Positions 1-64,000 of a stretch of DNA of 64,000 nucleotides are shown piece after piece. The position numbers and the translations under genes were made by a program. The notes beneath the pieces were generated by a model. It did not search any database and had not been told where the DNA came from. It worked only from the letters and a program-made list of their open reading frames with translations. The first letter of the stretch is position 1; every line of letters starts with the position of its first letter. Source of the stretch: Phenylobacterium sp. (lineage in GTDB: Bacteria; Pseudomonadota; Alphaproteobacteria; Caulobacterales; Caulobacteraceae); NCBI RefSeq assembly GCF_965229015.1, contig NZ_CBDDIM010000001.1:622198-686197 (forward strand), given 5' to 3'.

Positions 1-165
1 ACCGGGGTGCGCCAGGACGGCTTCGTGGAGCTGAAGGACGGGGTCGCCGCCGGCGACCGCGTGGTCGGCGACGGTCTCAACAAGGTTCAGCCCGGCCAGG
101 CCGTTCGTCCGGCCGGCCAGGGCGGCCAGCGCCAGGGAGCGGGCGGCGCCCGGCCCGCGGCATGA
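1..165 (+). CDS. 3' end of RND efflux membrane-fusion (periplasmic adaptor) subunit, partial
   Basis: Frame 1 reads TGVRQDGFVELKDGVAAGDRVVGDGLNKVQPGQAVR..., a typical MFP C-terminus. TGA at 163-165 overlaps the ATG of the RND permease (ATGA). Confidence 0.85.
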   Translation, partial: TGVRQDGFVELKDGVAAGDRVVGDGLNKVQPGQAVRPAGQGGQRQGAGGARPAA

Positions 166-3100
166 TGCTGTCCGACATTTCCGTCCGCCGCCCGGTGCTC
201 GCCGCGGTGGCGGCGATCATCCTGTGCGTGGTGGGGCTGGCCTGCTTCACCTCGCTGTCGGTCCGCGAACTTCCCAGCGTCGATCCGCCCGTGGTCTCGG
301 TCAGCACCACCTATCGCGGCGCCTCGGCCGAGGTGGTGGAGGAGCGGATCACCGAGGTGATCGAGCGCCAGGTCGCCGGCATCCAGGGCATCGACCGGGT
401 CAATTCCTCCTCGCGGGACGGCACCTCGCGGATCAGCGTCTCCTTCAAGCTGGACCGCGATCTCGACACCGCGGCCAACGACGTGCGCGACGCCGTCAGC
501 CGGGTCACCTCGCAGCTTCCCGAGCAGGCCGACCCGCCGCAGATCGCCAAGGCCAACGCCGACGCCTCGCCGATCATGTTCCTGGCGTTCTCGTCCGACA
601 AGCTGAACCGGCTGCAGCTCTCCGACTACGCCAACCGCTACCTGGTGGAGCGGATCTCCACGATTCCCGGCGTCGCCCAGGTGAACCTCGGCGGCAGCCA
701 GCTCTATTCGATGCGCATCTGGCTCGATCCCCAGGCCATGGCCTCGCGCGGCATCACCGTCGACGATGTCGAGACCGCGCTGAACGCCCAGAACCTCGAA
801 CTCCCGGCCGGCGCCCTGGAGGCCCCCGCCAAGGACTTCACGATCCGCGTCGCCCGCGGCTATTCCACGCCCGAACAGTTCCGCGAGCTGCCGGTGACCG
901 CCTCGCGCACCGCGGCGACCACCTCCGCCAGCGTGGCCGGCGAGGGCGGGGCCCTGGGGTCCAGCGCCGCCGCCGGCGGCGCGGCCTCGGCCAGCGACGC
1001 GGGGTCCAACGCCTATGTCACCCGGCTGGGGGATATCGCCCGCATCGAGGAAGGGGCCGACGAGCGTCGCCGCACCTTCCGCTCCAACGGCCGCGACATG
1101 GTGGGCATCGCCATCACCCGCCAGAGCCAGGCCAACGACCTGGAGATCTCCAAGGGGGTCGCCGACCAGCTGCCGGAGATCAACAAGTCCCTGCCGCCCG
1201 GCACCAAGCTGGAGATCGCGGTGGACTTCACCGTCTTCACCAAGCACGCGATCCAGGAGGTCTGGATCACCATGGCTATCTCGCTGGCCCTGGTGGCGCT
1301 GGTGAACTTCGTCTTCCTGGGCACCTGGCGGGCGGCGGTCATCCCCTCCGTGGTGGCCCCGATCTGCATCCTCTCCACCTTCATCGTGCTCGCCCCCCTG
1401 GGCTTCTCCATCAACCTGCTGACCCTGCTGGCCCTGGTGCTGGCCATCGGCCTGGTGGTGGATGACGCCATCGTGGTGGTGGAGAACATCCAGCGCCGGG
1501 TGGACGAGGGCGAACCCCCGGTGGTGGCCGCTCAGCGCGGCGCCCGCCAGGTGTTCTTCGCCGTGGTGGCCACCACCGTCGTGCTGATCTCGGTCTTCGC
1601 GCCGCTGATGTTCCTGCCGGGCTATATCGGCAAGCTGTTCGTGGAGCTGGCCGTGGCCATCACCGCGGCGGTGGCCTTCTCGGCCCTGCTGGCGCTCAGC
1701 CTGTCGCCGATGCTGGCCTCCAAGCTGCTGCGCCCGGCCCAGGGCGAGGGCTTCATCGCCCGCCACGTCGACTCCGGCATGGGCAAGCTGCGGGCCTCCT
1801 ACCACGCCTCCCTCGACGCCCTGCTGGGCCGGCGCGCGGCCTCGGTCTCCGCGGTGGGCCTGGTGGTGGTGCTGGCGGGCCTGGCCTTCGTCCTCTTCAA
1901 TACCCTGCCGCGGGAGCTGGTCCCCAACGAGGACCGCGGCCGCGTCGACATCAACATCCAGGGTCCCGAGGGCGCCGGCTACGACTATACCCTGCCGGCC
2001 GCCAAGCAGGTGGAGGCCCGCCTTCAGGCCCTGCTGAAGGACGGGACCATCAGCCGCTACACCCTGGGCGTTCCGCGCTTCGGCCAGAACCAGTTCAACA
2101 CGGGCAACGCCAACGCCGCCCTGCCGGACGACGCCAAGCACAAGATCAGCTCCCAGGACCTCGCCGCTCAGCTCAACAAGGACTTCTCCAAGATCACCGC
2201 CATCCGCGCCATCGCCTCGGTCCGCCCGAGCCTGCAGCGGGGCGGCGGCGGCGGGGGCAATGTCGACCTGATCGTGGTGGGCAACGAGTATCCCGAGATC
2301 GAGCGCCTCATCCGGCCGCTGATGACCGCGGTCCAGGCCAATCCCGGCATGGCCCGGCCGCGCCTGGACTATGAGCCCACCTCGCCGCGACTGCTGGTGG
2401 ACCTCGACCGCGACAAGGCCGCCACCCTCGGGGTCTCGGCCCAGTCGGTGGGCCGGGCGCTGGAGACCATGTTCGGCTCGCGCAAGGTCACCACCTATAT
2501 CCGCGACGGTCAGGAATACGACGTCATCCTGCAGACCGACCGCGCCAACCGCCAGAACGAGAGCAACCTGGCCAACCTCTATGTGCGCACCAACTCCGGC
2601 GCCACCGTCCCGCTCTCCTCGGTGGTCACCACCCATGTGCGCGGCGACACCCCCGACCGCTCCCGGGTCGATCGCCTGCGGGCCATCACCCTCTCGGTCC
2701 AGCTCAATCCCGGCTACACGGTGGGCGAGGCGGTGACCTTCCTGCAGGCCGAGGTGGCCAAACATCCCGGCACCACGGTGAAGTGGGGCGGCACGGCCCG
2801 CGACTACCTCGAGGCCGGCGGCGCCGTGGGCCTGGCCTTCGGCATGGCCCTGCTGCTGGTCTTCCTGGTGCTGGCCGCCCAGTTCGAGAGCTGGATCCAC
2901 CCGGCGGTGATCATGCTCACCGTGCCGGTGGCGGTGCTGGGGGGCCTGTTCGGCCTGCTGGTGGCCGGCTCCACCATCAATACCTACAGCCAGATCGGGT
3001 TGATCATCCTGGTAGGCATCGCCGCCAAGAACGGCATCCTGATCGTGGAGTTCGCGAACCAGCTGCGCGACGACGGCCTGTCGATCCGCGAAGCGGTGAT

Positions 3101-3386
3101 CGAGAGCGCCTCCCTGCGCCTGCGGCCCATCATCATGACCTCCATCTCGGCGGCGGCGGGCTCCATCCCGCTGATCGTCTGGGGCGGGGCCGGCGGCGAA
3201 AGCCGCAAGACCATCGGGGTGGTGATCTTCTTCGGGGCCATCTTCACGACCCTGCTGACCCTGTTCATCGTGCCGATCTTCTACAACCTGCTGGCCCGCT
3301 TCACGAAGTCGCCGCTCGCCACCTCGCGCCGCATCGAGGCCTTCGAGGAGGCCGAGCAGACCCGCGCGGCCAACGCCGCCGAATAG
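162..3386 (+). CDS. RND efflux transporter permease subunit (AcrB/MdtC/MexW-like)
   Basis: 1074 aa. Has the N-terminal SVRRPV..., SINLLTLLALVLAIGLVVDDAIVVVENI, GIAAKNGILIVEFAN and RLRPIIMTS motifs, with the RND transmembrane layout. Confidence 0.96.
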   Translation: MMLSDISVRRPVLAAVAAIILCVVGLACFTSLSVRELPSVDPPVVSVSTTYRGASAEVVEERITEVIERQVAGIQGIDRVNSSSRDGTSRISVSFKLDRDLDTAANDVRDAVSRVTSQLPEQADPPQIAKANADASPIMFLAFSSDKLNRLQLSDYANRYLVERISTIPGVAQVNLGGSQLYSMRIWLDPQAMASRGITVDDVETALNAQNLELPAGALEAPAKDFTIRVARGYSTPEQFRELPVTASRTAATTSASVAGEGGALGSSAAAGGAASASDAGSNAYVTRLGDIARIEEGADERRRTFRSNGRDMVGIAITRQSQANDLEISKGVADQLPEINKSLPPGTKLEIAVDFTVFTKHAIQEVWITMAISLALVALVNFVFLGTWRAAVIPSVVAPICILSTFIVLAPLGFSINLLTLLALVLAIGLVVDDAIVVVENIQRRVDEGEPPVVAAQRGARQVFFAVVATTVVLISVFAPLMFLPGYIGKLFVELAVAITAAVAFSALLALSLSPMLASKLLRPAQGEGFIARHVDSGMGKLRASYHASLDALLGRRAASVSAVGLVVVLAGLAFVLFNTLPRELVPNEDRGRVDINIQGPEGAGYDYTLPAAKQVEARLQALLKDGTISRYTLGVPRFGQNQFNTGNANAALPDDAKHKISSQDLAAQLNKDFSKITAIRAIASVRPSLQRGGGGGGNVDLIVVGNEYPEIERLIRPLMTAVQANPGMARPRLDYEPTSPRLLVDLDRDKAATLGVSAQSVGRALETMFGSRKVTTYIRDGQEYDVILQTDRANRQNESNLANLYVRTNSGATVPLSSVVTTHVRGDTPDRSRVDRLRAITLSVQLNPGYTVGEAVTFLQAEVAKHPGTTVKWGGTARDYLEAGGAVGLAFGMALLLVFLVLAAQFESWIHPAVIMLTVPVAVLGGLFGLLVAGSTINTYSQIGLIILVGIAAKNGILIVEFANQLRDDGLSIREAVIESASLRLRPIIMTSISAAAGSIPLIVWGGAGGESRKTIGVVIFFGAIFTTLLTLFIVPIFYNLLARFTKSPLATSRRIEAFEEAEQTRAANAAE

Positions 3387-3391
3387 GCAAG

Positions 3392-3416
3392 AGCCCTCCC
3401 CGCCGAGGCGGGGAGG
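3392..3416. repeat. GC-rich hairpin downstream of the RND gene (terminator or REP-like)
   Basis: CCCTCCCCGCC-GAGG-CGGGGAGGG inverted repeat; no U-tract. Confidence 0.4.
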
Positions 3417-3746
3417 GAAGTGCGTCTATGGGATGGTTGCGCCGGCGGCGACGGGGGCGTCGCACAGCCGGCGCCGGCATGACCCCAGCGGGGGAGGCCA
3501 CGCCCCTAGACCCGCCCTCACCAGGGGGGAGACGGGCGGGGTGGAATTGTCGCGGCTGAGATGCTCGACCAGACCCGACCCCATTATGGTGACGGCGCCC
3601 GACATGCGCGTCAAGGTTGCCTGCACGTCACCACACGTTTTCCGAGCGAGCCTGTGATGTGCGGTTGAAACCGGCCGCTCTGCGGTGGCGGCGCGCCGGG
3701 GGCGATGACCTGGAATTGAGTCGATCCGAGGTCACGACGATCGGCC

Positions 3747-4277
3747 CTAGTGCGCTTCGTTGGCCTCGTGCGGCTTGTAACCGGTCTCGACCTTCAGATA
3801 GGCGATCAGGTCGACCCGGTCCTTGGCGTCCTTGACCCCGATGAAGGTCATCTTGGTGCCCGGCAGGAAGGTCTTGGGGCTGGTGAGCCACTGGTCGAGG
3901 TGCTCGGCGTCCCAGGTGAAGGTCGCAGCCTTCACGGCGTCGGAATAGTTGAAGTCCGCGGCCGAGCCGGGCTTGCGGCCGAACATCCCGTAGAGGTTCG
4001 GGCCGGTCATGTTGGCGCCGCCGGGCACGATGGTGTGGCAGGACTTGCAGACGGCGAACACCTTCTTGCCGTTGGCCAGGTCGCCGGTGTTGTAGGGGGC
4101 CGGCAGGCTCTCCAGCAGCTCGTGCTTCTCCTCGTCGGTGGGCTCGGCCACGGCGGCGGCCGGGGCGGCGGCCTCGGCGTGCTCCTCGCCCTTCTCGCCC
4201 TTCTCGGCGGTCTTGCCGCAGGCCGACAGGCCGGCGAGGCAAACGGTGGCGACGAGCGTCAGGGCGAGGCGGCGCAT
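3747..4277 (-). CDS. Class I cytochrome c (c2/CycM-like), predicted lipoprotein
   Basis: Lipobox LSAC, heme motif CKSCH, GPNLYGMFGRKPGS and PGTKMTF (Met axial ligand). Confidence 0.92.
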   Translation of the reverse strand: MRRLALTLVATVCLAGLSACGKTAEKGEKGEEHAEAAAPAAAVAEPTDEEKHELLESLPAPYNTGDLANGKKVFAVCKSCHTIVPGGANMTGPNLYGMFGRKPGSAADFNYSDAVKAATFTWDAEHLDQWLTSPKTFLPGTKMTFIGVKDAKDRVDLIAYLKVETGYKPHEANEAH

Positions 4278-4339
4278 GGGAAATCTCTCCAGTCAGGACG
4301 GGCGGCAAGCTACTCCAAGCCGCACCGTTGGCAAGCGCC

Positions 4340-4807
4340 TCAACCCCGCTTGCGCCGCTCCTTCTGGATGATCTCGTCCAGGGCCTGAAGGAACCGCGAC
4401 CGGTCGTTGCGGTCGAAGGGCTTGGGGCCGCCCAGAATGTCGCCGGTGGAGCGCAGCTGCTCCATCAGGGCGCGGTTGGCGATGGCCTGGCCGATGGAGT
4501 TGGCGGTGAAGGGCTTGCCGTTGGGAGTCACCGCGTGGCCCTGGGCCTGCAGCACGCGCTCGGCCAGGGGGATGTCGTTGGTCACCACCACGTCGCCGGG
4601 GGTCACGTGCTCGGCGATCCAGTCGTCGGCCACGTCGGGGCCGGCGTCGACGATCACCCGCTCGATCATCGAGGACTTCGGGATCATCATGAAGGCGTTG
4701 GAGACCACCCAGGTCTTCAGGCCGTAGCGCTGGGCGACCTTGTAGATCTCGTCCTTCACCGGGCAGGCGTCGGCGTCGATGAAGATCTCGATGGGCTTGT
4801 GGGTCAT
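4340..4807 (-). CDS. YaiI/YqxD family protein (UPF0178)
   Basis: IFIDADACPVKDEI, DVADDWI, VVTNDIPLA and FDRNDRSRFLQALD motifs. Confidence 0.92.
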   Translation of the reverse strand: MTHKPIEIFIDADACPVKDEIYKVAQRYGLKTWVVSNAFMMIPKSSMIERVIVDAGPDVADDWIAEHVTPGDVVVTNDIPLAERVLQAQGHAVTPNGKPFTANSIGQAIANRALMEQLRSTGDILGGPKPFDRNDRSRFLQALDEIIQKERRKRG

Positions 4808-4924
4808 GAGGCGTCCCTAGCGCCATCCACGGAAAAACGACAGGGGCGCCGCAAGATCGGGCGCCTGCCTCTTTGCGTCATCGCATGGCTTTTCATCCCC
4901 GCGGCGCGGGTGGAAGGATAGGCC

Positions 4925-6619
4925 ATGGCCGCACCCCAGCCCCCTCTCGACGACGCCCGCCACGACCAGAGGTTTCCGACCCTGAGCGCCGCCGAAACCG
5001 CCCGCGCCCGGCGCTTCGGCGAGGCGCGGACCTATCCCGCCGGCGCCGCCATCGTCCGAGCCGGGGAGGCCGGCCACGGCCTGACCCTGATTCTGTCCGG
5101 CGCGGTGGACATCGTCGGGCGCGGGGAGGGTGGGGCGCCGGAGCTGATCGTCACCCATGGGCCCGGCGCCTTCATGGGCGAGCTGGCCCAGCTCAGCGGC
5201 CGCCCCAGCCTGGTGGACGCCACCGCCGTCAGCGACGTCGAGGCCGTGGTCCTGCCGCCCGAACGCCTGCGCGCCCTGCTGGTGGCCGAGGCGGAGATGG
5301 GCGAGACGATCATGCGCGCCCTGATCCTGCGCCGGGTCGGCCTCATCGAGCGCGGCGCCGCCGGCCCGGTGATCGTCGGCCACATCGGCGATCCGGACGT
5401 CCTGCGGCTGGTAGGCTTCCTGTCGCGCAACGGCCATCCGCACCAGACCCTGGACCCGCAGACCGATCCCGAGGCCCGCGCCCTGGTGGACCGCTTCAGC
5501 GTCGAGCCGGGCCAGTTGCCCATCGTGCTGTGTCCCGGCGGCCAACTGCTGCGCAATCCCACCGAGGGGCAGCTCGCCCGCTGCATCGGCATGGTGGGGC
5601 CCATCGATCCCGACCGGATCTATGACGTCGCCATCGTCGGCGCCGGGCCCTCGGGACTCGCCGCGGCGGTCTATGCGGGGTCCGAGGGGCTCTCGGTCCT
5701 GGTGCTGGACTGCCGCGCCTTCGGCGGCCAAGCCGGGGCCTCCTCGCGCATCGAGAACTATCTCGGCTTCCCGACGGGGATCAGCGGCATGGCCTTGATG
5801 GCGCGAGCCTACAATCAGGCCCAGAAGTTCGGGGTGGAGATGGCCATCCCCGACGAGGCGGTGCGCCTGCCCCCCTCGGAGACCGGCGCGCCCTTCACCC
5901 TCGAACTTGGCGGCGACCAGCGGGCCCGGGCCCGGGCCGTGGTCGTGGCGACCGGGGCCCGCTACCGACGCCTCGACATCGCCGGCCATTCGGATTTCGA
6001 GGGCGCCAGCGTCCACTACTGGGCCTCGCCCCTGGAGGGCCGGCTCTGCGCGGGCCAGGAGGTGGTGCTGGTGGGCGGCGGCAACTCGGCCGGCCAGGCG
6101 GTGGTCTATCTGTCCACCCAGGTAAAGAAGGTCTGGATGCTGGCGCGTCGGCCGCTGGAGGCCACCATGTCCCGCTACCTGATCGACCGCATCCGCGCCC
6201 AGCCCAATGTGGAGGTTGTGACGCCCGCCGAGATCAGCGCCCTGGAGGGGGAGGGGGGCGTCCTGCGCGCCGTGCGTTGGCGCGATCCGCGCAGCGGGGC
6301 CGAGACCGCCCGCGAGATCGGCCACCTGTTCCTGTTCATCGGGGCCGATCCCAATACCGACTGGCTGGCCGGGTCGGAGGTGGTGGTGGACGCCAAGGGC
6401 TTCATCCCCACCGGCCTGGACCTCGACCTGCGTGCCGGCGTGCTGCCCCGGCCGATGCAGACCAGCCGCCCCGGGGTCTTCGCCATCGGCGATGTGCGCG
6501 CCGGCTCGGTCAAGCGGGTCGCCGCCGGGGTGGGAGAGGGCGCGCAGGTGGTGGCCGCCCTGCACGCCTACTTGGCCGACACCGGTCCCTTGCCCAATCG
6601 GGAGCCCAGCCATGCCTGA
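4925..6619 (+). CDS. Cyclic-nucleotide-binding domain fused to thioredoxin-reductase-like FAD/NAD(P)H oxidoreductase
   Basis: N-terminal cNMP domain (GPGAFMGELAQLSGRPSLVDA), GAGPSG FAD motif, SSRIENYLGFPTGISG, GGGNSAGQ and TSRPGVFAIGDV. Confidence 0.9.
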   Translation: MAAPQPPLDDARHDQRFPTLSAAETARARRFGEARTYPAGAAIVRAGEAGHGLTLILSGAVDIVGRGEGGAPELIVTHGPGAFMGELAQLSGRPSLVDATAVSDVEAVVLPPERLRALLVAEAEMGETIMRALILRRVGLIERGAAGPVIVGHIGDPDVLRLVGFLSRNGHPHQTLDPQTDPEARALVDRFSVEPGQLPIVLCPGGQLLRNPTEGQLARCIGMVGPIDPDRIYDVAIVGAGPSGLAAAVYAGSEGLSVLVLDCRAFGGQAGASSRIENYLGFPTGISGMALMARAYNQAQKFGVEMAIPDEAVRLPPSETGAPFTLELGGDQRARARAVVVATGARYRRLDIAGHSDFEGASVHYWASPLEGRLCAGQEVVLVGGGNSAGQAVVYLSTQVKKVWMLARRPLEATMSRYLIDRIRAQPNVEVVTPAEISALEGEGGVLRAVRWRDPRSGAETAREIGHLFLFIGADPNTDWLAGSEVVVDAKGFIPTGLDLDLRAGVLPRPMQTSRPGVFAIGDVRAGSVKRVAAGVGEGAQVVAALHAYLADTGPLPNREPSHA

Positions 6620-6920
6620 CACCTGCGCCCACGGCGACGCCATCCGCCCCGTGACCCCCAGCGCCAAGGGTTGCGAGGACTGCCTGAAGATCGGCTCGAA
6701 GTGGGTCCATCTGCGCCTGTGCCGCACCTGCGGGCACGTCGGCTGCTGCGACCAGTCCCCGCACCGGCACGCCACCGCCCACTTCCAGGCCACCGCCCAT
6801 CCGGTGATCGAGGGCTACGATCCGCCTGAGGGCTGGGGCTGGTGCTATGTGGACGAGGTGTTCCTGGACCTGACCGACGACATGACCCCGCAGGTCGGGC
6901 CGATCCCGCGCTATGTCTGA
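6612..6920 (+). CDS. Stand-alone UBP-type zinc finger protein
   Basis: ATG at 6612 overlaps the upstream stop. 102 aa with CxH, CEDC, CRTCGHVGCCD, HATAH, HP and WCY. Confidence 0.88.
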   Translation: MPDTCAHGDAIRPVTPSAKGCEDCLKIGSKWVHLRLCRTCGHVGCCDQSPHRHATAHFQATAHPVIEGYDPPEGWGWCYVDEVFLDLTDDMTPQVGPIPRYV

Positions 6921-9475
6921 GGCCGGAAGAACCACAGCTTCACCGCCTCGGTGGCCGCGATATAGGCCAGGACGATGGCCACCAGGGTGGCCATCAGGGC
7001 GGCCGACAGGGGGGTGAGGCCAAACAGAGCCGAGAGCTTTCCCAGATAGGGCGTGGCCATGGCCAGGATCGCCACCCCCGCCGTGGTCGCGGCCAGCAGG
7101 GTCCCGGGACGGCTGCGCCAGGCCGGCAGCCGGGTGCGCAGCACCATGACCACCGCCAACTCGGTCAGCAGGGAGACCACGAACCAGGCGGTCTGGAAGG
7201 TGGCCTCATGGGCCCGGAACAGGCGCAGCAGCACGGCGAAGGTCAGCAGGTCGAACGCCGAGCTCACCAGGCCAAAGACGATCATGAAGCGCCGGATGTC
7301 GGCGACCCCGAGCCGCTGGGCCGAGCCCAGCTGACTGGCCTCCACGGCGTCGGTGGAGATGGCGATGGAGGGCAGGTCGGACAGGAAGTTGTTCAGCAGG
7401 ATCTGGCTGGCCGCCATGGGCAGGAACGGCAGGAAGGGCGCGGCCAGGGCCATGCTCACCATGTTGCCGAAATTGGCGCTGGTGGTGATGCAGATGTATT
7501 TCAGGGTGTTGGCGAAGGTCCGCCGCCCCCCCACCACCCCGTCGCGCAGCACCCCGAGGTCGCGGCGGGTCAGGACCACGTCGGCGCTCTGACGGGCCAC
7601 GTCGACGGCGCCTTCCACCGAGACCCCGACATCGGCGGTGAACAGGGACGGCGCATCGTTGATGCCGTCCCCCAGATAGCCGACGCAGTGCCCCATCCGC
7701 TGCAGGGCGCGCACGATTCGCTCCTTCTGTTGCGGATCGACCTCGGCGAAGACGGTGGTGCGCTGGGCGAGGTTCCACAGCGCCTCGTCCTTCAGGGCGG
7801 CGACCTGCGCGCCCGTCAGCAGGGTGTCGGTGTCCAGGCCCAGGCTGCGCGCCACGTGACCGACCACGTGGCGGTTGTCGCCGCTCAGCACCTTCACCGA
7901 GACCCCGAGCGCCGCCAGGGCGGCGATGGCGGCCGCCGCCTCGGGCTTGGGCGGGTCCATGAAGACCAGGAAGCCCTGGAAACACATCTCGCTCTCATCG
8001 GCCAGCACGTAGTCGGGGCGGACCTCCATGCTCCGTGTGGCCAGGGCCAGGACCCGGAACCCCTCCTCGCCGCGCGCCTGGAAATAGGCCTCCAGGCGGG
8101 TCCTCGCCGCCGCCGTCAGGGGCGTCTCGCGATCGCCGTCCCGCCAGGTGACGCAGAGGTCCAGCACGTTGCTGAAGGCGCCCTTGGTGATCAGCAGGCG
8201 CGCCTGCGGCGCGGCCGGCGCCTGGACGACGATGGTCAGGCGCTTGCGGGTGAAGTCGTAGGGGATCTCGTCGACCTTCAGCCAGCCCGCGGTGTCGAGG
8301 CCCGCGGCGGCCCCTGCCGCCATCAGGGCCTCGTCCAGGGGATTGGCGATGCCGGTCTCGAAGGCCGCGTTCAGGAAGGCCAGGCGCGCCACCTCCGGCG
8401 AGGCCTGGCCCTGGGGGTCGGTGGCGGCTTCCAGAACGATCTGGCCCTCGGTGAGGGTGCCGGTCTTGTCGGTGCAGAACACCGTCATCCCGCCCAGGTT
8501 CTCGATGGCGTCCAGTTGGCGGACCAGCACACCCCGCTTGGCCAGGTCCCGGGCACCCGCCGCCAGGGTGACGCTGATGATCGCCGGCAGCAGCTCCGGC
8601 GACAGCCCGACCCCCAGGGCGACGGCGAACAGCAGGGACTCGATGAAGGGGCGTCCCAGGAGCTGGTTCACCACCAGGACGAAGATCACCACCGCCACCA
8701 TCACCCGGATCAGCAGGCCGCCGAACTGGCGCACCCCGCGGGCGAAGTCTGTCTCCACGGGCTTGGTCTTCAGGCGCTCGGCGATGGCGCCGTACTGGGT
8801 GGCCTGGCCGGTGCGGATCACCAGGACCTCGGCCATGCCGCTGCGCACCGAGGCGCCCAGGAAGACCATGTTGGTCCGCTCGGCCAGGGGGGCGTCGGCC
8901 GCGGCCAGGCCCGGGCGCTTCTCCACGGGGAAGGACTCCCCGGTCAGGGCGGCCTCGCTCACCAGCAGGTCTTGGGCCTCCAGGACGATCGCGTCGGCGG
9001 GCACGATGGCGCCGGCCGACAGCAGCACGATGTCGCCGGGCACGATCTCGCTGAAGGGGACGGCGAGCGCCTGGCCGCCCCGCCGCACCTTGGCCATCAG
9101 GGACAGCCGCTGGCGGAGCTGGGCCACGGCGTTGGAGGCCCGGTACTCCTGGGTGAAGCCGAGGGCGGAGCTCCCCAGGACGATGCTCAGGATGATGGCC
9201 GCTTCCAGCCACTCCTGCATCACTCCCGCGATCAGGGCGGCGAAGACCAGGATCAGCACCAGGGGGTTCTGGACCTGACGCAGGGCCAGACCGAGGACGC
9301 CCTGGTGGCCTTCGTCGCGCACGATGTTGGGACCGGTCCGCCGCAGGCGCTCGGCCGCCGCGCTCGGGCTCAGCCCGTCGCGGCTGGCGCCCAGGGCCGC
9401 CAGGACGGCCTCCGCCGGGCGGCTCCATTCGGCGTCCGGGTGAGCGCTCGGGGGCGGGACGGAGCGGCGGGCCAT
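6911..9475 (-). CDS. mgtA: Magnesium-translocating P-type ATPase (MgtA-like)
   Basis: TGES, PELLP, DKTGT, DEIPYDFTRKR, GDGINDAPSL and ANFGNMVS motifs. Confidence 0.88.
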   Translation of the reverse strand: MARRSVPPPSAHPDAEWSRPAEAVLAALGASRDGLSPSAAAERLRRTGPNIVRDEGHQGVLGLALRQVQNPLVLILVFAALIAGVMQEWLEAAIILSIVLGSSALGFTQEYRASNAVAQLRQRLSLMAKVRRGGQALAVPFSEIVPGDIVLLSAGAIVPADAIVLEAQDLLVSEAALTGESFPVEKRPGLAAADAPLAERTNMVFLGASVRSGMAEVLVIRTGQATQYGAIAERLKTKPVETDFARGVRQFGGLLIRVMVAVVIFVLVVNQLLGRPFIESLLFAVALGVGLSPELLPAIISVTLAAGARDLAKRGVLVRQLDAIENLGGMTVFCTDKTGTLTEGQIVLEAATDPQGQASPEVARLAFLNAAFETGIANPLDEALMAAGAAAGLDTAGWLKVDEIPYDFTRKRLTIVVQAPAAPQARLLITKGAFSNVLDLCVTWRDGDRETPLTAAARTRLEAYFQARGEEGFRVLALATRSMEVRPDYVLADESEMCFQGFLVFMDPPKPEAAAAIAALAALGVSVKVLSGDNRHVVGHVARSLGLDTDTLLTGAQVAALKDEALWNLAQRTTVFAEVDPQQKERIVRALQRMGHCVGYLGDGINDAPSLFTADVGVSVEGAVDVARQSADVVLTRRDLGVLRDGVVGGRRTFANTLKYICITTSANFGNMVSMALAAPFLPFLPMAASQILLNNFLSDLPSIAISTDAVEASQLGSAQRLGVADIRRFMIVFGLVSSAFDLLTFAVLLRLFRAHEATFQTAWFVVSLLTELAVVMVLRTRLPAWRSRPGTLLAATTAGVAILAMATPYLGKLSALFGLTPLSAALMATLVAIVLAYIAATEAVKLWFFRPQT

Positions 9476-9507
9476 GCGGCAGCATCGGCCGTGCGGGACC
9501 GGCCGCC

Positions 9508-9521
9508 TTGATCTGGATTAA
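9508..9521. promoter_or_regulatory. FNR/FixK-type box upstream of mgtA
   Basis: TTGAT-CTGG-ATTAA, one mismatch to TTGAT-N4-ATCAA, 33 bp upstream of the mgtA ATG. Confidence 0.6.
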
Positions 9522-9642
9522 ACCGACGCCGTCGGTCGCGCGGCAAATCGCCCTAAGGTTGAAGCAAGGCGCGTGACAGGCGAACAAAAGAAGCGCATGA
9601 TTAAATACTTAGTATCCCCCATGTCTTGGACTGGAGGTTCTC

Positions 9643-9831
9643 ATGGCGCCGGAAGTCTTGCGAGCTCTGAACGTCGCCCATTTCGAACGACTGCTGTTGT
9701 CGGAGCGTGAGCCCGATCAACGTCGGGTCATCGAACAGCTTCTCGCCGAGGAACGGGCCAAGCCGCTCAGCGCCTATCCTTGCGAGAACTCCAAACGCCC
9801 CGGGGCTGGCAATGCGACGGGGCTGACCTAG
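9643..9831 (+). CDS. Small helical hypothetical protein
   Basis: GGAGG RBS. The pattern NVAHFERLL...RRVIEQLLAEE resembles a family of small alphaproteobacterial proteins (recalled, not searched). Confidence 0.65.
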   Translation: MAPEVLRALNVAHFERLLLSEREPDQRRVIEQLLAEERAKPLSAYPCENSKRPGAGNATGLT

Positions 9832-9834
9832 GCC

Positions 9835-10173
9835 CTAGGTCTTCAGCGACTGCCAGGCGGCCTTGATCTGGGCGAAGGCGGGGTCGGTCTCGGTTTCCAG
9901 GCTGTGCTTCTGGTTGATCTTGCAGCCCACCATGTCGTGGTTGCGCCACTTGGCCCGCACGATGAACACCTGACCGTCAGGAACATGCAGGACGGTGAGC
10001 GCCTTGGGCAGGGGCACCAGGGCCGGAATCTCCAGCTTCAGCCCGCTGGCGCTGACGTCGCGCATGGTGGCGTCCCACCAGGATCCGAGGTTGGGACCAT
10101 AGAAGACCCGCACCCGATCGCTGACGGGGGCGCGAGGTTCTACACGACGATCAATCCAGGCGGCTTCAGACAT
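9835..10173 (-). CDS. Single-domain PilZ (c-di-GMP-binding) protein
   Basis: DRRVEPR (RxxxR) and DVSASG (D/NxSxxG) motifs. Confidence 0.85.
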   Translation of the reverse strand: MSEAAWIDRRVEPRAPVSDRVRVFYGPNLGSWWDATMRDVSASGLKLEIPALVPLPKALTVLHVPDGQVFIVRAKWRNHDMVGCKINQKHSLETETDPAFAQIKAAWQSLKT

Positions 10174-10278
10174 GGGCCAAGCTCATAGGCCAAGGATGCT
10201 AAATTTTTCTAAGCTTCGCCTTTCGCCGGCGGAATGCGGCGAGGCGGCGCAGTTCCGCGCCGGATAGGTGGTTCGAAG

Positions 10279-10354
10279 TGGTGCCGGATACAGGACTCGA
10301 ACCCGTGACCTTCGGTTTACAAAACCGCTGCTCTACCAGCTGAGCTAATCCGGC
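10279..10354 (-). tRNA. tRNA-Thr(TGT)
   Basis: Reverse complement GCCGGATTAGCTCAGCTGGTAGAGCAGCGGTTTTGTAAACCG...GGTTCGAGTCCTGTATCCGGCACCA; 76 nt with encoded CCA. Confidence 0.96.
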
Positions 10355-10449
10355 GTCTGTGGTGGCCCCGGGGCTGGGGCCGGGTCGCCATTCCTTAGCT
10401 GCTTCGCGGCGAGGGGGGCAACCGCTTCCGCCTGGGACGGGAACGCGCT

Positions 10450-10463
10450 TTGACGTGGGTCAA
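10450..10463. promoter_or_regulatory. FNR/FixK-type palindrome upstream of SRPBCC gene
   Basis: TTGAC-GTGG-GTCAA, followed by a possible -10 TAGGGT at 10486-10491 and a GGAGG RBS. Confidence 0.55.
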
Positions 10464-10510
10464 CGAGCCTCGCCGCGCGGCCCCCTAGGGTCGGGATCAG
10501 GAGGTGACCC

Positions 10511-11023
10511 ATGTCAGACGCTCAACTTGGCCCCGCGACCTTCTTCCGCGAGGGCCCGATGGTGGTGGCGACCCTGAGCCGCGAGATCGCGGCCGACCCG
10601 CAAGCCGTCTGGACCGCCCTAACCGCGCCTGAACTGCTCCCGCAGTGGCTGGCGCCCGGAACGATCGAGTTGCGGCCCGGCGGCGCGGTGCGGCTCGACT
10701 TCGGCGACAGCGGCGTGGTGGTCGACTCGACGGTCAGCGCCGTGGAGCCCGGCCGCCTGCTGGAATACTCCTGGAGCGGCCCCGGCGAGCCTCAGCGGCC
10801 CGTCCGCTGGGAGATCGCCCCGCGCGGGGCGGCCGTCGACCTGACCCTGACCCTGAAGCTGCCCCCCGACGAGGACGCCGGGCGCTCGGCCGCCGGCTGG
10901 GCGGCGCACCTGGAGATGCTGGCCTGCGCCCTGGCCGGGGTTCCCATCAAGTTCCCCTTCGAGGCCTTCAAGGCCACCCGCGACGCCTACCGCGATCTGG
11001 TGGGCGTGGAGGTCGCCTACTAG
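10511..11023 (+). CDS. SRPBCC/AHSA1 (START-like) family protein
   Basis: REIAADPQAVWTALTAPELLPQW, GRLLEYSW and GWAAHLEML. Confidence 0.88.
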   Translation: MSDAQLGPATFFREGPMVVATLSREIAADPQAVWTALTAPELLPQWLAPGTIELRPGGAVRLDFGDSGVVVDSTVSAVEPGRLLEYSWSGPGEPQRPVRWEIAPRGAAVDLTLTLKLPPDEDAGRSAAGWAAHLEMLACALAGVPIKFPFEAFKATRDAYRDLVGVEVAY

Positions 11024-11039
11024 CCGCGGCCGGCGCCGA

Positions 11040-11939
11040 TCAGGTTCGACGCAGGATGAAGGTGTCCTGCGGCAGGCTGTTGGTGTCGAACAGCACCAGC
11101 TCCAGGGGCAGGAGGTTGTCCTCGATGATCTTCCGGAGCGGTTCGGGGCCGAAATAGGCCTCGCCATAGAGCGGGCCCAGACCCGTGTCGTGCCAGATGA
11201 ACTCCCCGGCCTCGTACCGCCGCAGGGCGTCGGCGGTGTCGCCGATCTTGCTCAGCACGAAGGTGTAAAACCAGTGGACCTCCTCGCCGGCCTCGGCGCG
11301 CGCCTTCTGGTTGGCGAGTTCCGCCAGGAATCGGCCGCCCCAGGTGGTGAAGGCCGCGAACCCCCCCGGTCTCAGGACCTCGGCGGTCTCGCGCAGCCAC
11401 AGGGCCGCCGAGTGCGGCGACAGGTGGGAGAAGACCGAATAGCCGATCACGAGGTCGAAGCTGTCGCGCGGGATCCGCCGATTGGGCAGATATTCCCCCG
11501 TCAGGATGCAGGCGTAGGGATTCAGGCCGCGGGCGATCTTGGAGAAGAGGGTCGACGGTTCGAACCCGTAGATGTTCGCCAGATCATAGTGACGCATGTA
11601 GGGGCGCATCATCCGCCCCCAGCCGCACCCGAAGTCGAGCAGGCGGGCGTCGGGATCGAGGCGGAGGGATCCCTGCAGATTGCCCTTCACGAACAGGTAG
11701 AACATGAAGGCCTCGTGGATCGCGTCCACCCCTGAACTCCCGTGCACGCGGGACTGCAGGTCGGGGTCCGGGAAGCCCGGGAACACGACGCCCTCGATGG
11801 TTTGATCGGTGACCGAGGCCCGGAGCGTCGCCAGCCACTGGCCGTCCGTCAGGTGGCCGAAGGTGTCGCGGAAGATGTTGGCCGAGCGGAGCCGTTCCTC
11901 GTCATAGTTGATGGGCGGGACATAGACTTCGGCGACCAT
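11040..11939 (-). CDS. Class I SAM-dependent methyltransferase
   Basis: LLDFGCGWGR, FDLVIGYSVFSHL and LRPGG. Start placed at ATG 11939 after GGAG. Confidence 0.88.
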   Translation of the reverse strand: MVAEVYVPPINYDEERLRSANIFRDTFGHLTDGQWLATLRASVTDQTIEGVVFPGFPDPDLQSRVHGSSGVDAIHEAFMFYLFVKGNLQGSLRLDPDARLLDFGCGWGRMMRPYMRHYDLANIYGFEPSTLFSKIARGLNPYACILTGEYLPNRRIPRDSFDLVIGYSVFSHLSPHSAALWLRETAEVLRPGGFAAFTTWGGRFLAELANQKARAEAGEEVHWFYTFVLSKIGDTADALRRYEAGEFIWHDTGLGPLYGEAYFGPEPLRKIIEDNLLPLELVLFDTNSLPQDTFILRRT

Positions 11940-11961
11940 GCGCGACTCCATAGCTTGGGCG

Positions 11962-11990
11962 GTTATGTCGGCCTGAGCGGCGGGCGGCAA
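11962..11990 (-). promoter_or_regulatory. Sigma70-type promoter for the methyltransferase
   Basis: TTGCCG-N17-CATAAC on the minus strand. Confidence 0.45.
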
Positions 11991-12164
11991 GCGCGTGGGA
12001 CGCTGAAGACGCGCAAGGAAAAGGCGCTCCCGGCCAAGCCGGAAGCGCCATCACCTGTCCCCCGACAGGTCGACCGTCGCTCACTGAGCGCCAGTCTCCA
12101 AAAACCTGACCGGGTTATGCCCAAGACTCGCGCCGACCGCAAACCGGCCTGGTGTCGCAGGGGG

Positions 12165-12248
12165 AAAGAGAAAGCCCCGGCGCTCCTGTGAAGGAGCCCG
12201 GGGCCAGGGCGACGGCTCAAGTCGGGGGGGCGATTTGCCGTCGCCCCC
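12165..12248 (-). ncRNA. Putative sRNA, suhB/alpha-r8 (GsrN/MmgR-like)
   Basis: Minus strand: stem GGGCGACGGC/GCCGTCGCCC with loop AAATCGCCCCCCCGACTTGA, then terminator GCCCCGG-GCTCCTTCACAGGAGC-GCCGGGGC-TTTCTCTTT. Confidence 0.6.
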
Positions 12249-12252
12249 TATC

Positions 12253-12277
12253 AATTCGCGGGCCGGGAGAGTGTTCC
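12253..12277 (-). promoter_or_regulatory. ECF (SigT/EcfG-like) promoter for the putative sRNA
   Basis: GGAAC-N16-AATT on the minus strand. The -35 is exact; the -10 matches CGTT only partly. It ends about 5 nt before the first stem. Confidence 0.4.
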
Positions 12278-12365
12278 CAAGAAAAATGCGCTTCATGCGA
12301 ATTTCCGGGTCGCGCCGGCCAAGCGCCCTGTGATCCTCTGGCGGAAGTATCCAGGGGAGAGCGCC

Positions 12366-13775
12366 ATGAAGTTCGAGGATTATCGCAGCCACGACGCCGT
12401 GGGCCTGGCGAGCCTGGTGGCCAAGTGCGAGGTCTCCGCCGCCGAATTGCTGGAGACCGCGGTCGCCCGCATGGGCCAGGTCAATCCGGCCCTCAACGCC
12501 GTGACCCTGGACCTGGCCGACTGGGGCCGGAAGGAAGCCGCCAAGCCGCCCAGCGGGCCCCTGGCCGGCGTGCCCTTCCTGCTCAAGGACCTGGGGGCGA
12601 CCCTGGCCGGGACGGTGACCTCCTCGGGCTCGGCCCTGCTGAAGGACAATGTGGCCGCCGCCGACAGCGCGCTCACCACCGCCTACCGCCAGGCGGGCCT
12701 GGTGATCTTCGGCAAGACCAACACCCCCGAATACGGCCTGATGCCCATCACGGAGAGCACCTTCCTGGGCCCCTGCCGCAACCCCTGGGACGTCTCGCGC
12801 ACGCCCGGCGGCTCCTCGGGCGGGGCGGCCTCGGCGGTGGCGGCCGGCATCGTGCCGGCGGCCCACGCCAGCGACGGCGGCGGCTCCATCCGCACACCCG
12901 CCTCGGCCTGCGGCCTGTTCGGCTTGAAGCCCTCTCGCGGCCGGGTCTCCTTCTCGCCCCTGGGGGAGGGCTGGGGCGGGGCCTCGATCCAGCACGCCGT
13001 CACCCGCTCGGTCCGCGACTCGGCCGTCCTGCTGGACATCGCCTGTCGGCCGCAGCCCGGTGACCCCTACTATCTGGACGCGCCGGCCACCCCCTACGCC
13101 CAGGAGGTGGGCCGCGCGCCCGGCAAGCTGCGGATCGGCTTCACCACCGCCGCTCTGGCCTCCGACGCCCTGGACCCTGAATGCGTCCAGGCGGTGCTGG
13201 ACGCCGCCCGGCTCTGCGAGAGCCTGGGCCACACGGTGGAGGAGGTGACCGTGCCGGGAAACCTGGCGGCCATGCAGCAGGGCGCCGGCGACGTGATCGC
13301 CGCCGGCGTCGCGGCCACCTTCGAGGCGGAGGCCGAGCGGCGCGGCCGCCCGGTCAGCGAGGACGAGGTGGAGATGCTCACCTGGGGCATGTACCGGCGC
13401 GGGACCGGGGTCAGCGGGGCCACCTATGTCCGCGGCCTGGCGGCCATCCACGCCTACGGCCGGGCGGTGGCGGGCCTGTTTTCCACCTACGATGTCCTGC
13501 TGCTCTCGACCCTGGGCAGCCCGGCGATCCCCATCGGCCACCTGACGGAGGACCTGCGGGCCTTCACCGAGCGGCTCTTCAAGTTCATGCCCAACACCCA
13601 GGCCTTCAACAACACCGGCCAGCCGGCCATGACCGTGCCCCTGGCCTGGTCGGCGGGGGGCCTGCCCATCGGCCTGCAGTTCGTGGGCCGCATGGCCGAT
13701 GAGGCGACCCTGTTCCGCCTCGCCGGGCAACTGGAGACGGCCAAGCCCTGGTTCGACCGCGTCGCCCCGATCTAG
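12366..13775 (+). CDS. Amidase signature family protein
   Basis: GVPFLLKDL, GKTNTPE, TPGGSSGG and HASDGGGSIRTPAS. Start at ATG 12366 after GGGGAG. Confidence 0.93.
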   Translation: MKFEDYRSHDAVGLASLVAKCEVSAAELLETAVARMGQVNPALNAVTLDLADWGRKEAAKPPSGPLAGVPFLLKDLGATLAGTVTSSGSALLKDNVAAADSALTTAYRQAGLVIFGKTNTPEYGLMPITESTFLGPCRNPWDVSRTPGGSSGGAASAVAAGIVPAAHASDGGGSIRTPASACGLFGLKPSRGRVSFSPLGEGWGGASIQHAVTRSVRDSAVLLDIACRPQPGDPYYLDAPATPYAQEVGRAPGKLRIGFTTAALASDALDPECVQAVLDAARLCESLGHTVEEVTVPGNLAAMQQGAGDVIAAGVAATFEAEAERRGRPVSEDEVEMLTWGMYRRGTGVSGATYVRGLAAIHAYGRAVAGLFSTYDVLLLSTLGSPAIPIGHLTEDLRAFTERLFKFMPNTQAFNNTGQPAMTVPLAWSAGGLPIGLQFVGRMADEATLFRLAGQLETAKPWFDRVAPI

Positions 13776-14563
13776 GCTTCGCGGCGGCCCCGCCGCTGCT
13801 GGAACAGGTAGGCGCCGATCACTCCGGTGGCCACCAGCCCCACCAGCAGGGTGGAGACCGCGTTGATCTCCGGGCTGACCCCAAGGCGCACCTGGCTGTA
13901 GATCCGCATCGGCAGGGTCGTGGCGCCGGGGCCCGAGGTGAAGCTGGCGATCACCAAGTCGTCCAGGGAGAGGGTGAAGGCCAGCATCCAGGCCGCCGCC
14001 ACCGCCGGAGCGATATTGGGCAGGGTGACGGCGAAGAAGGCCCGCAGCGGCGTGCAGCCCAGGTCGCGGGCGGCTTCCTCCAGGGCCTTGTCGAAGCTGA
14101 TCAGCCGGGCCTGGACCACCACCGTCACGTAGCAGAGGGTCACGGTGGCGTGGCTCACCGTCACCGTCCAGAAGCCGCGCGGCAGGCCGAAGGCCACGAA
14201 CAGCAGCAGCAGGGACAGGCCCAGGATCACCTCGGGCATCACCAGGGGCGCATAGATCATGCCCGAGAACAGCAGCCGGCCCCTGAACCGCCCCGAGCGC
14301 ACCAGGGCCACGGCCGCCAGGGTTCCCAGCACCGTGGCGAGGCTGGCCGAGATCAGCCCGACCCGCAGGGTCACCCCGATGGCGGCCAGCAGCTGGTCGT
14401 CCCGCAGCAGGGCGCCGTACCACTTGGTGGAGAACCCGCCCCACACCGTCACCAGCCGGCTGGCGTTGAAGGAATAGACCACCAGCAGGACGATGGGCAG
14501 GTAGAGGAAGGCCAGACCCACCGTCACCGCCACCCGGTTGAACGCCGAGGCGCCGCGTTTCAT
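13772..14563 (-). CDS. potI: Putrescine/polyamine ABC transporter permease
   Basis: FLYLPIVLLVVYSFNAS, LEEAARDLGC and SLDDLVIASF; ATGA overlap with potH. Confidence 0.9.
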   Translation of the reverse strand: MKRGASAFNRVAVTVGLAFLYLPIVLLVVYSFNASRLVTVWGGFSTKWYGALLRDDQLLAAIGVTLRVGLISASLATVLGTLAAVALVRSGRFRGRLLFSGMIYAPLVMPEVILGLSLLLLFVAFGLPRGFWTVTVSHATVTLCYVTVVVQARLISFDKALEEAARDLGCTPLRAFFAVTLPNIAPAVAAAWMLAFTLSLDDLVIASFTSGPGATTLPMRIYSQVRLGVSPEINAVSTLLVGLVATGVIGAYLFQQRRGRREA

Positions 14564-15456
14564 CGCCCGGCCTCGATCATCTTCGTCTGCTGGCGCTGAT
14601 AGAGGACGATGGGGATCACCAGGGTGGCCAGCATGGCGATGGCCACGGCCGAGGCGGCCGGCCAGTCGCGGTTGGCGAAGAACTCCGTCCAGATGGTCTT
14701 GCCCAGCATCAGGGTGCCCGAACCCCCCAGCAGGTCGGGGATCACGAACTCGCCCACCATGGGGATGAGGCAGAGCAGGGCGCCGGCGGCGACGCCCGGC
14801 AGGGAGAGGGGGAAGGTCACCCGCCAGAAGGCCTGGGTCCGCGTGCAGCCCAGGTCGGCGGCGGCCTCCAGCAGGCTCTGGTCCTGCTTCTCCAGCACCG
14901 CGTAGAGCGGCAGCACCATGAAGGGCAGGTAGGCGTAGACCAGGCCGATATAGACCGCGGTGTCGGTGTTGAGCAGGTTGAGCTCGGGCAGGCCGAACTG
15001 GGAGAGAAACGTGTTGAGCAGGCCCTCGGGCTTCAGCACCGCGATCCAGGCGTAAACCCGGATCAGGAAGCTGGTCCAGAACGGCAGGATCACCGCCATC
15101 AGCAGAGCTTGGCGCGTCGAGGCTTCGAACCGCGACATGCCGTAGGCGATGGGATAGCCGATCAGCAGCAGGATCCCCGTGGCCACGGCGGCGAACTTCA
15201 GGCTGGAGAGGTAGGAGGCGATGTACAGGCTGTCGTTGGTCAGCCGGGCGTAGGTCTCGAAGTCCAGGGCGGCGAAGAAGGCCCGCACCCCGGCCCAGCC
15301 GGCGCTCCAGTCCAGTCTCGGCGCATAGGGCGGCATGGCGAGCGCGGTGTCCGACAGGGACAGCTTGGCCACCAGCAGGAACGGAAACAGGAAGAAGACC
15401 CCCAGCCACAGGAAGGGGGCCAGGGCCGCCAGACCGGTCCTGGGGCGACCCTTCAT
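14560..15456 (-). CDS. potH: Putrescine/polyamine ABC transporter permease
   Basis: ILPFWTSFLIRVYAW, LLEAAADLG and GEFVIPDLLGG. Confidence 0.9.
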   Translation of the reverse strand: MKGRPRTGLAALAPFLWLGVFFLFPFLLVAKLSLSDTALAMPPYAPRLDWSAGWAGVRAFFAALDFETYARLTNDSLYIASYLSSLKFAAVATGILLLIGYPIAYGMSRFEASTRQALLMAVILPFWTSFLIRVYAWIAVLKPEGLLNTFLSQFGLPELNLLNTDTAVYIGLVYAYLPFMVLPLYAVLEKQDQSLLEAAADLGCTRTQAFWRVTFPLSLPGVAAGALLCLIPMVGEFVIPDLLGGSGTLMLGKTIWTEFFANRDWPAASAVAIAMLATLVIPIVLYQRQQTKMIEAGR

Positions 15457-16616
15457 CGGGTCAGCACCACGGCGGCGTCCGGGGCGAAGGTCAGCCAGCA
15501 GGGATCGTCGCAGGCGATGGGCCGGGCCACCAGGCGCGAGGCGTTGGCGCGGGCGGCGCGCACCGTGCGGCCGCTCTCCAGCTCCACCACATAGGTGGTC
15601 CAGTCGCCGAGATAGCCGTAGTCGGCGACCTTGCCGGCCATGCGGTTGGGACCCTCCCTGGGCGGGTCGAGGTGCAGCTGGATCTTCTCGGGCCGCACCC
15701 CCAGCCAGGCGGTGGAGCCCACGGCCAGCGGGACGTCCTCCAGGGCCTCGAAGCCCGCCGGGCAATCGGGGGTGGCGAGCGTCACGCGCTTGCCATCGGT
15801 GGCGGTCACCGCGCCCTCGAACAGGTTCACGTCGCCGATGAAGTCGGCCACGTAGCGGGAGTTGGGGGTCTCGTAGACCTCGGCCGGGCGGCCGATCTGC
15901 ACGATCTGGCCCTCGCGCATCACCGCGATCCGGTCGGCGGTGACCATGGCCTCTTCCTGGTCGTGGGTGACGATCAGGAAGGTCATGCCCAGCCGCTGCT
16001 GCAGGGCGATCAGCTCGAACTGGGTCTCCTCGCGCAGCTTCTTGTCCAGGGCCGCGAGGGGTTCGTCCAGCAGCAGCATCTTGGGGTTGGGGGCGATGGC
16101 GCGGGCCAGCGCCACCCGCTGCCGCTGGCCGCCGGAGAGCTGGTGGGGCTTGCGCCGCGCCAGGCCCTCCAGGCGCACCAGGGCCAGCATCTCGGTCACC
16201 CGGTCGGCGACCTCGCCCTTCGGCGTTCCCTGCTGCTTGAGGCCGAAGGCGATGTTCTGCTCCACCGAGAGGTGGGGGAAGAGGGCGTAGGACTGGAACA
16301 TCATGTTCACCGGCCGCTGGTGCGGCGGCCGGCCGGCCAGGTCCTCGCCGGCCAGGGTGATACGTCCGGCGTCCGGGGTCTCGAACCCGGCCAGCAGGCG
16401 CATCAGGGTGGTCTTGCCGCAGCCCGACGGTCCCAGAAGGGCGAAGAACTCGCTCTCATAGATCGACAGCGAGACGTCGTTCACCGCCGTCTCGGCCCCG
16501 AAACGCTTGGTGACCCCCTCGAACCGCACCAGGGGCTCCAGGGTCGGATCGGTCCAGGGGGCGAAGCTGGAACGGACGGCGCCGATGTTCAGGCGCGGCC
16601 GGCGCGTGGTGGTCAT
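15453..16616 (-). CDS. potG: Polyamine ABC transporter ATP-binding protein
   Basis: GPSGCGKT, LSGGQRQR, LLLDEP and a TOBE C-terminus. Start MTTTRRPR overlaps the potF stop. Confidence 0.92.
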   Translation of the reverse strand: MTTTRRPRLNIGAVRSSFAPWTDPTLEPLVRFEGVTKRFGAETAVNDVSLSIYESEFFALLGPSGCGKTTLMRLLAGFETPDAGRITLAGEDLAGRPPHQRPVNMMFQSYALFPHLSVEQNIAFGLKQQGTPKGEVADRVTEMLALVRLEGLARRKPHQLSGGQRQRVALARAIAPNPKMLLLDEPLAALDKKLREETQFELIALQQRLGMTFLIVTHDQEEAMVTADRIAVMREGQIVQIGRPAEVYETPNSRYVADFIGDVNLFEGAVTATDGKRVTLATPDCPAGFEALEDVPLAVGSTAWLGVRPEKIQLHLDPPREGPNRMAGKVADYGYLGDWTTYVVELESGRTVRAARANASRLVARPIACDDPCWLTFAPDAAVVLTR

Positions 16617-17716
16617 CGTCCGGTCTGCACCCGCGTCCACTGACGGTTCACCTCGCGCAGCAGGCTCTGGTCCTTGGAGGAGGTGACGAACAGGGTCAGC
16701 AGCTGGTCGGGGGTCGGATAGACGTTGGGGTTGTCCCGCACGTCGGGGGCCACCAGGGCGGTGGCCGCCTTGTTGGCGTTGGCGTACTCGGTGAAGGTCG
16801 AGGCCCGGGCGATCACCTCCGGGCGCAGCATGTAGTCGAGGAACTTGTAGGCCGCGGCCGGGTTCGGGGCGTCCTTGGGGATGGTGAAGACGTCGAACCA
16901 GACCTGGCTGCCTTCCTTGGGCACCACATAGTCCAGGTGCACCTTGTCGCCGGCTTCCTCGGCGCGGCTCTTGGCCTGCAGCATGTCGCCGGAATAGCCG
17001 ATGGCGACGCAGATGTCGCCGTTGGCCAGCGCCTCGATGGACTCCGAGGAGTGGAACTTGCGGACATAGGGCCGGGCCTTGAGGAACATCTCGGTGGCCG
17101 CCTGATAGTCCTCCAGCGCCTTGGAGTTGGGGTCCTTGCCCAGATAGTTCAGGGCCACGGCGTACATGTCCTCCGAGGCGTCCAGCCAATAGACTCCGCA
17201 GTCCTTCAGCTTGGCCAGGTTCTCGGGCTTGAAGACGATGTCCCAGCTGTCGATGGCCACGCCGGGCAGACGCTTGGCGATGGCGTCCTTGTTGTAGCCG
17301 ATGCCGATGGTGCCCCACATGTAGGGGATGCTGTACTTCGCCCCCGGATCGAAGGGCTCCATATAGGCCATGATGTCAGGCCACAGGTTGGCCAGGCCGG
17401 TCAGCTTGGACTTGTCCAGGGGCTGGATGGCGCCGGCGGCGATGTAGCGGGGGACGTTGTGGTTGGAGGGGACGACCAGGTCGTAGCCGGTGTTGCCCTG
17501 CAACACCTTGGTCTCCAGAACTTCATTGGAATCAAAGGTATCGTAGACGACCTTGACGCCGGTCTCCTTGGTGAAGTCCTTCAGGATCGCCGGGTCGATA
17601 TAGTCCGACCAGTTGTAGATGTGCAGCGTTCCAGGGCCGCCCTGGCCGCAGGAGGCCAGGACCAGCGCCATCATCCCGACCACGGCCATGCCCAGCCGCT
17701 TGCCCCAATCCGCCAT
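16613..17716 (-). CDS. potF: Putrescine-binding periplasmic lipoprotein
   Basis: Lipobox LASC, IYNWSDYI, YDTFDSNE, GYDLVVPS and PYMWGTIGIGYN. Confidence 0.92.
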   Translation of the reverse strand: MADWGKRLGMAVVGMMALVLASCGQGGPGTLHIYNWSDYIDPAILKDFTKETGVKVVYDTFDSNEVLETKVLQGNTGYDLVVPSNHNVPRYIAAGAIQPLDKSKLTGLANLWPDIMAYMEPFDPGAKYSIPYMWGTIGIGYNKDAIAKRLPGVAIDSWDIVFKPENLAKLKDCGVYWLDASEDMYAVALNYLGKDPNSKALEDYQAATEMFLKARPYVRKFHSSESIEALANGDICVAIGYSGDMLQAKSRAEEAGDKVHLDYVVPKEGSQVWFDVFTIPKDAPNPAAAYKFLDYMLRPEVIARASTFTEYANANKAATALVAPDVRDNPNVYPTPDQLLTLFVTSSKDQSLLREVNRQWTRVQTGR

Positions 17717-17808
17717 CGCGTTCTCCCCCATGCGTCCCGCAAGGTTATAGGGCTGCGAACCGCCGCGTTAAGTGCGAAATCATCGATACCCGCGCCCGGA
17801 GCCCCTGC

Positions 17809-18162
17809 ATGCCCATGACCACGGCGGCCATCGCCCCGATCCTCCTGCTGATCGCCTCCAACGTCTTCATGACCTTCGCCTGGTATGGGCACCTGAAGGT
17901 CGAGCACCGGCCGATCTGGCTGCTGATCGTGGCCAGCTGGGGGATCGCCTTCTTCGAATACTGCCTGGCGGTCCCGGCCAACCGGATCGGGCGCGGCGTC
18001 TATGATCCCATGGAGCTGAAGGCGATGCAGGAGGTGATCACCCTGGTGATCTTCGCCATCTTCTCGGTGACCTATCTGGGGGAGCGGTTCACCTGGAATC
18101 ACGGCATCGGGTTCCTGCTGATCGCCGCCGGGGCCTTCTTCGTCTTCAAGGGACCGCTCTAG
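17809..18162 (+). CDS. DMT family small membrane protein
   Basis: SNVFMTFAWYGHLK, WGIAFFEYCLAVPANRIG and LKAMQEVITL. Confidence 0.88.
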   Translation: MPMTTAAIAPILLLIASNVFMTFAWYGHLKVEHRPIWLLIVASWGIAFFEYCLAVPANRIGRGVYDPMELKAMQEVITLVIFAIFSVTYLGERFTWNHGIGFLLIAAGAFFVFKGPL

Positions 18163-19308
18163 ATGCCCGCCCAGATCGATCCCTTCCACGCCATCGGCAT
18201 CAGCACGCTCGCCCACCGCCTGAAGGCCGAGGGGGCCTCGATCATCCACATGGAGTTCGGCCAGCCCTCGACGGGCGCGCCGAAGGCGGCCATCGCCGTC
18301 GCCCACGAGATGCTGGACACCGACCGCGGCGGCTACTGGGAAAGCCCGGCCCTGCGCGCGCGCATCGCCCGGCACTATCAGGAGACCTATGGCGTCAGCG
18401 TCGCCCCCGAAGGGGTGATCCTGACCTGCGGGGCCTCGCCGGCCCTGGTCCTGGCGCTCGCCTCCACCTTCAATCCCGGGGACCGGGTGGCCCTGGCGCG
18501 GCCGGGCTATGTCGCCTACCGCAACACGCTCAAGGCCCTGCACCTGGAGCCGGTGGAGATCGCCTGCGGGGCGGAGAGCCGGTTCCAGCTCACCGCCGCC
18601 CACCTGGCGGCCCTGGACCCCGCGCCGGCCGGGGTGATCGTCGCCAGCCCCGCAAACCCCACCGGCACCATCATCGAGGCCGCCGAACTGGAGGCCATCG
18701 CCGGGGTCTGCCGGGACCGCGGTATCCGCATCGTTTCGGACGAGATCTATCACGGCCTCAGCTATGTGGGCCCGGCGCGGTCGATGCTGGAGTTCGAGCC
18801 CGACACCCTGGTGGTGAACAGCTTCTCCAAGTATTTCAGCATGGTGGGCTGGCGTCTTGGCTGGCTGCTGGCGCCGCAGCGGGACCTCGCCCGGGCGCGG
18901 GCCTATATCGGCAACCTGTTCCTCACCGCCCCGACGCTCAGCCAGCACGTGGCCCTGGCGGCCATGGACGAGCGCGACGAGCTCGAGGGGCACGTGGCGG
19001 TCTACCGCGCCAACCGCGACCTGCTGCTGGCGGCCTTGCCCAGGCTCGGCCTCACCCAGATCGCGCCGCCGGACGGGGCCTTCTACATATACGCCGACAT
19101 CGGGCACCTGACCCAGGACAGCCTGTCCTTCTGCAAGGACCTGCTGCGGGAAACCGGCGTGGCGACCGCGCCGGGCCTGGACTTCGATCCCGTCGAGGGC
19201 GGCCACTTCATCCGCATGAGCTTCGCGGTCTCGACGCCGGAGATCCAGACCGCCATCGACCGCCTGATCCCGTGGTTCGCGGCGCGGAGCGCGGCGGCGA
19301 AGGCCTAG
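18163..19308 (+). CDS. PLP-dependent aminotransferase class I/II
   Basis: SPANPTGT, SDEIYHG and NSFSKYFSMVGWRLG (PLP lysine). Confidence 0.92.
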   Translation: MPAQIDPFHAIGISTLAHRLKAEGASIIHMEFGQPSTGAPKAAIAVAHEMLDTDRGGYWESPALRARIARHYQETYGVSVAPEGVILTCGASPALVLALASTFNPGDRVALARPGYVAYRNTLKALHLEPVEIACGAESRFQLTAAHLAALDPAPAGVIVASPANPTGTIIEAAELEAIAGVCRDRGIRIVSDEIYHGLSYVGPARSMLEFEPDTLVVNSFSKYFSMVGWRLGWLLAPQRDLARARAYIGNLFLTAPTLSQHVALAAMDERDELEGHVAVYRANRDLLLAALPRLGLTQIAPPDGAFYIYADIGHLTQDSLSFCKDLLRETGVATAPGLDFDPVEGGHFIRMSFAVSTPEIQTAIDRLIPWFAARSAAAKA

Positions 19309-19727
19309 GCCGCCTTCGATCGGCTCGGCATGAGGCCCAGGACCGCCCCGGCCACCAGATAGGCCACCAACTGGTAGCCCATGTTGATGATCACCAGGTT
19401 CGGCAGCAGGCCCATATAGAGGTACTCGATCGACATGGTGGTGAAGTTGAAGAAGAACCACACCGCCGCCGCGGCCCCGATGCCGGCCAGGGAATTGATG
19501 CCCATGCGGGCGAACACCCAGGCCAGGCCCAGCACCAGGATCAGCGTGTTCACCACCCCCAGGCTCTGGGTGACCACGATATTGGACATGTCCGGCTCGC
19601 GGCCGATGGCGTCGCGGTAGGCGTCGGTCCAGGCTGCGCCCAGCATCGGGCCGTACCAGAGGTAGCCCAACACCTCGAGCAGCACCACGGCGATGATCAC
19701 GGCGATCCAGTTGATGTTCTTGAACAT
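19305..19727 (-). CDS. DUF1761-like membrane protein
   Basis: INWIAVIIA...LGYLWYGP..G..W N-terminus, four TM helices and INMGYQLV. Confidence 0.75.
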   Translation of the reverse strand: MFKNINWIAVIIAVVLLEVLGYLWYGPMLGAAWTDAYRDAIGREPDMSNIVVTQSLGVVNTLILVLGLAWVFARMGINSLAGIGAAAAVWFFFNFTTMSIEYLYMGLLPNLVIINMGYQLVAYLVAGAVLGLMPSRSKAA

Positions 19728-19778
19728 TGTCGCTTCCCTTGCGCCCGCGCGGGGCTGACGCCCGCGTTCATACCGACG

Positions 19779-20609
19779 TTATGCTGACGCTTTGCGGAGG
19801 GGAAGAGGAGGCGCGGTGGCGAGGGGCGCGACGCCGGAAAGCCTCAGGTCGGCGAAGACGTCTTCATCCAGCACTAGGCGTTGCCAATAGCTGGCGCCCA
19901 TCGCGGCGACATGCCCGGCCGCCTCGTCAATGTGGGCGCGCATGGCGGCCCGGACCGCCTCGGCGTCCCGCGCCCGCAGGGCGGTGAGGATGGCCCGGTG
20001 CGCCTGGCCATTGGCGTGGTTCAGGGCCGCCAAGCCCTCCAGGTCGCCGCCGACGATCACCACCCGGCGCAGCATCTCGTTGATGGCCAGGGCCTGGAAC
20101 CGCATCAGGGCGTTGGGACAGGCGTGTGCCAGCATGTCATGGAAGTCCAGGTCCTCCGCCCCCTGGGCGACCCGTCCGGCCGGTGCGTCATGGTCGTGAC
20201 CGCAGGCCTCAAGGCTGTCCTCCAGGCCGTGGAGCTGGGCGTCGCTCAGGGCCTGGCAGGCGATGGCGGCCAGTTCCGGCTCCAGCAGGCGCCGCATCTG
20301 GTAGATCTGCACCATGTCCACCGGCTGGAAGAAGAAGTGGTTCTGCAGCAGCTGGAACGCGCGATCGAACCCCACCTCGGTGATCGTCGCCCCGCCGCCC
20401 GGTCCCGCCCTCAGCCGCACCAGTCCCTGGATTTCCAGGGACTTCAGGGCCTCGCGAACCGTGCCTTTGCTCATGCCGAACAGGCGCTGAAGTTCGGCCT
20501 CGTTGGGCAGGCGGTCGCCGGGGCCGGCCTGGCCATCGACGATCCAGCGTTTGATCTGATCGACCATCAGGTCGGCGCGCTTCAAGCCGCGGGGCGTGCG
20601 GGCCGTCAT
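19779..20609 (-). CDS. GntR/FadR family transcriptional regulator (FCD domain)
   Basis: GDRLPNEAEL...SKGTVREALKSL wHTH; FCD domain with DLDFH and H residues; ATGA overlap with the upstream gene. Confidence 0.9.
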   Translation of the reverse strand: MTARTPRGLKRADLMVDQIKRWIVDGQAGPGDRLPNEAELQRLFGMSKGTVREALKSLEIQGLVRLRAGPGGGATITEVGFDRAFQLLQNHFFFQPVDMVQIYQMRRLLEPELAAIACQALSDAQLHGLEDSLEACGHDHDAPAGRVAQGAEDLDFHDMLAHACPNALMRFQALAINEMLRRVVIVGGDLEGLAALNHANGQAHRAILTALRARDAEAVRAAMRAHIDEAAGHVAAMGASYWQRLVLDEDVFADLRLSGVAPLATAPPLPLRKASA

Positions 20610-22039
20610 GACCGCGCCTTCGGACTGGCCCGCCGCCCGAGCACCAGACGTCCGAGGACCACTAGGACCAGGCAGGTCCAGCCGAACAGGTCCCCGACCG
20701 CGGCGTAGACCGTCGGCCTGGCCGGCCCAATCGGGGCGTCGAAACGCAGGATGGCGCCCGGTCCCGACCGGCTGGCGGTCTGGGAAAGGATTCGACCCTG
20801 GGGATCGCTGACCGTCAGCACGCCATGCTCGGCGGCGCGGATGACCGTGAAGCCGCCCTCGACGCCGCGCAACACCGCCATGCGGGCATGGAACAGGCCG
20901 TCGACCCGGAAGTCCGAGGCGGGAACCACCAGGGCCTGCACCCCCATGCGGGCATACCGGCGGGGCAGGGCGGCGAAGTCGAGGTCCTTGCAGATCGCCA
21001 CCCCGATCCGGCGTCCCTCCAGGTCGAAGGTGGAATAGCCATCGCCGGGGATGATCAGGCCGACCTCGCCCGGCGCCGGATGATGTTTCCTGTAGTCGAC
21101 GACCCGGCGGCCGTCGGGGGCGAAGACCCAGGCGCGATTGAACGGCTTGCCGCCTTCCGGGGCGACGATGCCGGCCAGCAGATAGGCGTTTCGCGTCGCG
21201 GCTTCGCGCCCGAGGCTGGCGGCGAGCTGGGCGGCTCGGGCCTCCGTGGGTTGGTGGGCGGCCTCGGGCAGCACCAGCAGGCGGGCGCCAGCCAGCCTGT
21301 CGAGGGCGGTCCTATAGGCGGGCCAGGTGGGGGAGGCCTGCCCCGTGAAGAGCGCCTGGGGATCAATGTCGCGGTCGACCACCGCCAACCCCACCGCCAG
21401 CCGCCCTGTGGGCTCCGGCGTGCGGAGTTGCACCAGGCCAAACGCCAGGCCTGCCCCGCAAACCAGCAGCGGGGGCGCGAGGACGCCCAGGCTGACGCCG
21501 GGGCGGGCGAACCCGCGATGGAGCGTCACCGCCAGGGCCGAGGCGGGCAGGGAGATGAGGAAGGCGATGGCCGCCGTACCCCCCAGGGCCGCCACCTGGA
21601 TCACCGGGAGGGCGGGCATCTGACTGTAGGCGATGCTCCCCATGCTGCCGTGGGGCGACAGCAGGCTGAAGGCCAGGTCCATCGCGGCCCAGACGGTGGG
21701 ATAGGCGAAGGCCGCCAGGGGGCCGGGCATCTGCAGGACAAAACGCCGGGTGAGGCCGATCACCCCGACCCACAGCAGCCCGAACAAGACCACCAGCGCG
21801 CTCGCCACGACCGGACCGGTCACCAGGTCATAGTAGGCATAGGCGCCGGTGGCCTGGAGCGCGCCCGCCACGAAGGCCAGCAGAAGGGCTTCGCGCGGCC
21901 CCGCCTTGAACGCCGCGATCAACAGGAAGACGGGCGCGATCCAGGCCAGGGGCCAGACAGGCGCCAGACGATGCGCCGCCGCCAGCATGACCCCGGCCAG
22001 CACCGCGCATCCTGCGCGAACGAGATAACCCATCGCCAC
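20606..22039 (-). CDS. Membrane-anchored carbon-nitrogen hydrolase (Lnt-like/nitrilase fold)
   Basis: Multi-TM N-terminus; catalytic triad in LPE, YRKH and AICKD; C-terminal TM. Start could be at 22033. Confidence 0.82.
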   Translation of the reverse strand: MAMGYLVRAGCAVLAGVMLAAAHRLAPVWPLAWIAPVFLLIAAFKAGPREALLLAFVAGALQATGAYAYYDLVTGPVVASALVVLFGLLWVGVIGLTRRFVLQMPGPLAAFAYPTVWAAMDLAFSLLSPHGSMGSIAYSQMPALPVIQVAALGGTAAIAFLISLPASALAVTLHRGFARPGVSLGVLAPPLLVCGAGLAFGLVQLRTPEPTGRLAVGLAVVDRDIDPQALFTGQASPTWPAYRTALDRLAGARLLVLPEAAHQPTEARAAQLAASLGREAATRNAYLLAGIVAPEGGKPFNRAWVFAPDGRRVVDYRKHHPAPGEVGLIIPGDGYSTFDLEGRRIGVAICKDLDFAALPRRYARMGVQALVVPASDFRVDGLFHARMAVLRGVEGGFTVIRAAEHGVLTVSDPQGRILSQTASRSGPGAILRFDAPIGPARPTVYAAVGDLFGWTCLVLVVLGRLVLGRRASPKARS

Positions 22040-22050
22040 CCTCCCAGATA

Positions 22051-22076
22051 ACTCTAATTATCATGATAATTAGAGT
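22051..22076. promoter_or_regulatory. Perfect 26-bp palindromic operator
   Basis: ACTCTAATTATCA/TGATAATTAGAGT overlaps the -10 (CATGAT) of a minus-strand TTGCCA-N17-CATGAT promoter. Confidence 0.75.
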
Positions 22077-22125
22077 CGGGCTTGGCAACGCCATTCATTG
22101 ACGGCCGCCGCTGGCCAAGGCGGCT

Positions 22126-22154
22126 TTGGATTCCCATGTGGGGCGCCCTATAAG
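22126..22154 (+). promoter_or_regulatory. Sigma70-type promoter for metG
   Basis: TTGGAT-N17-TATAAG. Confidence 0.5.
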
Positions 22155-22190
22155 CCGCGCTTCCCGCAACTCCTCATTTCGAGTCCGCCC

Positions 22191-24005
22191 ATGTCCCGCA
22201 TCCTCATCACCTCGGCCTTGCCCTACATCAACGGGATCAAGCACCTGGGGAACCTGGCGGGCTCCATGCTGCCGGCCGACGTCTACGCCCGGTTCCAGCG
22301 GGCGCGGGGCAAGGAGACGCTCTACATCTGCGCCACCGACGAGCACGGCACGCCGGCCGAGCTGGGCGCCGCGGCGCTGGGCCAGGACGTGCGGTCCTAT
22401 TGCGACGACCAGCACCAGATCCAGCGCGACCTCTATGCCGGCTTCGGCATCAGCTTCGACCACTTCGGCCGCTCGTCCTCGCTCCAGAACCGCACCCTGA
22501 CCCAGCGCTTCGCGCAGGGGCTGTGGGAGGCCGGCTTCATCGAGGGGCGGGTGACCCAGCAGGTCTATTCCAACGCCGACAAGCGCTTCCTGCCCGACCG
22601 CTACGTGGTCGGCACCTGTCCGCACTGCGGCTACAACGCCGCCCGGGGCGACCAGTGCGACAACTGCACCCGCCAGCTCGACCCCGTCGACCTGATCCAT
22701 CCGCGCTCGTCGGTCTCGGGCTCGGACGACATCGAGATCCGCGACTCCCTGCACCTGTTCCTCAAGCAGACCGCCTTCGACGGAAAGCTGCGCGAGTGGA
22801 TCACCAGCAAGAAGGGCAAGTGGCCGGTGCTGGTCACCTCCACGGCGCTGAAGTGGCTCGACGAGGGCCTGCAGGACCGCGGCATCACGCGGGACCTGGA
22901 ATGGGGCGTGCCGGTCAACGCCGCCGACTGGGGCCCCAACCCGGCGGGCGAGCGCCCCGACGTGGCGGGCCTGGCGGGCAAGGTCTTCTATGTCTGGTTC
23001 GACGCCCCCATCGAATATATCGGCGCCACCTGGGAATGGTCGGCCGCCAAGCCCGGCGCCGATCCGGCCAGCGAGACCGAGTACGAGAGCTGGTGGCGAG
23101 GCCTCGCGGCCGCCGACGTCAGCTATGTGGAGTTCATGGGCAAGGATAACGTGCCCTTCCACACCGTGGGCTTCCCCTGCACCCTGTTCGGCTCCAACGA
23201 GAGGAAGACCGCCGATGGCTCCTGGCGGCCCTCGTCCAACGCGCCCTGGAAGCTGGTGGACACGCTGAAGGGCTTCAACTGGCTCAACTATTACGGTGGC
23301 CGCTTCTCCACCACGCACCAGCGGGGGGTGTTCATCGACGCCGCGCTCGAGATCCTGCCCGCCGACTACTGGCGCTGGTGGATCATGGCCAATGCGCCGG
23401 AGAGCAGCGACACCATGTTCACCTGGGAGCAGTTCCAGGCCCAGGTGAACGCCGACCTGGCCGACGTGCTGGGCAACTTCGTCAACCGCATCCTGAAGTT
23501 CACCGAGACCCGTTTCGAGGGCGTCGTCCCCGAGGGTGGCGACCCCGGCCCGCTGGAGGAGAAGCTCCACGCCGAGGTCACCGCCAAGCTGGCCGAGCTG
23601 AACGAGCAGATGGAGGCCATCGACTTCCGCAAGGCGACGCAGGCCCTGCGGCAGCTCTGGGTGCTGGGGAACCAGTACCTCACCGAGGCCGCCCCCTGGA
23701 CCGCCATCAAGACCGATCCGCTGCGGGCAGCGGTGGCCGTGCGCACCGGCCTGAACCTGGTGGCCCTGTTCGCCAAGGTCTCCGAGCCCTTCATCCCCTT
23801 CGCCGCCGAGAAGATCGCCGGCGGGGTGGGGGAGGCCTTCCCGGGCCAGTGGCCGACGGGGGAGGGCGCCGCCCTGCTCGACGTCCTGCCGGCCGGCCGC
23901 AAGGTCGCCGCGCCCGACGTTCTGTTCAAGAAGATCGAGAACGATCAGGTCGCCGCCTGGCTCGAACGCTTCGGCGGCCCGGAGCCGGTCGAGGCGGAGG
24001 CTTAG
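22191..24005 (+). CDS. metG: Methionine--tRNA ligase
   Basis: [24 protein letters not shown], zinc knuckles [18 protein letters not shown] and the KMSKS-equivalent RFSTT. Confidence 0.96.
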
Positions 24006-24008
24006 GGC

Positions 24009-24662
24009 TTGAGCCACCCCAAGTTCCATCGCGACGGGCGCGCCAAGCCCTTCGCGGGGAACACGGTGATCGCTCACCTGCCGCCGGACGGCTGGCTGGC
24101 GCGGAGCCTGGCCGAGGTCAGGGCTGAGGCGGCGCGGGCGAGTTTCGCAGGCAAGCTCGCCCTGTTGCCCGTCGCCAGCTACCACATGACCGTCTTCGGC
24201 GGCGCCGACGACCAGCATCGGACCCCCGGCCTGTGGCCGAAGGGGGTCCCGCTGGACGCGCCGATGCCGGTCTGCGACGAGGTCGTCGGTGAGCGACTGA
24301 AGGGCGTGACCTGTGCGCCGCCCTATCGCCTGCGGGTCGATCTGGCCAAGCCGATCCAACCCTTCCGCTTCGAGCTCACCCTGGTCGACGCCGACGAAGA
24401 GCGGCGGCTGCGCGACCTGCGCGACCGCCTGTCGGCGGCGACGGGAGTTCGCAAGCCGGGCCACGACAGCTACGGCTTCCATACCCAGGTCGGCTACCTG
24501 CTGGAGCCCTTCACGGCCGATGAGCAGGCAGATTTCGAGGCGGCGTTCGAAGCCTGGCGCGAACGGCTCGCCGGCCAGGTGCTGGAGCTTGGCGCCCCCG
24601 ACTACTGCGCCTTCGACGACATGCTGGCCTTCAGGCCGAGGCTTCGTCTGCCGGTCGGTTGA
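24009..24662 (+). CDS. DUF1868-like 2H phosphoesterase
   Basis: FAGNTVI, SYHMTVF and GFHTQVGY. TTG start 3 nt after the metG stop. Confidence 0.78.
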   Translation: MSHPKFHRDGRAKPFAGNTVIAHLPPDGWLARSLAEVRAEAARASFAGKLALLPVASYHMTVFGGADDQHRTPGLWPKGVPLDAPMPVCDEVVGERLKGVTCAPPYRLRVDLAKPIQPFRFELTLVDADEERRLRDLRDRLSAATGVRKPGHDSYGFHTQVGYLLEPFTADEQADFEAAFEAWRERLAGQVLELGAPDYCAFDDMLAFRPRLRLPVG

Positions 24663-25386
24663 ACCAGCGCATCCGATAGGCGTTGATCGCCGTCTCGCCG
24701 AGGCGGTCCAGCAGGCGGTAGTTGACGAAGGCGCCCACCGGCGCGCCGATCACCGGGATGAGCTGGGCCAGCTTGGCCAGGTCGATATAGTCCCGGTACT
24801 CCTGCTGGAAGCGGCGCCAGTCGAGGCTCTCCAGCCCCCCATCGGCCATGGCCCGGGCGCTGTCCCAATCGGCCAACGCGGCGTAGGCCTCGGGCCGGCG
24901 CGAGGCGCTGGAGAAGGCCAGGCTGAAGATCCTCAGGATGTAGAGCCGCTCGGCCAGGTCGTCGCCGGAGTGGCCGTAGATGGCGGCCAGGTCGAACAGC
25001 AGCTTGATCTTCAGCCCGATCAGCACCGGGAAGTCCGCCGCCGCCAGCAGGAAGCCGCCGGCGCCGGCCACCCCGCCCTCGGCCGCCGCGGTGGTGCGCC
25101 AGGCCATGATCTTGTCGCGGGCCTGGGCCTCGCGGGCCCGAAGGGTCGCGCCCTCCACCGGCGGCGGGCTGGTGTAGTCGGCGCCGGTGAGGATCGCCCG
25201 GGTCATCTGCTCCATGGCCGCGGTGATGACGTCGTGCAGCTTCTCCGGGATCAGGTTGTTGATCCTGTCCTGCACATTGCGCGCGGCCTTGTCGAAGGGC
25301 CCGGCGGGCTTGAGCACACGCTCGCGCCAGGCGGCCATCTCAGCCAGGACCTGGGCGTCGTAGGCGACGTCGGAAATCTCGCTCAT
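24631..25386 (-). CDS. EcsC family protein
   Basis: AAAEGGVAGAGG, ADFPVLIGLK, YRDYIDLAKLAQLIPVIGA and AINAYRMR. Confidence 0.85.
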   Translation of the reverse strand: MSEISDVAYDAQVLAEMAAWRERVLKPAGPFDKAARNVQDRINNLIPEKLHDVITAAMEQMTRAILTGADYTSPPPVEGATLRAREAQARDKIMAWRTTAAAEGGVAGAGGFLLAAADFPVLIGLKIKLLFDLAAIYGHSGDDLAERLYILRIFSLAFSSASRRPEAYAALADWDSARAMADGGLESLDWRRFQQEYRDYIDLAKLAQLIPVIGAPVGAFVNYRLLDRLGETAINAYRMRWFNRPADEASA

Positions 25387-26303
25387 GGCTCCACCGCCGC
25401 GCGCACCTGGTCGAGGAACCAGTCGAGCCCGGCGTCCTCCCCGCCGGCGCGGCGCAGGGCGCTGACGGCGAACTCGTGGGGTTTGAAGGGGGGATCGAGG
25501 ATCTGCAAGCCCAGCAGGGGCGCCTGACGTTCGGCCAGCCGGCGGGGCGGGGTGGCGATGGCGTCGCTGCCGGCCACCAGGGCCAGCGCCGTCAGCCAGT
25601 GAGGCACCATGGCCACGGTCCTCTGGCGCCATTCGGCGATCTGGGCGCGGCTCTCCACGGCCTCTTCCTGGGGCGCCTCGCTGCGGGAGAAGCTCAGCAC
25701 GTGGCCGATGTCGCGATAGGTCTCGAAGTCGATCTGCCCGTCGATCACCGGATGTCCCCGCCGCGCCACCACACAATAGCGGTCCTCGTACAGGAGCTCG
25801 TGGGTGAAGCCGGGGCGGGGCTGGCCGAAGCGGCCGATGGCCAGGTCCAGCCGGCCCTGGCGAAGGGCGTCGGCGGCGCGGTCCTGGGCCAGGAAGGCCA
25901 CCTCGAAGCCCGCCCCCGGCGCCGCGCCGTTCAGGCGCTCGATCAGGCGCGCGCCCATCAGGGCGGTGACGAACTCCGGGGCGCTGATGCGAAACAGGCG
26001 GTCGGTCTGGGCGGGGTCGAACCCACCCTGACGCCCCAGGGACCCCGCCAGCTCCAGCAAGGCCTCGACCTCCGGTCCCAGTTGCAGGGCGCGCGCGGTG
26101 GGATCGAAGCCGTGGGGCCGGCGGATGAACAGCGGGTCGTCGAACAGGTCGCGCAGGCGGGTCAGGGCGTGGCTCACCGCCGAGGGGGAGAGGCCCAGGC
26201 GGGCGGCCACCTCGGAGGCGCGCCGGCGCCGCAACAGCTCGCGGAACACCAGCAGCAGGCCGCCGTCCATCCGGCGTATGTGATTGATATCGAATTCACC
26301 CAT
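25383..26303 (-). CDS. LysR family transcriptional regulator
   Basis: N-terminal HTH (SPSAVSHALTRLRDLFDDPLFIR) and substrate-binding domain. Confidence 0.93.
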   Translation of the reverse strand: MGEFDINHIRRMDGGLLLVFRELLRRRRASEVAARLGLSPSAVSHALTRLRDLFDDPLFIRRPHGFDPTARALQLGPEVEALLELAGSLGRQGGFDPAQTDRLFRISAPEFVTALMGARLIERLNGAAPGAGFEVAFLAQDRAADALRQGRLDLAIGRFGQPRPGFTHELLYEDRYCVVARRGHPVIDGQIDFETYRDIGHVLSFSRSEAPQEEAVESRAQIAEWRQRTVAMVPHWLTALALVAGSDAIATPPRRLAERQAPLLGLQILDPPFKPHEFAVSALRRAGGEDAGLDWFLDQVRAAVEP

Positions 26304-26505
26304 CTCTCGAATACGCTAGGTCGGAAATCCGCGCCGCGCCAGGGAGGGTATCGCCGACGCGCCCACGCGCGGGGCCGGGCCATACCTGATACTCGAAAAC
26401 TTGCCCTGACCCGGCGGAAAGCCCTCGCCACCCGGGCCGGGCCTCGCCATAAAGCCCGCTTTCAACGGCGCAGCGACGCCAGCTCTTTGTTTGCGAGGAA
26501 ACCCA

Positions 26506-27273
26506 TTGCGCAATCTGTTCAGCGTTGAAGGCAAGGTCGTTCTGGTCACCGGCGGCAGCCGCGGCATCGGCGAGATGATCGCCCGCGGCTATGTGGAGAA
26601 CGGAGCCAAGGTCTACATCTCCTCGCGCAAGGCCGAGGTCTGCGACCGGGTGGCCGAGGAGTTGTCGGAGTTCGGGACCTGCATCTCTCTGCCCTTCGAC
26701 CTGGGCGCCATGGCCGGCATCGAGGGCCTGGCCGCGGCCATCGCCGAGCGGGAGCCCAAGCTGGACGTGCTGGTCAACAACGCCGGCGCCACCTGGGGCG
26801 CGCCGATCGACGAGTTCCCCGAGAGCGGCTGGGACAAGGTGGTGGACCTCAACACCAAGTCGGTGTTCTTCCTGACCCAGAAGCTGCTGCCGCAACTGCG
26901 CGCCGCCGCCACCCACGAGGCCCCCTCTCGGGTGATCAACATCGCCTCGGTGAACGGCATCGAGCCTCCCGGCCTGGAGACCTATTCCTATTCCACCTCC
27001 AAGGCCGGCTGCATCATGCTGACCCGCCACCTGGCCAAGCGCCTGGCGCCGGAGAACATCCTGGTCAACGCCATCGCGCCCGGGCCCTTCCCCAGCCACA
27101 TGATGGCCGCCACCCTGGCCCGGGCCGGCGACGCCATCGCCAAGGCCAATCCGCGCGGCCGCATCGGCACGCCGCAGGACATCGCCGGGGTGGCCATCTT
27201 CCTGTCCTCGCGCGCCAGCGCCTACACGACGGGGACCACCGTGCCCTGCGACGGCGGCTCGGCCGAGTTCTAG
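26506..27273 (+). CDS. SDR family oxidoreductase
   Basis: TGGSRGIG, LVNNAG, YSTSK and VNAIAPG. TTG start after GAGGA. Confidence 0.92.
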   Translation: MRNLFSVEGKVVLVTGGSRGIGEMIARGYVENGAKVYISSRKAEVCDRVAEELSEFGTCISLPFDLGAMAGIEGLAAAIAEREPKLDVLVNNAGATWGAPIDEFPESGWDKVVDLNTKSVFFLTQKLLPQLRAAATHEAPSRVINIASVNGIEPPGLETYSYSTSKAGCIMLTRHLAKRLAPENILVNAIAPGPFPSHMMAATLARAGDAIAKANPRGRIGTPQDIAGVAIFLSSRASAYTTGTTVPCDGGSAEF

Positions 27274-27292
27274 GTTCTAGCTCTTTTGCTTG

Positions 27293-27339
27293 GGCGGGAT
27301 GCGGGCGGAAAACCGGTTTCCACTTTTCCTCATCCCGCC
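27293..27339. repeat. Alphaproteobacterial intergenic repeat (CIR/RIME-like)
   Basis: GGCGGGATG...CATCCCGCC arms enclosing the core GGAAAACCGGTTTCCACTTTTCC. Confidence 0.55.
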
Positions 27340-27374
27340 TTGGCCGCCCGCCGGAACGGTCCTATGGGATCCGG

Positions 27375-27671
27375 ATGGCGGGCGGTTGGCTGATCGGCGT
27401 GATGGTGCAGGCTCCGGAGGAGAAGGCCTTCCTGCGCCACTACTTCGCCGTGGGTCACGAGGACCGCGCCAAGGCCGAGTGGACCGGCGTCGACCATGCG
27501 CTCAAGGCCGGAATCGTGGCCTCCAGCCCGGTGGCGGGCCTAGAGCCGGTCCAGGCCATCAGCCAGGTTCCGGCCAGCCTGATGAAGACCCTGGGCCTGG
27601 CCGACGGTCAGGTGCGCGCCCTGGGATGGAAATATCCCCGCCGCTGGATCATTCCCCACCTGGCTGTCTAG
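27375..27671 (+). CDS. Hypothetical protein
   Basis: 98 aa with host-like codon usage; no recognised family. Confidence 0.65.
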   Translation: MAGGWLIGVMVQAPEEKAFLRHYFAVGHEDRAKAEWTGVDHALKAGIVASSPVAGLEPVQAISQVPASLMKTLGLADGQVRALGWKYPRRWIIPHLAV

Positions 27672-28845
27672 CCAGAATGGCCCGGGCCGCCGCCGCGCCG
27701 GTGGCGAAACAGGCCTGCAGCAGGTAGCCGCCGGTGGGGGCCTCCCAGTCCAGCATCTCTCCGGCCACATAGACGCCCGGCCGGGCCTTCAGCATCAGAT
27801 TCTCGTCCACCGCGTCGAAGCGCACCCCGCCGGCGGTGGAGATGGCCCGCGCCAACCCTTGGGTCCCGGTCAGCCGGATCGGAACCCGCTTGATGGCGGC
27901 GGCCAGGTCGGCGGGCAGGGCGACGCCGTGGGCCTCCCGTAGGAGGCCGATCTCCAGGGGCGAGAGCTTGGCGGCCTTGCGCAGGAAGGTGGCCGTCGAC
28001 TGCCCGCCCCGGGGCCGGTCCAGCCGGGCGGCGAGCTGCTCGCGGGTCAGGCCGGGCCGCAGGTCGATCTCCACGGTCGCCGACCCCGCCTGGGCGATCG
28101 CCGCGCGCAGGTCGGCCGACAGGGCGTAGACCGCGCCGCCCTCGATCCCGTAGGCCGCCACCACCGCCTCGCCGCGCAGGGTGCGCCGGCCGTGGGACAG
28201 GGCGATGGCCTTCAGCGGCTGGCCCGCGAACCGCTCTCGGAACATCGGACTCCAGTCGACGGTGAAGCCGCCATTGGCCGGCTCGAAGGGCGCCAGGGCC
28301 ACCCCCTCCTCGGCCAGGGTCTGGGCCCAGGCGCCGTCCGAGCCGAGCTTGGCCCAACTCGCGCCCCCCAGCGCCAGGATCGTGACGTCGGGCCGCGCGG
28401 TCTCGCCGCCGGCGAACACCAGCTCGCCGGCCGCGTTCCAGCCGCGCCAGTCCATGCGGGTGCGGAAGGTCACCCCCTGGCGGTCCAGTCGCGCCAGCCA
28501 GGCGCGGAGCAGGGGAGAGGCCTTGAGGGTCCTGGGAAACACTCGGCCGCTGGAGCCCACGAAGGTGGGCTGGCCCAGACCTTCGGCCCAGGCCGTCAGG
28601 TCGGCGGGGGTGAAGGCCTCCAGCCGACGGCGAAGATGCTCGGCCGCCGGGCCGTAGCGGCCGACGAAGGCGCGGAAGTCCTCGGAGTGGGTGAGGTTCA
28701 GGCCGCCGCGACCGGCCATCAGGAACTTGCGCCCCAGGCTCGGCATGCGCTCATAGACGGTGACCGTCCGCCCGGCGCCGCTCAGCACCTCGGCGGCCAT
28801 CAGGCCCGCCGGCCCGCCGCCGATCACCGCTATCGTCTCGTTCAT
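27649..28845 (-). CDS. HI0933/BaiN-like flavoprotein (TIGR03862-like)
   Basis: IGGGPAGLMAAE, GRKFLMAGRGGLNLTH, GSSGRVFP and GEMLDWEAPTGGYLLQAC. Confidence 0.9.
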   Translation of the reverse strand: MNETIAVIGGGPAGLMAAEVLSGAGRTVTVYERMPSLGRKFLMAGRGGLNLTHSEDFRAFVGRYGPAAEHLRRRLEAFTPADLTAWAEGLGQPTFVGSSGRVFPRTLKASPLLRAWLARLDRQGVTFRTRMDWRGWNAAGELVFAGGETARPDVTILALGGASWAKLGSDGAWAQTLAEEGVALAPFEPANGGFTVDWSPMFRERFAGQPLKAIALSHGRRTLRGEAVVAAYGIEGGAVYALSADLRAAIAQAGSATVEIDLRPGLTREQLAARLDRPRGGQSTATFLRKAAKLSPLEIGLLREAHGVALPADLAAAIKRVPIRLTGTQGLARAISTAGGVRFDAVDENLMLKARPGVYVAGEMLDWEAPTGGYLLQACFATGAAAARAILARQPGGE

Positions 28846-28943
28846 GGGCCGTCTTTAGCCGAGGCGGCGGCCGGCGTCGTCAATCTGTCGCCTCAGGGAC
28901 GCCGGAGTGTGCGATGGTGGGAGTCCAACTCAGGGGCCTCGAC

Positions 28944-29081
28944 ATGAAACCGCCAGCCAAGGGCCAGCCCCGCATCTATGCGCCGCCGACCCCCAAGGTC
29001 GCCCGGCTGAAACCCGGCAAGGTGCTGACCGCCGCCGAGAAGGCGGCCTTCCTGGCCTCGCGGCCCGACCTCAAGACCTGA
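28944..29081 (+). CDS. Small basic protein, 45 aa (not in ORF track)
   Basis: MKPPAKGQPRIYAPPTPKVARLKPGKVLTAAEKAAFLASRPDLKT; G/C-ending codons; hairpin downstream. Confidence 0.6.
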   Translation: MKPPAKGQPRIYAPPTPKVARLKPGKVLTAAEKAAFLASRPDLKT

Positions 29082-29097
29082 CCCTCGCGCGGCCACA

Positions 29098-29273
29098 GCC
29101 GGAGAGTCCCCGGGGGACATGGAACGGGGACTCTCCGGCCTTGGCGACTGGAGGTTGGGGCTCGTCGCCAATCGGGGAACGAGCCAAGGCCAAGCTTTGT
29201 TCCAATCGAAGATGAACAGGCGGCGCCGGACCCCGTTCAGCGCGGGTTCAAGCCGGGGGCGGCATTGTTCATC
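29098..29273 (-). ncRNA. Multi-hairpin intergenic element, possible sRNA
   Basis: Stems 29098-29112/29125-29139 (15 bp), 29141-29148/29164-29171 and 29211-29218/29266-29273; loops are C-rich on the minus strand. Confidence 0.3.
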
Positions 29274-29364
29274 CCAAGGCCGGACGTCATTTCCCGTCCC
29301 TCAACGCGACGACCGGTCCCCGGCGCGCCAGACCCCCTCCCGGGCTTGGCGCGCCGTTCTGCTT

Positions 29365-30048
29365 TCAGCGGGGCTTGATCTCCAGCGGGCCGGGCATCAC
29401 CGCATTGTAGGTGGGCGCGTGGCCCAGGCGGTGGACGGCGTCGCGGTGGCCCTCCCAGATCATGTGCAGGGCGACGTAGAGCACGATCAGCAGGCCCAGA
29501 TATCCGATCCAGCGGTGGCGGTGCAGCAGGCCGGCGATCCAGTTGGCGGCCACCCCCATCAGGGCGATGGAGAAGATCAGGCCGAAGACCAGCACCATCG
29601 GGTGCTCCCGGGCCGCGCCGGCCACCGCCAGGACGTTGTCCAGGCTCATGGAGAGGTCGGCGGCGAGGATCTGCAGGAAGGCGGCCCGGAAGCTCTTGGC
29701 GGGCTTGACCGGCGCGTGCTCGGCCAGGGCGTCGGCCTGGGCGTGGGTGGCCTGCTCGCGCAGCTCGCGCCACATCTTCCAGCAGACCCAGAGCAGCAGC
29801 AGGCCGCCCCCCAGCATCAGGCCGATGATCCCCAGCAGCTGGGTGGTGATCAGGGCGAAGCCGATCCGCATGACCACGGCGGCGGCCAGGCCCCAGAGGA
29901 TCACCTTGCGGCGTTGTTCGGCCGGCAGGCCCCCGGCCGCCAAGCCCACGGCCACGGCGTTGTCGCCGGCCAGGACCAGGTCGATGAGCATCACCTGCAG
30001 AAAGGCGACGAAGGCCCCCCAGACGCCAACCTCCAGCAGATCACCCAT
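29365..30048 (-). CDS. TerC family membrane protein (YjbE-like)
   Basis: IDLVLAGDNAVAVGLAA and ADLSMSLDNVLAVAG. Confidence 0.92.
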   Translation of the reverse strand: MGDLLEVGVWGAFVAFLQVMLIDLVLAGDNAVAVGLAAGGLPAEQRRKVILWGLAAAVVMRIGFALITTQLLGIIGLMLGGGLLLLWVCWKMWRELREQATHAQADALAEHAPVKPAKSFRAAFLQILAADLSMSLDNVLAVAGAAREHPMVLVFGLIFSIALMGVAANWIAGLLHRHRWIGYLGLLIVLYVALHMIWEGHRDAVHRLGHAPTYNAVMPGPLEIKPR

Positions 30049-30050
30049 GG

Positions 30051-30803
30051 CTAGCGCTTCTTCTGCGCGGCGTGGGCCGCGACCTCGTCGGGAGTGATGT
30101 CCAGGGCGCCGGGCATGGCGGCGTTATAGGCCTCCACCTTGCCCAGATCGATCAGGACGCTGCGGTGGCCCTCCCAGATCATGTGCAGGGCGACATAGAG
30201 GACGATGGCCAGGCCCAGATAGCCCAGCCAGCGGAAGCGGTGCAGCAGCTTGGCGATCCAGCTGGCCGCCACCCCCATCAAGGTGATGGAGATCATCAGG
30301 CCGGCGATCAGCACCTTGGGGTGTTCGCGCGCCGCCCCGGCGACGGCCAGGACATTGTCCAGGCTCATGGTCAGGTCGGCGATGAGGATCTGCAGCAGGG
30401 CCGCGCCCAGGGTCTTGGCCTTGGCGGCATGCTTGGGATGGGCGCCGATGGCGACCCCGGTGGCCTCTTCCAGGGCGAACTCGCCCTCGGCCGAGGCCTC
30501 GCGGCCTTGCTCGGCCAGCTCGTGCCACATCTTCCAGCAGACCCAGAGCAGCAGGAAGCCGCCGGCCAGCAGCAGGCCCACCACGTTCAGCAGCTGGACG
30601 GTGATCAGGGCGAACCCGATCAGCATCACCACCGCGCCGGCCAGACCCAGGATGATGGCCTTGCGGCGCTGCTTTTCCGGCAGGCCGGCGGCCGACAGGC
30701 CCACGGCGACGGCGTTGTCGCCGGCCAGCGCCAGATCGATCATCACGACTTGGAAGAAGGCGGCGACCGCGCCGGCGGCGGGCAAGTGCAGAGCAAGGGA
30801 CAT
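30051..30803 (-). CDS. TerC family membrane protein (YjbE-like), paralog
   Basis: IDLALAGDNAVAVGLSA and ADLTMSLDNVLAVAG. Confidence 0.92.
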   Translation of the reverse strand: MSLALHLPAAGAVAAFFQVVMIDLALAGDNAVAVGLSAAGLPEKQRRKAIILGLAGAVVMLIGFALITVQLLNVVGLLLAGGFLLLWVCWKMWHELAEQGREASAEGEFALEEATGVAIGAHPKHAAKAKTLGAALLQILIADLTMSLDNVLAVAGAAREHPKVLIAGLMISITLMGVAASWIAKLLHRFRWLGYLGLAIVLYVALHMIWEGHRSVLIDLGKVEAYNAAMPGALDITPDEVAAHAAQKKR

Positions 30804-30876
30804 GGTCCCTCAATGCGGCGCCGCGCCTGACAGGGCAAGCCGCATCCCTCCCTACGCGGGGGAGGGATTTTACGGT

Positions 30877-32550
30877 CTAGTGCGCGTGTTCGGGCTCTTT
30901 GTGGTGGGCGTCATGGCCATGGTCGTCGTGCGCGGCGTGACCATGGTCGTCATGGGCCGCATGGCCGTGATCATCATGCGCCGCCGCATGGCCATGGTCG
31001 TCATGGGCGGCATGGGCGTCGCCGTGACCATGGTCGTCATGGGCCGCATGGCCATGATCGTCGTGCGCGGCGGCGTGGCCGTGATCGTCATGCGCCGCGT
31101 GGGCGTCGTGGCCATGGTCGCCGTGGGTGTCGCCATGCCCCTCGTCATGATGGTGCGAGGCGATGGCCCCGGCCACCGCGGCGCCGGCCGCGGCCGCCGC
31201 CAGGGGCGCGGCCAGGCCGCCATGATGCTCTTCCGGCTCGACGTGGGAGGTCCCGGTGTCGGTCATGGTGCGGAACTTGCGGCGACGCTCGGCGCGGCGA
31301 CGGTTCTCCGAGGCGCCGCGGGCCAGCGCGATCAGCAGGGCCAGAGCCGCCAGAACCAGGGCGCCGGCGACGACCTTGTTGGAGGGCACGCGGCCGACGC
31401 CGGGCACGGCGACGTCCTTCATCCCCGGGATGGTCAGCTTGCTGAGCAGGCCGGAGAGGTCGAAGCCCTTCTTCTTGGCGGGGGCCTCCGGCATCAGCGC
31501 GGCCAGGGCCTGTTCGATGCTGGCCAGGGAGAAGCTCATCGGCGGCTTGATCCCGGTGAGGCGGGCGTCGACGTCGGCCTTCAGGGGGCCACGCTCCCCG
31601 GCGCCCGGCTTGACCTGCCAGTTGAAGGCGGCGGCTTCGCCGGTCTTCAGCTTGGCGGTCTGCGGACCGTTGGGGGTGATTTCGTAGCCGGTTCCCGAGA
31701 GGGTGGCGGTGACCTCGGCCTTCTTGGCGGCCTTGGTCAGGCCGAGCTTGGCCGCCTCGCGCTGGATCGTCGCCAGCAGGGTCTGGGGCAGGGACAGGGA
31801 CACCTGGCCGGCCTGGCCCTTGGTGACGGCCTCGGGAACGGTGAGCTTGGAGCCGGAGGCCACCTCGCCGCCGACGGCGGTCTGCAGCTTGGCGAGCTTG
31901 GGATCGGCGGGGACCGCCAGGCCGGTGGCCGGGAAGCTGGGCTGGGGCGCCTTGGCCAGGACGGGGACGGGCTTCGGCGCGGGCGCCGGCTTGGCCTGCT
32001 CCACGACCTTGGGCGCGGCGGCGACCACGGGCTTGGCGGCGATGACGGGCTTGGCGACGGGCGCGGGCCGGGCGGCCGCGACCGCCGGCTTGGCGGCGAC
32101 CGCCGGGCGCGGCTTGGCCGGGGCGTAATAGGCCTGGGCGACCTCCGCATGGCGGGCGCGGGTTCCGGAGCTCACATGGGCCCGGGGCGCGTAGCGGCCG
32201 CCATAGACCAGGCGGCGCTCGCGGGCCGACATGTCCTCGGGGTTGGGCACCGGCCGCATGGCCGTGACCAGGACGCCGTCGGCGCGGCGGTAGGTGACCA
32301 GGCGGTCGGCGTAGCGCGAAGCCGGCCGCGAGGCCGGGGCGATCTGCCGAGCGCCGCCGGGTCCGCCCATCAGGCCGGTGTCATCGGCGGCGCCGGGCGC
32401 GGCGCCCATCAGCTCGGGCGGCGGGGCCTGGGTGTAGGCGTCCGGGGGAGGGGCGACCTCGTGGGAGGTGGGGCCGCTGCAGCCAGCGACGGTTAACAGC
32501 ACGGTCGCGGCTGCGCCGCGCAACATCCACTTGGTCAACATATTCGCCAT
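30877..32550 (-). CDS. Predicted lipoprotein with Pro/Ala/Lys linker, beta-rich domain, TM helix and His/Asp repeat tail
   Basis: Lipobox VAG-C; TM segment VVAGALVLAALALLIALARGA; seven copies of HDDHGH at the C-terminus. Confidence 0.8.
   Translation of the reverse strand: MANMLTKWMLRGAAATVLLTVAGCSGPTSHEVAPPPDAYTQAPPPELMGAAPGAADDTGLMGGPGGARQIAPASRPASRYADRLVTYRRADGVLVTAMRPVPNPEDMSARERRLVYGGRYAPRAHVSSGTRARHAEVAQAYYAPAKPRPAVAAKPAVAAARPAPVAKPVIAAKPVVAAAPKVVEQAKPAPAPKPVPVLAKAPQPSFPATGLAVPADPKLAKLQTAVGGEVASGSKLTVPEAVTKGQAGQVSLSLPQTLLATIQREAAKLGLTKAAKKAEVTATLSGTGYEITPNGPQTAKLKTGEAAAFNWQVKPGAGERGPLKADVDARLTGIKPPMSFSLASIEQALAALMPEAPAKKKGFDLSGLLSKLTIPGMKDVAVPGVGRVPSNKVVAGALVLAALALLIALARGASENRRRAERRRKFRTMTDTGTSHVEPEEHHGGLAAPLAAAAAGAAVAGAIASHHHDEGHGDTHGDHGHDAHAAHDDHGHAAAHDDHGHAAHDDHGHGDAHAAHDDHGHAAAHDDHGHAAHDDHGHAAHDDHGHDAHHKEPEHAH
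30880..31155 (-). repeat. Coding tandem repeats (HDDHGH x7)
   Basis: 24-36 bp degenerate in-frame units within the lipoprotein ORF. Confidence 0.85.
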
Positions 32551-32676
32551 TGGGGCCCCCATCCCATGTCGAGATCCGAGCCGCACACTGGCCCTAAACC
32601 TTAACAGTCACGCAACAGATCACGCTCTGGGCCGGAAATCAAAAGGGGGAATCGCGTGGCGGGTATTCAATTCCCC

Positions 32677-33474
32677 TCAAGCGCGAGTGCGGGAAGCCTC
32701 GTAAAGCGCCACCGCGGCGGCGGCCGAGACATTCAGGCTCTCGAAACCGCCCGGCATGGGGATCTTTCCGAGGGCGTCGCAGTGTTCGGCCACCAGCCGG
32801 CGGATGCCTTCGCCCTCCGATCCCAGCACCAGGACGGTGGGGGTTCCGTCCAGCGCCTGCTCCAGGGACTGGTCGGCGGTCCCGTCCAGGCCCACGGCCC
32901 GCCAGCCGAGGTCGGCCAGGGTCTCCAGGGCCCGCGACAGGTTCACCACGTGGGCGGTGGGGATCTGGTCCACGGCGCCGGCGGCGGCCTTGGCGAGCGC
33001 CCCGGTCAGCTTCGGCGCGTGGCGGTCCTGCAGGATGACTCCCGCCGCCCCGAAGGCTGCGGCCGAGCGCAGGATGGCGCCGACGTTCTGCGGGTCGGTG
33101 ACCTGGTCGAGCATCAGCACCACCGCGCCCGGCCTGGCCTCGAATTCCTCCAGGGCCACCGGCTCCAGCAGGGCGACCTGCAGGGCCAGGCCCTGGTGGA
33201 CCGCGCCGCTGGGCAGGTTGTGGCTGATGACGCCGGGCTCGACGATCTCCAGCGCCGGGTTGCGTCCGAATCGCGCCGTGAGCTCCTTGGCGCGGTCGGC
33301 GGTGGCCAGCAGGCGGTCGGCCGGTTCGCGGGCTGGATTGGCCAGGGCGGCGCTCACGGCGTGCCAACCCCAGAGCCAGTCGTCGGAAACCGCGTCCCGC
33401 CGTCCGGAATGCCTTCCGTGGGGCCCCTTCTTAGAACCCTTCCAGGGCGCGTTGCGTTCGCTGTGTGACGACAC
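32677..33474 (-). CDS. rlmB: 23S rRNA 2'-O-methyltransferase (TrmH/SpoU family)
   Basis: HQGLAL, DQVTDPQNVGAILRSA, LGSEGEG and ESLNVS. Start uncertain (GTG 33474 or TTG 33486). Confidence 0.9.
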   Translation of the reverse strand: MSSHSERNAPWKGSKKGPHGRHSGRRDAVSDDWLWGWHAVSAALANPAREPADRLLATADRAKELTARFGRNPALEIVEPGVISHNLPSGAVHQGLALQVALLEPVALEEFEARPGAVVLMLDQVTDPQNVGAILRSAAAFGAAGVILQDRHAPKLTGALAKAAAGAVDQIPTAHVVNLSRALETLADLGWRAVGLDGTADQSLEQALDGTPTVLVLGSEGEGIRRLVAEHCDALGKIPMPGGFESLNVSAAAAVALYEASRTRA

Positions 33475-33597
33475 TATAAGGCGCACTCCAAATCGGGAAC
33501 CGGACAGATTTCCCGCCGCTCGCGACCGGCTTTAGCACCGGACGCACCGATCGGCGGAGGCTTTTTGTTCGGACCTCGGTGTGGCTCCGAGCGCGCT

Positions 33598-33683
33598 GGG
33601 GGAATGTCCCGAGTGGCAAAGGGGGGGGACTGTAAATCCCCTGGCGTACGCCTTCGTAGGTTCGAGTCCTACTTCCCCCACCA
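33598..33683 (+). tRNA. tRNA-Tyr(GTA)
   Basis: GGGGGAA/TTCCCCC acceptor stem, CTGTAAA anticodon loop, long variable arm, CCA. Confidence 0.96.
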
Positions 33684-33732
33684 CGCGCCGGAGCGAAACT
33701 CTATGGAGGCTCGCACACGAGCACCCACCTCG

Positions 33733-33806
33733 GCGGGTATAGCACAATGGTAGTGCAGCAGCCTTCCAAGCTGAATACGCGGGTTCGATTCCCGCTACCC
33801 GCTCCA
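33733..33806 (+). tRNA. tRNA-Gly(TCC)
   Basis: GCGGGTA/TACCCGC acceptor stem, CTTCCAA anticodon loop, CCA. Confidence 0.96.
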
Positions 33807-33830
33807 TCTCTCAAACGCCCGTAGGATCCC

Positions 33831-35021
<1,191 letters not shown>

Positions 35022-35060
35022 GCACCACCCGCTCCCTCTTGGGGGCAGGAAGACAAGATC

Positions 35061-35092
35061 AGGCCTCCGGAGCGATCCGGAGGCCTTTTTTT
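35061..35092 (+). terminator. Rho-independent terminator after tuf
   Basis: AGGCCTCCGGA-GCGA-TCCGGAGGCCT followed by a T run. Confidence 0.85.
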
Positions 35093-35099
35093 CTGCGCG

Positions 35100-35273
35100 T
35101 CAGGCGGGCTTCGGCGCGCCGGGCTCGGGCTCGCCGGTGGAGGGATTGGTCAGGGTCTTGGCGTTGCGGCTCGAATCCTTGCCCCCGGCGGGCTCGGTGG
35201 CCGGGCGGGGCGGGGAGGCCGGCTTCATGTCCTCGTCGCGGGTCTTGGCGGCGTTGGGGTCGCGGTCTGGCAT
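35100..35273 (-). CDS. Small disordered protein, 57 aa (not in ORF track)
   Basis: MPDRDPNAAKTRDEDMKPASPPRPATEPAGGKDSSRNAKTLTNPSTGEPEPGAPKPA; AGGA RBS; strong GC3 bias. Confidence 0.65.
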   Translation of the reverse strand: MPDRDPNAAKTRDEDMKPASPPRPATEPAGGKDSSRNAKTLTNPSTGEPEPGAPKPA

Positions 35274-35344
35274 GGGATTTCCTGATCTGGCGGGACCCCG
35301 GACAAACGCAGGCGCCGGCCGGTTCGATCCGCGCGCCGCGACTA

Positions 35345-35373
35345 TTGCTTGGGGGGGCGGCCACTGCTAAACG
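35345..35373 (+). promoter_or_regulatory. Sigma70-type promoter for tRNA-Trp/secE/nusG
   Basis: TTGCTT-N17-TAAACG. Confidence 0.5.
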
Positions 35374-35461
35374 ACCCGGCTCTAGCGATGAGCGCGCGCC
35401 GGAAGGCTTTCCGGCGCGCTGTTCATTGTTCAGAGGCCGCGTCCGCAAGGGCGAGGGTCGT

Positions 35462-35537
35462 AGGAGTGTAGCTCAGCTGGTAGAGCATCGGTCTCCAAAA
35501 CCGAGGGTCGTGGGTTCGAGTCCCTCCACTCCTGCCA
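35462..35537 (+). tRNA. tRNA-Trp(CCA)
   Basis: AGGAGTG/CACTCCT acceptor stem, CTCCAAA anticodon loop, CCA; 76 nt. Confidence 0.96.
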
Positions 35538-35605
35538 ACCTATATGTACGTAGACCAGGGCGCGGAGGTCCGCCGCCCGCCTATAAGAGAGTGTCGAGCG
35601 CCTAG

Positions 35606-35911
35606 ATGGCCAGGAAACCGGGTTCCACGCCGCAAGCGATGAAGAACCGCGCCGCCAAGACGGCCGCGGTGATCGCGCCTGCATCGGCCCTGGCGCAGGC
35701 CGCGCCGAAGAAGAAGACCAGCCCCGCCCAGTTCTTCCGGGAAGTCCGCGCCGAGGCGCGCAAGATCACCTGGACGACCCGCAAGGAGACCTGGATCACC
35801 TCGGTGATGGTGGGGATCATGGTGGTGCTGGCCGCGACCTTCTTCTCCCTGGTGGATGGGGCCCTGACCCTCGCCATGGCCTTCCTCCTCAAGCTCGCGA
35901 ATGCGGGATAG
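35606..35911 (+). CDS. secE: Preprotein translocase subunit SecE
   Basis: QFFREVRAEARKITWTTRKET plus a TM helix; lies between tRNA-Trp and nusG. Confidence 0.93.
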   Translation: MARKPGSTPQAMKNRAAKTAAVIAPASALAQAAPKKKTSPAQFFREVRAEARKITWTTRKETWITSVMVGIMVVLAATFFSLVDGALTLAMAFLLKLANAG

Positions 35912-35916
35912 TCGAA

Positions 35917-36486
35917 ATGAACGCTGAAGCTCCCGCCACCGTCGCCGCCAATCCCCGCCACAAGTGGTACATCGTCCACGCCTACTCGAACTTCGAGAAG
36001 AAGGTGGCCGAGTCGATCCGCGAACAGGCCCGCAGCCAGGGTCTGGAGGACAACTTCTCCGACATCCTGGTGCCCACCGAGGACGTGGTGGAGATCCGCC
36101 GCGGCCGGAAGGTCAACGCCGAGCGCAAGTTCTTCCCGGGCTACGTCCTGGTGAAGATGGAGCTCACCGACGAGGCCTACCACCTCATCAAGAACACCCC
36201 GAAGGTCACCGGTTTCCTGGGCAGCCAGAACAAGCCGCAGCCGGTCTCGGAAAAGGAAGTCGCCCGCATCATCGGCGCCATCGAAGAAGGCGTCGAGCGG
36301 CCCAAGCCCACGATCCAGTTCGAGATCGGGGAACAGGTCCGCGTCACCGATGGTCCGTTCGCCAGCTTCAACGGCTCGGTGGAACAGGTCGACGAGGAAC
36401 GCGCCCGCCTGCGCGTGACGGTGTCCATCTTCGGACGCGCCACGCCGGTCGAGCTCGAATACAGCCAGGTCGAAAAGACGACCTGA
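35917..36486 (+). CDS. nusG: Transcription termination/antitermination factor NusG
   Basis: WYIVHAYSNFE, RKFFPGYVLV and a KOW domain. Confidence 0.98.
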   Translation: MNAEAPATVAANPRHKWYIVHAYSNFEKKVAESIREQARSQGLEDNFSDILVPTEDVVEIRRGRKVNAERKFFPGYVLVKMELTDEAYHLIKNTPKVTGFLGSQNKPQPVSEKEVARIIGAIEEGVERPKPTIQFEIGEQVRVTDGPFASFNGSVEQVDEERARLRVTVSIFGRATPVELEYSQVEKTT

Positions 36487-36531
36487 CTGGCGCCGCCTTT
36501 CTCCGCATCCGCGGGGAGGGGCTTTTAAATC

Positions 36532-36561
36532 CGTGGGAGGCCCAGCCAGGGCCGGACCACG
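36532..36561 (+). promoter_or_regulatory. Probable L1-binding (rplK leader) RNA structure
   Basis: CGTGG-GAG-GCCC-AGCCA-GGGC-CGGA-CCACG: a helix-bulge-helix carrying GGGAG, just upstream of rplK. Confidence 0.5.
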
Positions 36562-36597
36562 GCTCAACAGACCGGACGTCCGGTCACAGAGGAGAAC

Positions 36598-37029
36598 ATG
36601 GCCAAGAAAATTCTGGGCTATATCAAGCTGCAGGTGCCCGCGGGCTCCGCGACGCCTTCGCCGCCCATCGGGCCGGCGCTGGGTCAGCGCGGCGTCAACA
36701 TCATGGGCTTCTGCAAGGAGTTCAACGCCCGCACCGAGAAGGAAACCAAGGGCACACCCCTGCCGACGGTGATCACCGTCTACCAGGACAAGTCCTTCAC
36801 CTTCATCACCAAGACCCCGCCGGCGACCCACTTCATCAAGGAAGCGCTTGGCCTGAAGTCCGGCTCCAAGCTGCCCGGCCGCGACGTGGCCGGCTCGATC
36901 TCGCGCACCCAGCTGCGCGACATCGCCGAGAAGAAGATGAAGGACCTCAACGCCAACGACGTTGAAGCCGCCGCCAAGATCATCGAGGGCTCCGCCCGTT
37001 CGATGGGTCTTGAGATCGTGGAGGCCTAA
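36598..37029 (+). CDS. rplK: 50S ribosomal protein L11
   Basis: [27 protein letters not shown]. Confidence 0.99.
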
Positions 37030-37032
37030 GAG

Positions 37033-37722
37033 ATGCCCAAGCAAGCCAAACGCGTCCAAGCCTGGACCGGTGACCGCCTCGCCAACCACGCCGTCGCCGA
37101 CGCCGTGAAACTGGTCAAGGCCAACGCCACCGCCAAGTTCGACGAAAGCATCGAGATCGCCGTCAACCTCGGCGTCGATCCCCGCCACGCCGACCAGCAG
37201 GTCCGTGGCGTCGTCAGCCTGCCCTCCGGGACCGGCCGCGACGTCCGCGTCTGCGTCATCGCCAAGGACGCCAAGGCCGCCGAAGCCGAAGCCGCCGGGG
37301 CCGACATCGTCGGCGCCGAAGAGCTGGTGGAACGCATCCAGGGCGGCTTCATGGAGTTCGACCGCGTGATCGCCACGCCGGACATGATGGCCCTCGTCGG
37401 CCGTCTGGGTAAGGTGCTGGGCCCCCGCGGCCTGATGCCGAACCCGCGCGTCGGCACGGTGACCCCCAACGTCGGTCAGGCCGTGAAGGACGCCAAGGGC
37501 GGCGCCATCGAGTTCCGCACCGAGAAGACCGGGATCATCCACGCCGGCATCGGCAAGGCGAGCTTCACCGAAGACGCCCTGCTGGCCAACGTGCGCGCCC
37601 TGGTCGACGCCCTGAACAAGGCCAAGCCCTCGGGCGCCAAGGGCATCTACATCAAGCGCATCAGCCTCTCGTCCACCATGGGCCCGGGCTTCCGCGTCGA
37701 CACCACTTCGGTCGGCGTCTGA
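37033..37722 (+). CDS. rplA: 50S ribosomal protein L1
   Basis: [26 protein letters not shown] and [13 protein letters not shown]. Confidence 0.99.
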
Positions 37723-37751
37723 AGCTCGGATCGAGCTGAAGTCGGATATGG

Positions 37752-37788
37752 CGGGCGGGTCCTTCACGGGGCCCGCCCGTTTCCTTTT
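37752..37788 (+). terminator. Terminator after rplA
   Basis: CGGGCGGGTCC...GGGCCCGCCCG followed by TTTCCTTTT. Confidence 0.65.
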
Positions 37789-37799
37789 CCCCGTCGGGT

Positions 37800-37828
37800 T
37801 TGACGGGCGGGCCGGGCTCGTGTAGAGC
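37800..37828 (+). promoter_or_regulatory. Sigma70-type promoter for rplJL
   Basis: TTGACG-N17-TAGAGC, followed by a leader of about 300 nt (expected L10 leader). Confidence 0.6.
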
Positions 37829-38130
37829 CCGCCCCTCTAAAGTTTCGCCTCCCGGACAAGGGGAGGTGGGCTCGAGGCCTTCGGGTCTCGATCCTGTCCA
37901 TGAACTGCGGGGTTTCCGGGGTCACCGGAGACCATAACGCGAGGAAGAGCCCTTCCTCAGCCGCGGGGAGACGGGAAGATGACGCCTCATCGACCATTCG
38001 CTTCGAATGGGCGCGCAGGCTGCGGCTTCTCTCGGACAGGCTGATCGGCCGCGTGGGGTTTCCTCACGCAACGATCATCTATGCGGTCGCCGGAATCGTC
38101 CGGCGGCTGGACCTGAGTATGGAGACCGCA

Positions 38131-38646
38131 ATGGACCGCGCTCAAAAGCAGGTGACGATCGAGACGCTCAAGGGCGTCTTCGCCGACGCCGGCGCCGTGG
38201 TCGTGACCCACAATCTGGGTCTGACCGTTGCGGAAATGACCGATCTGCGTGGCCGCCTCCGCAAGGAAGGCGCTCACCTGAAGGTGGTGAAGAACACCCT
38301 GGCTCAGAAGGCCCTGGACGGTTCGGTCGGCGAGGCGGGCGACGCCCTCTTCACCGGCCCTGTCGCCATCGCCTATGCGCCGGACGCTGTCTCCGCCGCC
38401 AAGGTCGCGACCCAGTTCGCCAAGGAGAACGACAAGTTCACCGTGATCGGCGGGCTCATGGGTCAAGAGGTGCTGGACAAGTCGGCGGTGAGCGCTCTCG
38501 CCACCCTGCCGTCGCTGGACCAGCTCCGTGGCAAGATCATCGGCCTTCTGCAAGCGCCCGCGACCAAGATCGCCGGCGTCCTGCAGGCCCCGGCCGCTCA
38601 GCTTGCCCGCGTCATGTCGGCCTACGCCGCCAAAGACGCCGCCTGA
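38131..38646 (+). CDS. rplJ: 50S ribosomal protein L10
   Basis: MDRAQK..., GLTVAEMTDLRGRLR, KVVKNTL and LATLPSLDQLRGKI; GGAG RBS. Confidence 0.98.
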   Translation: MDRAQKQVTIETLKGVFADAGAVVVTHNLGLTVAEMTDLRGRLRKEGAHLKVVKNTLAQKALDGSVGEAGDALFTGPVAIAYAPDAVSAAKVATQFAKENDKFTVIGGLMGQEVLDKSAVSALATLPSLDQLRGKIIGLLQAPATKIAGVLQAPAAQLARVMSAYAAKDAA

Positions 38647-38691
38647 TCGTCATTTTCCCCGACAACACCCACTCCCTAAGGAACTATCCAA

Positions 38692-39072
38692 ATGTCGAAG
38701 CTTGAAAAACTGGTCGATGACCTGTCCGCCCTGACCGTCCTGGAAGCCTCCGAGCTGTCCAAGCTGCTGGAAGAAAAGTGGGGCGTCTCCGCCGCCGCTC
38801 CGGTGGCCGTGGCCGCCGCCGCCGGCGCCGCTGCTCCGGTTGAAGCCGCCGAAGAGCAAACCGAGTTCACCGTTGTCCTGACCGCCGGTGGCGACAAGAA
38901 GATCAACGTGATCAAGGAAGTCCGCGGCGTCCGTCCGGACCTCGGCCTGAAGGAAGCCAAGGACCTGGTCGAAGGCGCTCCGCAGAACGTCGTCGAGAAC
39001 GTGTCCAAGCAAGTGGCCGACGACGTCGCCAAGAAGCTGACCGAAGCCGGCGCGACCGTCACCGTGAAGTAA
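38692..39072 (+). CDS. rplL: 50S ribosomal protein L7/L12
   Basis: [19 protein letters not shown] and [11 protein letters not shown]. Confidence 0.99.
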
Positions 39073-39103
39073 GACTGACGCGCGGTTCGCCGCATGTCTA
39101 GAG

Positions 39104-39137
39104 CGGGCCCCGGAGAGCGATCTCCGGGGCCCGTTTT
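39104..39137 (+). terminator. Terminator after rplL
   Basis: CGGGCCCCGGAGA-GCGA-TCTCCGGGGCCCG-TTTT. Confidence 0.8.
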
Positions 39138-39422
39138 CGTTCCGCGATGGACGACGCGACGAACTAATTCGCGATAAGGGCTTCACATCCCGCGCGAGAG
39201 CGATTATCTCGGCTCCTTCGCAAAATACGATTCGTGTCACACGCGATTCTGTCGCGCGCCTATGTTCCGAGGCATGGCCCACCGCCCTCCGGCCATGCGA
39301 GGGAACGCCCCTGGCGATACAGGGGCTCCAGCGTCCGGCGCCCGCAAGGGCGTTCGAGGGTGGACGCGGGATAAAAGACCTGACGCCTGGAAACCGTTCC
39401 GGGCGTCGCTCAAGGGAATAAA

Positions 39423-43511
<4,089 letters not shown>

Positions 43512-43603
43512 CGCCGGCGTCGCACGCCATCGTCAATGCGAGGGGAGGGGCCCGTCAGCTCCTCCCGCTTCGCCACTGAAACTGCTGACGAACTGGAATT
43601 CTG

Positions 43604-47797
<4,194 letters not shown>

Positions 47798-47829
47798 GCC
47801 CAAACCGTCCAGTCAGTGCGCGTAACGAG

Positions 47830-47857
47830 CGGCCCGGGAGCGATCCCGGGCCGTTTC
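47830..47857 (+). terminator. Terminator after rpoC
   Basis: CGGCCCGGGA-GCGA-TCCCGGGCCG-TTTC. Confidence 0.75.
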
Positions 47858-47862
47858 GTTTG

Positions 47863-47908
47863 GGCGTCATTCTTGATCTGGATCAAAGATGACGCCGGCG
47901 TCATCTTT
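47863..47908. promoter_or_regulatory. Compound operator: consensus FNR/FixK box overlapping a perfect 24-bp palindrome
   Basis: TTGATCTGGATCAA at 47873-47886; AAAGATGACGCC/GGCGTCATCTTT at 47885-47908; possible -10 TATCGT at 47908-47913. Confidence 0.75.
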
Positions 47909-47957
47909 ATCGTCGTCCCTAGAGCCCGGCGCGTGACCGGGCGAAAGGGAGCCAGCC

Positions 47958-49070
47958 ATGCTGCACGTGACGCTCGTCGACGGACCGCCCACCGAGGTCC
48001 AGACCTTCGATTCCGAGGACCTTGCCGCCCGCCTGTCGGACCACGACGTCGAGGTGATCCGAGAGATTTTCAACACGCCGCTGACCGGCTCCTATAACTG
48101 GGACTACGAGACGGCCAATTCCAAGATCCGGCGGCTCTACGAGCTGGGCAAGCGGTTCAACTGGAACACCGAGCTCGACATCGACTGGACCCAGGCGCCG
48201 CCGCCGCCTCGCGACGTGGCGGCCGGGGAGGGGCCCGAGGGGTTCGCCGGCCATCCCAAGTGGGAGGCCCTGACGGCCGAACAGAAGCGCGAGTTCTCCC
48301 ACCGCTCCAACGCCCAGACGCTGTCGCAATTCCTGCACGGGGAGCAGGGGGCCCTGATGGTGGCCTCCCAGCTGGTGAGCTGCGCGCCGACCCATGACGC
48401 CAAGCTCTACGCCGCCTCCCAGACCTTCGACGAGGCGCGCCACGTGGAGGTGTTCCACAAGTACCTGATGGAGCGCTGCCGGATGATCTACCCGATCAAT
48501 CCGAGCCTCAAGTTCCTGCTGGACAAAGTGCTCACCGACCCGCGCTGGGACCTGAAGTTCATCGGCATGCAGATCCTCATCGAGGGCCTGGCCCTGGCCG
48601 CCTTCCAGACCATCCACCAGACCACCGAGGACCCGCTGCTGCGCGACGTTGTGGGCCTGGTGATGCGCGATGAGGGCCGGCACGTGGCCTTCGGGGTGAA
48701 CTATCTGGAGGACTGGATCCGGGCCCTGCCGGAGGACCAGATCGAGGAGCGCGCCCAGTTCGCCTACGAGGCCTGCCTGGTCATGCGCGACCGCCTGGTC
48801 TCCACCAACGTGGCCCAGGAGTTCGGCTTCACCGAGGCCGAGGCGATCGAGATCAACAACGCCACCCAGGGCGGCCGGGCCTTCCGCACCTTCCTGTTCG
48901 AACGGATGATCCCCAACCTCAAGCGGATCGGCCTGCTGACCGAGAAGATCCGTCCCAAGTTCGAGGCCCTGGGCGTCCTGCAGTTCGAGAACCTCAAGCA
49001 CGACGGCCAGATCGACTGGGCCACCCTGGAGGCCCCCCTGATGCGGGGCGACGAGGTGATCGCCGCCTAG
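47958..49070 (+). CDS. Ferritin-like diiron protein (AurF/R2-like fold)
   Basis: HGEQGA...DEARH...IEG...DEGRH carboxylate/His ligand set. Confidence 0.82.
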   Translation: MLHVTLVDGPPTEVQTFDSEDLAARLSDHDVEVIREIFNTPLTGSYNWDYETANSKIRRLYELGKRFNWNTELDIDWTQAPPPPRDVAAGEGPEGFAGHPKWEALTAEQKREFSHRSNAQTLSQFLHGEQGALMVASQLVSCAPTHDAKLYAASQTFDEARHVEVFHKYLMERCRMIYPINPSLKFLLDKVLTDPRWDLKFIGMQILIEGLALAAFQTIHQTTEDPLLRDVVGLVMRDEGRHVAFGVNYLEDWIRALPEDQIEERAQFAYEACLVMRDRLVSTNVAQEFGFTEAEAIEINNATQGGRAFRTFLFERMIPNLKRIGLLTEKIRPKFEALGVLQFENLKHDGQIDWATLEAPLMRGDEVIAA

Positions 49071-49091
49071 GACCTCATCGCGCTCTGCAGG

Positions 49092-49115
49092 CGGCCCGGG
49101 GGTGACCCCGGGCCG
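49092..49115. terminator. Hairpin between convergent genes
   Basis: CGGCCCGGGG-GTGA-CCCCGGGCCG. Confidence 0.65.
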
Positions 49116-49130
49116 TTCTGCGTTGCGGGG

Positions 49131-49742
49131 CTAGAAGGGCTTGGTGGTCTTGTGTGGCGCGGCCTCGCCGAGGCCGGTCAGGCCGCCGGCGGCGTCGGAG
49201 GTGGATAGGCCTGGCGGCGTCGGGGCGTCGCGATAGTCGCGATAGGCCTTCCGCTTGGCCGCAGCCTCGTCCAGCAGGGCCTGCTTGGGCCGGCTGAGGC
49301 CGGGCGGGATATAGGCGGCGTCCTTCGCCCCCTCGCCCAGGCGCTCCATGCAGGCGTCCCGCTCGGCCTGGCTCAGGCCTGAGCCACCGATATTGGCGCA
49401 GCCGAGGCTGCGGCGCAGCGTGGCCGAGAGCTGGGGCGTCAGGCTTGGAGGCGTGGGCGCCGGGGCGGCCGGCGGCGGCGCCTCGGGGACGAACAACGGC
49501 GTGACGGAGAGATCGTCCGGGCGCAGGCGCGAGGGACGGGGGCGCAACTGCTGCCGCGGCCGGGGCGAGGTCTGGGGAACCGATTCGACGATGCGGGGCG
49601 CGATGGTGACCTCGAACACCGGGGCGGGCTCGTAGCGCGCCGGTTTGGCGTGGTTGACCGCCAGGACCGACAGCACGGCCACATGGCCGACGAGGGACGC
49701 CGCCGCGAGGGCTCCCAGTCGCCAGCGCCTCCCGTTCCGCAT
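49131..49742 (-). CDS. Hypothetical protein, N-terminal membrane anchor and Pro/Arg-rich linker
   Basis: TM segment LAAASLVGHVAVLSVLAV and a C-terminal Cys pair (GCAN...RDACMERLG). Start could be at 49772. Confidence 0.7.
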   Translation of the reverse strand: MRNGRRWRLGALAAASLVGHVAVLSVLAVNHAKPARYEPAPVFEVTIAPRIVESVPQTSPRPRQQLRPRPSRLRPDDLSVTPLFVPEAPPPAAPAPTPPSLTPQLSATLRRSLGCANIGGSGLSQAERDACMERLGEGAKDAAYIPPGLSRPKQALLDEAAAKRKAYRDYRDAPTPPGLSTSDAAGGLTGLGEAAPHKTTKPF

Positions 49743-49838
49743 GCCCAGTCCCGTTCCTGCAACCTTCGCCATAGGGCGAGGACGGGCGGGGCGAATTCAT
49801 GTCCGAAAGCGGGCGAGGCGCGCGCGCTTTCGCAAACG

Positions 49839-49867
49839 TTGACGCCGAGGGGCTTGGCGAGTATGAA
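49839..49867 (+). promoter_or_regulatory. Sigma70-type promoter of the str operon
   Basis: TTGACG-N17-TATGAA. Confidence 0.65.
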
Positions 49868-50070
49868 CCGCGCTCCTTTCGAGGCCGGGGATTCTTCCCT
49901 TCGCCCCGTTGAACGGCAAGTCCCGAAACGGACAGCCAGACCCGCCGGAACGCGACCCAAAGCGCGCCGGCGAGTTTTTGCGTTCAGCGAGCCGGTTTCG
50001 GAGCTTTTGAATACGGACCCCAACTGAGGCGCCACGGCCCAACGGCACACGCCTCCAGAGCAGAGAATAG

Positions 50071-50442
50071 ATGCCAACAGTCAATCAGCTCATCCGCAAG
50101 CCCCGGCAGAATAAGCCGGTGCGCAACAAGGTGCCGGCCCTCAAGGGCTGCCCTCAGCGCCGTGGCGTTTGCACCCGCGTCTATACGACGACCCCGAAGA
50201 AGCCGAACTCCGCGCTTCGTAAGGTCGCCAAGGTGCGTCTGACCACCGGCATCGAAGCGGTGTGCTACATCCCGGGCGAAGGCCACAATCTGCAGGAGCA
50301 CTCCGTCGTGCTCATCCGCGGCGGCCGGGTTAAGGACCTTCCTGGCGTCCGTTACCACATCCTGCGCGGCGTGCTCGACACCCAAGGGGTCAAGGATCGC
50401 AAGCAGCGTCGTTCGCTCTACGGCGCCAAGCGTCCTAAGTAA
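50071..50442 (+). CDS. rpsL: 30S ribosomal protein S12
   Basis: [11 protein letters not shown] and [10 protein letters not shown]. Confidence 0.99.
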
Positions 50443-50454
50443 GGAATAAGAAGA

Positions 50455-50928
50455 ATGTCCCGCCGCCGTCGCGCCGAGAAACGTCAAGTCCTGCCCGACC
50501 CGAAGTTCGGGGACCTGACGGTCACCAAGTTCATGAATTACGTGATGTACGAAGGCAAGAAAGCCGTCGCCGAGAATATCCTCTACGGCGCCTTCGACAT
50601 CCTCGAAGCCAAGCGCAAGGACCAGGGTCCCCTGGAAACCTTCCACGCCGCGTTGGAAAACGTCGCGCCGGGCATCGAAGTCCGCTCCCGCCGGGTCGGC
50701 GGCGCCACCTATCAGGTGCCCGTCGAAGTGCGTCCCGACCGTCGGAAGGCCCTGGCCATCCGCTGGCTGGTGACCGCCGCCCGCAAGCGCGGTGAGAACA
50801 CCATGACCGAGAAGCTGGCCGGCGAGTTGCTGGACGCCTCCTCGAACCGGGGTTCCGCCGTCAAGAAGCGGGAAGACACCCACAAGATGGCCGAAGCCAA
50901 CCGGGCCTTCTCGCACTACCGCTGGTAA
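50455..50928 (+). CDS. rpsG: 30S ribosomal protein S7
   Basis: [12 protein letters not shown] and [15 protein letters not shown]. Confidence 0.99.
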
Positions 50929-51030
50929 CCAGCACGAACCATCCCTTTTCGGCGCGGGCGGTTTGAGCTAAACCGCCCGCGCTGTTCGTTCAGCCTATCC
51001 CGAACGCCTTTTCCAGCAGAGCTATCCGCT

Positions 51031-53109
51031 ATGGCCCGCGCGCACAAAATCGCTGACTACCGTAACTTCGGCATCATGGCCCACATCGATGCCGGGAAGA
51101 CCACGACCACGGAGCGGATCCTCTACTACACCGGCAAGAGCCATAAGATCGGTGAGGTCCACGATGGCGCCGCCACCATGGACTGGATGGAGCAGGAGCA
51201 GGAACGCGGCATCACGATCACGTCAGCCGCGACGACCGCCATCTGGAACGGTCACCGCCTGAACATCATCGACACCCCCGGCCACGTGGACTTCACGATT
51301 GAAGTCGAACGCTCGCTGCGCGTGCTCGACGGCGCCGTCGCGGTGCTGGACGGCAACCAGGGCGTGGAGCCCCAGACGGAGACCGTCTGGCGCCAAGCCG
51401 ACCGCTACAACGTTCCGCGCATCGTGTTCGTCAACAAGATGGACAAGATCGGCGCCGACTTCGAAATGTGCCTGAAGACGATCCGTGATCGCCTGGGCGT
51501 GAAGGCCGTACCGATCCAACTGCCGATCGGCTCGGAAGCCTCGCTGAAGGGCATCGTCGACCTGGTCCGCATGAAGGCCGTGGTCTGGGACAATGACGGC
51601 CTGGGCGCGACCTATCGCGACGAGGAAATCCCGGCCGACATGCAGGCCAAGGCTGAAGAAGCCCGCCACTACCTGATCGAGAACGCGGTCGAACTCGACG
51701 ATGAGGCGATGGAAGCCTACCTCGGCGGCGAAGAGCCGTCGGTCGAGGTCATCAAGAAGTGCCTGCGCAAGGCGGTTCTGACCGGCGCCTTCTATCCGAT
51801 CCTCGCCGGCTCGGCCTTCAAGAACAAGGGCGTCCAGCCCCTGCTCGACGCCGTGGTCGATTACCTGCCTTCGCCGATCGACATTCCGCCGACCCCGGGC
51901 ATCGACTTCAAGACGGAAGAGCCGGTGGTCCGCAAGGCCTCCGACGAGGAGCCGCTGTCGGTCCTGGCCTTCAAGATCATGGACGACCCCTTCGTGGGCT
52001 CGCTGACCTTCTGCCGCATCTATTCGGGCAAGCTCGAAACCGGCATGGGCCTGCTGAACTCCTCCCGCGACAAGAAGGAACGCGTCGGCCGCATGCTGCT
52101 GATGCACTCCAACAACCGCGAGGACATCAAGGAAGCCTTCGCCGGCGACATCGTCGCCCTGGCCGGCCTCAAGGACACCCGCACTGGGGACACCCTTTGC
52201 GACCCCCTGAAGTCGCCCGTCATCCTCGAGAAGATGGACTTCCCGGCGCCGGTGATCGAGATCGCCATCGAGCCGAAATCCAAGGCCGACCAGGAAAAGC
52301 TGGGCGTCGCCCTGGCCAAGATGGTCGCCGAGGATCCGTCCTTCACGGTCTTCACCGACCAGGAGTCGGGCCAGACGGTCATGAAGGGCATGGGCGAGCT
52401 TCACCTCGACATCAAGGTCGACATCCTGCGTCGTACCTACAAGGTCGACGCCAATATCGGCGCGCCGCAGGTGGCCTATCGCGAGAGCCTCGGCCGCAAG
52501 GCCGACATCGACTACACCCACAAGAAGCAGACCGGCGGTACGGGCCAGTTCGCCCGCGTCAAGATTCTCTTCGAGCCGGGCGAGCCCGGGTCGGGCTTCG
52601 TCTTCGAGAACACCGTCGTCGGCGGCTCGATCCCGAAGGAGTTCATTCCCGGCGTTCAGAAGGGTCTCGACACCTCCAAGGAAAATGGCCTGCTAGCCGG
52701 CTTCCCGCTGATCGACTTCAAGGCCACGCTGTATGACGGCAACTACCACGACGTCGACTCCTCGGTCCTGGCCTTCGAAATCGCCGCCCGCGCCGCCTTC
52801 CGCGAACTTCGCGAGAAGGGCGCTCCCAAGCTGCTCGAGCCGGTCATGAAGGTCGAAGTGGTGACGCCCGACGAATATATGGGCGACGTCATCGGCGACC
52901 TGAACAGCCGCCGCGGCCAGATCCAGGGCACCGAAACCCGGGGTAACGCCCAGGTGGTCACGGCCTTCGTGCCGCTGGCCAACATGTTCGGCTACATCAA
53001 CACCCTGCGCTCGTTCTCCCAAGGACGCGCCAACTTCTCCATGACCTACGATCACTACGAGACGGTGCCGCAGGCCGTGGCCGACGAAGTGATCAAGAAG
53101 TTCGCCTAA
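51031..53109 (+). CDS. fusA: Elongation factor G
   Basis: [17 protein letters not shown] and GMGELHL. Confidence 0.99.
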
Positions 53110-53157
53110 CCCCAACCCTAGTTTAGAGGACGAGCCCGGACAGGGCTGGAGCTTGAA

Positions 53158-54348
<1,191 letters not shown>

Positions 54349-54381
54349 GCCTTTCGGCCTAAGCGACCTTCGACCCAGATC

Positions 54382-54414
54382 AGGGCCGTCCGGGGAAACC
54401 CGGGCGGCCCTTTT
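54382..54414 (+). terminator. Terminator after tuf copy 2
   Basis: AGGGCCGTCCGGG-GAAA-CCCGGGCGGCCCT-TTT. Confidence 0.85.
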
Positions 54415-54423
54415 CCTATGGCG

Positions 54424-55185
54424 CTATCGGACCTGCCGCAGAGAGGTGATGGCGTAGGCCAGGCCGATCCGGTTCAGGTCCGCCACGTCCTTATCCAGGA
54501 TCAGGCAGCGGCCGCCGAAGTCCTTGTCCGTGCAGACCTCCCACGCGCCCCGGCCGATCTTGATGCTGAGGGTGCGGTCGTTGTTCTGCTTGGGCAGATT
54601 GGTGATCTCGGTGCTGGTGGCGTAGGCCCCGCCCGTGAAGTTCAGGCCGTCATAGAGGGTGATGGAGCCGCCCCGGGCCCGAGGGCGCTCGTAGCCGCCG
54701 TTGTAGCCGCCTTGGCCGCCATAGCCGCCTTGGCCGCCATAGCCGCCCTGGTTTCCGTAGCCGCCGCCGCTATAGCCGCCGTTGCCGTAGCCGCCGCCGC
54801 TATAGCCGCCGCCATTGTAACCTCCGTTATATCCGCCACTGGAGCCCCAGCCGCCGCTGCCGTAGCCGCCATAGCCGCCATAGCCGCCTTGGCCGCCATA
54901 GGGCCCGGCCATTCGGCAACTCAACTGGCCGTTTTCGTTGGTGATCTCGCCGCGGCAACCCTCGAAGTCGAGACTGGTCGCCCGGTAACGGCCGTTATAG
55001 TCGCGGCACTCCGCCCACAGGGTCAGGCGACCACTGTCGGTCACCCGCACCTTCTGACAAGACTGCCAATAGCTTCCCGGCGGCGGCGCGTAACCCTGCG
55101 GCTGGGCGCTGCCCGGCGCCGCGACTCCCAAGGCCGCCACGCTCGCGACGGCGGCCGCGCCTGCGGCCCATGTCTTGATCTTCAT
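54424..55185 (-). CDS. Secreted protein: CVNH-like domain, Gly/Tyr repeats and beta/gamma-crystallin domain
   Basis: Signal peptide; GSYWQSC...AECRD...ITNENGQLSC; GGYG repeats; ITLYDGLNFTG...NDRTLSIKI...WEVCTDKDFGGRC...ITSLR. Confidence 0.78.
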   Translation of the reverse strand: MKIKTWAAGAAAVASVAALGVAAPGSAQPQGYAPPPGSYWQSCQKVRVTDSGRLTLWAECRDYNGRYRATSLDFEGCRGEITNENGQLSCRMAGPYGGQGGYGGYGGYGSGGWGSSGGYNGGYNGGGYSGGGYGNGGYSGGGYGNQGGYGGQGGYGGQGGYNGGYERPRARGGSITLYDGLNFTGGAYATSTEITNLPKQNNDRTLSIKIGRGAWEVCTDKDFGGRCLILDKDVADLNRIGLAYAITSLRQVR

Positions 55186-55257
55186 AGCCCACTCCGATTG
55201 AGAACCGTCCCTGCCTCCACCCTATGGCGACGCTGGAGCGGCGAAAAGGCCGAGCTT

Positions 55258-56244
55258 CTAGGCGGTCTGGCAGGCCGCCTTCTCGCCAGGAGCCCGCAGG
55301 ACATCGCCGACATAGTACTCCGTCATGCCCTGGGCTCGCCTGAGGTCGGCGGGATCCCGCCCCAGCAGAGGCTGGACCGTGCGGGTCCAGGCCGCCGCGC
55401 AGGCCGCCTTGGTCTCGGCGGAGGCGGCGCAGTCGATCACGGCGGCGAAGGCCTGGCGGTAGAGTCCGAACTGCGCCCGTGTCATGGGTGCGCCATGGCC
55501 GGGGACCAGGATGGTGAAGGGCGTCGCCCAGACCTGATCCAGGGCCCTGCGCCAGCCCGCGGGACAGGCGGTGTCGAGGAAGGGGGCGGGGAGGGTGACC
55601 AGGTCGCCCACCGCCGCCACGCGACTGGCGGGATCGTAGAGCCAGACATCGCCGGCCGTCGCCGCGTTGGGCGCCAGGTTCACCGCTAGCCGCAGGCCCG
55701 CGAGCTTCCGGGCTTCGGAGCCGGTGACCACCACGTCGGGGCGGAGGGCCGCGCCGGCCTCGACGGTGGCGATGTCGCCGGCGATGTCCTCCAGGGTCTC
55801 CCGGGGCAGCTCGCCCGCCTTCAGATAGGCCCGACCATCTTCCGCGCTCTTGGCCAGGAAGCCGGTCAAGGCCTTGTCGATGGCGGAACTGGCATAGACC
55901 CTCGCGGCCGGGTAGGCGCGCCTCAGGTCGGGGTTTCCGCTCACGTGGTCCAGGTGCCAGTGGGAATTGACGATGGCGGCGATGGGGCGGCCCTGCGCCG
56001 TCGCGAAGTCGAGGATGGCCTGGCGCTGCCAGGCGTGGCGCCCGGTGTCCATCACCACCAGGCCCTTGGGGCCGGTGAAGATCACCGTATTGCCGTCGGG
56101 CTGGCGGCGCGGTGGGATGCCCCCTGGGATCAGCCAGACGCCGGGGGCGACGGCCTGGGCGGCGGGCTTGGGAGCCTCGGCGTCGGCCGGGCGTGGCGCC
56201 AGGAGCGCCAGGACGGTCAGCGCGAGCAGCTTGAGGCGTGGCAT
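55258..56244 (-). CDS. Secreted MBL-fold metallo-hydrolase
   Basis: Signal peptide; DTG, SHWHLDH, VGD and VPGHG. Confidence 0.87.
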   Translation of the reverse strand: MPRLKLLALTVLALLAPRPADAEAPKPAAQAVAPGVWLIPGGIPPRRQPDGNTVIFTGPKGLVVMDTGRHAWQRQAILDFATAQGRPIAAIVNSHWHLDHVSGNPDLRRAYPAARVYASSAIDKALTGFLAKSAEDGRAYLKAGELPRETLEDIAGDIATVEAGAALRPDVVVTGSEARKLAGLRLAVNLAPNAATAGDVWLYDPASRVAAVGDLVTLPAPFLDTACPAGWRRALDQVWATPFTILVPGHGAPMTRAQFGLYRQAFAAVIDCAASAETKAACAAAWTRTVQPLLGRDPADLRRAQGMTEYYVGDVLRAPGEKAACQTA

Positions 56245-56407
56245 GATGATCCTCCCCAGGATGGAGACAGGATCGAGGCGGCCAGGGGGCCGCTGTCAAA
56301 TCTCGGATCGTTAATTTTCGCGGGCGCGGGACGAGAGTTAGACTTCCCGGTCAAGCTCTTGACTCCCCCGTCCGCCTCGGGCCGCCTGCGGCAAAGGAGC
56401 GGGGATC

Positions 56408-57895
56408 ATGGCGAGGAGATTCTGGGCGGCGGCGGGGCTGGTTCTGGCCCTGGCGGCGGGCGGGGCGCAGGCCGCGCCGGACCTGGCCAGGATGACCGGC
56501 GGCGAGCTGACCGCCTTCACGCGGCAGATGCCCAAGGGCGGCGAACTGCACAACCACATCGCCGGCGCGATCTTCCCCGAGACCCTGCTGGCCTGGGCGG
56601 CGGAGGACGGCCTCTGCGTCAACCTCAAGACCCTGGCCCTGACCCCGCCCTGCCAGCCGGGGGAGGATCTCAAGCTGGCCGCGGTCCTGGCCGGCGACGA
56701 CCTGCTGCGCACGGCGATGATCGACAGCCTGTCGGTGCGGCGTCCCGACTTCCTGGACCGCTCGGGCCACGACCAGTTCTTCGGCGCCTTCGGACGCTTC
56801 GGGGCGGTGGGCGCCAAGCGGGGCGGGGATAGTCTGGCCCTGGTGATGGACGGCCTGGCCCGGCAGAACACCTTCTATCTCGAGGCCATGGTGACGCCTC
56901 AAGGCGCGTCGTCGCGGATCCTGGGGGCGAAGGTCGGCTGGAAAGGCGGGGATCTGGCGGCCCAGAAGGCGGCCAACAGCGCCGCGGGCCTCGAGGCGCT
57001 GGTTCCGGCCGCCATGGCCGAGACCGACGCCCTGGAGGCGCGGGCGCGGGCGGTGATGAAGTGCGGGACGCCGGAGGCCGCGCCGGGCTGCCAGGTGACC
57101 GTGCGCTACCTGGTCCAGGCCGGGCGTGTCGGGCCGCCGGAGCAGACGTTCGCCCAGCTCCAGCTCGGAGTGGCGCTGATCGCCGCCGACCGGCGCTGGG
57201 TCGGGTTGCAGCTGGTGGCCCCGGAGGACCATCCCCAGGCCCTGGCCAATTACAGCCTGCACATGAGGATGGTGGACTATCTGACCGACCATGGCCGGAC
57301 CGCCAAGGCGGCCCTGCACGCCGGCGAGCTTTCCTTCAAGTACGCCACGCCTGAGGCGTTGCGCTTCCACATCGCGCAGGCGGTGCGGGTGGCCGGCGCG
57401 CGCCGCATCGGGCACGGGGTCGACCTGCCCCTGGAGACCGACGCCGAGGGCCTGGCCGCGGAGATGGCCGCCCAGGGAATCCTGGTGGAGGTGAACCTCA
57501 CGTCCAACGACAAGATCCTGGAGGTGTCCGGCAAGGCCCATCCCTATGCCTGGCTGCGCCAGCGCCGGGTGCCGGTGAGCCTCTCCACCGACGACGCCGG
57601 CATCCTGCGGATCGACCTCTCCCACGAATACGCCCGGGCCGCCGACGAGGGGGCGAGCTACGGCGACCTGAAGGCCTCGGCGCGCAACGCCATCGCCTAT
57701 TCCTTCTTGAGCGGGGAGGGGTTGTGGTCCGATCCGGGGACCTATCGGCGGCCGGCCAAGGCCTGCGCCGGTCAGATCGGCCAGGTCGAGCCGAGGCCGG
57801 GCCCCTGCGCGGCCCTGGTGGCCGGCAGCGACAAGGCCCGAGAGCAGTGGCGCCACGAACGGCTGCTGGCGGCCTTCGAGGCGGGGGCCAGATGA
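56408..57895 (+). CDS. Secreted adenosine deaminase family protein
   Basis: Signal peptide (AQA-APD); PKGGELHNH, HAGE, RIGHG and STDD. Confidence 0.88.
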   Translation: MARRFWAAAGLVLALAAGGAQAAPDLARMTGGELTAFTRQMPKGGELHNHIAGAIFPETLLAWAAEDGLCVNLKTLALTPPCQPGEDLKLAAVLAGDDLLRTAMIDSLSVRRPDFLDRSGHDQFFGAFGRFGAVGAKRGGDSLALVMDGLARQNTFYLEAMVTPQGASSRILGAKVGWKGGDLAAQKAANSAAGLEALVPAAMAETDALEARARAVMKCGTPEAAPGCQVTVRYLVQAGRVGPPEQTFAQLQLGVALIAADRRWVGLQLVAPEDHPQALANYSLHMRMVDYLTDHGRTAKAALHAGELSFKYATPEALRFHIAQAVRVAGARRIGHGVDLPLETDAEGLAAEMAAQGILVEVNLTSNDKILEVSGKAHPYAWLRQRRVPVSLSTDDAGILRIDLSHEYARAADEGASYGDLKASARNAIAYSFLSGEGLWSDPGTYRRPAKACAGQIGQVEPRPGPCAALVAGSDKAREQWRHERLLAAFEAGAR

Positions 57896-57986
57896 CCGGG
57901 CTGTCATGACCTCGAATTAAGCTGCCTTGGCCTGCAGCGCCGTCTACCGTCGCCTCAAGATTGATCCATCAAGAGGAGGGGACCCC

Positions 57987-58826
57987 ATGCGTCTTCCGAC
58001 CATTCTCACCGCCGCGTCGGCCCTGGCCCTGATGGCCGGCGCCGCGTCCGCCGCCAACGCCGCCACCGTCGAGGTCAAGGACGCCGTCGCCCGGGTGGTG
58101 GTGATCCCCGAGGACCGGGGCGACATCAAGGTGGAGTTCCTGACCACCAATCCCAGCCTGCCGCTGCAGGTCCGCAGCATGGGCGGCAAGACCATCGTCG
58201 ACGGCGATCTCGATCGGAAGATCAAGAGCTGCAACAGCAGCGGCGGTCGGACCCGGGTCTTTGTCTCGGGAATCGGCGACGTGGCCTATGAGGACATGCC
58301 CCAGATTGTGATCCGCACCCCCAAGGACGCCAAGGTCGAGGCCGGCGGGGCGGTGTTCGGCTCGGTGGGCAAGACCGCCAGCCTGGAGCTCTCCAACGCC
58401 GGCTGCGGCGACTGGACGGTGGGCAATGTGGCCGGGAAGATGAACATCAACGTCGCCGGCTCGGGCGACACCAGCACCGGCTCGGCCGGGGAGGCGAACC
58501 TGCGGGTGGCCGGGTCCGGGGACGTCCGCACCCAGGCCGTGGCCGGGGCGCTGGAGGTGTCCGTGGCCGGGTCGGGCGACGTGGACGTGGCCTCGATCTC
58601 GGGTCCGCTGAACGTCAAGATCGCCGGCTCCGGGGACGTGAAGATCTCCGGCGGCCACGCCAGCCAGGTGACCACCTCCATCGCCGGCTCGGGCAATGTC
58701 GACTTCAACGGCGTGGCGGGCAGCCTGACGGCGAAGATCGCAGGGTCCGGCGACGTCCACGTCAAGTCGGTGACCGGTGCTGTATCCAAGGCCATCGTCG
58801 GCTCGGGCAATGTGAGCATCGGCTGA
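57987..58826 (+). CDS. Secreted DUF2807/GIN-type beta-solenoid protein
   Basis: Signal peptide; repeated VAGSGDV motifs; GAGGAGG RBS before ATG 57987. Confidence 0.85.
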   Translation: MRLPTILTAASALALMAGAASAANAATVEVKDAVARVVVIPEDRGDIKVEFLTTNPSLPLQVRSMGGKTIVDGDLDRKIKSCNSSGGRTRVFVSGIGDVAYEDMPQIVIRTPKDAKVEAGGAVFGSVGKTASLELSNAGCGDWTVGNVAGKMNINVAGSGDTSTGSAGEANLRVAGSGDVRTQAVAGALEVSVAGSGDVDVASISGPLNVKIAGSGDVKISGGHASQVTTSIAGSGNVDFNGVAGSLTAKIAGSGDVHVKSVTGAVSKAIVGSGNVSIG

Positions 58827-58866
58827 ATTGGCGGTTGATGAAGTGGTGCGCCCGGGGGGCTTGGGA

Positions 58867-58880
58867 TTTACAGATGTAAA
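58867..58880. promoter_or_regulatory. Palindrome TTTACA-GA-TGTAAA upstream of the second DUF2807-like gene
   Basis: AT-rich inverted repeat 21 bp upstream of ATG 58902. Confidence 0.45.
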
Positions 58881-58901
58881 CTTCTCTGGTCTGGTCAGGC
58901 C

Positions 58902-59654
58902 ATGAAGTTCCTGTTCAGTCTCACGATCGCCCTGGGGGCGCCGGCCCTGGCCCTGGCCGCGCCGGCCCTGACCCTGGAGGCGCCGGCGGCCCGCCTGGTG
59001 GTCATCCCCGAGGCGCGGCCCGACATGGCGCTCACCGCCGACCCGCGGCTGGCCATCCATCCCGTGGCCGGCGGCGGCGCCCGGGTCACCGGGGCCAGCT
59101 CCTGGCTGGAGCAGACCCTGCCCTGGGTGTTCGGCTATCGCTGCACCGCCGCCGGCGTCAGCCGCTGGGGGCGGGCCATCGCCCTCAAGGACCTGCCCAC
59201 CCTGACCGCGCGGGTTCCCCTGGACGCCGACATCACCACCCGCGGCGCGGTGTTCGGCCAGGCCGGCGCCGGCCGGTCCCTGAAGCTCTCGGCGACCGGT
59301 TGCGGGACCTGGCGGCTGGCGCCCCTCTCCAGCGGCCTGACCGTGACCCAGACCGGACCTGGCCAGGTGATCGCCAGCCACGTGGACGGCGCCCTGAAGG
59401 CGACCGTGGACGGCTCCGGGACCATCGTGGTGGGGCAGGGGGTCACCTCCACCGCCAAGCTGATCATGAAGGGCGACGGCCGCATCGACGACCGGGGAAC
59501 CGTCGGCATGCTGGACGCCGAGATGCGCGGATCGGGCCTGATCACGGTGCGCCTGCTCGCCGGACAGGCGAAGGTGGCCTATGACGGGGACGGCAATGTC
59601 CGGTGGGGCCGACCCAAGGGCAAGAAGTTCTGCGCGGGCCTGGCCTGCTACTGA
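58902..59654 (+). CDS. Secreted DUF2807/GIN-like protein, diverged paralog
   Basis: Signal peptide; similar N-terminal RLVVIPEAR.D motif and GSG repeats. Confidence 0.78.
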   Translation: MKFLFSLTIALGAPALALAAPALTLEAPAARLVVIPEARPDMALTADPRLAIHPVAGGGARVTGASSWLEQTLPWVFGYRCTAAGVSRWGRAIALKDLPTLTARVPLDADITTRGAVFGQAGAGRSLKLSATGCGTWRLAPLSSGLTVTQTGPGQVIASHVDGALKATVDGSGTIVVGQGVTSTAKLIMKGDGRIDDRGTVGMLDAEMRGSGLITVRLLAGQAKVAYDGDGNVRWGRPKGKKFCAGLACY

Positions 59655-59696
59655 ACCGAGCCTCCGAAACTTCCTGAACCGGGGCCGTTGCTGGCC

Positions 59697-59725
59697 TTGA
59701 CGAGGCCGAGTCGCACACGTATAGA
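59697..59725 (+). promoter_or_regulatory. Sigma70-type promoter of the S10 operon
   Basis: TTGACG-N17-TATAGA. Confidence 0.65.
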
Positions 59726-59977
59726 CGCGCCTCTTGTTGGATCGGCTGTGCGCTTCGAAGTGATTTGAGGCGCAGACGCGGTTCGCAGAACGACCCGGAA
59801 CCCTGAGAAATCGGGCGACCGGGCGGGGCCCTCGCGGAAACCTTTCGCGCGGGCCTATGTCGTTTTTAGCGGACTTACGCGTACGAGCGTCTCCCTTGGG
59901 GGGCGTTTGGGTTGGTCTTTGAAATGGTCAAAGTCACGCGGACGGACCGTCGTCTGTAGGGGAAATTGAAGAGCGAT

Positions 59978-60286
59978 ATGGATCGTCAGAACATCCGCAT
60001 CCGGCTCAAGGCCTTCGATCACCGCGTGCTGGATCATTCCACGCGTGAGATCGTCAATACGGCCAAGCGCACCGGCGCGACCGTCCGGGGGCCCATCCCC
60101 CTGCCGACGCACATCGAAAAATTCACCGTCAACCGCTCGCCGCACATCGACAAGAAGTCGCGCGAGCAGTTCGAAATCCGCACGCACAAGCGCGTGCTCG
60201 ATATCGTCGACCCCACCCCGCAGACCGTGGACGCGCTGATGAAGCTCGACCTGTCCGCCGGCGTGGACGTCGAGATCAAGCTCTAG
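59978..60286 (+). CDS. rpsJ: 30S ribosomal protein S10
   Basis: [14 protein letters not shown] and [14 protein letters not shown]. Confidence 0.99.
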
Positions 60287-60299
60287 AGGGGATCGGTCG

Positions 60300-61055
60300 A
60301 TGCGTACCGGCGTGATCGCCAAGAAACTGGGCATGGCGCGCTTCTTCGATGAAGCGGGAACCCATGTGCCGGTGACCGTCCTCAGCCTCGAAGGCTGCCA
60401 GGTCACCGCTCATCGGACCCAGGATAAAGACGGCTATGTCGCCCTCCAGCTCGGAGCCGGCGTCAAGAAGGCCAAGAACACCTCCAAGGCCATGCGTGGT
60501 CACTTCGCCAAGAGCGAAGTCGAGCCCAAGCACGAGCTGGCCGAGTTCCGCGTCACCGCGGACAACCTCATCGACGTGGGCGCCGAGCTCACTGCCGACC
60601 ACTTCGTCCCCGGCCAGAAGGTCGACGTGACGGCCAAGACGGTCGGTAAGGGCTTCCAGGGCGCCATGAAGCGCTGGAACTTCGGCGGCATGCGCGCCAC
60701 CCACGGCGTGTCGGTCTCCCACCGGGCGCACGGCTCCACCGGTCAACGGCAGGATCCGGGCAAGACCTTCAAGGGCAAGAAGATGGCCGGCCACCTCGGC
60801 CAGGAAACCGTCACCACCCTGAACGTCTCGGTCTGGCGCATCGACGTCGAGCGCGGCCTGATCCTGATCAAGGGCGCGGTCCCCGGCACCGAGGGCACCT
60901 ACGTAAAGATCCGCGACGCCATCAAGTCGGCCCGTCCGGCTGAAGCCCCGGTCCCCGGCGGCTTCCGCAAGGCTGGCCAGGTCGCTCCCGCCGCTGACGC
61001 GGCGCCGGTGGACGAGGCTCCGGCCGAAGCCCCCGCAGCCGAGGGCGCAGAATAA
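60300..61055 (+). CDS. rplC: 50S ribosomal protein L3
   Basis: [13 protein letters not shown] and GKKMAGHLG. Confidence 0.99.
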
Positions 61056-61693
61056 TGAAACTCGACGTCATCAAACTTGACGGCGCCAAGGGTGGTTCGA
61101 TCGAACTGTCCGACGCCGTGTTCGGCATCGACGAGATCCGTGGCGACATCCTTCAGCGCATGGTGACCTGGCAACTCGCCAAGCGCCGCGCCGGGACCCA
61201 CAAGATCCAGGTCCGCAACGAGGTCTCTCGTACGGGCAAGAAGATGTACAAGCAGAAGGGCTCCGGCGGCGCCCGTCACGGTTCGCGCCGTGCGGCTCAG
61301 TTCGTCGGCGGCGCCAAGGCCCACGGTCCCGTGGTCCGCAGCCACGCCTTCGACCTGCCCAAGAAGTTCCGCGCCCTGGCCCTGCGCCATGCGCTGTCCT
61401 CCAAGGTCAAGACCGGCTCGCTGGTCGTCCTGGACGCCGCGGTGCTGACCGATCCGAAGACCGCCGCCCTTCGCGCCCAGTTCGACACCATGGGCCTGAA
61501 GAACGCGCTGATCATCGCCGGCGCCGAAGTGGACAACAACTTCGCCCTGGCCGCTCGCAACATTCCCAACGTGGATGTGCTGCCGAACGCCGGCCTCAAC
61601 GTCTATGACGTGCTGCGTCGCCATACGCTGGTCCTGACCAAGGACGCGGTGGATGCGATCAACGCCCGTTTCGCTGAGAAGGAGGCCGCGTGA
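61055..61693 (+). CDS. rplD: 50S ribosomal protein L4
   Basis: [15 protein letters not shown] and GGAKAHGP. Confidence 0.99.
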
Positions 61694-61992
61694 TGGCTAA
61701 CCCCGTCGCCCGCCACTACGACGCGATCCTGTCGCCCGTGATCACCGAGAAGGCCACCCTGCTCTCCGAGCAGAACAAGGTCGTCTTCCGCGTGGCCATG
61801 GACGCGACCAAGGACGAAATCTCCGCAGCCGTCGAAGCGCTGTTCAAGGTCACGGTCACCAAGGTCAACACCCTGGTGGTCAAGGGCAAGACCAAGCGCT
61901 TCCGGGGCCGTCCGGGCCGTCGCTCGGACGTCAAGAAAGCTGTCGTGACCCTGGCCGAAGGCCAGTCGATCGACATCACCACGGGGCTCTAA
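61693..61992 (+). CDS. rplW: 50S ribosomal protein L23
   Basis: [14 protein letters not shown] and KKAVVTL. Confidence 0.98.
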
Positions 61993-61996
61993 GCCG

Positions 61997-62833
61997 ATGG
62001 CTCTGAAGCATTACAATCCGACTTCGCCGGGCCGTCGTAGCCTGGTGCTGGTCGACCGTTCCGAGCTCCACAAGGGCGGGCCGGTCAAGTCCCTGGTTCA
62101 GGGCCTGACCAAGTCCGGCGGTCGTGGCGGCGGTGGTCGTATCGCCGTTCGCTTCCGCGGCGGCGGCGCCAAGCGCCTCTATCGGATGGTCGACTTCAAG
62201 CGCCGGAAGTGGGACATGCCCGCGACCGTCGAGCGCCTGGAATACGACCCCAACCGCACCGCCTGGATCGCGCTGATCAAGTATGAGGACGGCGAGCTGT
62301 CCTACATCCTGGCTCCGCAGCGCCTCAAGGTCGGCGACCAGGTGATCGCCTCCGAGAAGGCCGACGTGAAGCCGGGCAACGCCATGCCGCTTCGTGGCAT
62401 GCCCATCGGCACGATCATCCACAACATCGAGCTGAAGCCCCTCAAGGGCGGCCAGGTCGCCCGGTCCGCCGGCGCCTACGCCCAGCTGGTCGGCCGCGAC
62501 GCCGGCTACGCCCAGATCCGTCTGGGTTCGGGCGAGCTTCGGATGGTCCAGGACACCTGCATGGCCACGGTCGGCGCGGTGTCCAACCAGGACCACATGA
62601 ACCAGGTCCTGGGTAAGGCCGGCCGCACGCGTCACATGGGCTTCCGCCCGCACGTCCGCGGCGTCGTCATGAACCCGGTCGACCACCCCCACGGCGGCGG
62701 CGAAGGCCGCACCTCGGGCGGTCGTCACCCGGTCACGCCTTGGGGCAAGCCGACCAAGGGCTCCAAGACCCGCACCAACAAGACGACGGACAAGTACATC
62801 ATCCGTTCGCGCCATGCTCGGAAGGCTCGTTAA
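61997..62833 (+). CDS. rplB: 50S ribosomal protein L2
   Basis: EYDPNRTA and [18 protein letters not shown]. Confidence 0.99.
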
Positions 62834-62836
62834 TCC

Positions 62837-63115
62837 ATGACCCGTTCCGTCTGGAAAGGTCCGTTCGTCGACGGATACCTGCTCAAGAAGGCCGAGACCG
62901 CCCAAGGGTCCGGCCGCAAGGACGTGATCAAGACCTGGTCGCGCCGCTCCACCATCATGCCGCAGTTCGTCGGTCTGACGTTCGGCGTGCACAACGGCCA
63001 GAAGCACGTCCCCGTGCTGGTCAGCGAAGACATGGTCGGCATGAAGCTCGGTGAGTTCGCGCCCACCCGGTACTTCCCCGGCCACGCCGCCGACAAGAAG
63101 GCGAAGAGGAAGTAG
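62837..63115 (+). CDS. rpsS: 30S ribosomal protein S19
   Basis: [17 protein letters not shown] and GEFAPTR. Confidence 0.99.
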
Positions 63116-63116
63116 C

Positions 63117-63497
63117 ATGTCCAAGCAAGCGAAACCCCGTCGGCTCGAGGCCGCTGAAGCCATGGCCAAGGTGCGCACCCTGCGCACCTCGGCTCAGAAG
63201 CTGAACCTCGTGGCCCAGTCGATCCGCGGCCTGAAGGTGCAGCGGGCCCTGAACGAACTCGAGTTCAGCCCCAAGCGCATCGCCCAGGACGTCCGCAAGG
63301 CGCTCTATTCGGCGATCTCCAACGCCGAGAACAACCACAACCTCGACATCGACTCGCTCGTCGTCGCCGAGGCCTTCGTGGGCAAGAACCTGGTGATGAA
63401 GCGTTTCGCCGCCCGCGCTCGCGGCCGTGCGTCGCGCATTGAAAAGCCGTTCAGCGAGATCACCATCGTGGTCCGCGAACTGGGTGAGGCTGCCTGA
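63117..63497 (+). CDS. rplV: 50S ribosomal protein L22
   Basis: [10 protein letters not shown] and [21 protein letters not shown]. Confidence 0.98.
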
Positions 63498-64000
63498 TGG
63501 GTCAGAAAGTAAATCCGGTCGGGCTTCGCCTCGGCATCAACCGTACCTGGGACAGCCGTTGGTTCGCCGACGGTCCGGAGTACGGCAAGCTGCTGCACGA
63601 AGACATCAAGGTCCGTAAGATGCTGAAGAAGCGTCTCTATCAGGCCGGCGTCTCGCGCATCATCATCGAGCGTCCGCACAAGAAGTGCCGCATCACCATC
63701 TATGCCGCGCGCCCTGGCGTGATCATCGGCAAGAAGGGTGCGGACATCGACAAGCTCCGCAAGGACGTCAACACCATCACCGACGGCGAGGTTCACCTGA
63801 ACATCGTCGAGATCCGCAAGCCCGAGACCGACGCTCAACTGGTGGCCGAGAACATCGCCCAGCAGCTGGAACGCCGGATCGCCTTCCGCCGCGCCATGAA
63901 GCGCTCGCTGCAAAGCGCGCTGCGTCTGGGCGCCAAGGGGATGCGGGTCGAAGTGGCCGGCCGCCTCGGCGGGGCCGAAATCGCGCGGACCGAGAGCTAT
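63497..64000 (+). CDS. rpsC: 30S ribosomal protein S3, partial
   Basis: [24 protein letters not shown]...; runs off the window end. Confidence 0.98.

What the first reader, a model, noticed from the sequence alone, without database searches (positions are those of the whole stretch)
12165..12277. Unannotated sRNA with a C-rich loop, terminator and ECF-type promoter (GsrN/MmgR-like)
Seen on the minus strand: GGAAC-N16-AATT, then a 10-bp stem presenting AAATCGCCCCCCCGACTTGA, then a strong GC hairpin and a U-rich tail (about 84 nt in total). An alternative GGGGCGA/TCGCCCC hairpin could sequester the C-run. Knowledge: suhB/alpha-r8 family sRNAs (MmgR; GsrN in Caulobacter, SigT-dependent) carry a C-rich ...GACUU loop that pairs with G-rich mRNA leaders. 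Inference: a general-stress sRNA, possibly with a two-state loop.
Basis: partly seen in the sequence, partly recalled or inferred. Interest (0 to 1): 0.7.

Follow-up and report, generated by a model that had tools for sequence, protein, structure and literature searches.

The report
Second GsrN-type stress small RNA
This intergenic stretch encodes a roughly 80-base regulatory RNA that is a second, simplified copy of GsrN, the known general-stress small RNA of Caulobacter and its relatives, so it is a real gene but of an already known kind.

Summary
On the minus strand, 12277-12165 reads GGAAC-N16-AATT, then an 11-bp stem with a 20-nt loop (AAAUCGCCCCCCCGACUUGA), then a GC-rich terminator.

It is not a suhB/alpha-r8 (MmgR) RNA: RF00519 gives no hit even at E<=10. 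It is a paralogue of GsrN. The published C. crescentus gsrN sequence has the same stem position and the same loop core, CGCCCCCC(C)GACUUGA.

The genome is a Phenylobacterium. It also carries the canonical GsrN (Rfam CC3552, RF01529, 80.8 bits) on its second replicon, 1.4 kb from phyR-nepR-sigT. The window copy lacks the nested hairpin and the 3' domain, and does not reach RF01529.

Two-hairpin copies of this kind occur in 17 of 121 sampled Phenylobacterium genomes, always together with the canonical gene. They also occur in the family's two other hit-rich genera (taken from genome size to be Brevundimonas and Caulobacter), mostly behind GGAAC-N16-CGTT.

Support for a functional gene:
- 20 of 24 pairs show compensatory changes.
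- Among seven close species, the promoter boxes, hairpin and terminator arms are 90-100% conserved, against 54-71% for the spacers and the terminator loop.

Expression, sigma-factor dependence and targets are untested. Only anecdotal contigs hint at transcript ends.

A separate conserved sRNA-like gene lies immediately downstream.

The parts
12273..12289 (-). T-rich upstream tract plus -35 box (GCATTTTTCTTGGGAAC; GGAAC = 12277-12273)
   Evidence: 97% mean pairwise identity among 7 close species, while the neighbouring spacer is 66%. GGAAC stands at the same distance in most homologues across the three hit-rich genera. An A/T tract also lies upstream of the C. crescentus gsrN -35 box.
12257..12272 (-). 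16-nt promoter spacer
   Evidence: Fixed length with free sequence: 66% identity, 4 of 16 columns invariant.
12253..12256 (-). -10-like element AATT, where the EcfG consensus has CGTT
   Evidence: AATT or GATT in the close clade and TATT in G056. Most homologues have CGTT, a few AGTT, TGTT, GGTT or CATT. TT is the same in every copy where a box is found.
12244..12250 (-). Predicted transcription start zone
   Evidence: Lies 3-9 nt after the -10-like element; in C. crescentus the mapped 5' end is 10 nt after CGTT (probe numbering). Contig ends fall at 12244 (X26), 12250 (X27) and 12235 (X25), and none covers the promoter. This contig evidence is anecdotal.
12206..12247 (-). 5' hairpin: 11-bp stem (12247-12237 with 12216-12206) closing a 20-nt loop (12236-12217)
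   Evidence: Fold. 98% identity among 7 species. 10 of 11 stem pairs show compensatory changes across 20 homologues.
12217..12232 (-). Seed CGCCCCCCCGACTTGA in the loop
   Evidence: Same core as the GsrN 5' loop (ACGCCCCCCGACUUGA). CGCCCCCCCGAC is nearly unchanged across 20 homologues. The C run is predicted unpaired with P = 0.82-0.94 in all homologues tested.
12165..12205 (-). Intrinsic terminator hairpin (12205-12173) and tail UUUCUCUUU
   Evidence: Arms 100% conserved, loop 54%. 10 of 13 pairs show compensatory changes. The U tract is only moderate, which is probably why the simple terminator scan did not list it.
12015..12142 (-). Neighbouring, separate sRNA-like gene ('unit 2'). Promoter-like TTGCGG (12142-12137)-N17-CATAAC (12119-12114); hairpin CCUGUC-GGGG-GACAGG (12069-12054); strong terminator 12049-12023 plus UUUUCC
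   Evidence: Boxes conserved and spacer free. Model R3 finds strong matches (at least 52 bits) in 18 of 121 sampled Phenylobacterium genomes, 7 of them lacking the GsrN-like gene upstream. No Rfam match. Listed as context, not as part of the GsrN-like gene.

Best explanation
The element is a functional small-RNA gene of the GsrN family, here called GsrN2. It is a paralogue of the canonical gsrN that the same Phenylobacterium genome carries next to its general-stress locus.

Proposed mechanism:
1. An ECF-type promoter (T-rich tract, GGAAC, 16 nt, AATT) starts transcription at about 12250-12244. [quoted passage not shown]
2. The terminator ends the RNA at about 12169-12165, giving a transcript of roughly 76-86 nt.
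3. The 11-bp 5' stem holds the loop AAAUCGCCCCCCCGACUUGA open.
4. The C run plus GACUUGA pairs with G-rich sites of the (U)CAAGUCGGGG type in mRNA leaders or coding regions, changing their translation or stability. This is how C. crescentus GsrN acts on katG mRNA.

The seed is the same as that of the canonical copy, so the two should share targets. GsrN2 lacks the second (3') pairing region and has a weaker-looking -10, so it probably adds dose or a different induction threshold rather than a new regulon.

Shown here: homology, structure, purifying selection, and co-occurrence with the canonical gene. Inferred: expression, sigma-factor dependence, Hfq dependence, and targets.
For: Homology:
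- The published C. crescentus gsrN locus reads GGAAC-N16-CGTT, then stem GCGAAGGCGGC/GCCGCCTTCGC enclosing GACGCCCCCCGACTTGA.
- GsrN targets recovered in that study read UCAAGUCGGGG, GUCGGGGG and similar. These are the complement of the window loop.

Paralogy:
- The canonical gsrN is at C2:393407-393519 (RF01529, 80.8 bits).
- It lies 1.4 kb from phyR within the phyK-sigT-nepR/phyR locus.
- RF01529 is found in 96 of 121 Phenylobacterium genomes over its cut-off, one copy each.
- The two-hairpin type is found in 17 of 121, and all 17 also have RF01529.

Structure:
- 94% of cells are paired and 20 of 24 pairs have changes on both sides. No shuffle of 500 reaches this; slid controls give 38-50%.

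Selection footprint among 7 species:
- -35 region 97%, -10/start 90%, hairpin 98%, terminator arms 100%.
- Spacer 66%, terminator loop 54%, flanks about 70%.

Promoter:
- 27 of the 31 GsrN-like copies in the 27 two-hairpin loci checked have GGAAC-N16-N[AG]TT at the right place, mostly CGTT.

Loop accessibility: P(unpaired) about 0.87.

Transcript ends (weak):
- An X26 contig holds exactly 12244-12169 at 100% identity between foreign flanks.
- Contigs from X25 (metatranscriptome) and X27 start at 12235 and 12250. None includes the promoter.
Against: - There is no direct expression data for this strain. The RNA runs carrying the species label hold no reads from this genome.
- The -10 reads AATT, not CGTT, so EcfG dependence is less certain than for most homologues.
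- The gene is on a different replicon from the GSR locus.
- It does not reach Rfam RF01529.
- The only experimentally known GsrN target site, in the katG leader, is not conserved in this genome: -11.6 kcal/mol with scattered pairs, against -16.1 for the Caulobacter control. No concrete target can therefore be named.
- A seed-complement scan gave 218 sites, mostly inside genes, and was uninformative.
- The U tract is interrupted, and contigs in two runs cross the terminator.
Confidence: 0.75

Rival explanations
1. The RNA is real but is not under the general-stress sigma factor. Another ECF sigma factor (for example a SigU-like paralogue), or the housekeeping sigma, reads the GGAAC...AATT region, so the RNA answers a different signal from the canonical GsrN.
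For: The -10 is AATT, GATT or TATT throughout this Phenylobacterium subgroup instead of CGTT. All promoters inside the genome's own GSR locus read CGTT. The AAC motif in a -35 box is common to many ECF sigma factors (general knowledge). The gene is far from the GSR locus.
Against: The promoter is clearly homologous to gsrN promoters that carry the full consensus: same T/A tract, same GGAAC, same 16-nt spacing, same TT. The genome's own canonical gsrN already deviates (AGTT). From memory, the reported S. meliloti RpoE2 consensus keeps only GGAAC-N18-19-TT.
Confidence: 0.2
2. The two-hairpin element is only the 5' module of a longer transcript of about 235 nt. That transcript runs through the first, leaky terminator and ends at the strong terminator at 12023, so the C-loop hairpin and the G-loop hairpin of 'unit 2' sit in one RNA.
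For: The first terminator has an interrupted U tract. In G056, G077 and G121 the equivalent hairpin has no U tract at all (CUCCCUCAUGCC). Contigs in X25 (RNA) and X27 run from about 12235-12250 across the terminator into unit 2. The two units stay in tandem in 13 genomes.
Against: Unit 2 has its own conserved -35/-10-like boxes with a free 17-nt spacer. It exists without the GsrN-like gene in 7 genomes. The X26 contig ends exactly in the first U tract. Two-hairpin homologues in the other genera have good U tracts and no unit 2. The contigs may derive from DNA.
Confidence: 0.15
3. It is a decaying, unexpressed duplicate of gsrN (a pseudogene), or merely a terminator-like palindrome.
For: Non-consensus -10. 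Loss of the nested hairpin and the 3' domain relative to the canonical gene. No RNA data.
Against: The RNA body is invariant in 7 species whose neighbouring non-functional positions differ by 30-45%. Deeper homologues keep the stems through compensatory changes and keep the loop sequence. The same two-hairpin architecture, with perfect promoters, is widespread in two further genera.
Confidence: 0.05
4. It is a member of the suhB / alpha-r8 (MmgR) family.
For: Both are alphaproteobacterial sRNAs with C-rich loops.
Against: No RF00519 match at E<=10 in 11900-12450. On the canonical paralogue, RF00519 scores only 12.2 bits on the terminator. The loop motif differs: from memory, alpha-r8 loops are of the CCUCCUCCC anti-Shine-Dalgarno type.
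Confidence: 0.02

Closest known systems
GsrN of Caulobacter crescentus (CCNA_R0081; Rfam CC3552, RF01529; Tien et al. 2018, PMC5869019)
   Same: ECF-type promoter layout: A/T tract, GGAAC, 16 nt, xxTT. A 5' stem of about 11 bp at the transcript start. Loop core CGCCCCCC(C)GACUUGA. An intrinsic terminator. Occurrence in Caulobacteraceae.
   Different: No nested hairpin inside the loop. No 3' domain with the second pairing region: about 80 nt against 106 nt. The terminator follows the 5' stem directly. The -10 is AATT, not CGTT. Seven C's rather than six. It does not reach the RF01529 score. It coexists with a canonical copy and lies on the other replicon from the GSR locus. Processing to a 5' isoform is probably unnecessary, because the RNA is already little more than that isoform plus a terminator.
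   Same: Same two-hairpin architecture and the same CGCCCCCCCGAC loop core. Model R2 recovers them, and the stems covary with the window copy.
   Different: Most have the full GGAAC-N16-CGTT. The loop 3' part reads GACUGAA or GACCUAG. Some are tandemly duplicated. None has unit 2 downstream. I could not establish whether the BLASTn 'homologues' of Tien et al. include them.
MmgR / suhB / alpha-r8 (RF00519)
   Same: Alphaproteobacterial trans-acting sRNA with C-rich single-stranded regions.
   Different: No sequence or structure match. Different loop motif and different regulation.
sX13 of Xanthomonas (RF02232)
   Same: Hairpins presenting C-rich loops that, from memory, pair with G-rich mRNA motifs. 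It is the best weak Rfam score covering the element (20.9 bits, E = 0.095).
   Different: Far below the gathering score of 50. Three hairpins with 4-5 C loops. A gammaproteobacterial family. This is a functional analogy only.

Membership tests
GsrN (CC3552, RF01529) | Score at or above the Rfam gathering threshold (50 bits) for RF01529 | tested here: not met
   No RF01529 match in 11900-12450 at E<=10. The only match in the genome is the copy on C2. Other two-hairpin copies also miss the model.
GsrN (CC3552, RF01529) | 5' stem-loop exposing a tract of six or more cytosines followed by GACUUGA, the experimentally defined targeting loop | tested here: met
   Loop AAAUCGCCCCCCCGACUUGA against published GACGCCCCCCGACUUGA. 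Predicted unpaired with P = 0.87.
GsrN (CC3552, RF01529) | SigT/EcfG-dependent promoter GGAAC-N16-CGTT | tested here: inconclusive
   GGAAC and the 16-nt spacing are present and conserved, but the -10 is AATT. Dependence itself can only be shown experimentally.
GsrN (CC3552, RF01529) | Position next to ecfG/nepR/phyR (typical, though C. crescentus is an exception) | tested here: not met
   The GSR locus is at C2:388-392 kb. The window copy is at C1:634 kb. The canonical copy does meet this.
GsrN (CC3552, RF01529) | 3' domain with a second exposed pairing region; endonucleolytic processing to a 51-54-nt 5' isoform; Hfq effect | tested here: not met
   The 3' domain is absent, because the terminator follows the 5' stem directly. 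Processing and Hfq binding cannot be tested with these tools.
GsrN (CC3552, RF01529) | Pairing with the katG leader | tested here: not met
   The katG leader of this genome has no GUCGGGG site. The best duplex is -11.6 kcal/mol with scattered pairs, against -16.1 for the C. crescentus control.
suhB / alpha-r8 / MmgR (RF00519) | Match to the RF00519 covariance model | tested here: not met
   No match at E<=10.

The most novel reading that the evidence does not exclude
Caulobacteraceae carry a second, unrecognised GsrN lineage: a minimal two-hairpin form outside the Rfam model, present in at least three genera and always beside the canonical gene wherever I checked. It would give the general stress response two sRNAs with one seed but different promoters and half-lives. 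In this Phenylobacterium clade the minimal copy may also be tied to the adjacent G-loop sRNA (unit 2). The unit 2 sequence UGUCGGGGG-ACA-GGUGAU can pair with 14 nt of the GsrN2 loop (-25.4 kcal/mol), so unit 2 could act as a sponge or partner.
Probability: 0.12. Interest if true: 0.55.

Novelty: new member of a known kind. Interest (0 to 1): 0.35.

Why it matters
GsrN is the best-studied post-transcriptional arm of the alphaproteobacterial general stress response. It has been treated as one gene per genome.

This locus shows that some Caulobacteraceae keep a second, stripped-down copy with the same targeting loop, and that the current Rfam model misses it. That has three consequences:
- Genome annotation undercounts these genes.
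- Single gsrN deletions in such species may be masked by the paralogue.
- The minimal copy is a natural experiment on which parts of GsrN are needed. It matches the published result that the first 58 nt of GsrN suffice for peroxide protection.

It does not reveal a new mechanism.

Tried and rejected
- **Rfam at gathering thresholds** over the whole window found only 4 tRNAs. At E<=10 around the locus there was no suhB and no CC3552, only sub-threshold sX13, BjrC80 and Atu_C7.
- **BLAST-type DNA search** in 41 relatives found one true relative. It also found one chance match inside what looks like a tsaB-like coding region (L003), which I discarded.
- **RNA-seq runs** carrying the species label (X31-33, X22, X34) hold no reads from this genome, even over 16 kb at 80% likeness. 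They give no expression evidence.
- **Runs found with a relative's locus** gave contigs that extend past the promoter, so they are not clean sRNA evidence.
- **katG leader pairing** is not conserved.
- **Genome-wide seed-complement scan**: 218 sites of at least 10 nt, mostly in coding DNA, not discriminating.
- **Unit 2 as the C. crescentus sRNA CCNA_R0016**, which co-purifies with GsrN: I saw no resemblance on comparing the R0016 sequence from the paper's supplement with unit 2.
- **Unit 2 as a conserved pairing partner**: the duplex is in the 1% tail only in the window clade and at background (p = 0.11-0.26) in four diverged pairs.
- **Two-state loop**: the sequestering hairpin is not conserved.
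- **Sigma-70 promoter scan**: no site.

Full report
**Observation.** On the minus strand the window reads as follows.
- Promoter-like region: GCATTTTTCTTGGGAAC (12289-12273), a 16-nt spacer, AATT (12256-12253), then GATAG.
- 5' hairpin: stem arm GGGGCGACGGC (12247-12237), loop AAATCGCCCCCCCGACTTGA (12236-12217), arm GCCGTCGCCCT (12216-12206).
- Terminator: a GC-rich hairpin follows directly (12205-12173), then TTTCTCTTT (to 12165).

The 96-nt stretch folds at -53.3 kcal/mol (z = -3.9).

The element lies in a 375-bp gap. An amidase gene runs the other way on one side (Pfam PF01425). On the other side are a second terminator, a SAM-methyltransferase gene and a tRNA. The description and coordinates of the finding are correct.

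**What it is not.** Rfam finds nothing here at gathering thresholds. With permissive settings (E<=10) on 11900-12450, neither suhB/MmgR (RF00519) nor any Caulobacter family appears. Only sub-threshold sX13 (20.9 bits), BjrC80 and Atu_C7 alignments show up. It was also aimed at the wrong family.

**What it is.** Supplementary file 1 of Tien et al. 2018 (PMC5869019) gives the C. crescentus gsrN locus:
- GGGAAC-N16-CGTT.
- A stem GCGAAGGCGGC/GCCGCCTTCGC, which encloses GACGCCCCCCGACTTGA plus a small nested hairpin.
- A 3' domain and a terminator.

The window element has the same promoter layout, a stem of the same length at the same place, and the same loop core, CGCCCCCC(C)GACUUGA. [quoted passage not shown] It lists target sites such as UCAAGUCGGGGC and GUCGGGGGUG. 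These are the complement of the window loop.

**A second copy, not the orthologue.** A motif scan of the whole genome (two contigs of 3.21 and 1.53 Mb, 69% GC) found a second locus at C2:393.4 kb with the full canonical form.
- That locus matches Rfam CC3552 (RF01529) at 80.8 bits. RF01529 is therefore the Rfam family for GsrN.
- It sits 1.4 kb from phyR. The neighbouring genes are phyK, an ECF sigma factor, nepR and phyR by Pfam. Nine GGAAC-N16/17-CGTT sites lie within 10 kb.
- This matches the typical position reported in the paper.

The window element is thus a paralogue, which I call GsrN2. It lies on the other replicon.

The genus is Phenylobacterium. One genus-mate contig is identical to NCBI record NZ_DASXNL010000084.1, labelled Phenylobacterium sp..

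**Distribution.**
- RF01529 is over its cut-off in 96 of 121 sampled Phenylobacterium genomes, one copy each.
- A covariance model built from the window-type copies (R2) finds 17 of the same 121 genomes. All 17 also have RF01529.
- Across the family, R2 hits 45 of 401 genomes in 7 of 27 genera.
- The hits in the 3-Mb genus and the 4-5-Mb genus are the same two-hairpin design with CGCCCCCCCGAC in the loop. I take these genera to be Brevundimonas and Caulobacter, from genome size and from the named canonical hits. Nearly all these hits carry a perfect GGAAC-N16-CGTT, and a few are tandem duplicates.
- None of these two-hairpin copies reaches RF01529.

**Evidence that it is a functional RNA gene.** On an alignment of 20 homologues:
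- 94% of cells form standard pairs, against 38-50% when partners are slid.
- 20 of 24 pairs show changes on both sides.
- None of 500 shuffles reaches the observed values.

Among seven closely related species, all with the gene next to the amidase, conservation follows function:

| Segment | Mean pairwise identity |
|---|---|
| T-tract plus -35 | 97% |
| Promoter spacer | 66% |
| -10 to start | 90% |
| 5' hairpin | 98% |
| Terminator arms | 100% |
| Terminator loop | 54% |
| Flanks | about 70% |

The C run is predicted unpaired (P = 0.82-0.94) in every homologue tested.

**Promoter.** The box match alone is weak evidence. By composition I estimate about 220 GGAAC-N16-NNTT sites per genome by chance. 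The full GGAAC-N16/17-CGTT occurs 59 times against about 53 expected.

The stronger argument is homology of the promoter. In the 27 two-hairpin loci checked, 27 of the 31 GsrN-like copies have GGAAC, a 16-nt spacer and N[AG]TT at the right distance from the C run. The C. crescentus promoter is experimentally SigT-dependent.

The window clade and its nearest relatives read AATT, GATT or TATT rather than CGTT. I therefore rate EcfG dependence as likely but unproven.

**Expression.**
- Runs labelled with the species name contain no reads from this genome.
- One run of unknown type (X26) holds a 212-nt contig in which exactly 12244-12169 appears at 100% identity between unrelated AT-rich sequence. 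That span is the predicted RNA from its start zone to the U tract. Nothing else from 14 kb around is present in that run.
- Contigs from a sediment metatranscriptome (X25) and another run (X27) come from close relatives. They begin at 12235 and 12250 and cross the terminator into the next unit. None covers the promoter.
- This fits the predicted start and a leaky terminator, but depth is 2.5-4.4 and a DNA origin cannot be excluded.

**Mechanism and targets.** By homology, the RNA should pair through its C-rich loop with G-rich sites.
- The one validated Caulobacter site, in the katG leader, is not conserved here.
- A simple seed-complement scan is not discriminating in this GC-rich genome.
- GsrN2 shares 17 nt of seed with the canonical copy, so overlapping targets are expected.
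- It lacks the 3' pairing region. It resembles the 58-nt 5' fragment that the paper showed to be sufficient for peroxide protection.

**The 'two-state loop'.** The GGGGGCGA/UCGCCCCC hairpin exists at -16.5 kcal/mol and would form first on the nascent chain. The complete stem is 8 kcal/mol better. In other homologues the equivalent hairpin is -6.7 or weaker. It is not a conserved feature.

**The neighbour.** Directly downstream (12142-12015) lies a second conserved unit:
- TTGCGG-N17-CATAAC, with a freely varying spacer.
- A hairpin with a GGGG loop.
- A strong terminator.

A model of this unit (R3) finds matches at E<=0.01 in 34 of 121 Phenylobacterium genomes. 18 of them score at least 52 bits, and 7 of those have no GsrN2 upstream. 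It is therefore an independent, undescribed sRNA-like gene.

In the window clade its loop region can pair with 14 nt of the GsrN2 loop (-25.4 kcal/mol, the 1% tail of random windows). This complementarity is at background level in four diverged pairs. I treat a functional link as unlikely.

**Verdict.** This is a real, conserved small-RNA gene. It is a GsrN paralogue of minimal architecture, missed by annotation and by Rfam. The kind of regulator and its likely mechanism are already known.

Noticed in passing
window 12015-12142 (minus): 'Unit 2' is a conserved sRNA-like gene of about 95 nt. It has its own sigma-70-like boxes (TTGCGG-N17-CATAAC), a hairpin with a GGGG loop (12069-12054) and a strong terminator (12049-12023). 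Strong matches (at least 52 bits) occur in 18 of 121 sampled Phenylobacterium genomes, 7 of them without the GsrN-like gene upstream. It has no Rfam match.
   Followed up: partly
window 10282-11990 (minus): A segment of about 1.6 kb sits between unit 2 and a tRNA gene (10354-10282) that I read as tRNA-Thr(UGU). It carries a SAM-methyltransferase gene (11990-11040) and an overlapping 182-aa ORF with no Pfam match. In relatives G007, G096 and G111 the tRNA follows unit 2 directly, so this looks like a small tRNA-adjacent insertion.
   Followed up: no
own genome C2:633,624-633,680 (outside the window): CCCCCGACUAGAAACCGACUUUAGUCGGGGGUUUAGUCGGGGG: a hairpin-forming element that holds a GsrN-seed-like CCCCCGACUA and two copies of its complement, UAGUCGGGGG.
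   Followed up: no
own genome C1:1,146,874-1,146,885 (minus; outside the window): The leader of what looks like rpoZ (reading MARVTVEDCIE) carries CCCCCGACUUGAGG just before the start codon. This is the same 13 nt as the GsrN seed, in sense rather than complementary. About 0.4 such matches are expected by chance per genome.
   Followed up: no
L170, L177, L178 (the 3-Mb genus, probably Brevundimonas: genomes G349, G371, G268): Two-hairpin GsrN-like genes occur as tandem pairs about 165 nt apart, each with its own GGAAC-N16-C[GA]TT promoter.
   Followed up: partly
run X26 laid on window 12169-12244: A 212-nt contig contains exactly the predicted RNA body at 100% identity between unrelated AT-rich flanks. 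No other part of the surrounding 14 kb is in that run. It may be an RNA-level chimera that marks the true transcript ends.
   Followed up: partly
L026 (G104), L020 (G055), L010 (G095): Further Phenylobacterium sRNA-like loci with C-rich loops and similar terminators. L026 has a perfect GGAAC-N16-CGTT. L010 keeps the two-hairpin GsrN-like body but has no GGAAC within 45 nt upstream.
   Followed up: no

What the first reader, a model, noticed from the sequence alone, without database searches (positions are those of the whole stretch)
29365..32550. Doubly anchored lipoprotein with a His/Asp repeat tail upstream of two TerC genes: candidate metal-handling system
Seen: a 557-aa protein with a lipobox (VAG-C), a long Pro/Ala/Lys spacer, a beta-rich domain (FNWQVKPG) and a late TM helix followed by RRRAERRRK. 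It ends in about 90 residues with seven HDDHGH copies. It is co-directional with and directly upstream of the TerC pair. Knowledge: His/Asp-rich tails bind Ni, Zn, Co or Cu and serve as buffers or chaperone segments. Inference: the topology puts the tail in the cytoplasm and the body across the periplasm, so it could store or hand metal to TerC exporters while tethering membranes. I recognise no described system with this architecture.
Basis: partly seen in the sequence, partly recalled or inferred. Interest (0 to 1): 0.75.

Follow-up and report, generated by a model that had tools for sequence, protein, structure and literature searches.

The report
StpX stalk-protein ortholog beside TerC genes
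The "undescribed" doubly anchored His-tailed lipoprotein is the Phenylobacterium counterpart of StpX, a known envelope-spanning stalk protein of Caulobacter; the two TerC genes next to it are long-standing neighbours that very probably have their own promoter, so there is no evidence for one coupled metal machine.

Summary

The architecture is already described. The protein is a full-length, syntenic ortholog of Caulobacter crescentus StpX (CCNA_01296). The NCBIfam StpX model gives E 1.5e-100 at 338 bits, below the 450-bit equivalog cut-off. Close Phenylobacterium relatives are already named "stalk-specific protein X".

The order rlmB, stpX-like gene, terC holds in most sampled genera of the family. 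The His tail and the TerC adjacency occur independently of each other.

A conserved TTGNNN-N17-CATTGA-N6/7-ATG element sits directly before terC in 23 of 28 loci. In C. crescentus the mapped TSS of the terC homolog is the first base of its start codon, and RNA-seq coverage rises from 5.7 to 267 there. These are separate transcription units.

Best reading: an envelope tether with a metal-binding cytoplasmic tail, next to independently transcribed, leaderless YjbE-type TerC exporters. Interest is modest.

The parts
30877..32550 (-). stpX ortholog CDS (557 aa plus stop). Alternative in-frame starts at 32562 (ATG) and 32586 (GTG).
   Evidence: Translation. NCBIfam NF051869 StalkProtStpX: E 1.5e-100, 338 bits, residues 13-524 aligned to model positions 13-498 of 516. 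Relatives named stalk-specific protein X. Synteny with CCNA_01296.
32479..32550 (-). Signal peptide with lipobox VAGC (Cys24; lipobox codons at 32479-32490).
   Evidence: Sequence. An L-[AS]-[GA]-C-type lipobox was found in 29 of the 32 relatives whose N-terminus is on the fetched DNA, including the C. crescentus-like L016.
32182..32313 (-). Small conserved N-terminal module (residues about 80-123: RRADGVLVTAMRPVPNPEDM...ERRLVYGGRYAPR).
   Evidence: Nearly invariant columns R88, G92, P100, N103, P104, R119-R123. AF2 gives a beta-hairpin plus helix at pLDDT about 75. The same motif is seen in distant relatives.
31906..32178 (-). Pro/Ala/Lys-rich spacer (residues about 125-215), predicted disordered or extended.
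   Evidence: Sequence. pLDDT below 50. Tandem-repeat DNA.
31507..31905 (-). Conserved periplasmic core domain (residues about 216-348): beta-sandwich with helices, contains FNWQVKPG.
   Evidence: pLDDT 91-97. Invariant columns include L236, L254, G286, G288, Y289, P293, W311, P315. The domain is conserved across genera. Only 347 representatives among 1.84 billion proteins. No specific PDB match.
31270..31374 (-). Single TM helix (residues 393-410) plus polybasic juxtamembrane stretch RGASENRRRAERRRKFR (411-427).
   Evidence: Kyte-Doolittle peak of 2.5. AF2 predicts one continuous helix over 390-428. R422, R424, K425 and R427 are invariant.
31156..31218 (-). Conserved Ala/Gly-rich, mildly hydrophobic segment (residues about 445-465: GLAAPLAAAAAGAAVAGAIA) that precedes the His tail.
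   Evidence: Kyte-Doolittle 1.6-1.9. P449 invariant; A452-A454 and G456 nearly invariant. Its role is unknown.
30880..31155 (-). His/Asp-rich tail (residues 466-557) with seven HDDHGH units, ending in the conserved motif HHKEPEHAH.
   Evidence: Composition and unit count. Tandem DNA repeats. Tail length and repeats vary among relatives while the terminal (K/R)EPEHA(H) motif is kept from Phenylobacterium to Caulobacter.
30844..30868 (-). Hairpin 8 nt after the stpX stop (9-10 bp stem, 5-7 nt loop, no U-tract). Probable terminator or 3'-end stabiliser.
   Evidence: Fold. Conserved in 7 close relatives, with 2 compensatory pairs and a freely varying loop. The pattern scan found no canonical terminator.
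30801..30838 (-). terC promoter-like element: TTGCCC (30833-30838), N17, CATTGA (30810-30815), GGGACC, ATG (30801-30803). It predicts a leaderless terC1 mRNA.
   Evidence: The same TTGNNN-N17-CAnnnn-N5-7-ATG geometry occurs in 23 of 28 loci with an adjacent TerC, and the second hexamer is CATTGA in 15 of them. The full motif is unique in the 4.7-Mb genome, against 0.085 expected. In C. crescentus the primary TSS at 1419994 is the first base of the CCNA_01295 start codon, and it is listed with an RpoD motif.
30051..30803 (-). terC1 (250 aa), YjbE-type TerC family membrane protein.
   Evidence: Pfam PF03741 at E 1.1e-42; TIGR03717 at 201.5 bits against a cut-off of 134.8.
29365..30048 (-). terC2 (227 aa), a tandem paralog 66% identical to terC1, starting 2 nt after the terC1 stop.
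   Evidence: Pfam PF03741 at E 1.6e-44; TIGR03717 at 208 bits. Paralogy.
32677..33486 (-). rlmB-type SpoU rRNA methyltransferase, the conserved upstream neighbour of stpX.
   Evidence: Pfam SpoU_methylase at E 1.8e-38. Upstream of the stpX-like gene wherever the fetched flank reaches that far (31 of 40 loci), and in C. crescentus as CCNA_01297.

Best explanation
The 557-aa protein is the ortholog of Caulobacter StpX in a Phenylobacterium-like member of the Caulobacteraceae.

Proposed working:
- It is exported by Sec and lipidated at Cys24 (inferred from a conserved lipobox).
- It stays fixed in the inner membrane by its single C-terminal TM helix, so it is anchored at both ends.
- About 90 residues of Pro/Ala/Lys-rich spacer could let the lipidated N-terminus and the small PNPED module reach the wall or outer membrane (inferred from an estimated extended length of about 27 nm, my own figure).
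- The family-defining beta-sandwich domain sits next to the inner membrane.
- The polybasic stretch and the disordered His/Asp tail lie in the cytoplasm. There the tail most likely binds divalent transition metals as a buffer or sensor. This is inferred from composition; metal binding was not tested.

In C. crescentus the protein is immobilised in the stalk through PbpC, modulates stalk length, and (from my recollection of Hughes et al. 2013) affects copper and zinc responses.

The two downstream YjbE-type TerC genes are probable metal (Mn-type) exporters. They come from a clade-specific tandem duplication. They are most likely transcribed from their own RpoD-type promoter as a leaderless mRNA, after a hairpin that ends the stpX transcript. 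The neighbourhood is therefore old synteny, not a demonstrated functional unit.
For: Orthology:
- NF051869 aligns almost end to end, E 1.5e-100.
- Relatives at 78% identity are named stalk-specific protein X, and Caulobacter sp. K31 StpX is 39% identical over 98% of the query.
- The gene order tuf, tRNAs, rlmB, stpX, terC matches C. crescentus CCNA_01298/97/96/95.

Architecture:
- Lipobox found in 29 of the 32 relatives whose N-terminus is on the fetched DNA.
- A single TM followed by an invariant RxRKxR stretch.
- A confident beta-sandwich core.
- Literature: bitopic protein with a periplasmic N-domain needed for stalk localisation, and PbpC-dependent tethering to the outer membrane (PMC5607218, PMC4460556, PMC5590869).

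Tail: 31 of 88 residues are His, with seven HDDHGH units. Caulobacter and Phenylobacterium relatives carry similar tails and a conserved terminal EPEHAH.

Independent terC transcription:
- The promoter-like element is conserved in 23 of 28 loci and is unique in this genome.
- The C. crescentus TSS coincides with the start codon, and RNA-seq rises from 5.7 to 267 there. stpX has its own two TSSs, one of them cell-cycle regulated.
- The hairpin is conserved with compensatory changes.
- No riboswitch was found.
Against: - The protein scores 338 bits, below NCBIfam's 450-bit equivalog cut-off. So do the other four Phenylobacterium-group relatives tested (325-361 bits), while two Caulobacter proteins pass at 553 and 957.
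- Whether this organism makes stalks is unknown. To my knowledge most Phenylobacterium species are not stalked. "Stalk-specific" may therefore not describe the protein's role here.
- Lipidation, outer-membrane reach and metal binding are all inferences.
- The hairpin has no U-tract and the pattern scan called no terminator, so some read-through into terC is possible.
- The C. crescentus TSS shows only modest +TAP/-TAP enrichment (48 versus 27).
Confidence: 0.75

Rival explanations
1. StpX and the TerC proteins form one metal-handling system, in which the cytoplasmic His/Asp tail stores metal and hands it to the adjacent TerC exporters, and the genes are co-expressed.
For: - Adjacency of the stpX-like gene and terC is kept in most sampled genera, while the gene beyond terC differs between Phenylobacterium and Caulobacter.
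- TerC proteins move or deliver Mn to exported proteins (PMC10550928, PMC12096827).
- StpX was reported to affect Cu/Zn responses (my recollection of Hughes et al. 2013; the paper is not held).
Against: - They are separate transcription units in C. crescentus: terC has its own leaderless TSS and RNA-seq is 5.7 before it against 267 after it.
- terC has its own conserved promoter-like element here, and a conserved hairpin follows the stpX stop.
- All four combinations of tail and adjacency exist. At least 12 tail-less loci keep an adjacent TerC. The His-tailed genus g5 has TerC on other contigs. Genera g12, g14 and g15 have neither the tail nor the adjacency.
- The TerC pair is a recent duplication, and the first copy has decayed in four relatives.
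Confidence: 0.12
2. The Ala/Gly-rich segment (residues 445-465) is a second membrane-spanning helix. The His/Asp tail would then lie in the periplasm and buffer or sense periplasmic Cu or Zn.
For: - The segment is mildly hydrophobic (Kyte-Doolittle 1.6-1.9 over 19 residues) and strongly conserved: P449 invariant, A452-A454 and G456 nearly invariant. In the sequences examined it precedes every His tail of the Phenylobacterium/Caulobacter type; the g5 His tails lack it.
- Stalks contain little cytoplasm, so a periplasmic metal sponge would be attractive (my own knowledge).
Against: - C-terminal GFP fusions of C. crescentus StpX are fluorescent and are widely used as stalk markers. This argues for a cytoplasmic C-terminus (PMC5590869, PMC7083601). 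That Sec-exported GFP does not fluoresce is my own knowledge.
- AF2 predicts no helix in this segment (pLDDT below 50).
- The hydrophobicity is well below that of the true TM segment (2.5).
Confidence: 0.08
3. The tail is functionally neutral low-complexity sequence made by repeat slippage, and the protein is purely a structural envelope tether.
For: - The tail is encoded by imperfect tandem DNA repeats.
- Its length and unit order vary even among relatives above 70% identity.
- Many genera lack it altogether.
Against: - His/Asp-rich composition is maintained across Phenylobacterium and Caulobacter despite sequence turnover.
- The extreme C-terminal (K/R)EPEHA(H) motif and the preceding Ala/Gly-rich segment are conserved, which points to selection.
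Confidence: 0.05

Closest known systems
StpX, stalk-specific protein X of Caulobacter crescentus (CCNA_01296 / CC_1238; Hughes et al. 2010 PNAS and 2013 Mol Microbiol; NCBIfam NF051869)
   Same: - Collinear full-length match.
- Lipobox-type signal peptide, PNPED module, Pro/Ala-rich spacer, beta-sandwich core, single TM, RRRKFRT motif, Ala/Gly-rich segment, and His/Asp tail ending in EPEHAH/ELEHAHH.
- The same neighbours: rlmB upstream and a TerC gene downstream.
   Different: - About 40% identity to Caulobacter proteins, and a score below the equivalog cut-off (338 versus 450 bits).
- A shorter and more regular tail, with seven HDDHGH units.
- Two TerC genes downstream instead of one.
- The host genus is not known to me as typically stalked. 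Stalk localisation and PbpC dependence are untested.
TerC family, YjbE subfamily (TIGR03717); characterised relatives are B. subtilis MeeF/MeeY and E. coli Alx
   Same: Both downstream ORFs pass the Pfam TerC and TIGR03717 cut-offs. The family works in Mn export and in metalation of exported proteins (PMC10550928, PMC12096827).
   Different: There is no yybP-ykoY Mn riboswitch, although this subfamily's NCBIfam model is named 'R_switched_YjbE' after riboswitch control. Instead there is a conserved promoter 6 nt from the ATG, which predicts a leaderless mRNA. The substrate here is unknown.
His-rich metal-binding tails of metallochaperones and transporters (for example HypB, UreE, SlyD, loops of CDF/ZIP proteins). 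Named from my own knowledge.
   Same: A disordered His/Asp-rich stretch of the kind that binds Ni, Zn, Co or Cu.
   Different: The resemblance is in composition only and no homology was detected. Here the tail is attached to a bitopic envelope lipoprotein and ends in a conserved EPEHAH motif.

Membership tests
StpX (NCBIfam NF051869, equivalog) | HMM score at or above the curated cut-off of 450 bits. | tested here: not met
   338 bits, E 1.5e-100. Four other Phenylobacterium-group relatives score 325-361. Two Caulobacter proteins score 553 and 957.
StpX (NCBIfam NF051869, equivalog) | Collinear, near full-length alignment to the model. | tested here: met
   Residues 13-524 align to model positions 13-498 of 516, in one stretch.
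StpX | Bitopic topology: exported N-terminal periplasmic part, one TM helix, cytoplasmic C-terminal tail. | tested here: met
   Signal peptide with lipobox, one strong hydrophobic segment at 393-410, and positive charges after it. This is a sequence-level prediction only.
StpX | Positional orthology with C. crescentus stpX (rlmB upstream, CC_1237 TerC homolog downstream, near tuf). | tested here: met
StpX | Stalk-specific, PbpC-dependent localisation and an effect on stalk length. | not testable with these tools
   This needs microscopy and genetics. The genome does encode one bactofilin, which is not diagnostic.
TerC / YjbE subfamily (PF03741, TIGR03717) | Scores above the curated cut-offs. 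| tested here: met
   PF03741: 146.3 and 152.2 bits against 27.8. TIGR03717: 201.5 and 208 bits against 134.8.
TerC / YjbE subfamily | Control by a yybP-ykoY Mn riboswitch. This is typical of the subfamily but not obligatory. | tested here: not met
   The Rfam scan of 28500-34000 at E up to 1 found only two tRNAs and one weak chance match (Plastid-ycf2, 29 bits against a gathering score of 66) overlapping one of them.
   Tested by proxy only. The C. crescentus TSS lies at the terC start codon, with RNA-seq 5.7 before it and 267 after it. The promoter-like element is conserved here, and so is the hairpin. No RNA data for this genome could be examined.
   The linkage is widespread, but the two features are uncoupled and all four combinations occur.

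The most novel reading that the evidence does not exclude
StpX-like proteins are an ancestral, family-wide trans-envelope lipoprotein tether of the Caulobacteraceae and not a Caulobacter-only stalk protein. Their persistent adjacency to a leaderless TerC gene reflects a real partnership despite separate promoters. For example, TerC could metalate or load the exported StpX ectodomain or the envelope compartment it organises, with the His tail acting as the cytoplasmic metal reservoir in the clades that have one.
Probability: 0.1. Interest if true: 0.6.

Novelty: new member of a known kind. Interest (0 to 1): 0.3.

Why it matters
The finding corrects a claim of novelty, because the architecture belongs to StpX, a protein used routinely as a stalk marker whose biochemical role is still unclear.

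Three by-products may help people who work on it.
- A divergent, syntenic StpX-like gene with a lipobox, a beta-sandwich and a TM helix gave a match in 16 of 27 sampled genera of the family (counted with the full-length query; some of the weakest matches may be low-complexity). One paper states that StpX is confined to Caulobacter (PMC5590869).
- The conserved lipobox gives a simple physical basis for the reported outer-membrane tethering.
- The neighbouring TerC gene has a strikingly conserved leaderless promoter and no Mn riboswitch.

None of this changes how metal homeostasis is understood unless a StpX-TerC interaction is shown.

Tried and rejected
- Pfam gave no hit for the protein at E up to 0.1.
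- A PDB sequence-profile search gave nothing meaningful; the best hit was E 0.056 to a ribosomal protein tail.
- Foldseek of the AF2 model against PDB gave no hit at E up to 1e-3. The top matches were generic Ig-like, MG or transglutaminase beta-sandwiches with low TM-scores, so no function can be drawn from the fold.
- Rfam found no riboswitch or other cis-RNA in the gap or before stpX.
- The promoter/terminator pattern scan found no sigma-70 consensus promoter and no terminator in 29000-33700. The terC promoter-like element emerged only from comparing loci.
- The two primary StpX papers (Hughes 2010, 2013) are not held. The Cu/Zn statement therefore rests on my memory of the 2013 abstract, and searches for a citing sentence failed.
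- Searching by locus tag gave only irrelevant papers.
- I tried to name the genera of the divergent relatives through a protein search, but all hits were unnamed "hypothetical protein".
- An order-level search with the core-domain profile found only two weak matches outside the family. That search is limited by its heuristic first look.
- Earlier notes of this scan contain nothing on this protein.
Full report
**Observation**

The minus-strand ORF at 30877-32550 encodes 557 aa. Its layout is as follows.
- Signal peptide MANMLTKWMLRGAAATVLLTVAG-C, with lipobox VAGC and Cys24.
- A Pro-rich stretch, then a conserved small module at residues 80-123 (RRADGVLVTAMRPVPNPEDM...ERRLVYGGRYAPR).
- A Pro/Ala/Lys-rich spacer at about residues 125-215.
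- A core domain at about residues 216-348 that contains FNWQVKPG.
- One strongly hydrophobic segment at 393-410 (Kyte-Doolittle 2.5), followed by RGASENRRRAERRRKFR.
- A mildly hydrophobic Ala/Gly-rich segment at 445-465.
- A His/Asp tail. From E470 its 88 residues hold 31 His, 19 Asp, 20 Ala and 12 Gly, with exactly seven HDDHGH units. The tail DNA is an imperfect tandem repeat.

Downstream and co-directional lie two ORFs, at 30051-30803 and 29365-30048.
- Both are clear TerC proteins of the YjbE subfamily.
- They are 66% identical to each other and 2 nt apart.
- The gap from stpX to terC1 is 73 nt and holds a 9-bp hairpin at 30844-30868.

The long plus-strand ORF at 30250-32496 has no homology support and is best read as a shadow frame in 70%-GC DNA.

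**Identity**

The protein has no Pfam hit. It matches NCBIfam NF051869, "stalk-specific protein StpX", almost end to end: E 1.5e-100, 338 bits, residues 13-524 on model positions 13-498 of 516.

The 5.8-billion-protein search returns 282 relatives.
- Proteins at 69-78% identity from Phenylobacterium are named stalk-specific protein X by NCBI.
- About 40%-identical proteins from Caulobacter include UniRef "Stalk-specific protein X" of strain K31.

The score lies below NCBI's 450-bit equivalog cut-off. Four other Phenylobacterium-group relatives score 325-361 bits, while two Caulobacter proteins score 553 and 957. Formally the equivalog test is not met.

Architecture and position nevertheless argue for orthology. 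In C. crescentus NA1000, stpX is CCNA_01296 (CC_1238). It is flanked upstream by the 23S rRNA Gm2251 methyltransferase CCNA_01297 and by tuf, and downstream by CCNA_01295 (CC_1237), an "integral membrane protein" (supplement of PMC4117421). The window has the same order: tuf (33831-35021, +), two tRNAs, a SpoU/RlmB methylase (32677-33486), stpX, then terC.

**What is known about StpX**

The papers I could read say the following.
- It is an abundant inner-membrane protein confined to the stalk. Its exact role is unknown (PMC5590869).
- It is bitopic, regulates stalk length, and needs its periplasmic N-terminal domain for localisation (PMC5607218).
- PbpC is required to localise it and appears to be involved in tethering it to the outer membrane or to an outer-membrane protein (PMC4460556).
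- stpX is induced on severe phosphate starvation (bioRxiv 10.1101/2023.10.07.561339).
- C-terminal GFP fusions are fluorescent, which supports a cytoplasmic C-terminus.

From memory, the abstract of Hughes et al. 2013 (Mol Microbiol 90:1162, co-authored by the Giedroc metallobiology group, as the reference list shows) states that stalk-localised StpX functions in cellular responses to copper and zinc. That paper is not held, so I could not verify the statement.

**Family anatomy**

Sixty-seven relatives align with a conserved pattern.
- Consensus lipobox LAGC.
- The PNPED module.
- Invariant core residues, including L236, L254, G286, G288, Y289, P293, W311 and P315.
- Invariant R422, R424, K425 and R427 after the TM helix.
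- Invariant P449, in the Ala/Gly-rich segment.

AlphaFold2 on this alignment:
- The core is a confident beta-sandwich with flanking helices (pLDDT 91-97 over residues 210-345).
- The PNPED module has moderate confidence (about 75).
- One long helix runs through the TM segment and the polybasic stretch (390-428).
- The spacer and the tail are disordered.

Neither a PDB sequence-profile search nor Foldseek against PDB gives a specific relative. Foldseek's best E is 2e-3, to generic Ig-like or MG-type sandwiches.

A full HMM scan of 1.84 billion representative proteins with the core-domain profile finds only 347 proteins, 161 of them at E up to 1e-30. This is a small, lineage-restricted family.

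**Distribution and linkage**

In 121 genomes of the same GTDB family, 58 genomes in 16 of 27 genera gave a match. That tally used the full-length query at E up to 1e-3, so some of the weakest matches may come from the low-complexity spacer. The syntenic architecture was checked only for the fetched loci.

Where the flanks allow a look, the matching gene lies directly after rlmB. In 29 of the 32 relatives whose N-terminus is on the fetched DNA, a lipobox was found, and the core domain and a TM helix are present even when the rest has diverged. [quoted passage not shown]

TerC follows the gene in 28 of the 40 loci that carry it. These span Phenylobacterium, Caulobacter-like and several other genera.

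The His tail and the TerC adjacency are uncoupled.
- Tail and adjacent TerC: the Phenylobacterium group and genus g27, which includes the C. crescentus-like L016.
- Adjacent TerC but no His-rich tail: at least 12 loci (L019, L022, L024-L029, L032, L033, L036, L037).
- His-rich tail (HEHEHE or HDHDHDHG) but TerC on another contig: genus g5.
- Neither: genera g12, g14 and g15. Where both genes are on one contig, TerC lies 43 kb or more away.

Two TerC copies occur only in the Phenylobacterium clade. In four relatives (L003, L006, L007, L008) the first copy has decayed to fragments.

**Transcription**

Aligning the gaps exposed a conserved bipartite element directly before terC: TTGNNN-N17-CAnnnn-N5-7-ATG.
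- It is present in frame in 23 of 28 loci. The second hexamer is CATTGA in 15 of them.
- No conserved Shine-Dalgarno sequence follows it.
- In the window it reads TTGCCC (30833-30838), N17, CATTGA (30810-30815), GGGACC, ATG (30801-30803).
- The full motif occurs once in the 4.74-Mb genome, against 0.085 expected.

This geometry predicts a transcript that starts at or next to the A of the ATG. The published base-resolution TSS map of C. crescentus (PMC4287350, Datasets S1 and S4) agrees.
- It lists a primary TSS at 1419994 (-). That is exactly the first base of CCNA_01295, which spans 1419254-1419994.
- The TSS is listed with an RpoD-type motif beginning TTGCAT at -35.
- Mean RNA-seq coverage is 5.7 in the 38 bp before the TSS and 267 after it.
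- stpX has its own two TSSs, at 1422126 and 1422101. The first is cell-cycle regulated and is listed with CtrA, DnaA and CcrM motifs. The terC TSS is not cell-cycle regulated.

In the model organism the two genes are therefore separate transcription units, and the terC mRNA is leaderless. One caveat is that +TAP/-TAP enrichment at that TSS is modest (48 versus 27).

The hairpin after the stpX stop is conserved in seven close relatives, with two compensatory base-pair changes and a freely varying loop. More distant relatives carry other GC-rich hairpins at the same place, and two of those are followed by T-runs (L017, L018). It lacks a U-tract and was not called by the pattern scan. I read it as a probable terminator or 3'-end protector, with moderate confidence.

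No riboswitch is present.

**Mechanism**

Shown:
- Identity, architecture, conservation and synteny.
- A separate terC promoter, by comparison and by published data in a relative.

Inferred:
- Lipidation at Cys24.
- An extended spacer of about 90 residues, roughly 27 nm if extended (my estimate), that could let the N-terminal part reach the wall or outer membrane. This fits the reported PbpC-dependent outer-membrane tethering.
- A cytoplasmic His/Asp tail that binds divalent metals as a buffer or sensor.
- TerC proteins acting as independent Mn-type exporters or metalation factors, as described for MeeF and MeeY (PMC10550928, PMC12096827).

**Rivals**

- A functional StpX-TerC partnership. Its only support is conserved adjacency.
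- A periplasmic tail, with the Ala/Gly-rich segment as a second TM helix. The fluorescent C-terminal GFP fusions argue against it.
- A neutral slippage-generated tail. The conserved terminal EPEHAH motif and the maintained composition argue against it.

**Verdict**

This is a new member, in another genus, of a known protein kind (StpX), next to ordinary YjbE-type TerC genes. Interest is 0.3.

Noticed in passing
window 30801-30838 (-); loci L001-L037: The element before terC (TTGNNN-N17-CATTGA-N6/7-ATG) is far more conserved across genera than a typical promoter, and the full motif is unique in this genome. The near-invariant CATTGA could also serve as a regulator site. No Mn riboswitch is present, although the YjbE subfamily's NCBIfam model is named for riboswitch control.
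   Followed up: partly
L003:3052-3374, L006:3331-3686, L007:1548-1942, L008:3231-3800: In four Phenylobacterium relatives the first of the two TerC copies has decayed to fragments, while its promoter-like element and the second copy remain. The TerC pair is therefore a recent and dispensable duplication.
   Followed up: partly
L029 and L032 (same GTDB genus as the window): Between rlmB and terC these genomes carry a 402-404-aa variant. It keeps the lipobox N-terminus, the TM helix, the RRRR stretch, the Ala/Gly-rich segment and a terminal EPEHEPA. It appears to have an Ala/Asp/Gln-rich stretch in place of the beta-sandwich core.
   Followed up: no
L011 (Phenylobacterium sp. Root700), C-terminus of a 179-aa open frame; also P0066 and P0063: The small module RRADG...M(R)P(V/I)PNPEDM...ERRR(V/I)YG also occurs at the end of an unrelated short ORF, and it is duplicated inside some StpX relatives. 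It behaves as an independent unit of unknown function.
   Followed up: no
genome contig C1:250565-250705 and C1:1030488-1030634 (outside the window): Two other His-rich coding stretches exist in the same genome (for example DHDHGHSHDHPHPHGHDDHHHGHHGHHGHHGH). They are probably other metal-handling proteins.
   Followed up: no
L001, L003-L006 and L008 (contig ends lie near the matches): Several public assemblies of relatives have a contig end about 1.4-1.7 kb upstream of the gene, and L005's contig ends inside the His-repeat region. Database copies of this gene may therefore be truncated or collapsed.
   Followed up: no
window 32550-32586 (-): The in-frame translation upstream of the chosen start (HGMGAPMA here, MGSGDPM in Caulobacter) looks conserved. 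This may reflect a G-rich ribosome-binding region, or a start codon 4 codons further upstream (ATG at 32562).
   Followed up: partly
window 28846-29364: A 520-bp stretch with no convincing ORF separates terC2 from the HI0933-like flavoprotein gene. Relatives have 1.5-1.8 kb there (L001, L002, L004).
   Followed up: no
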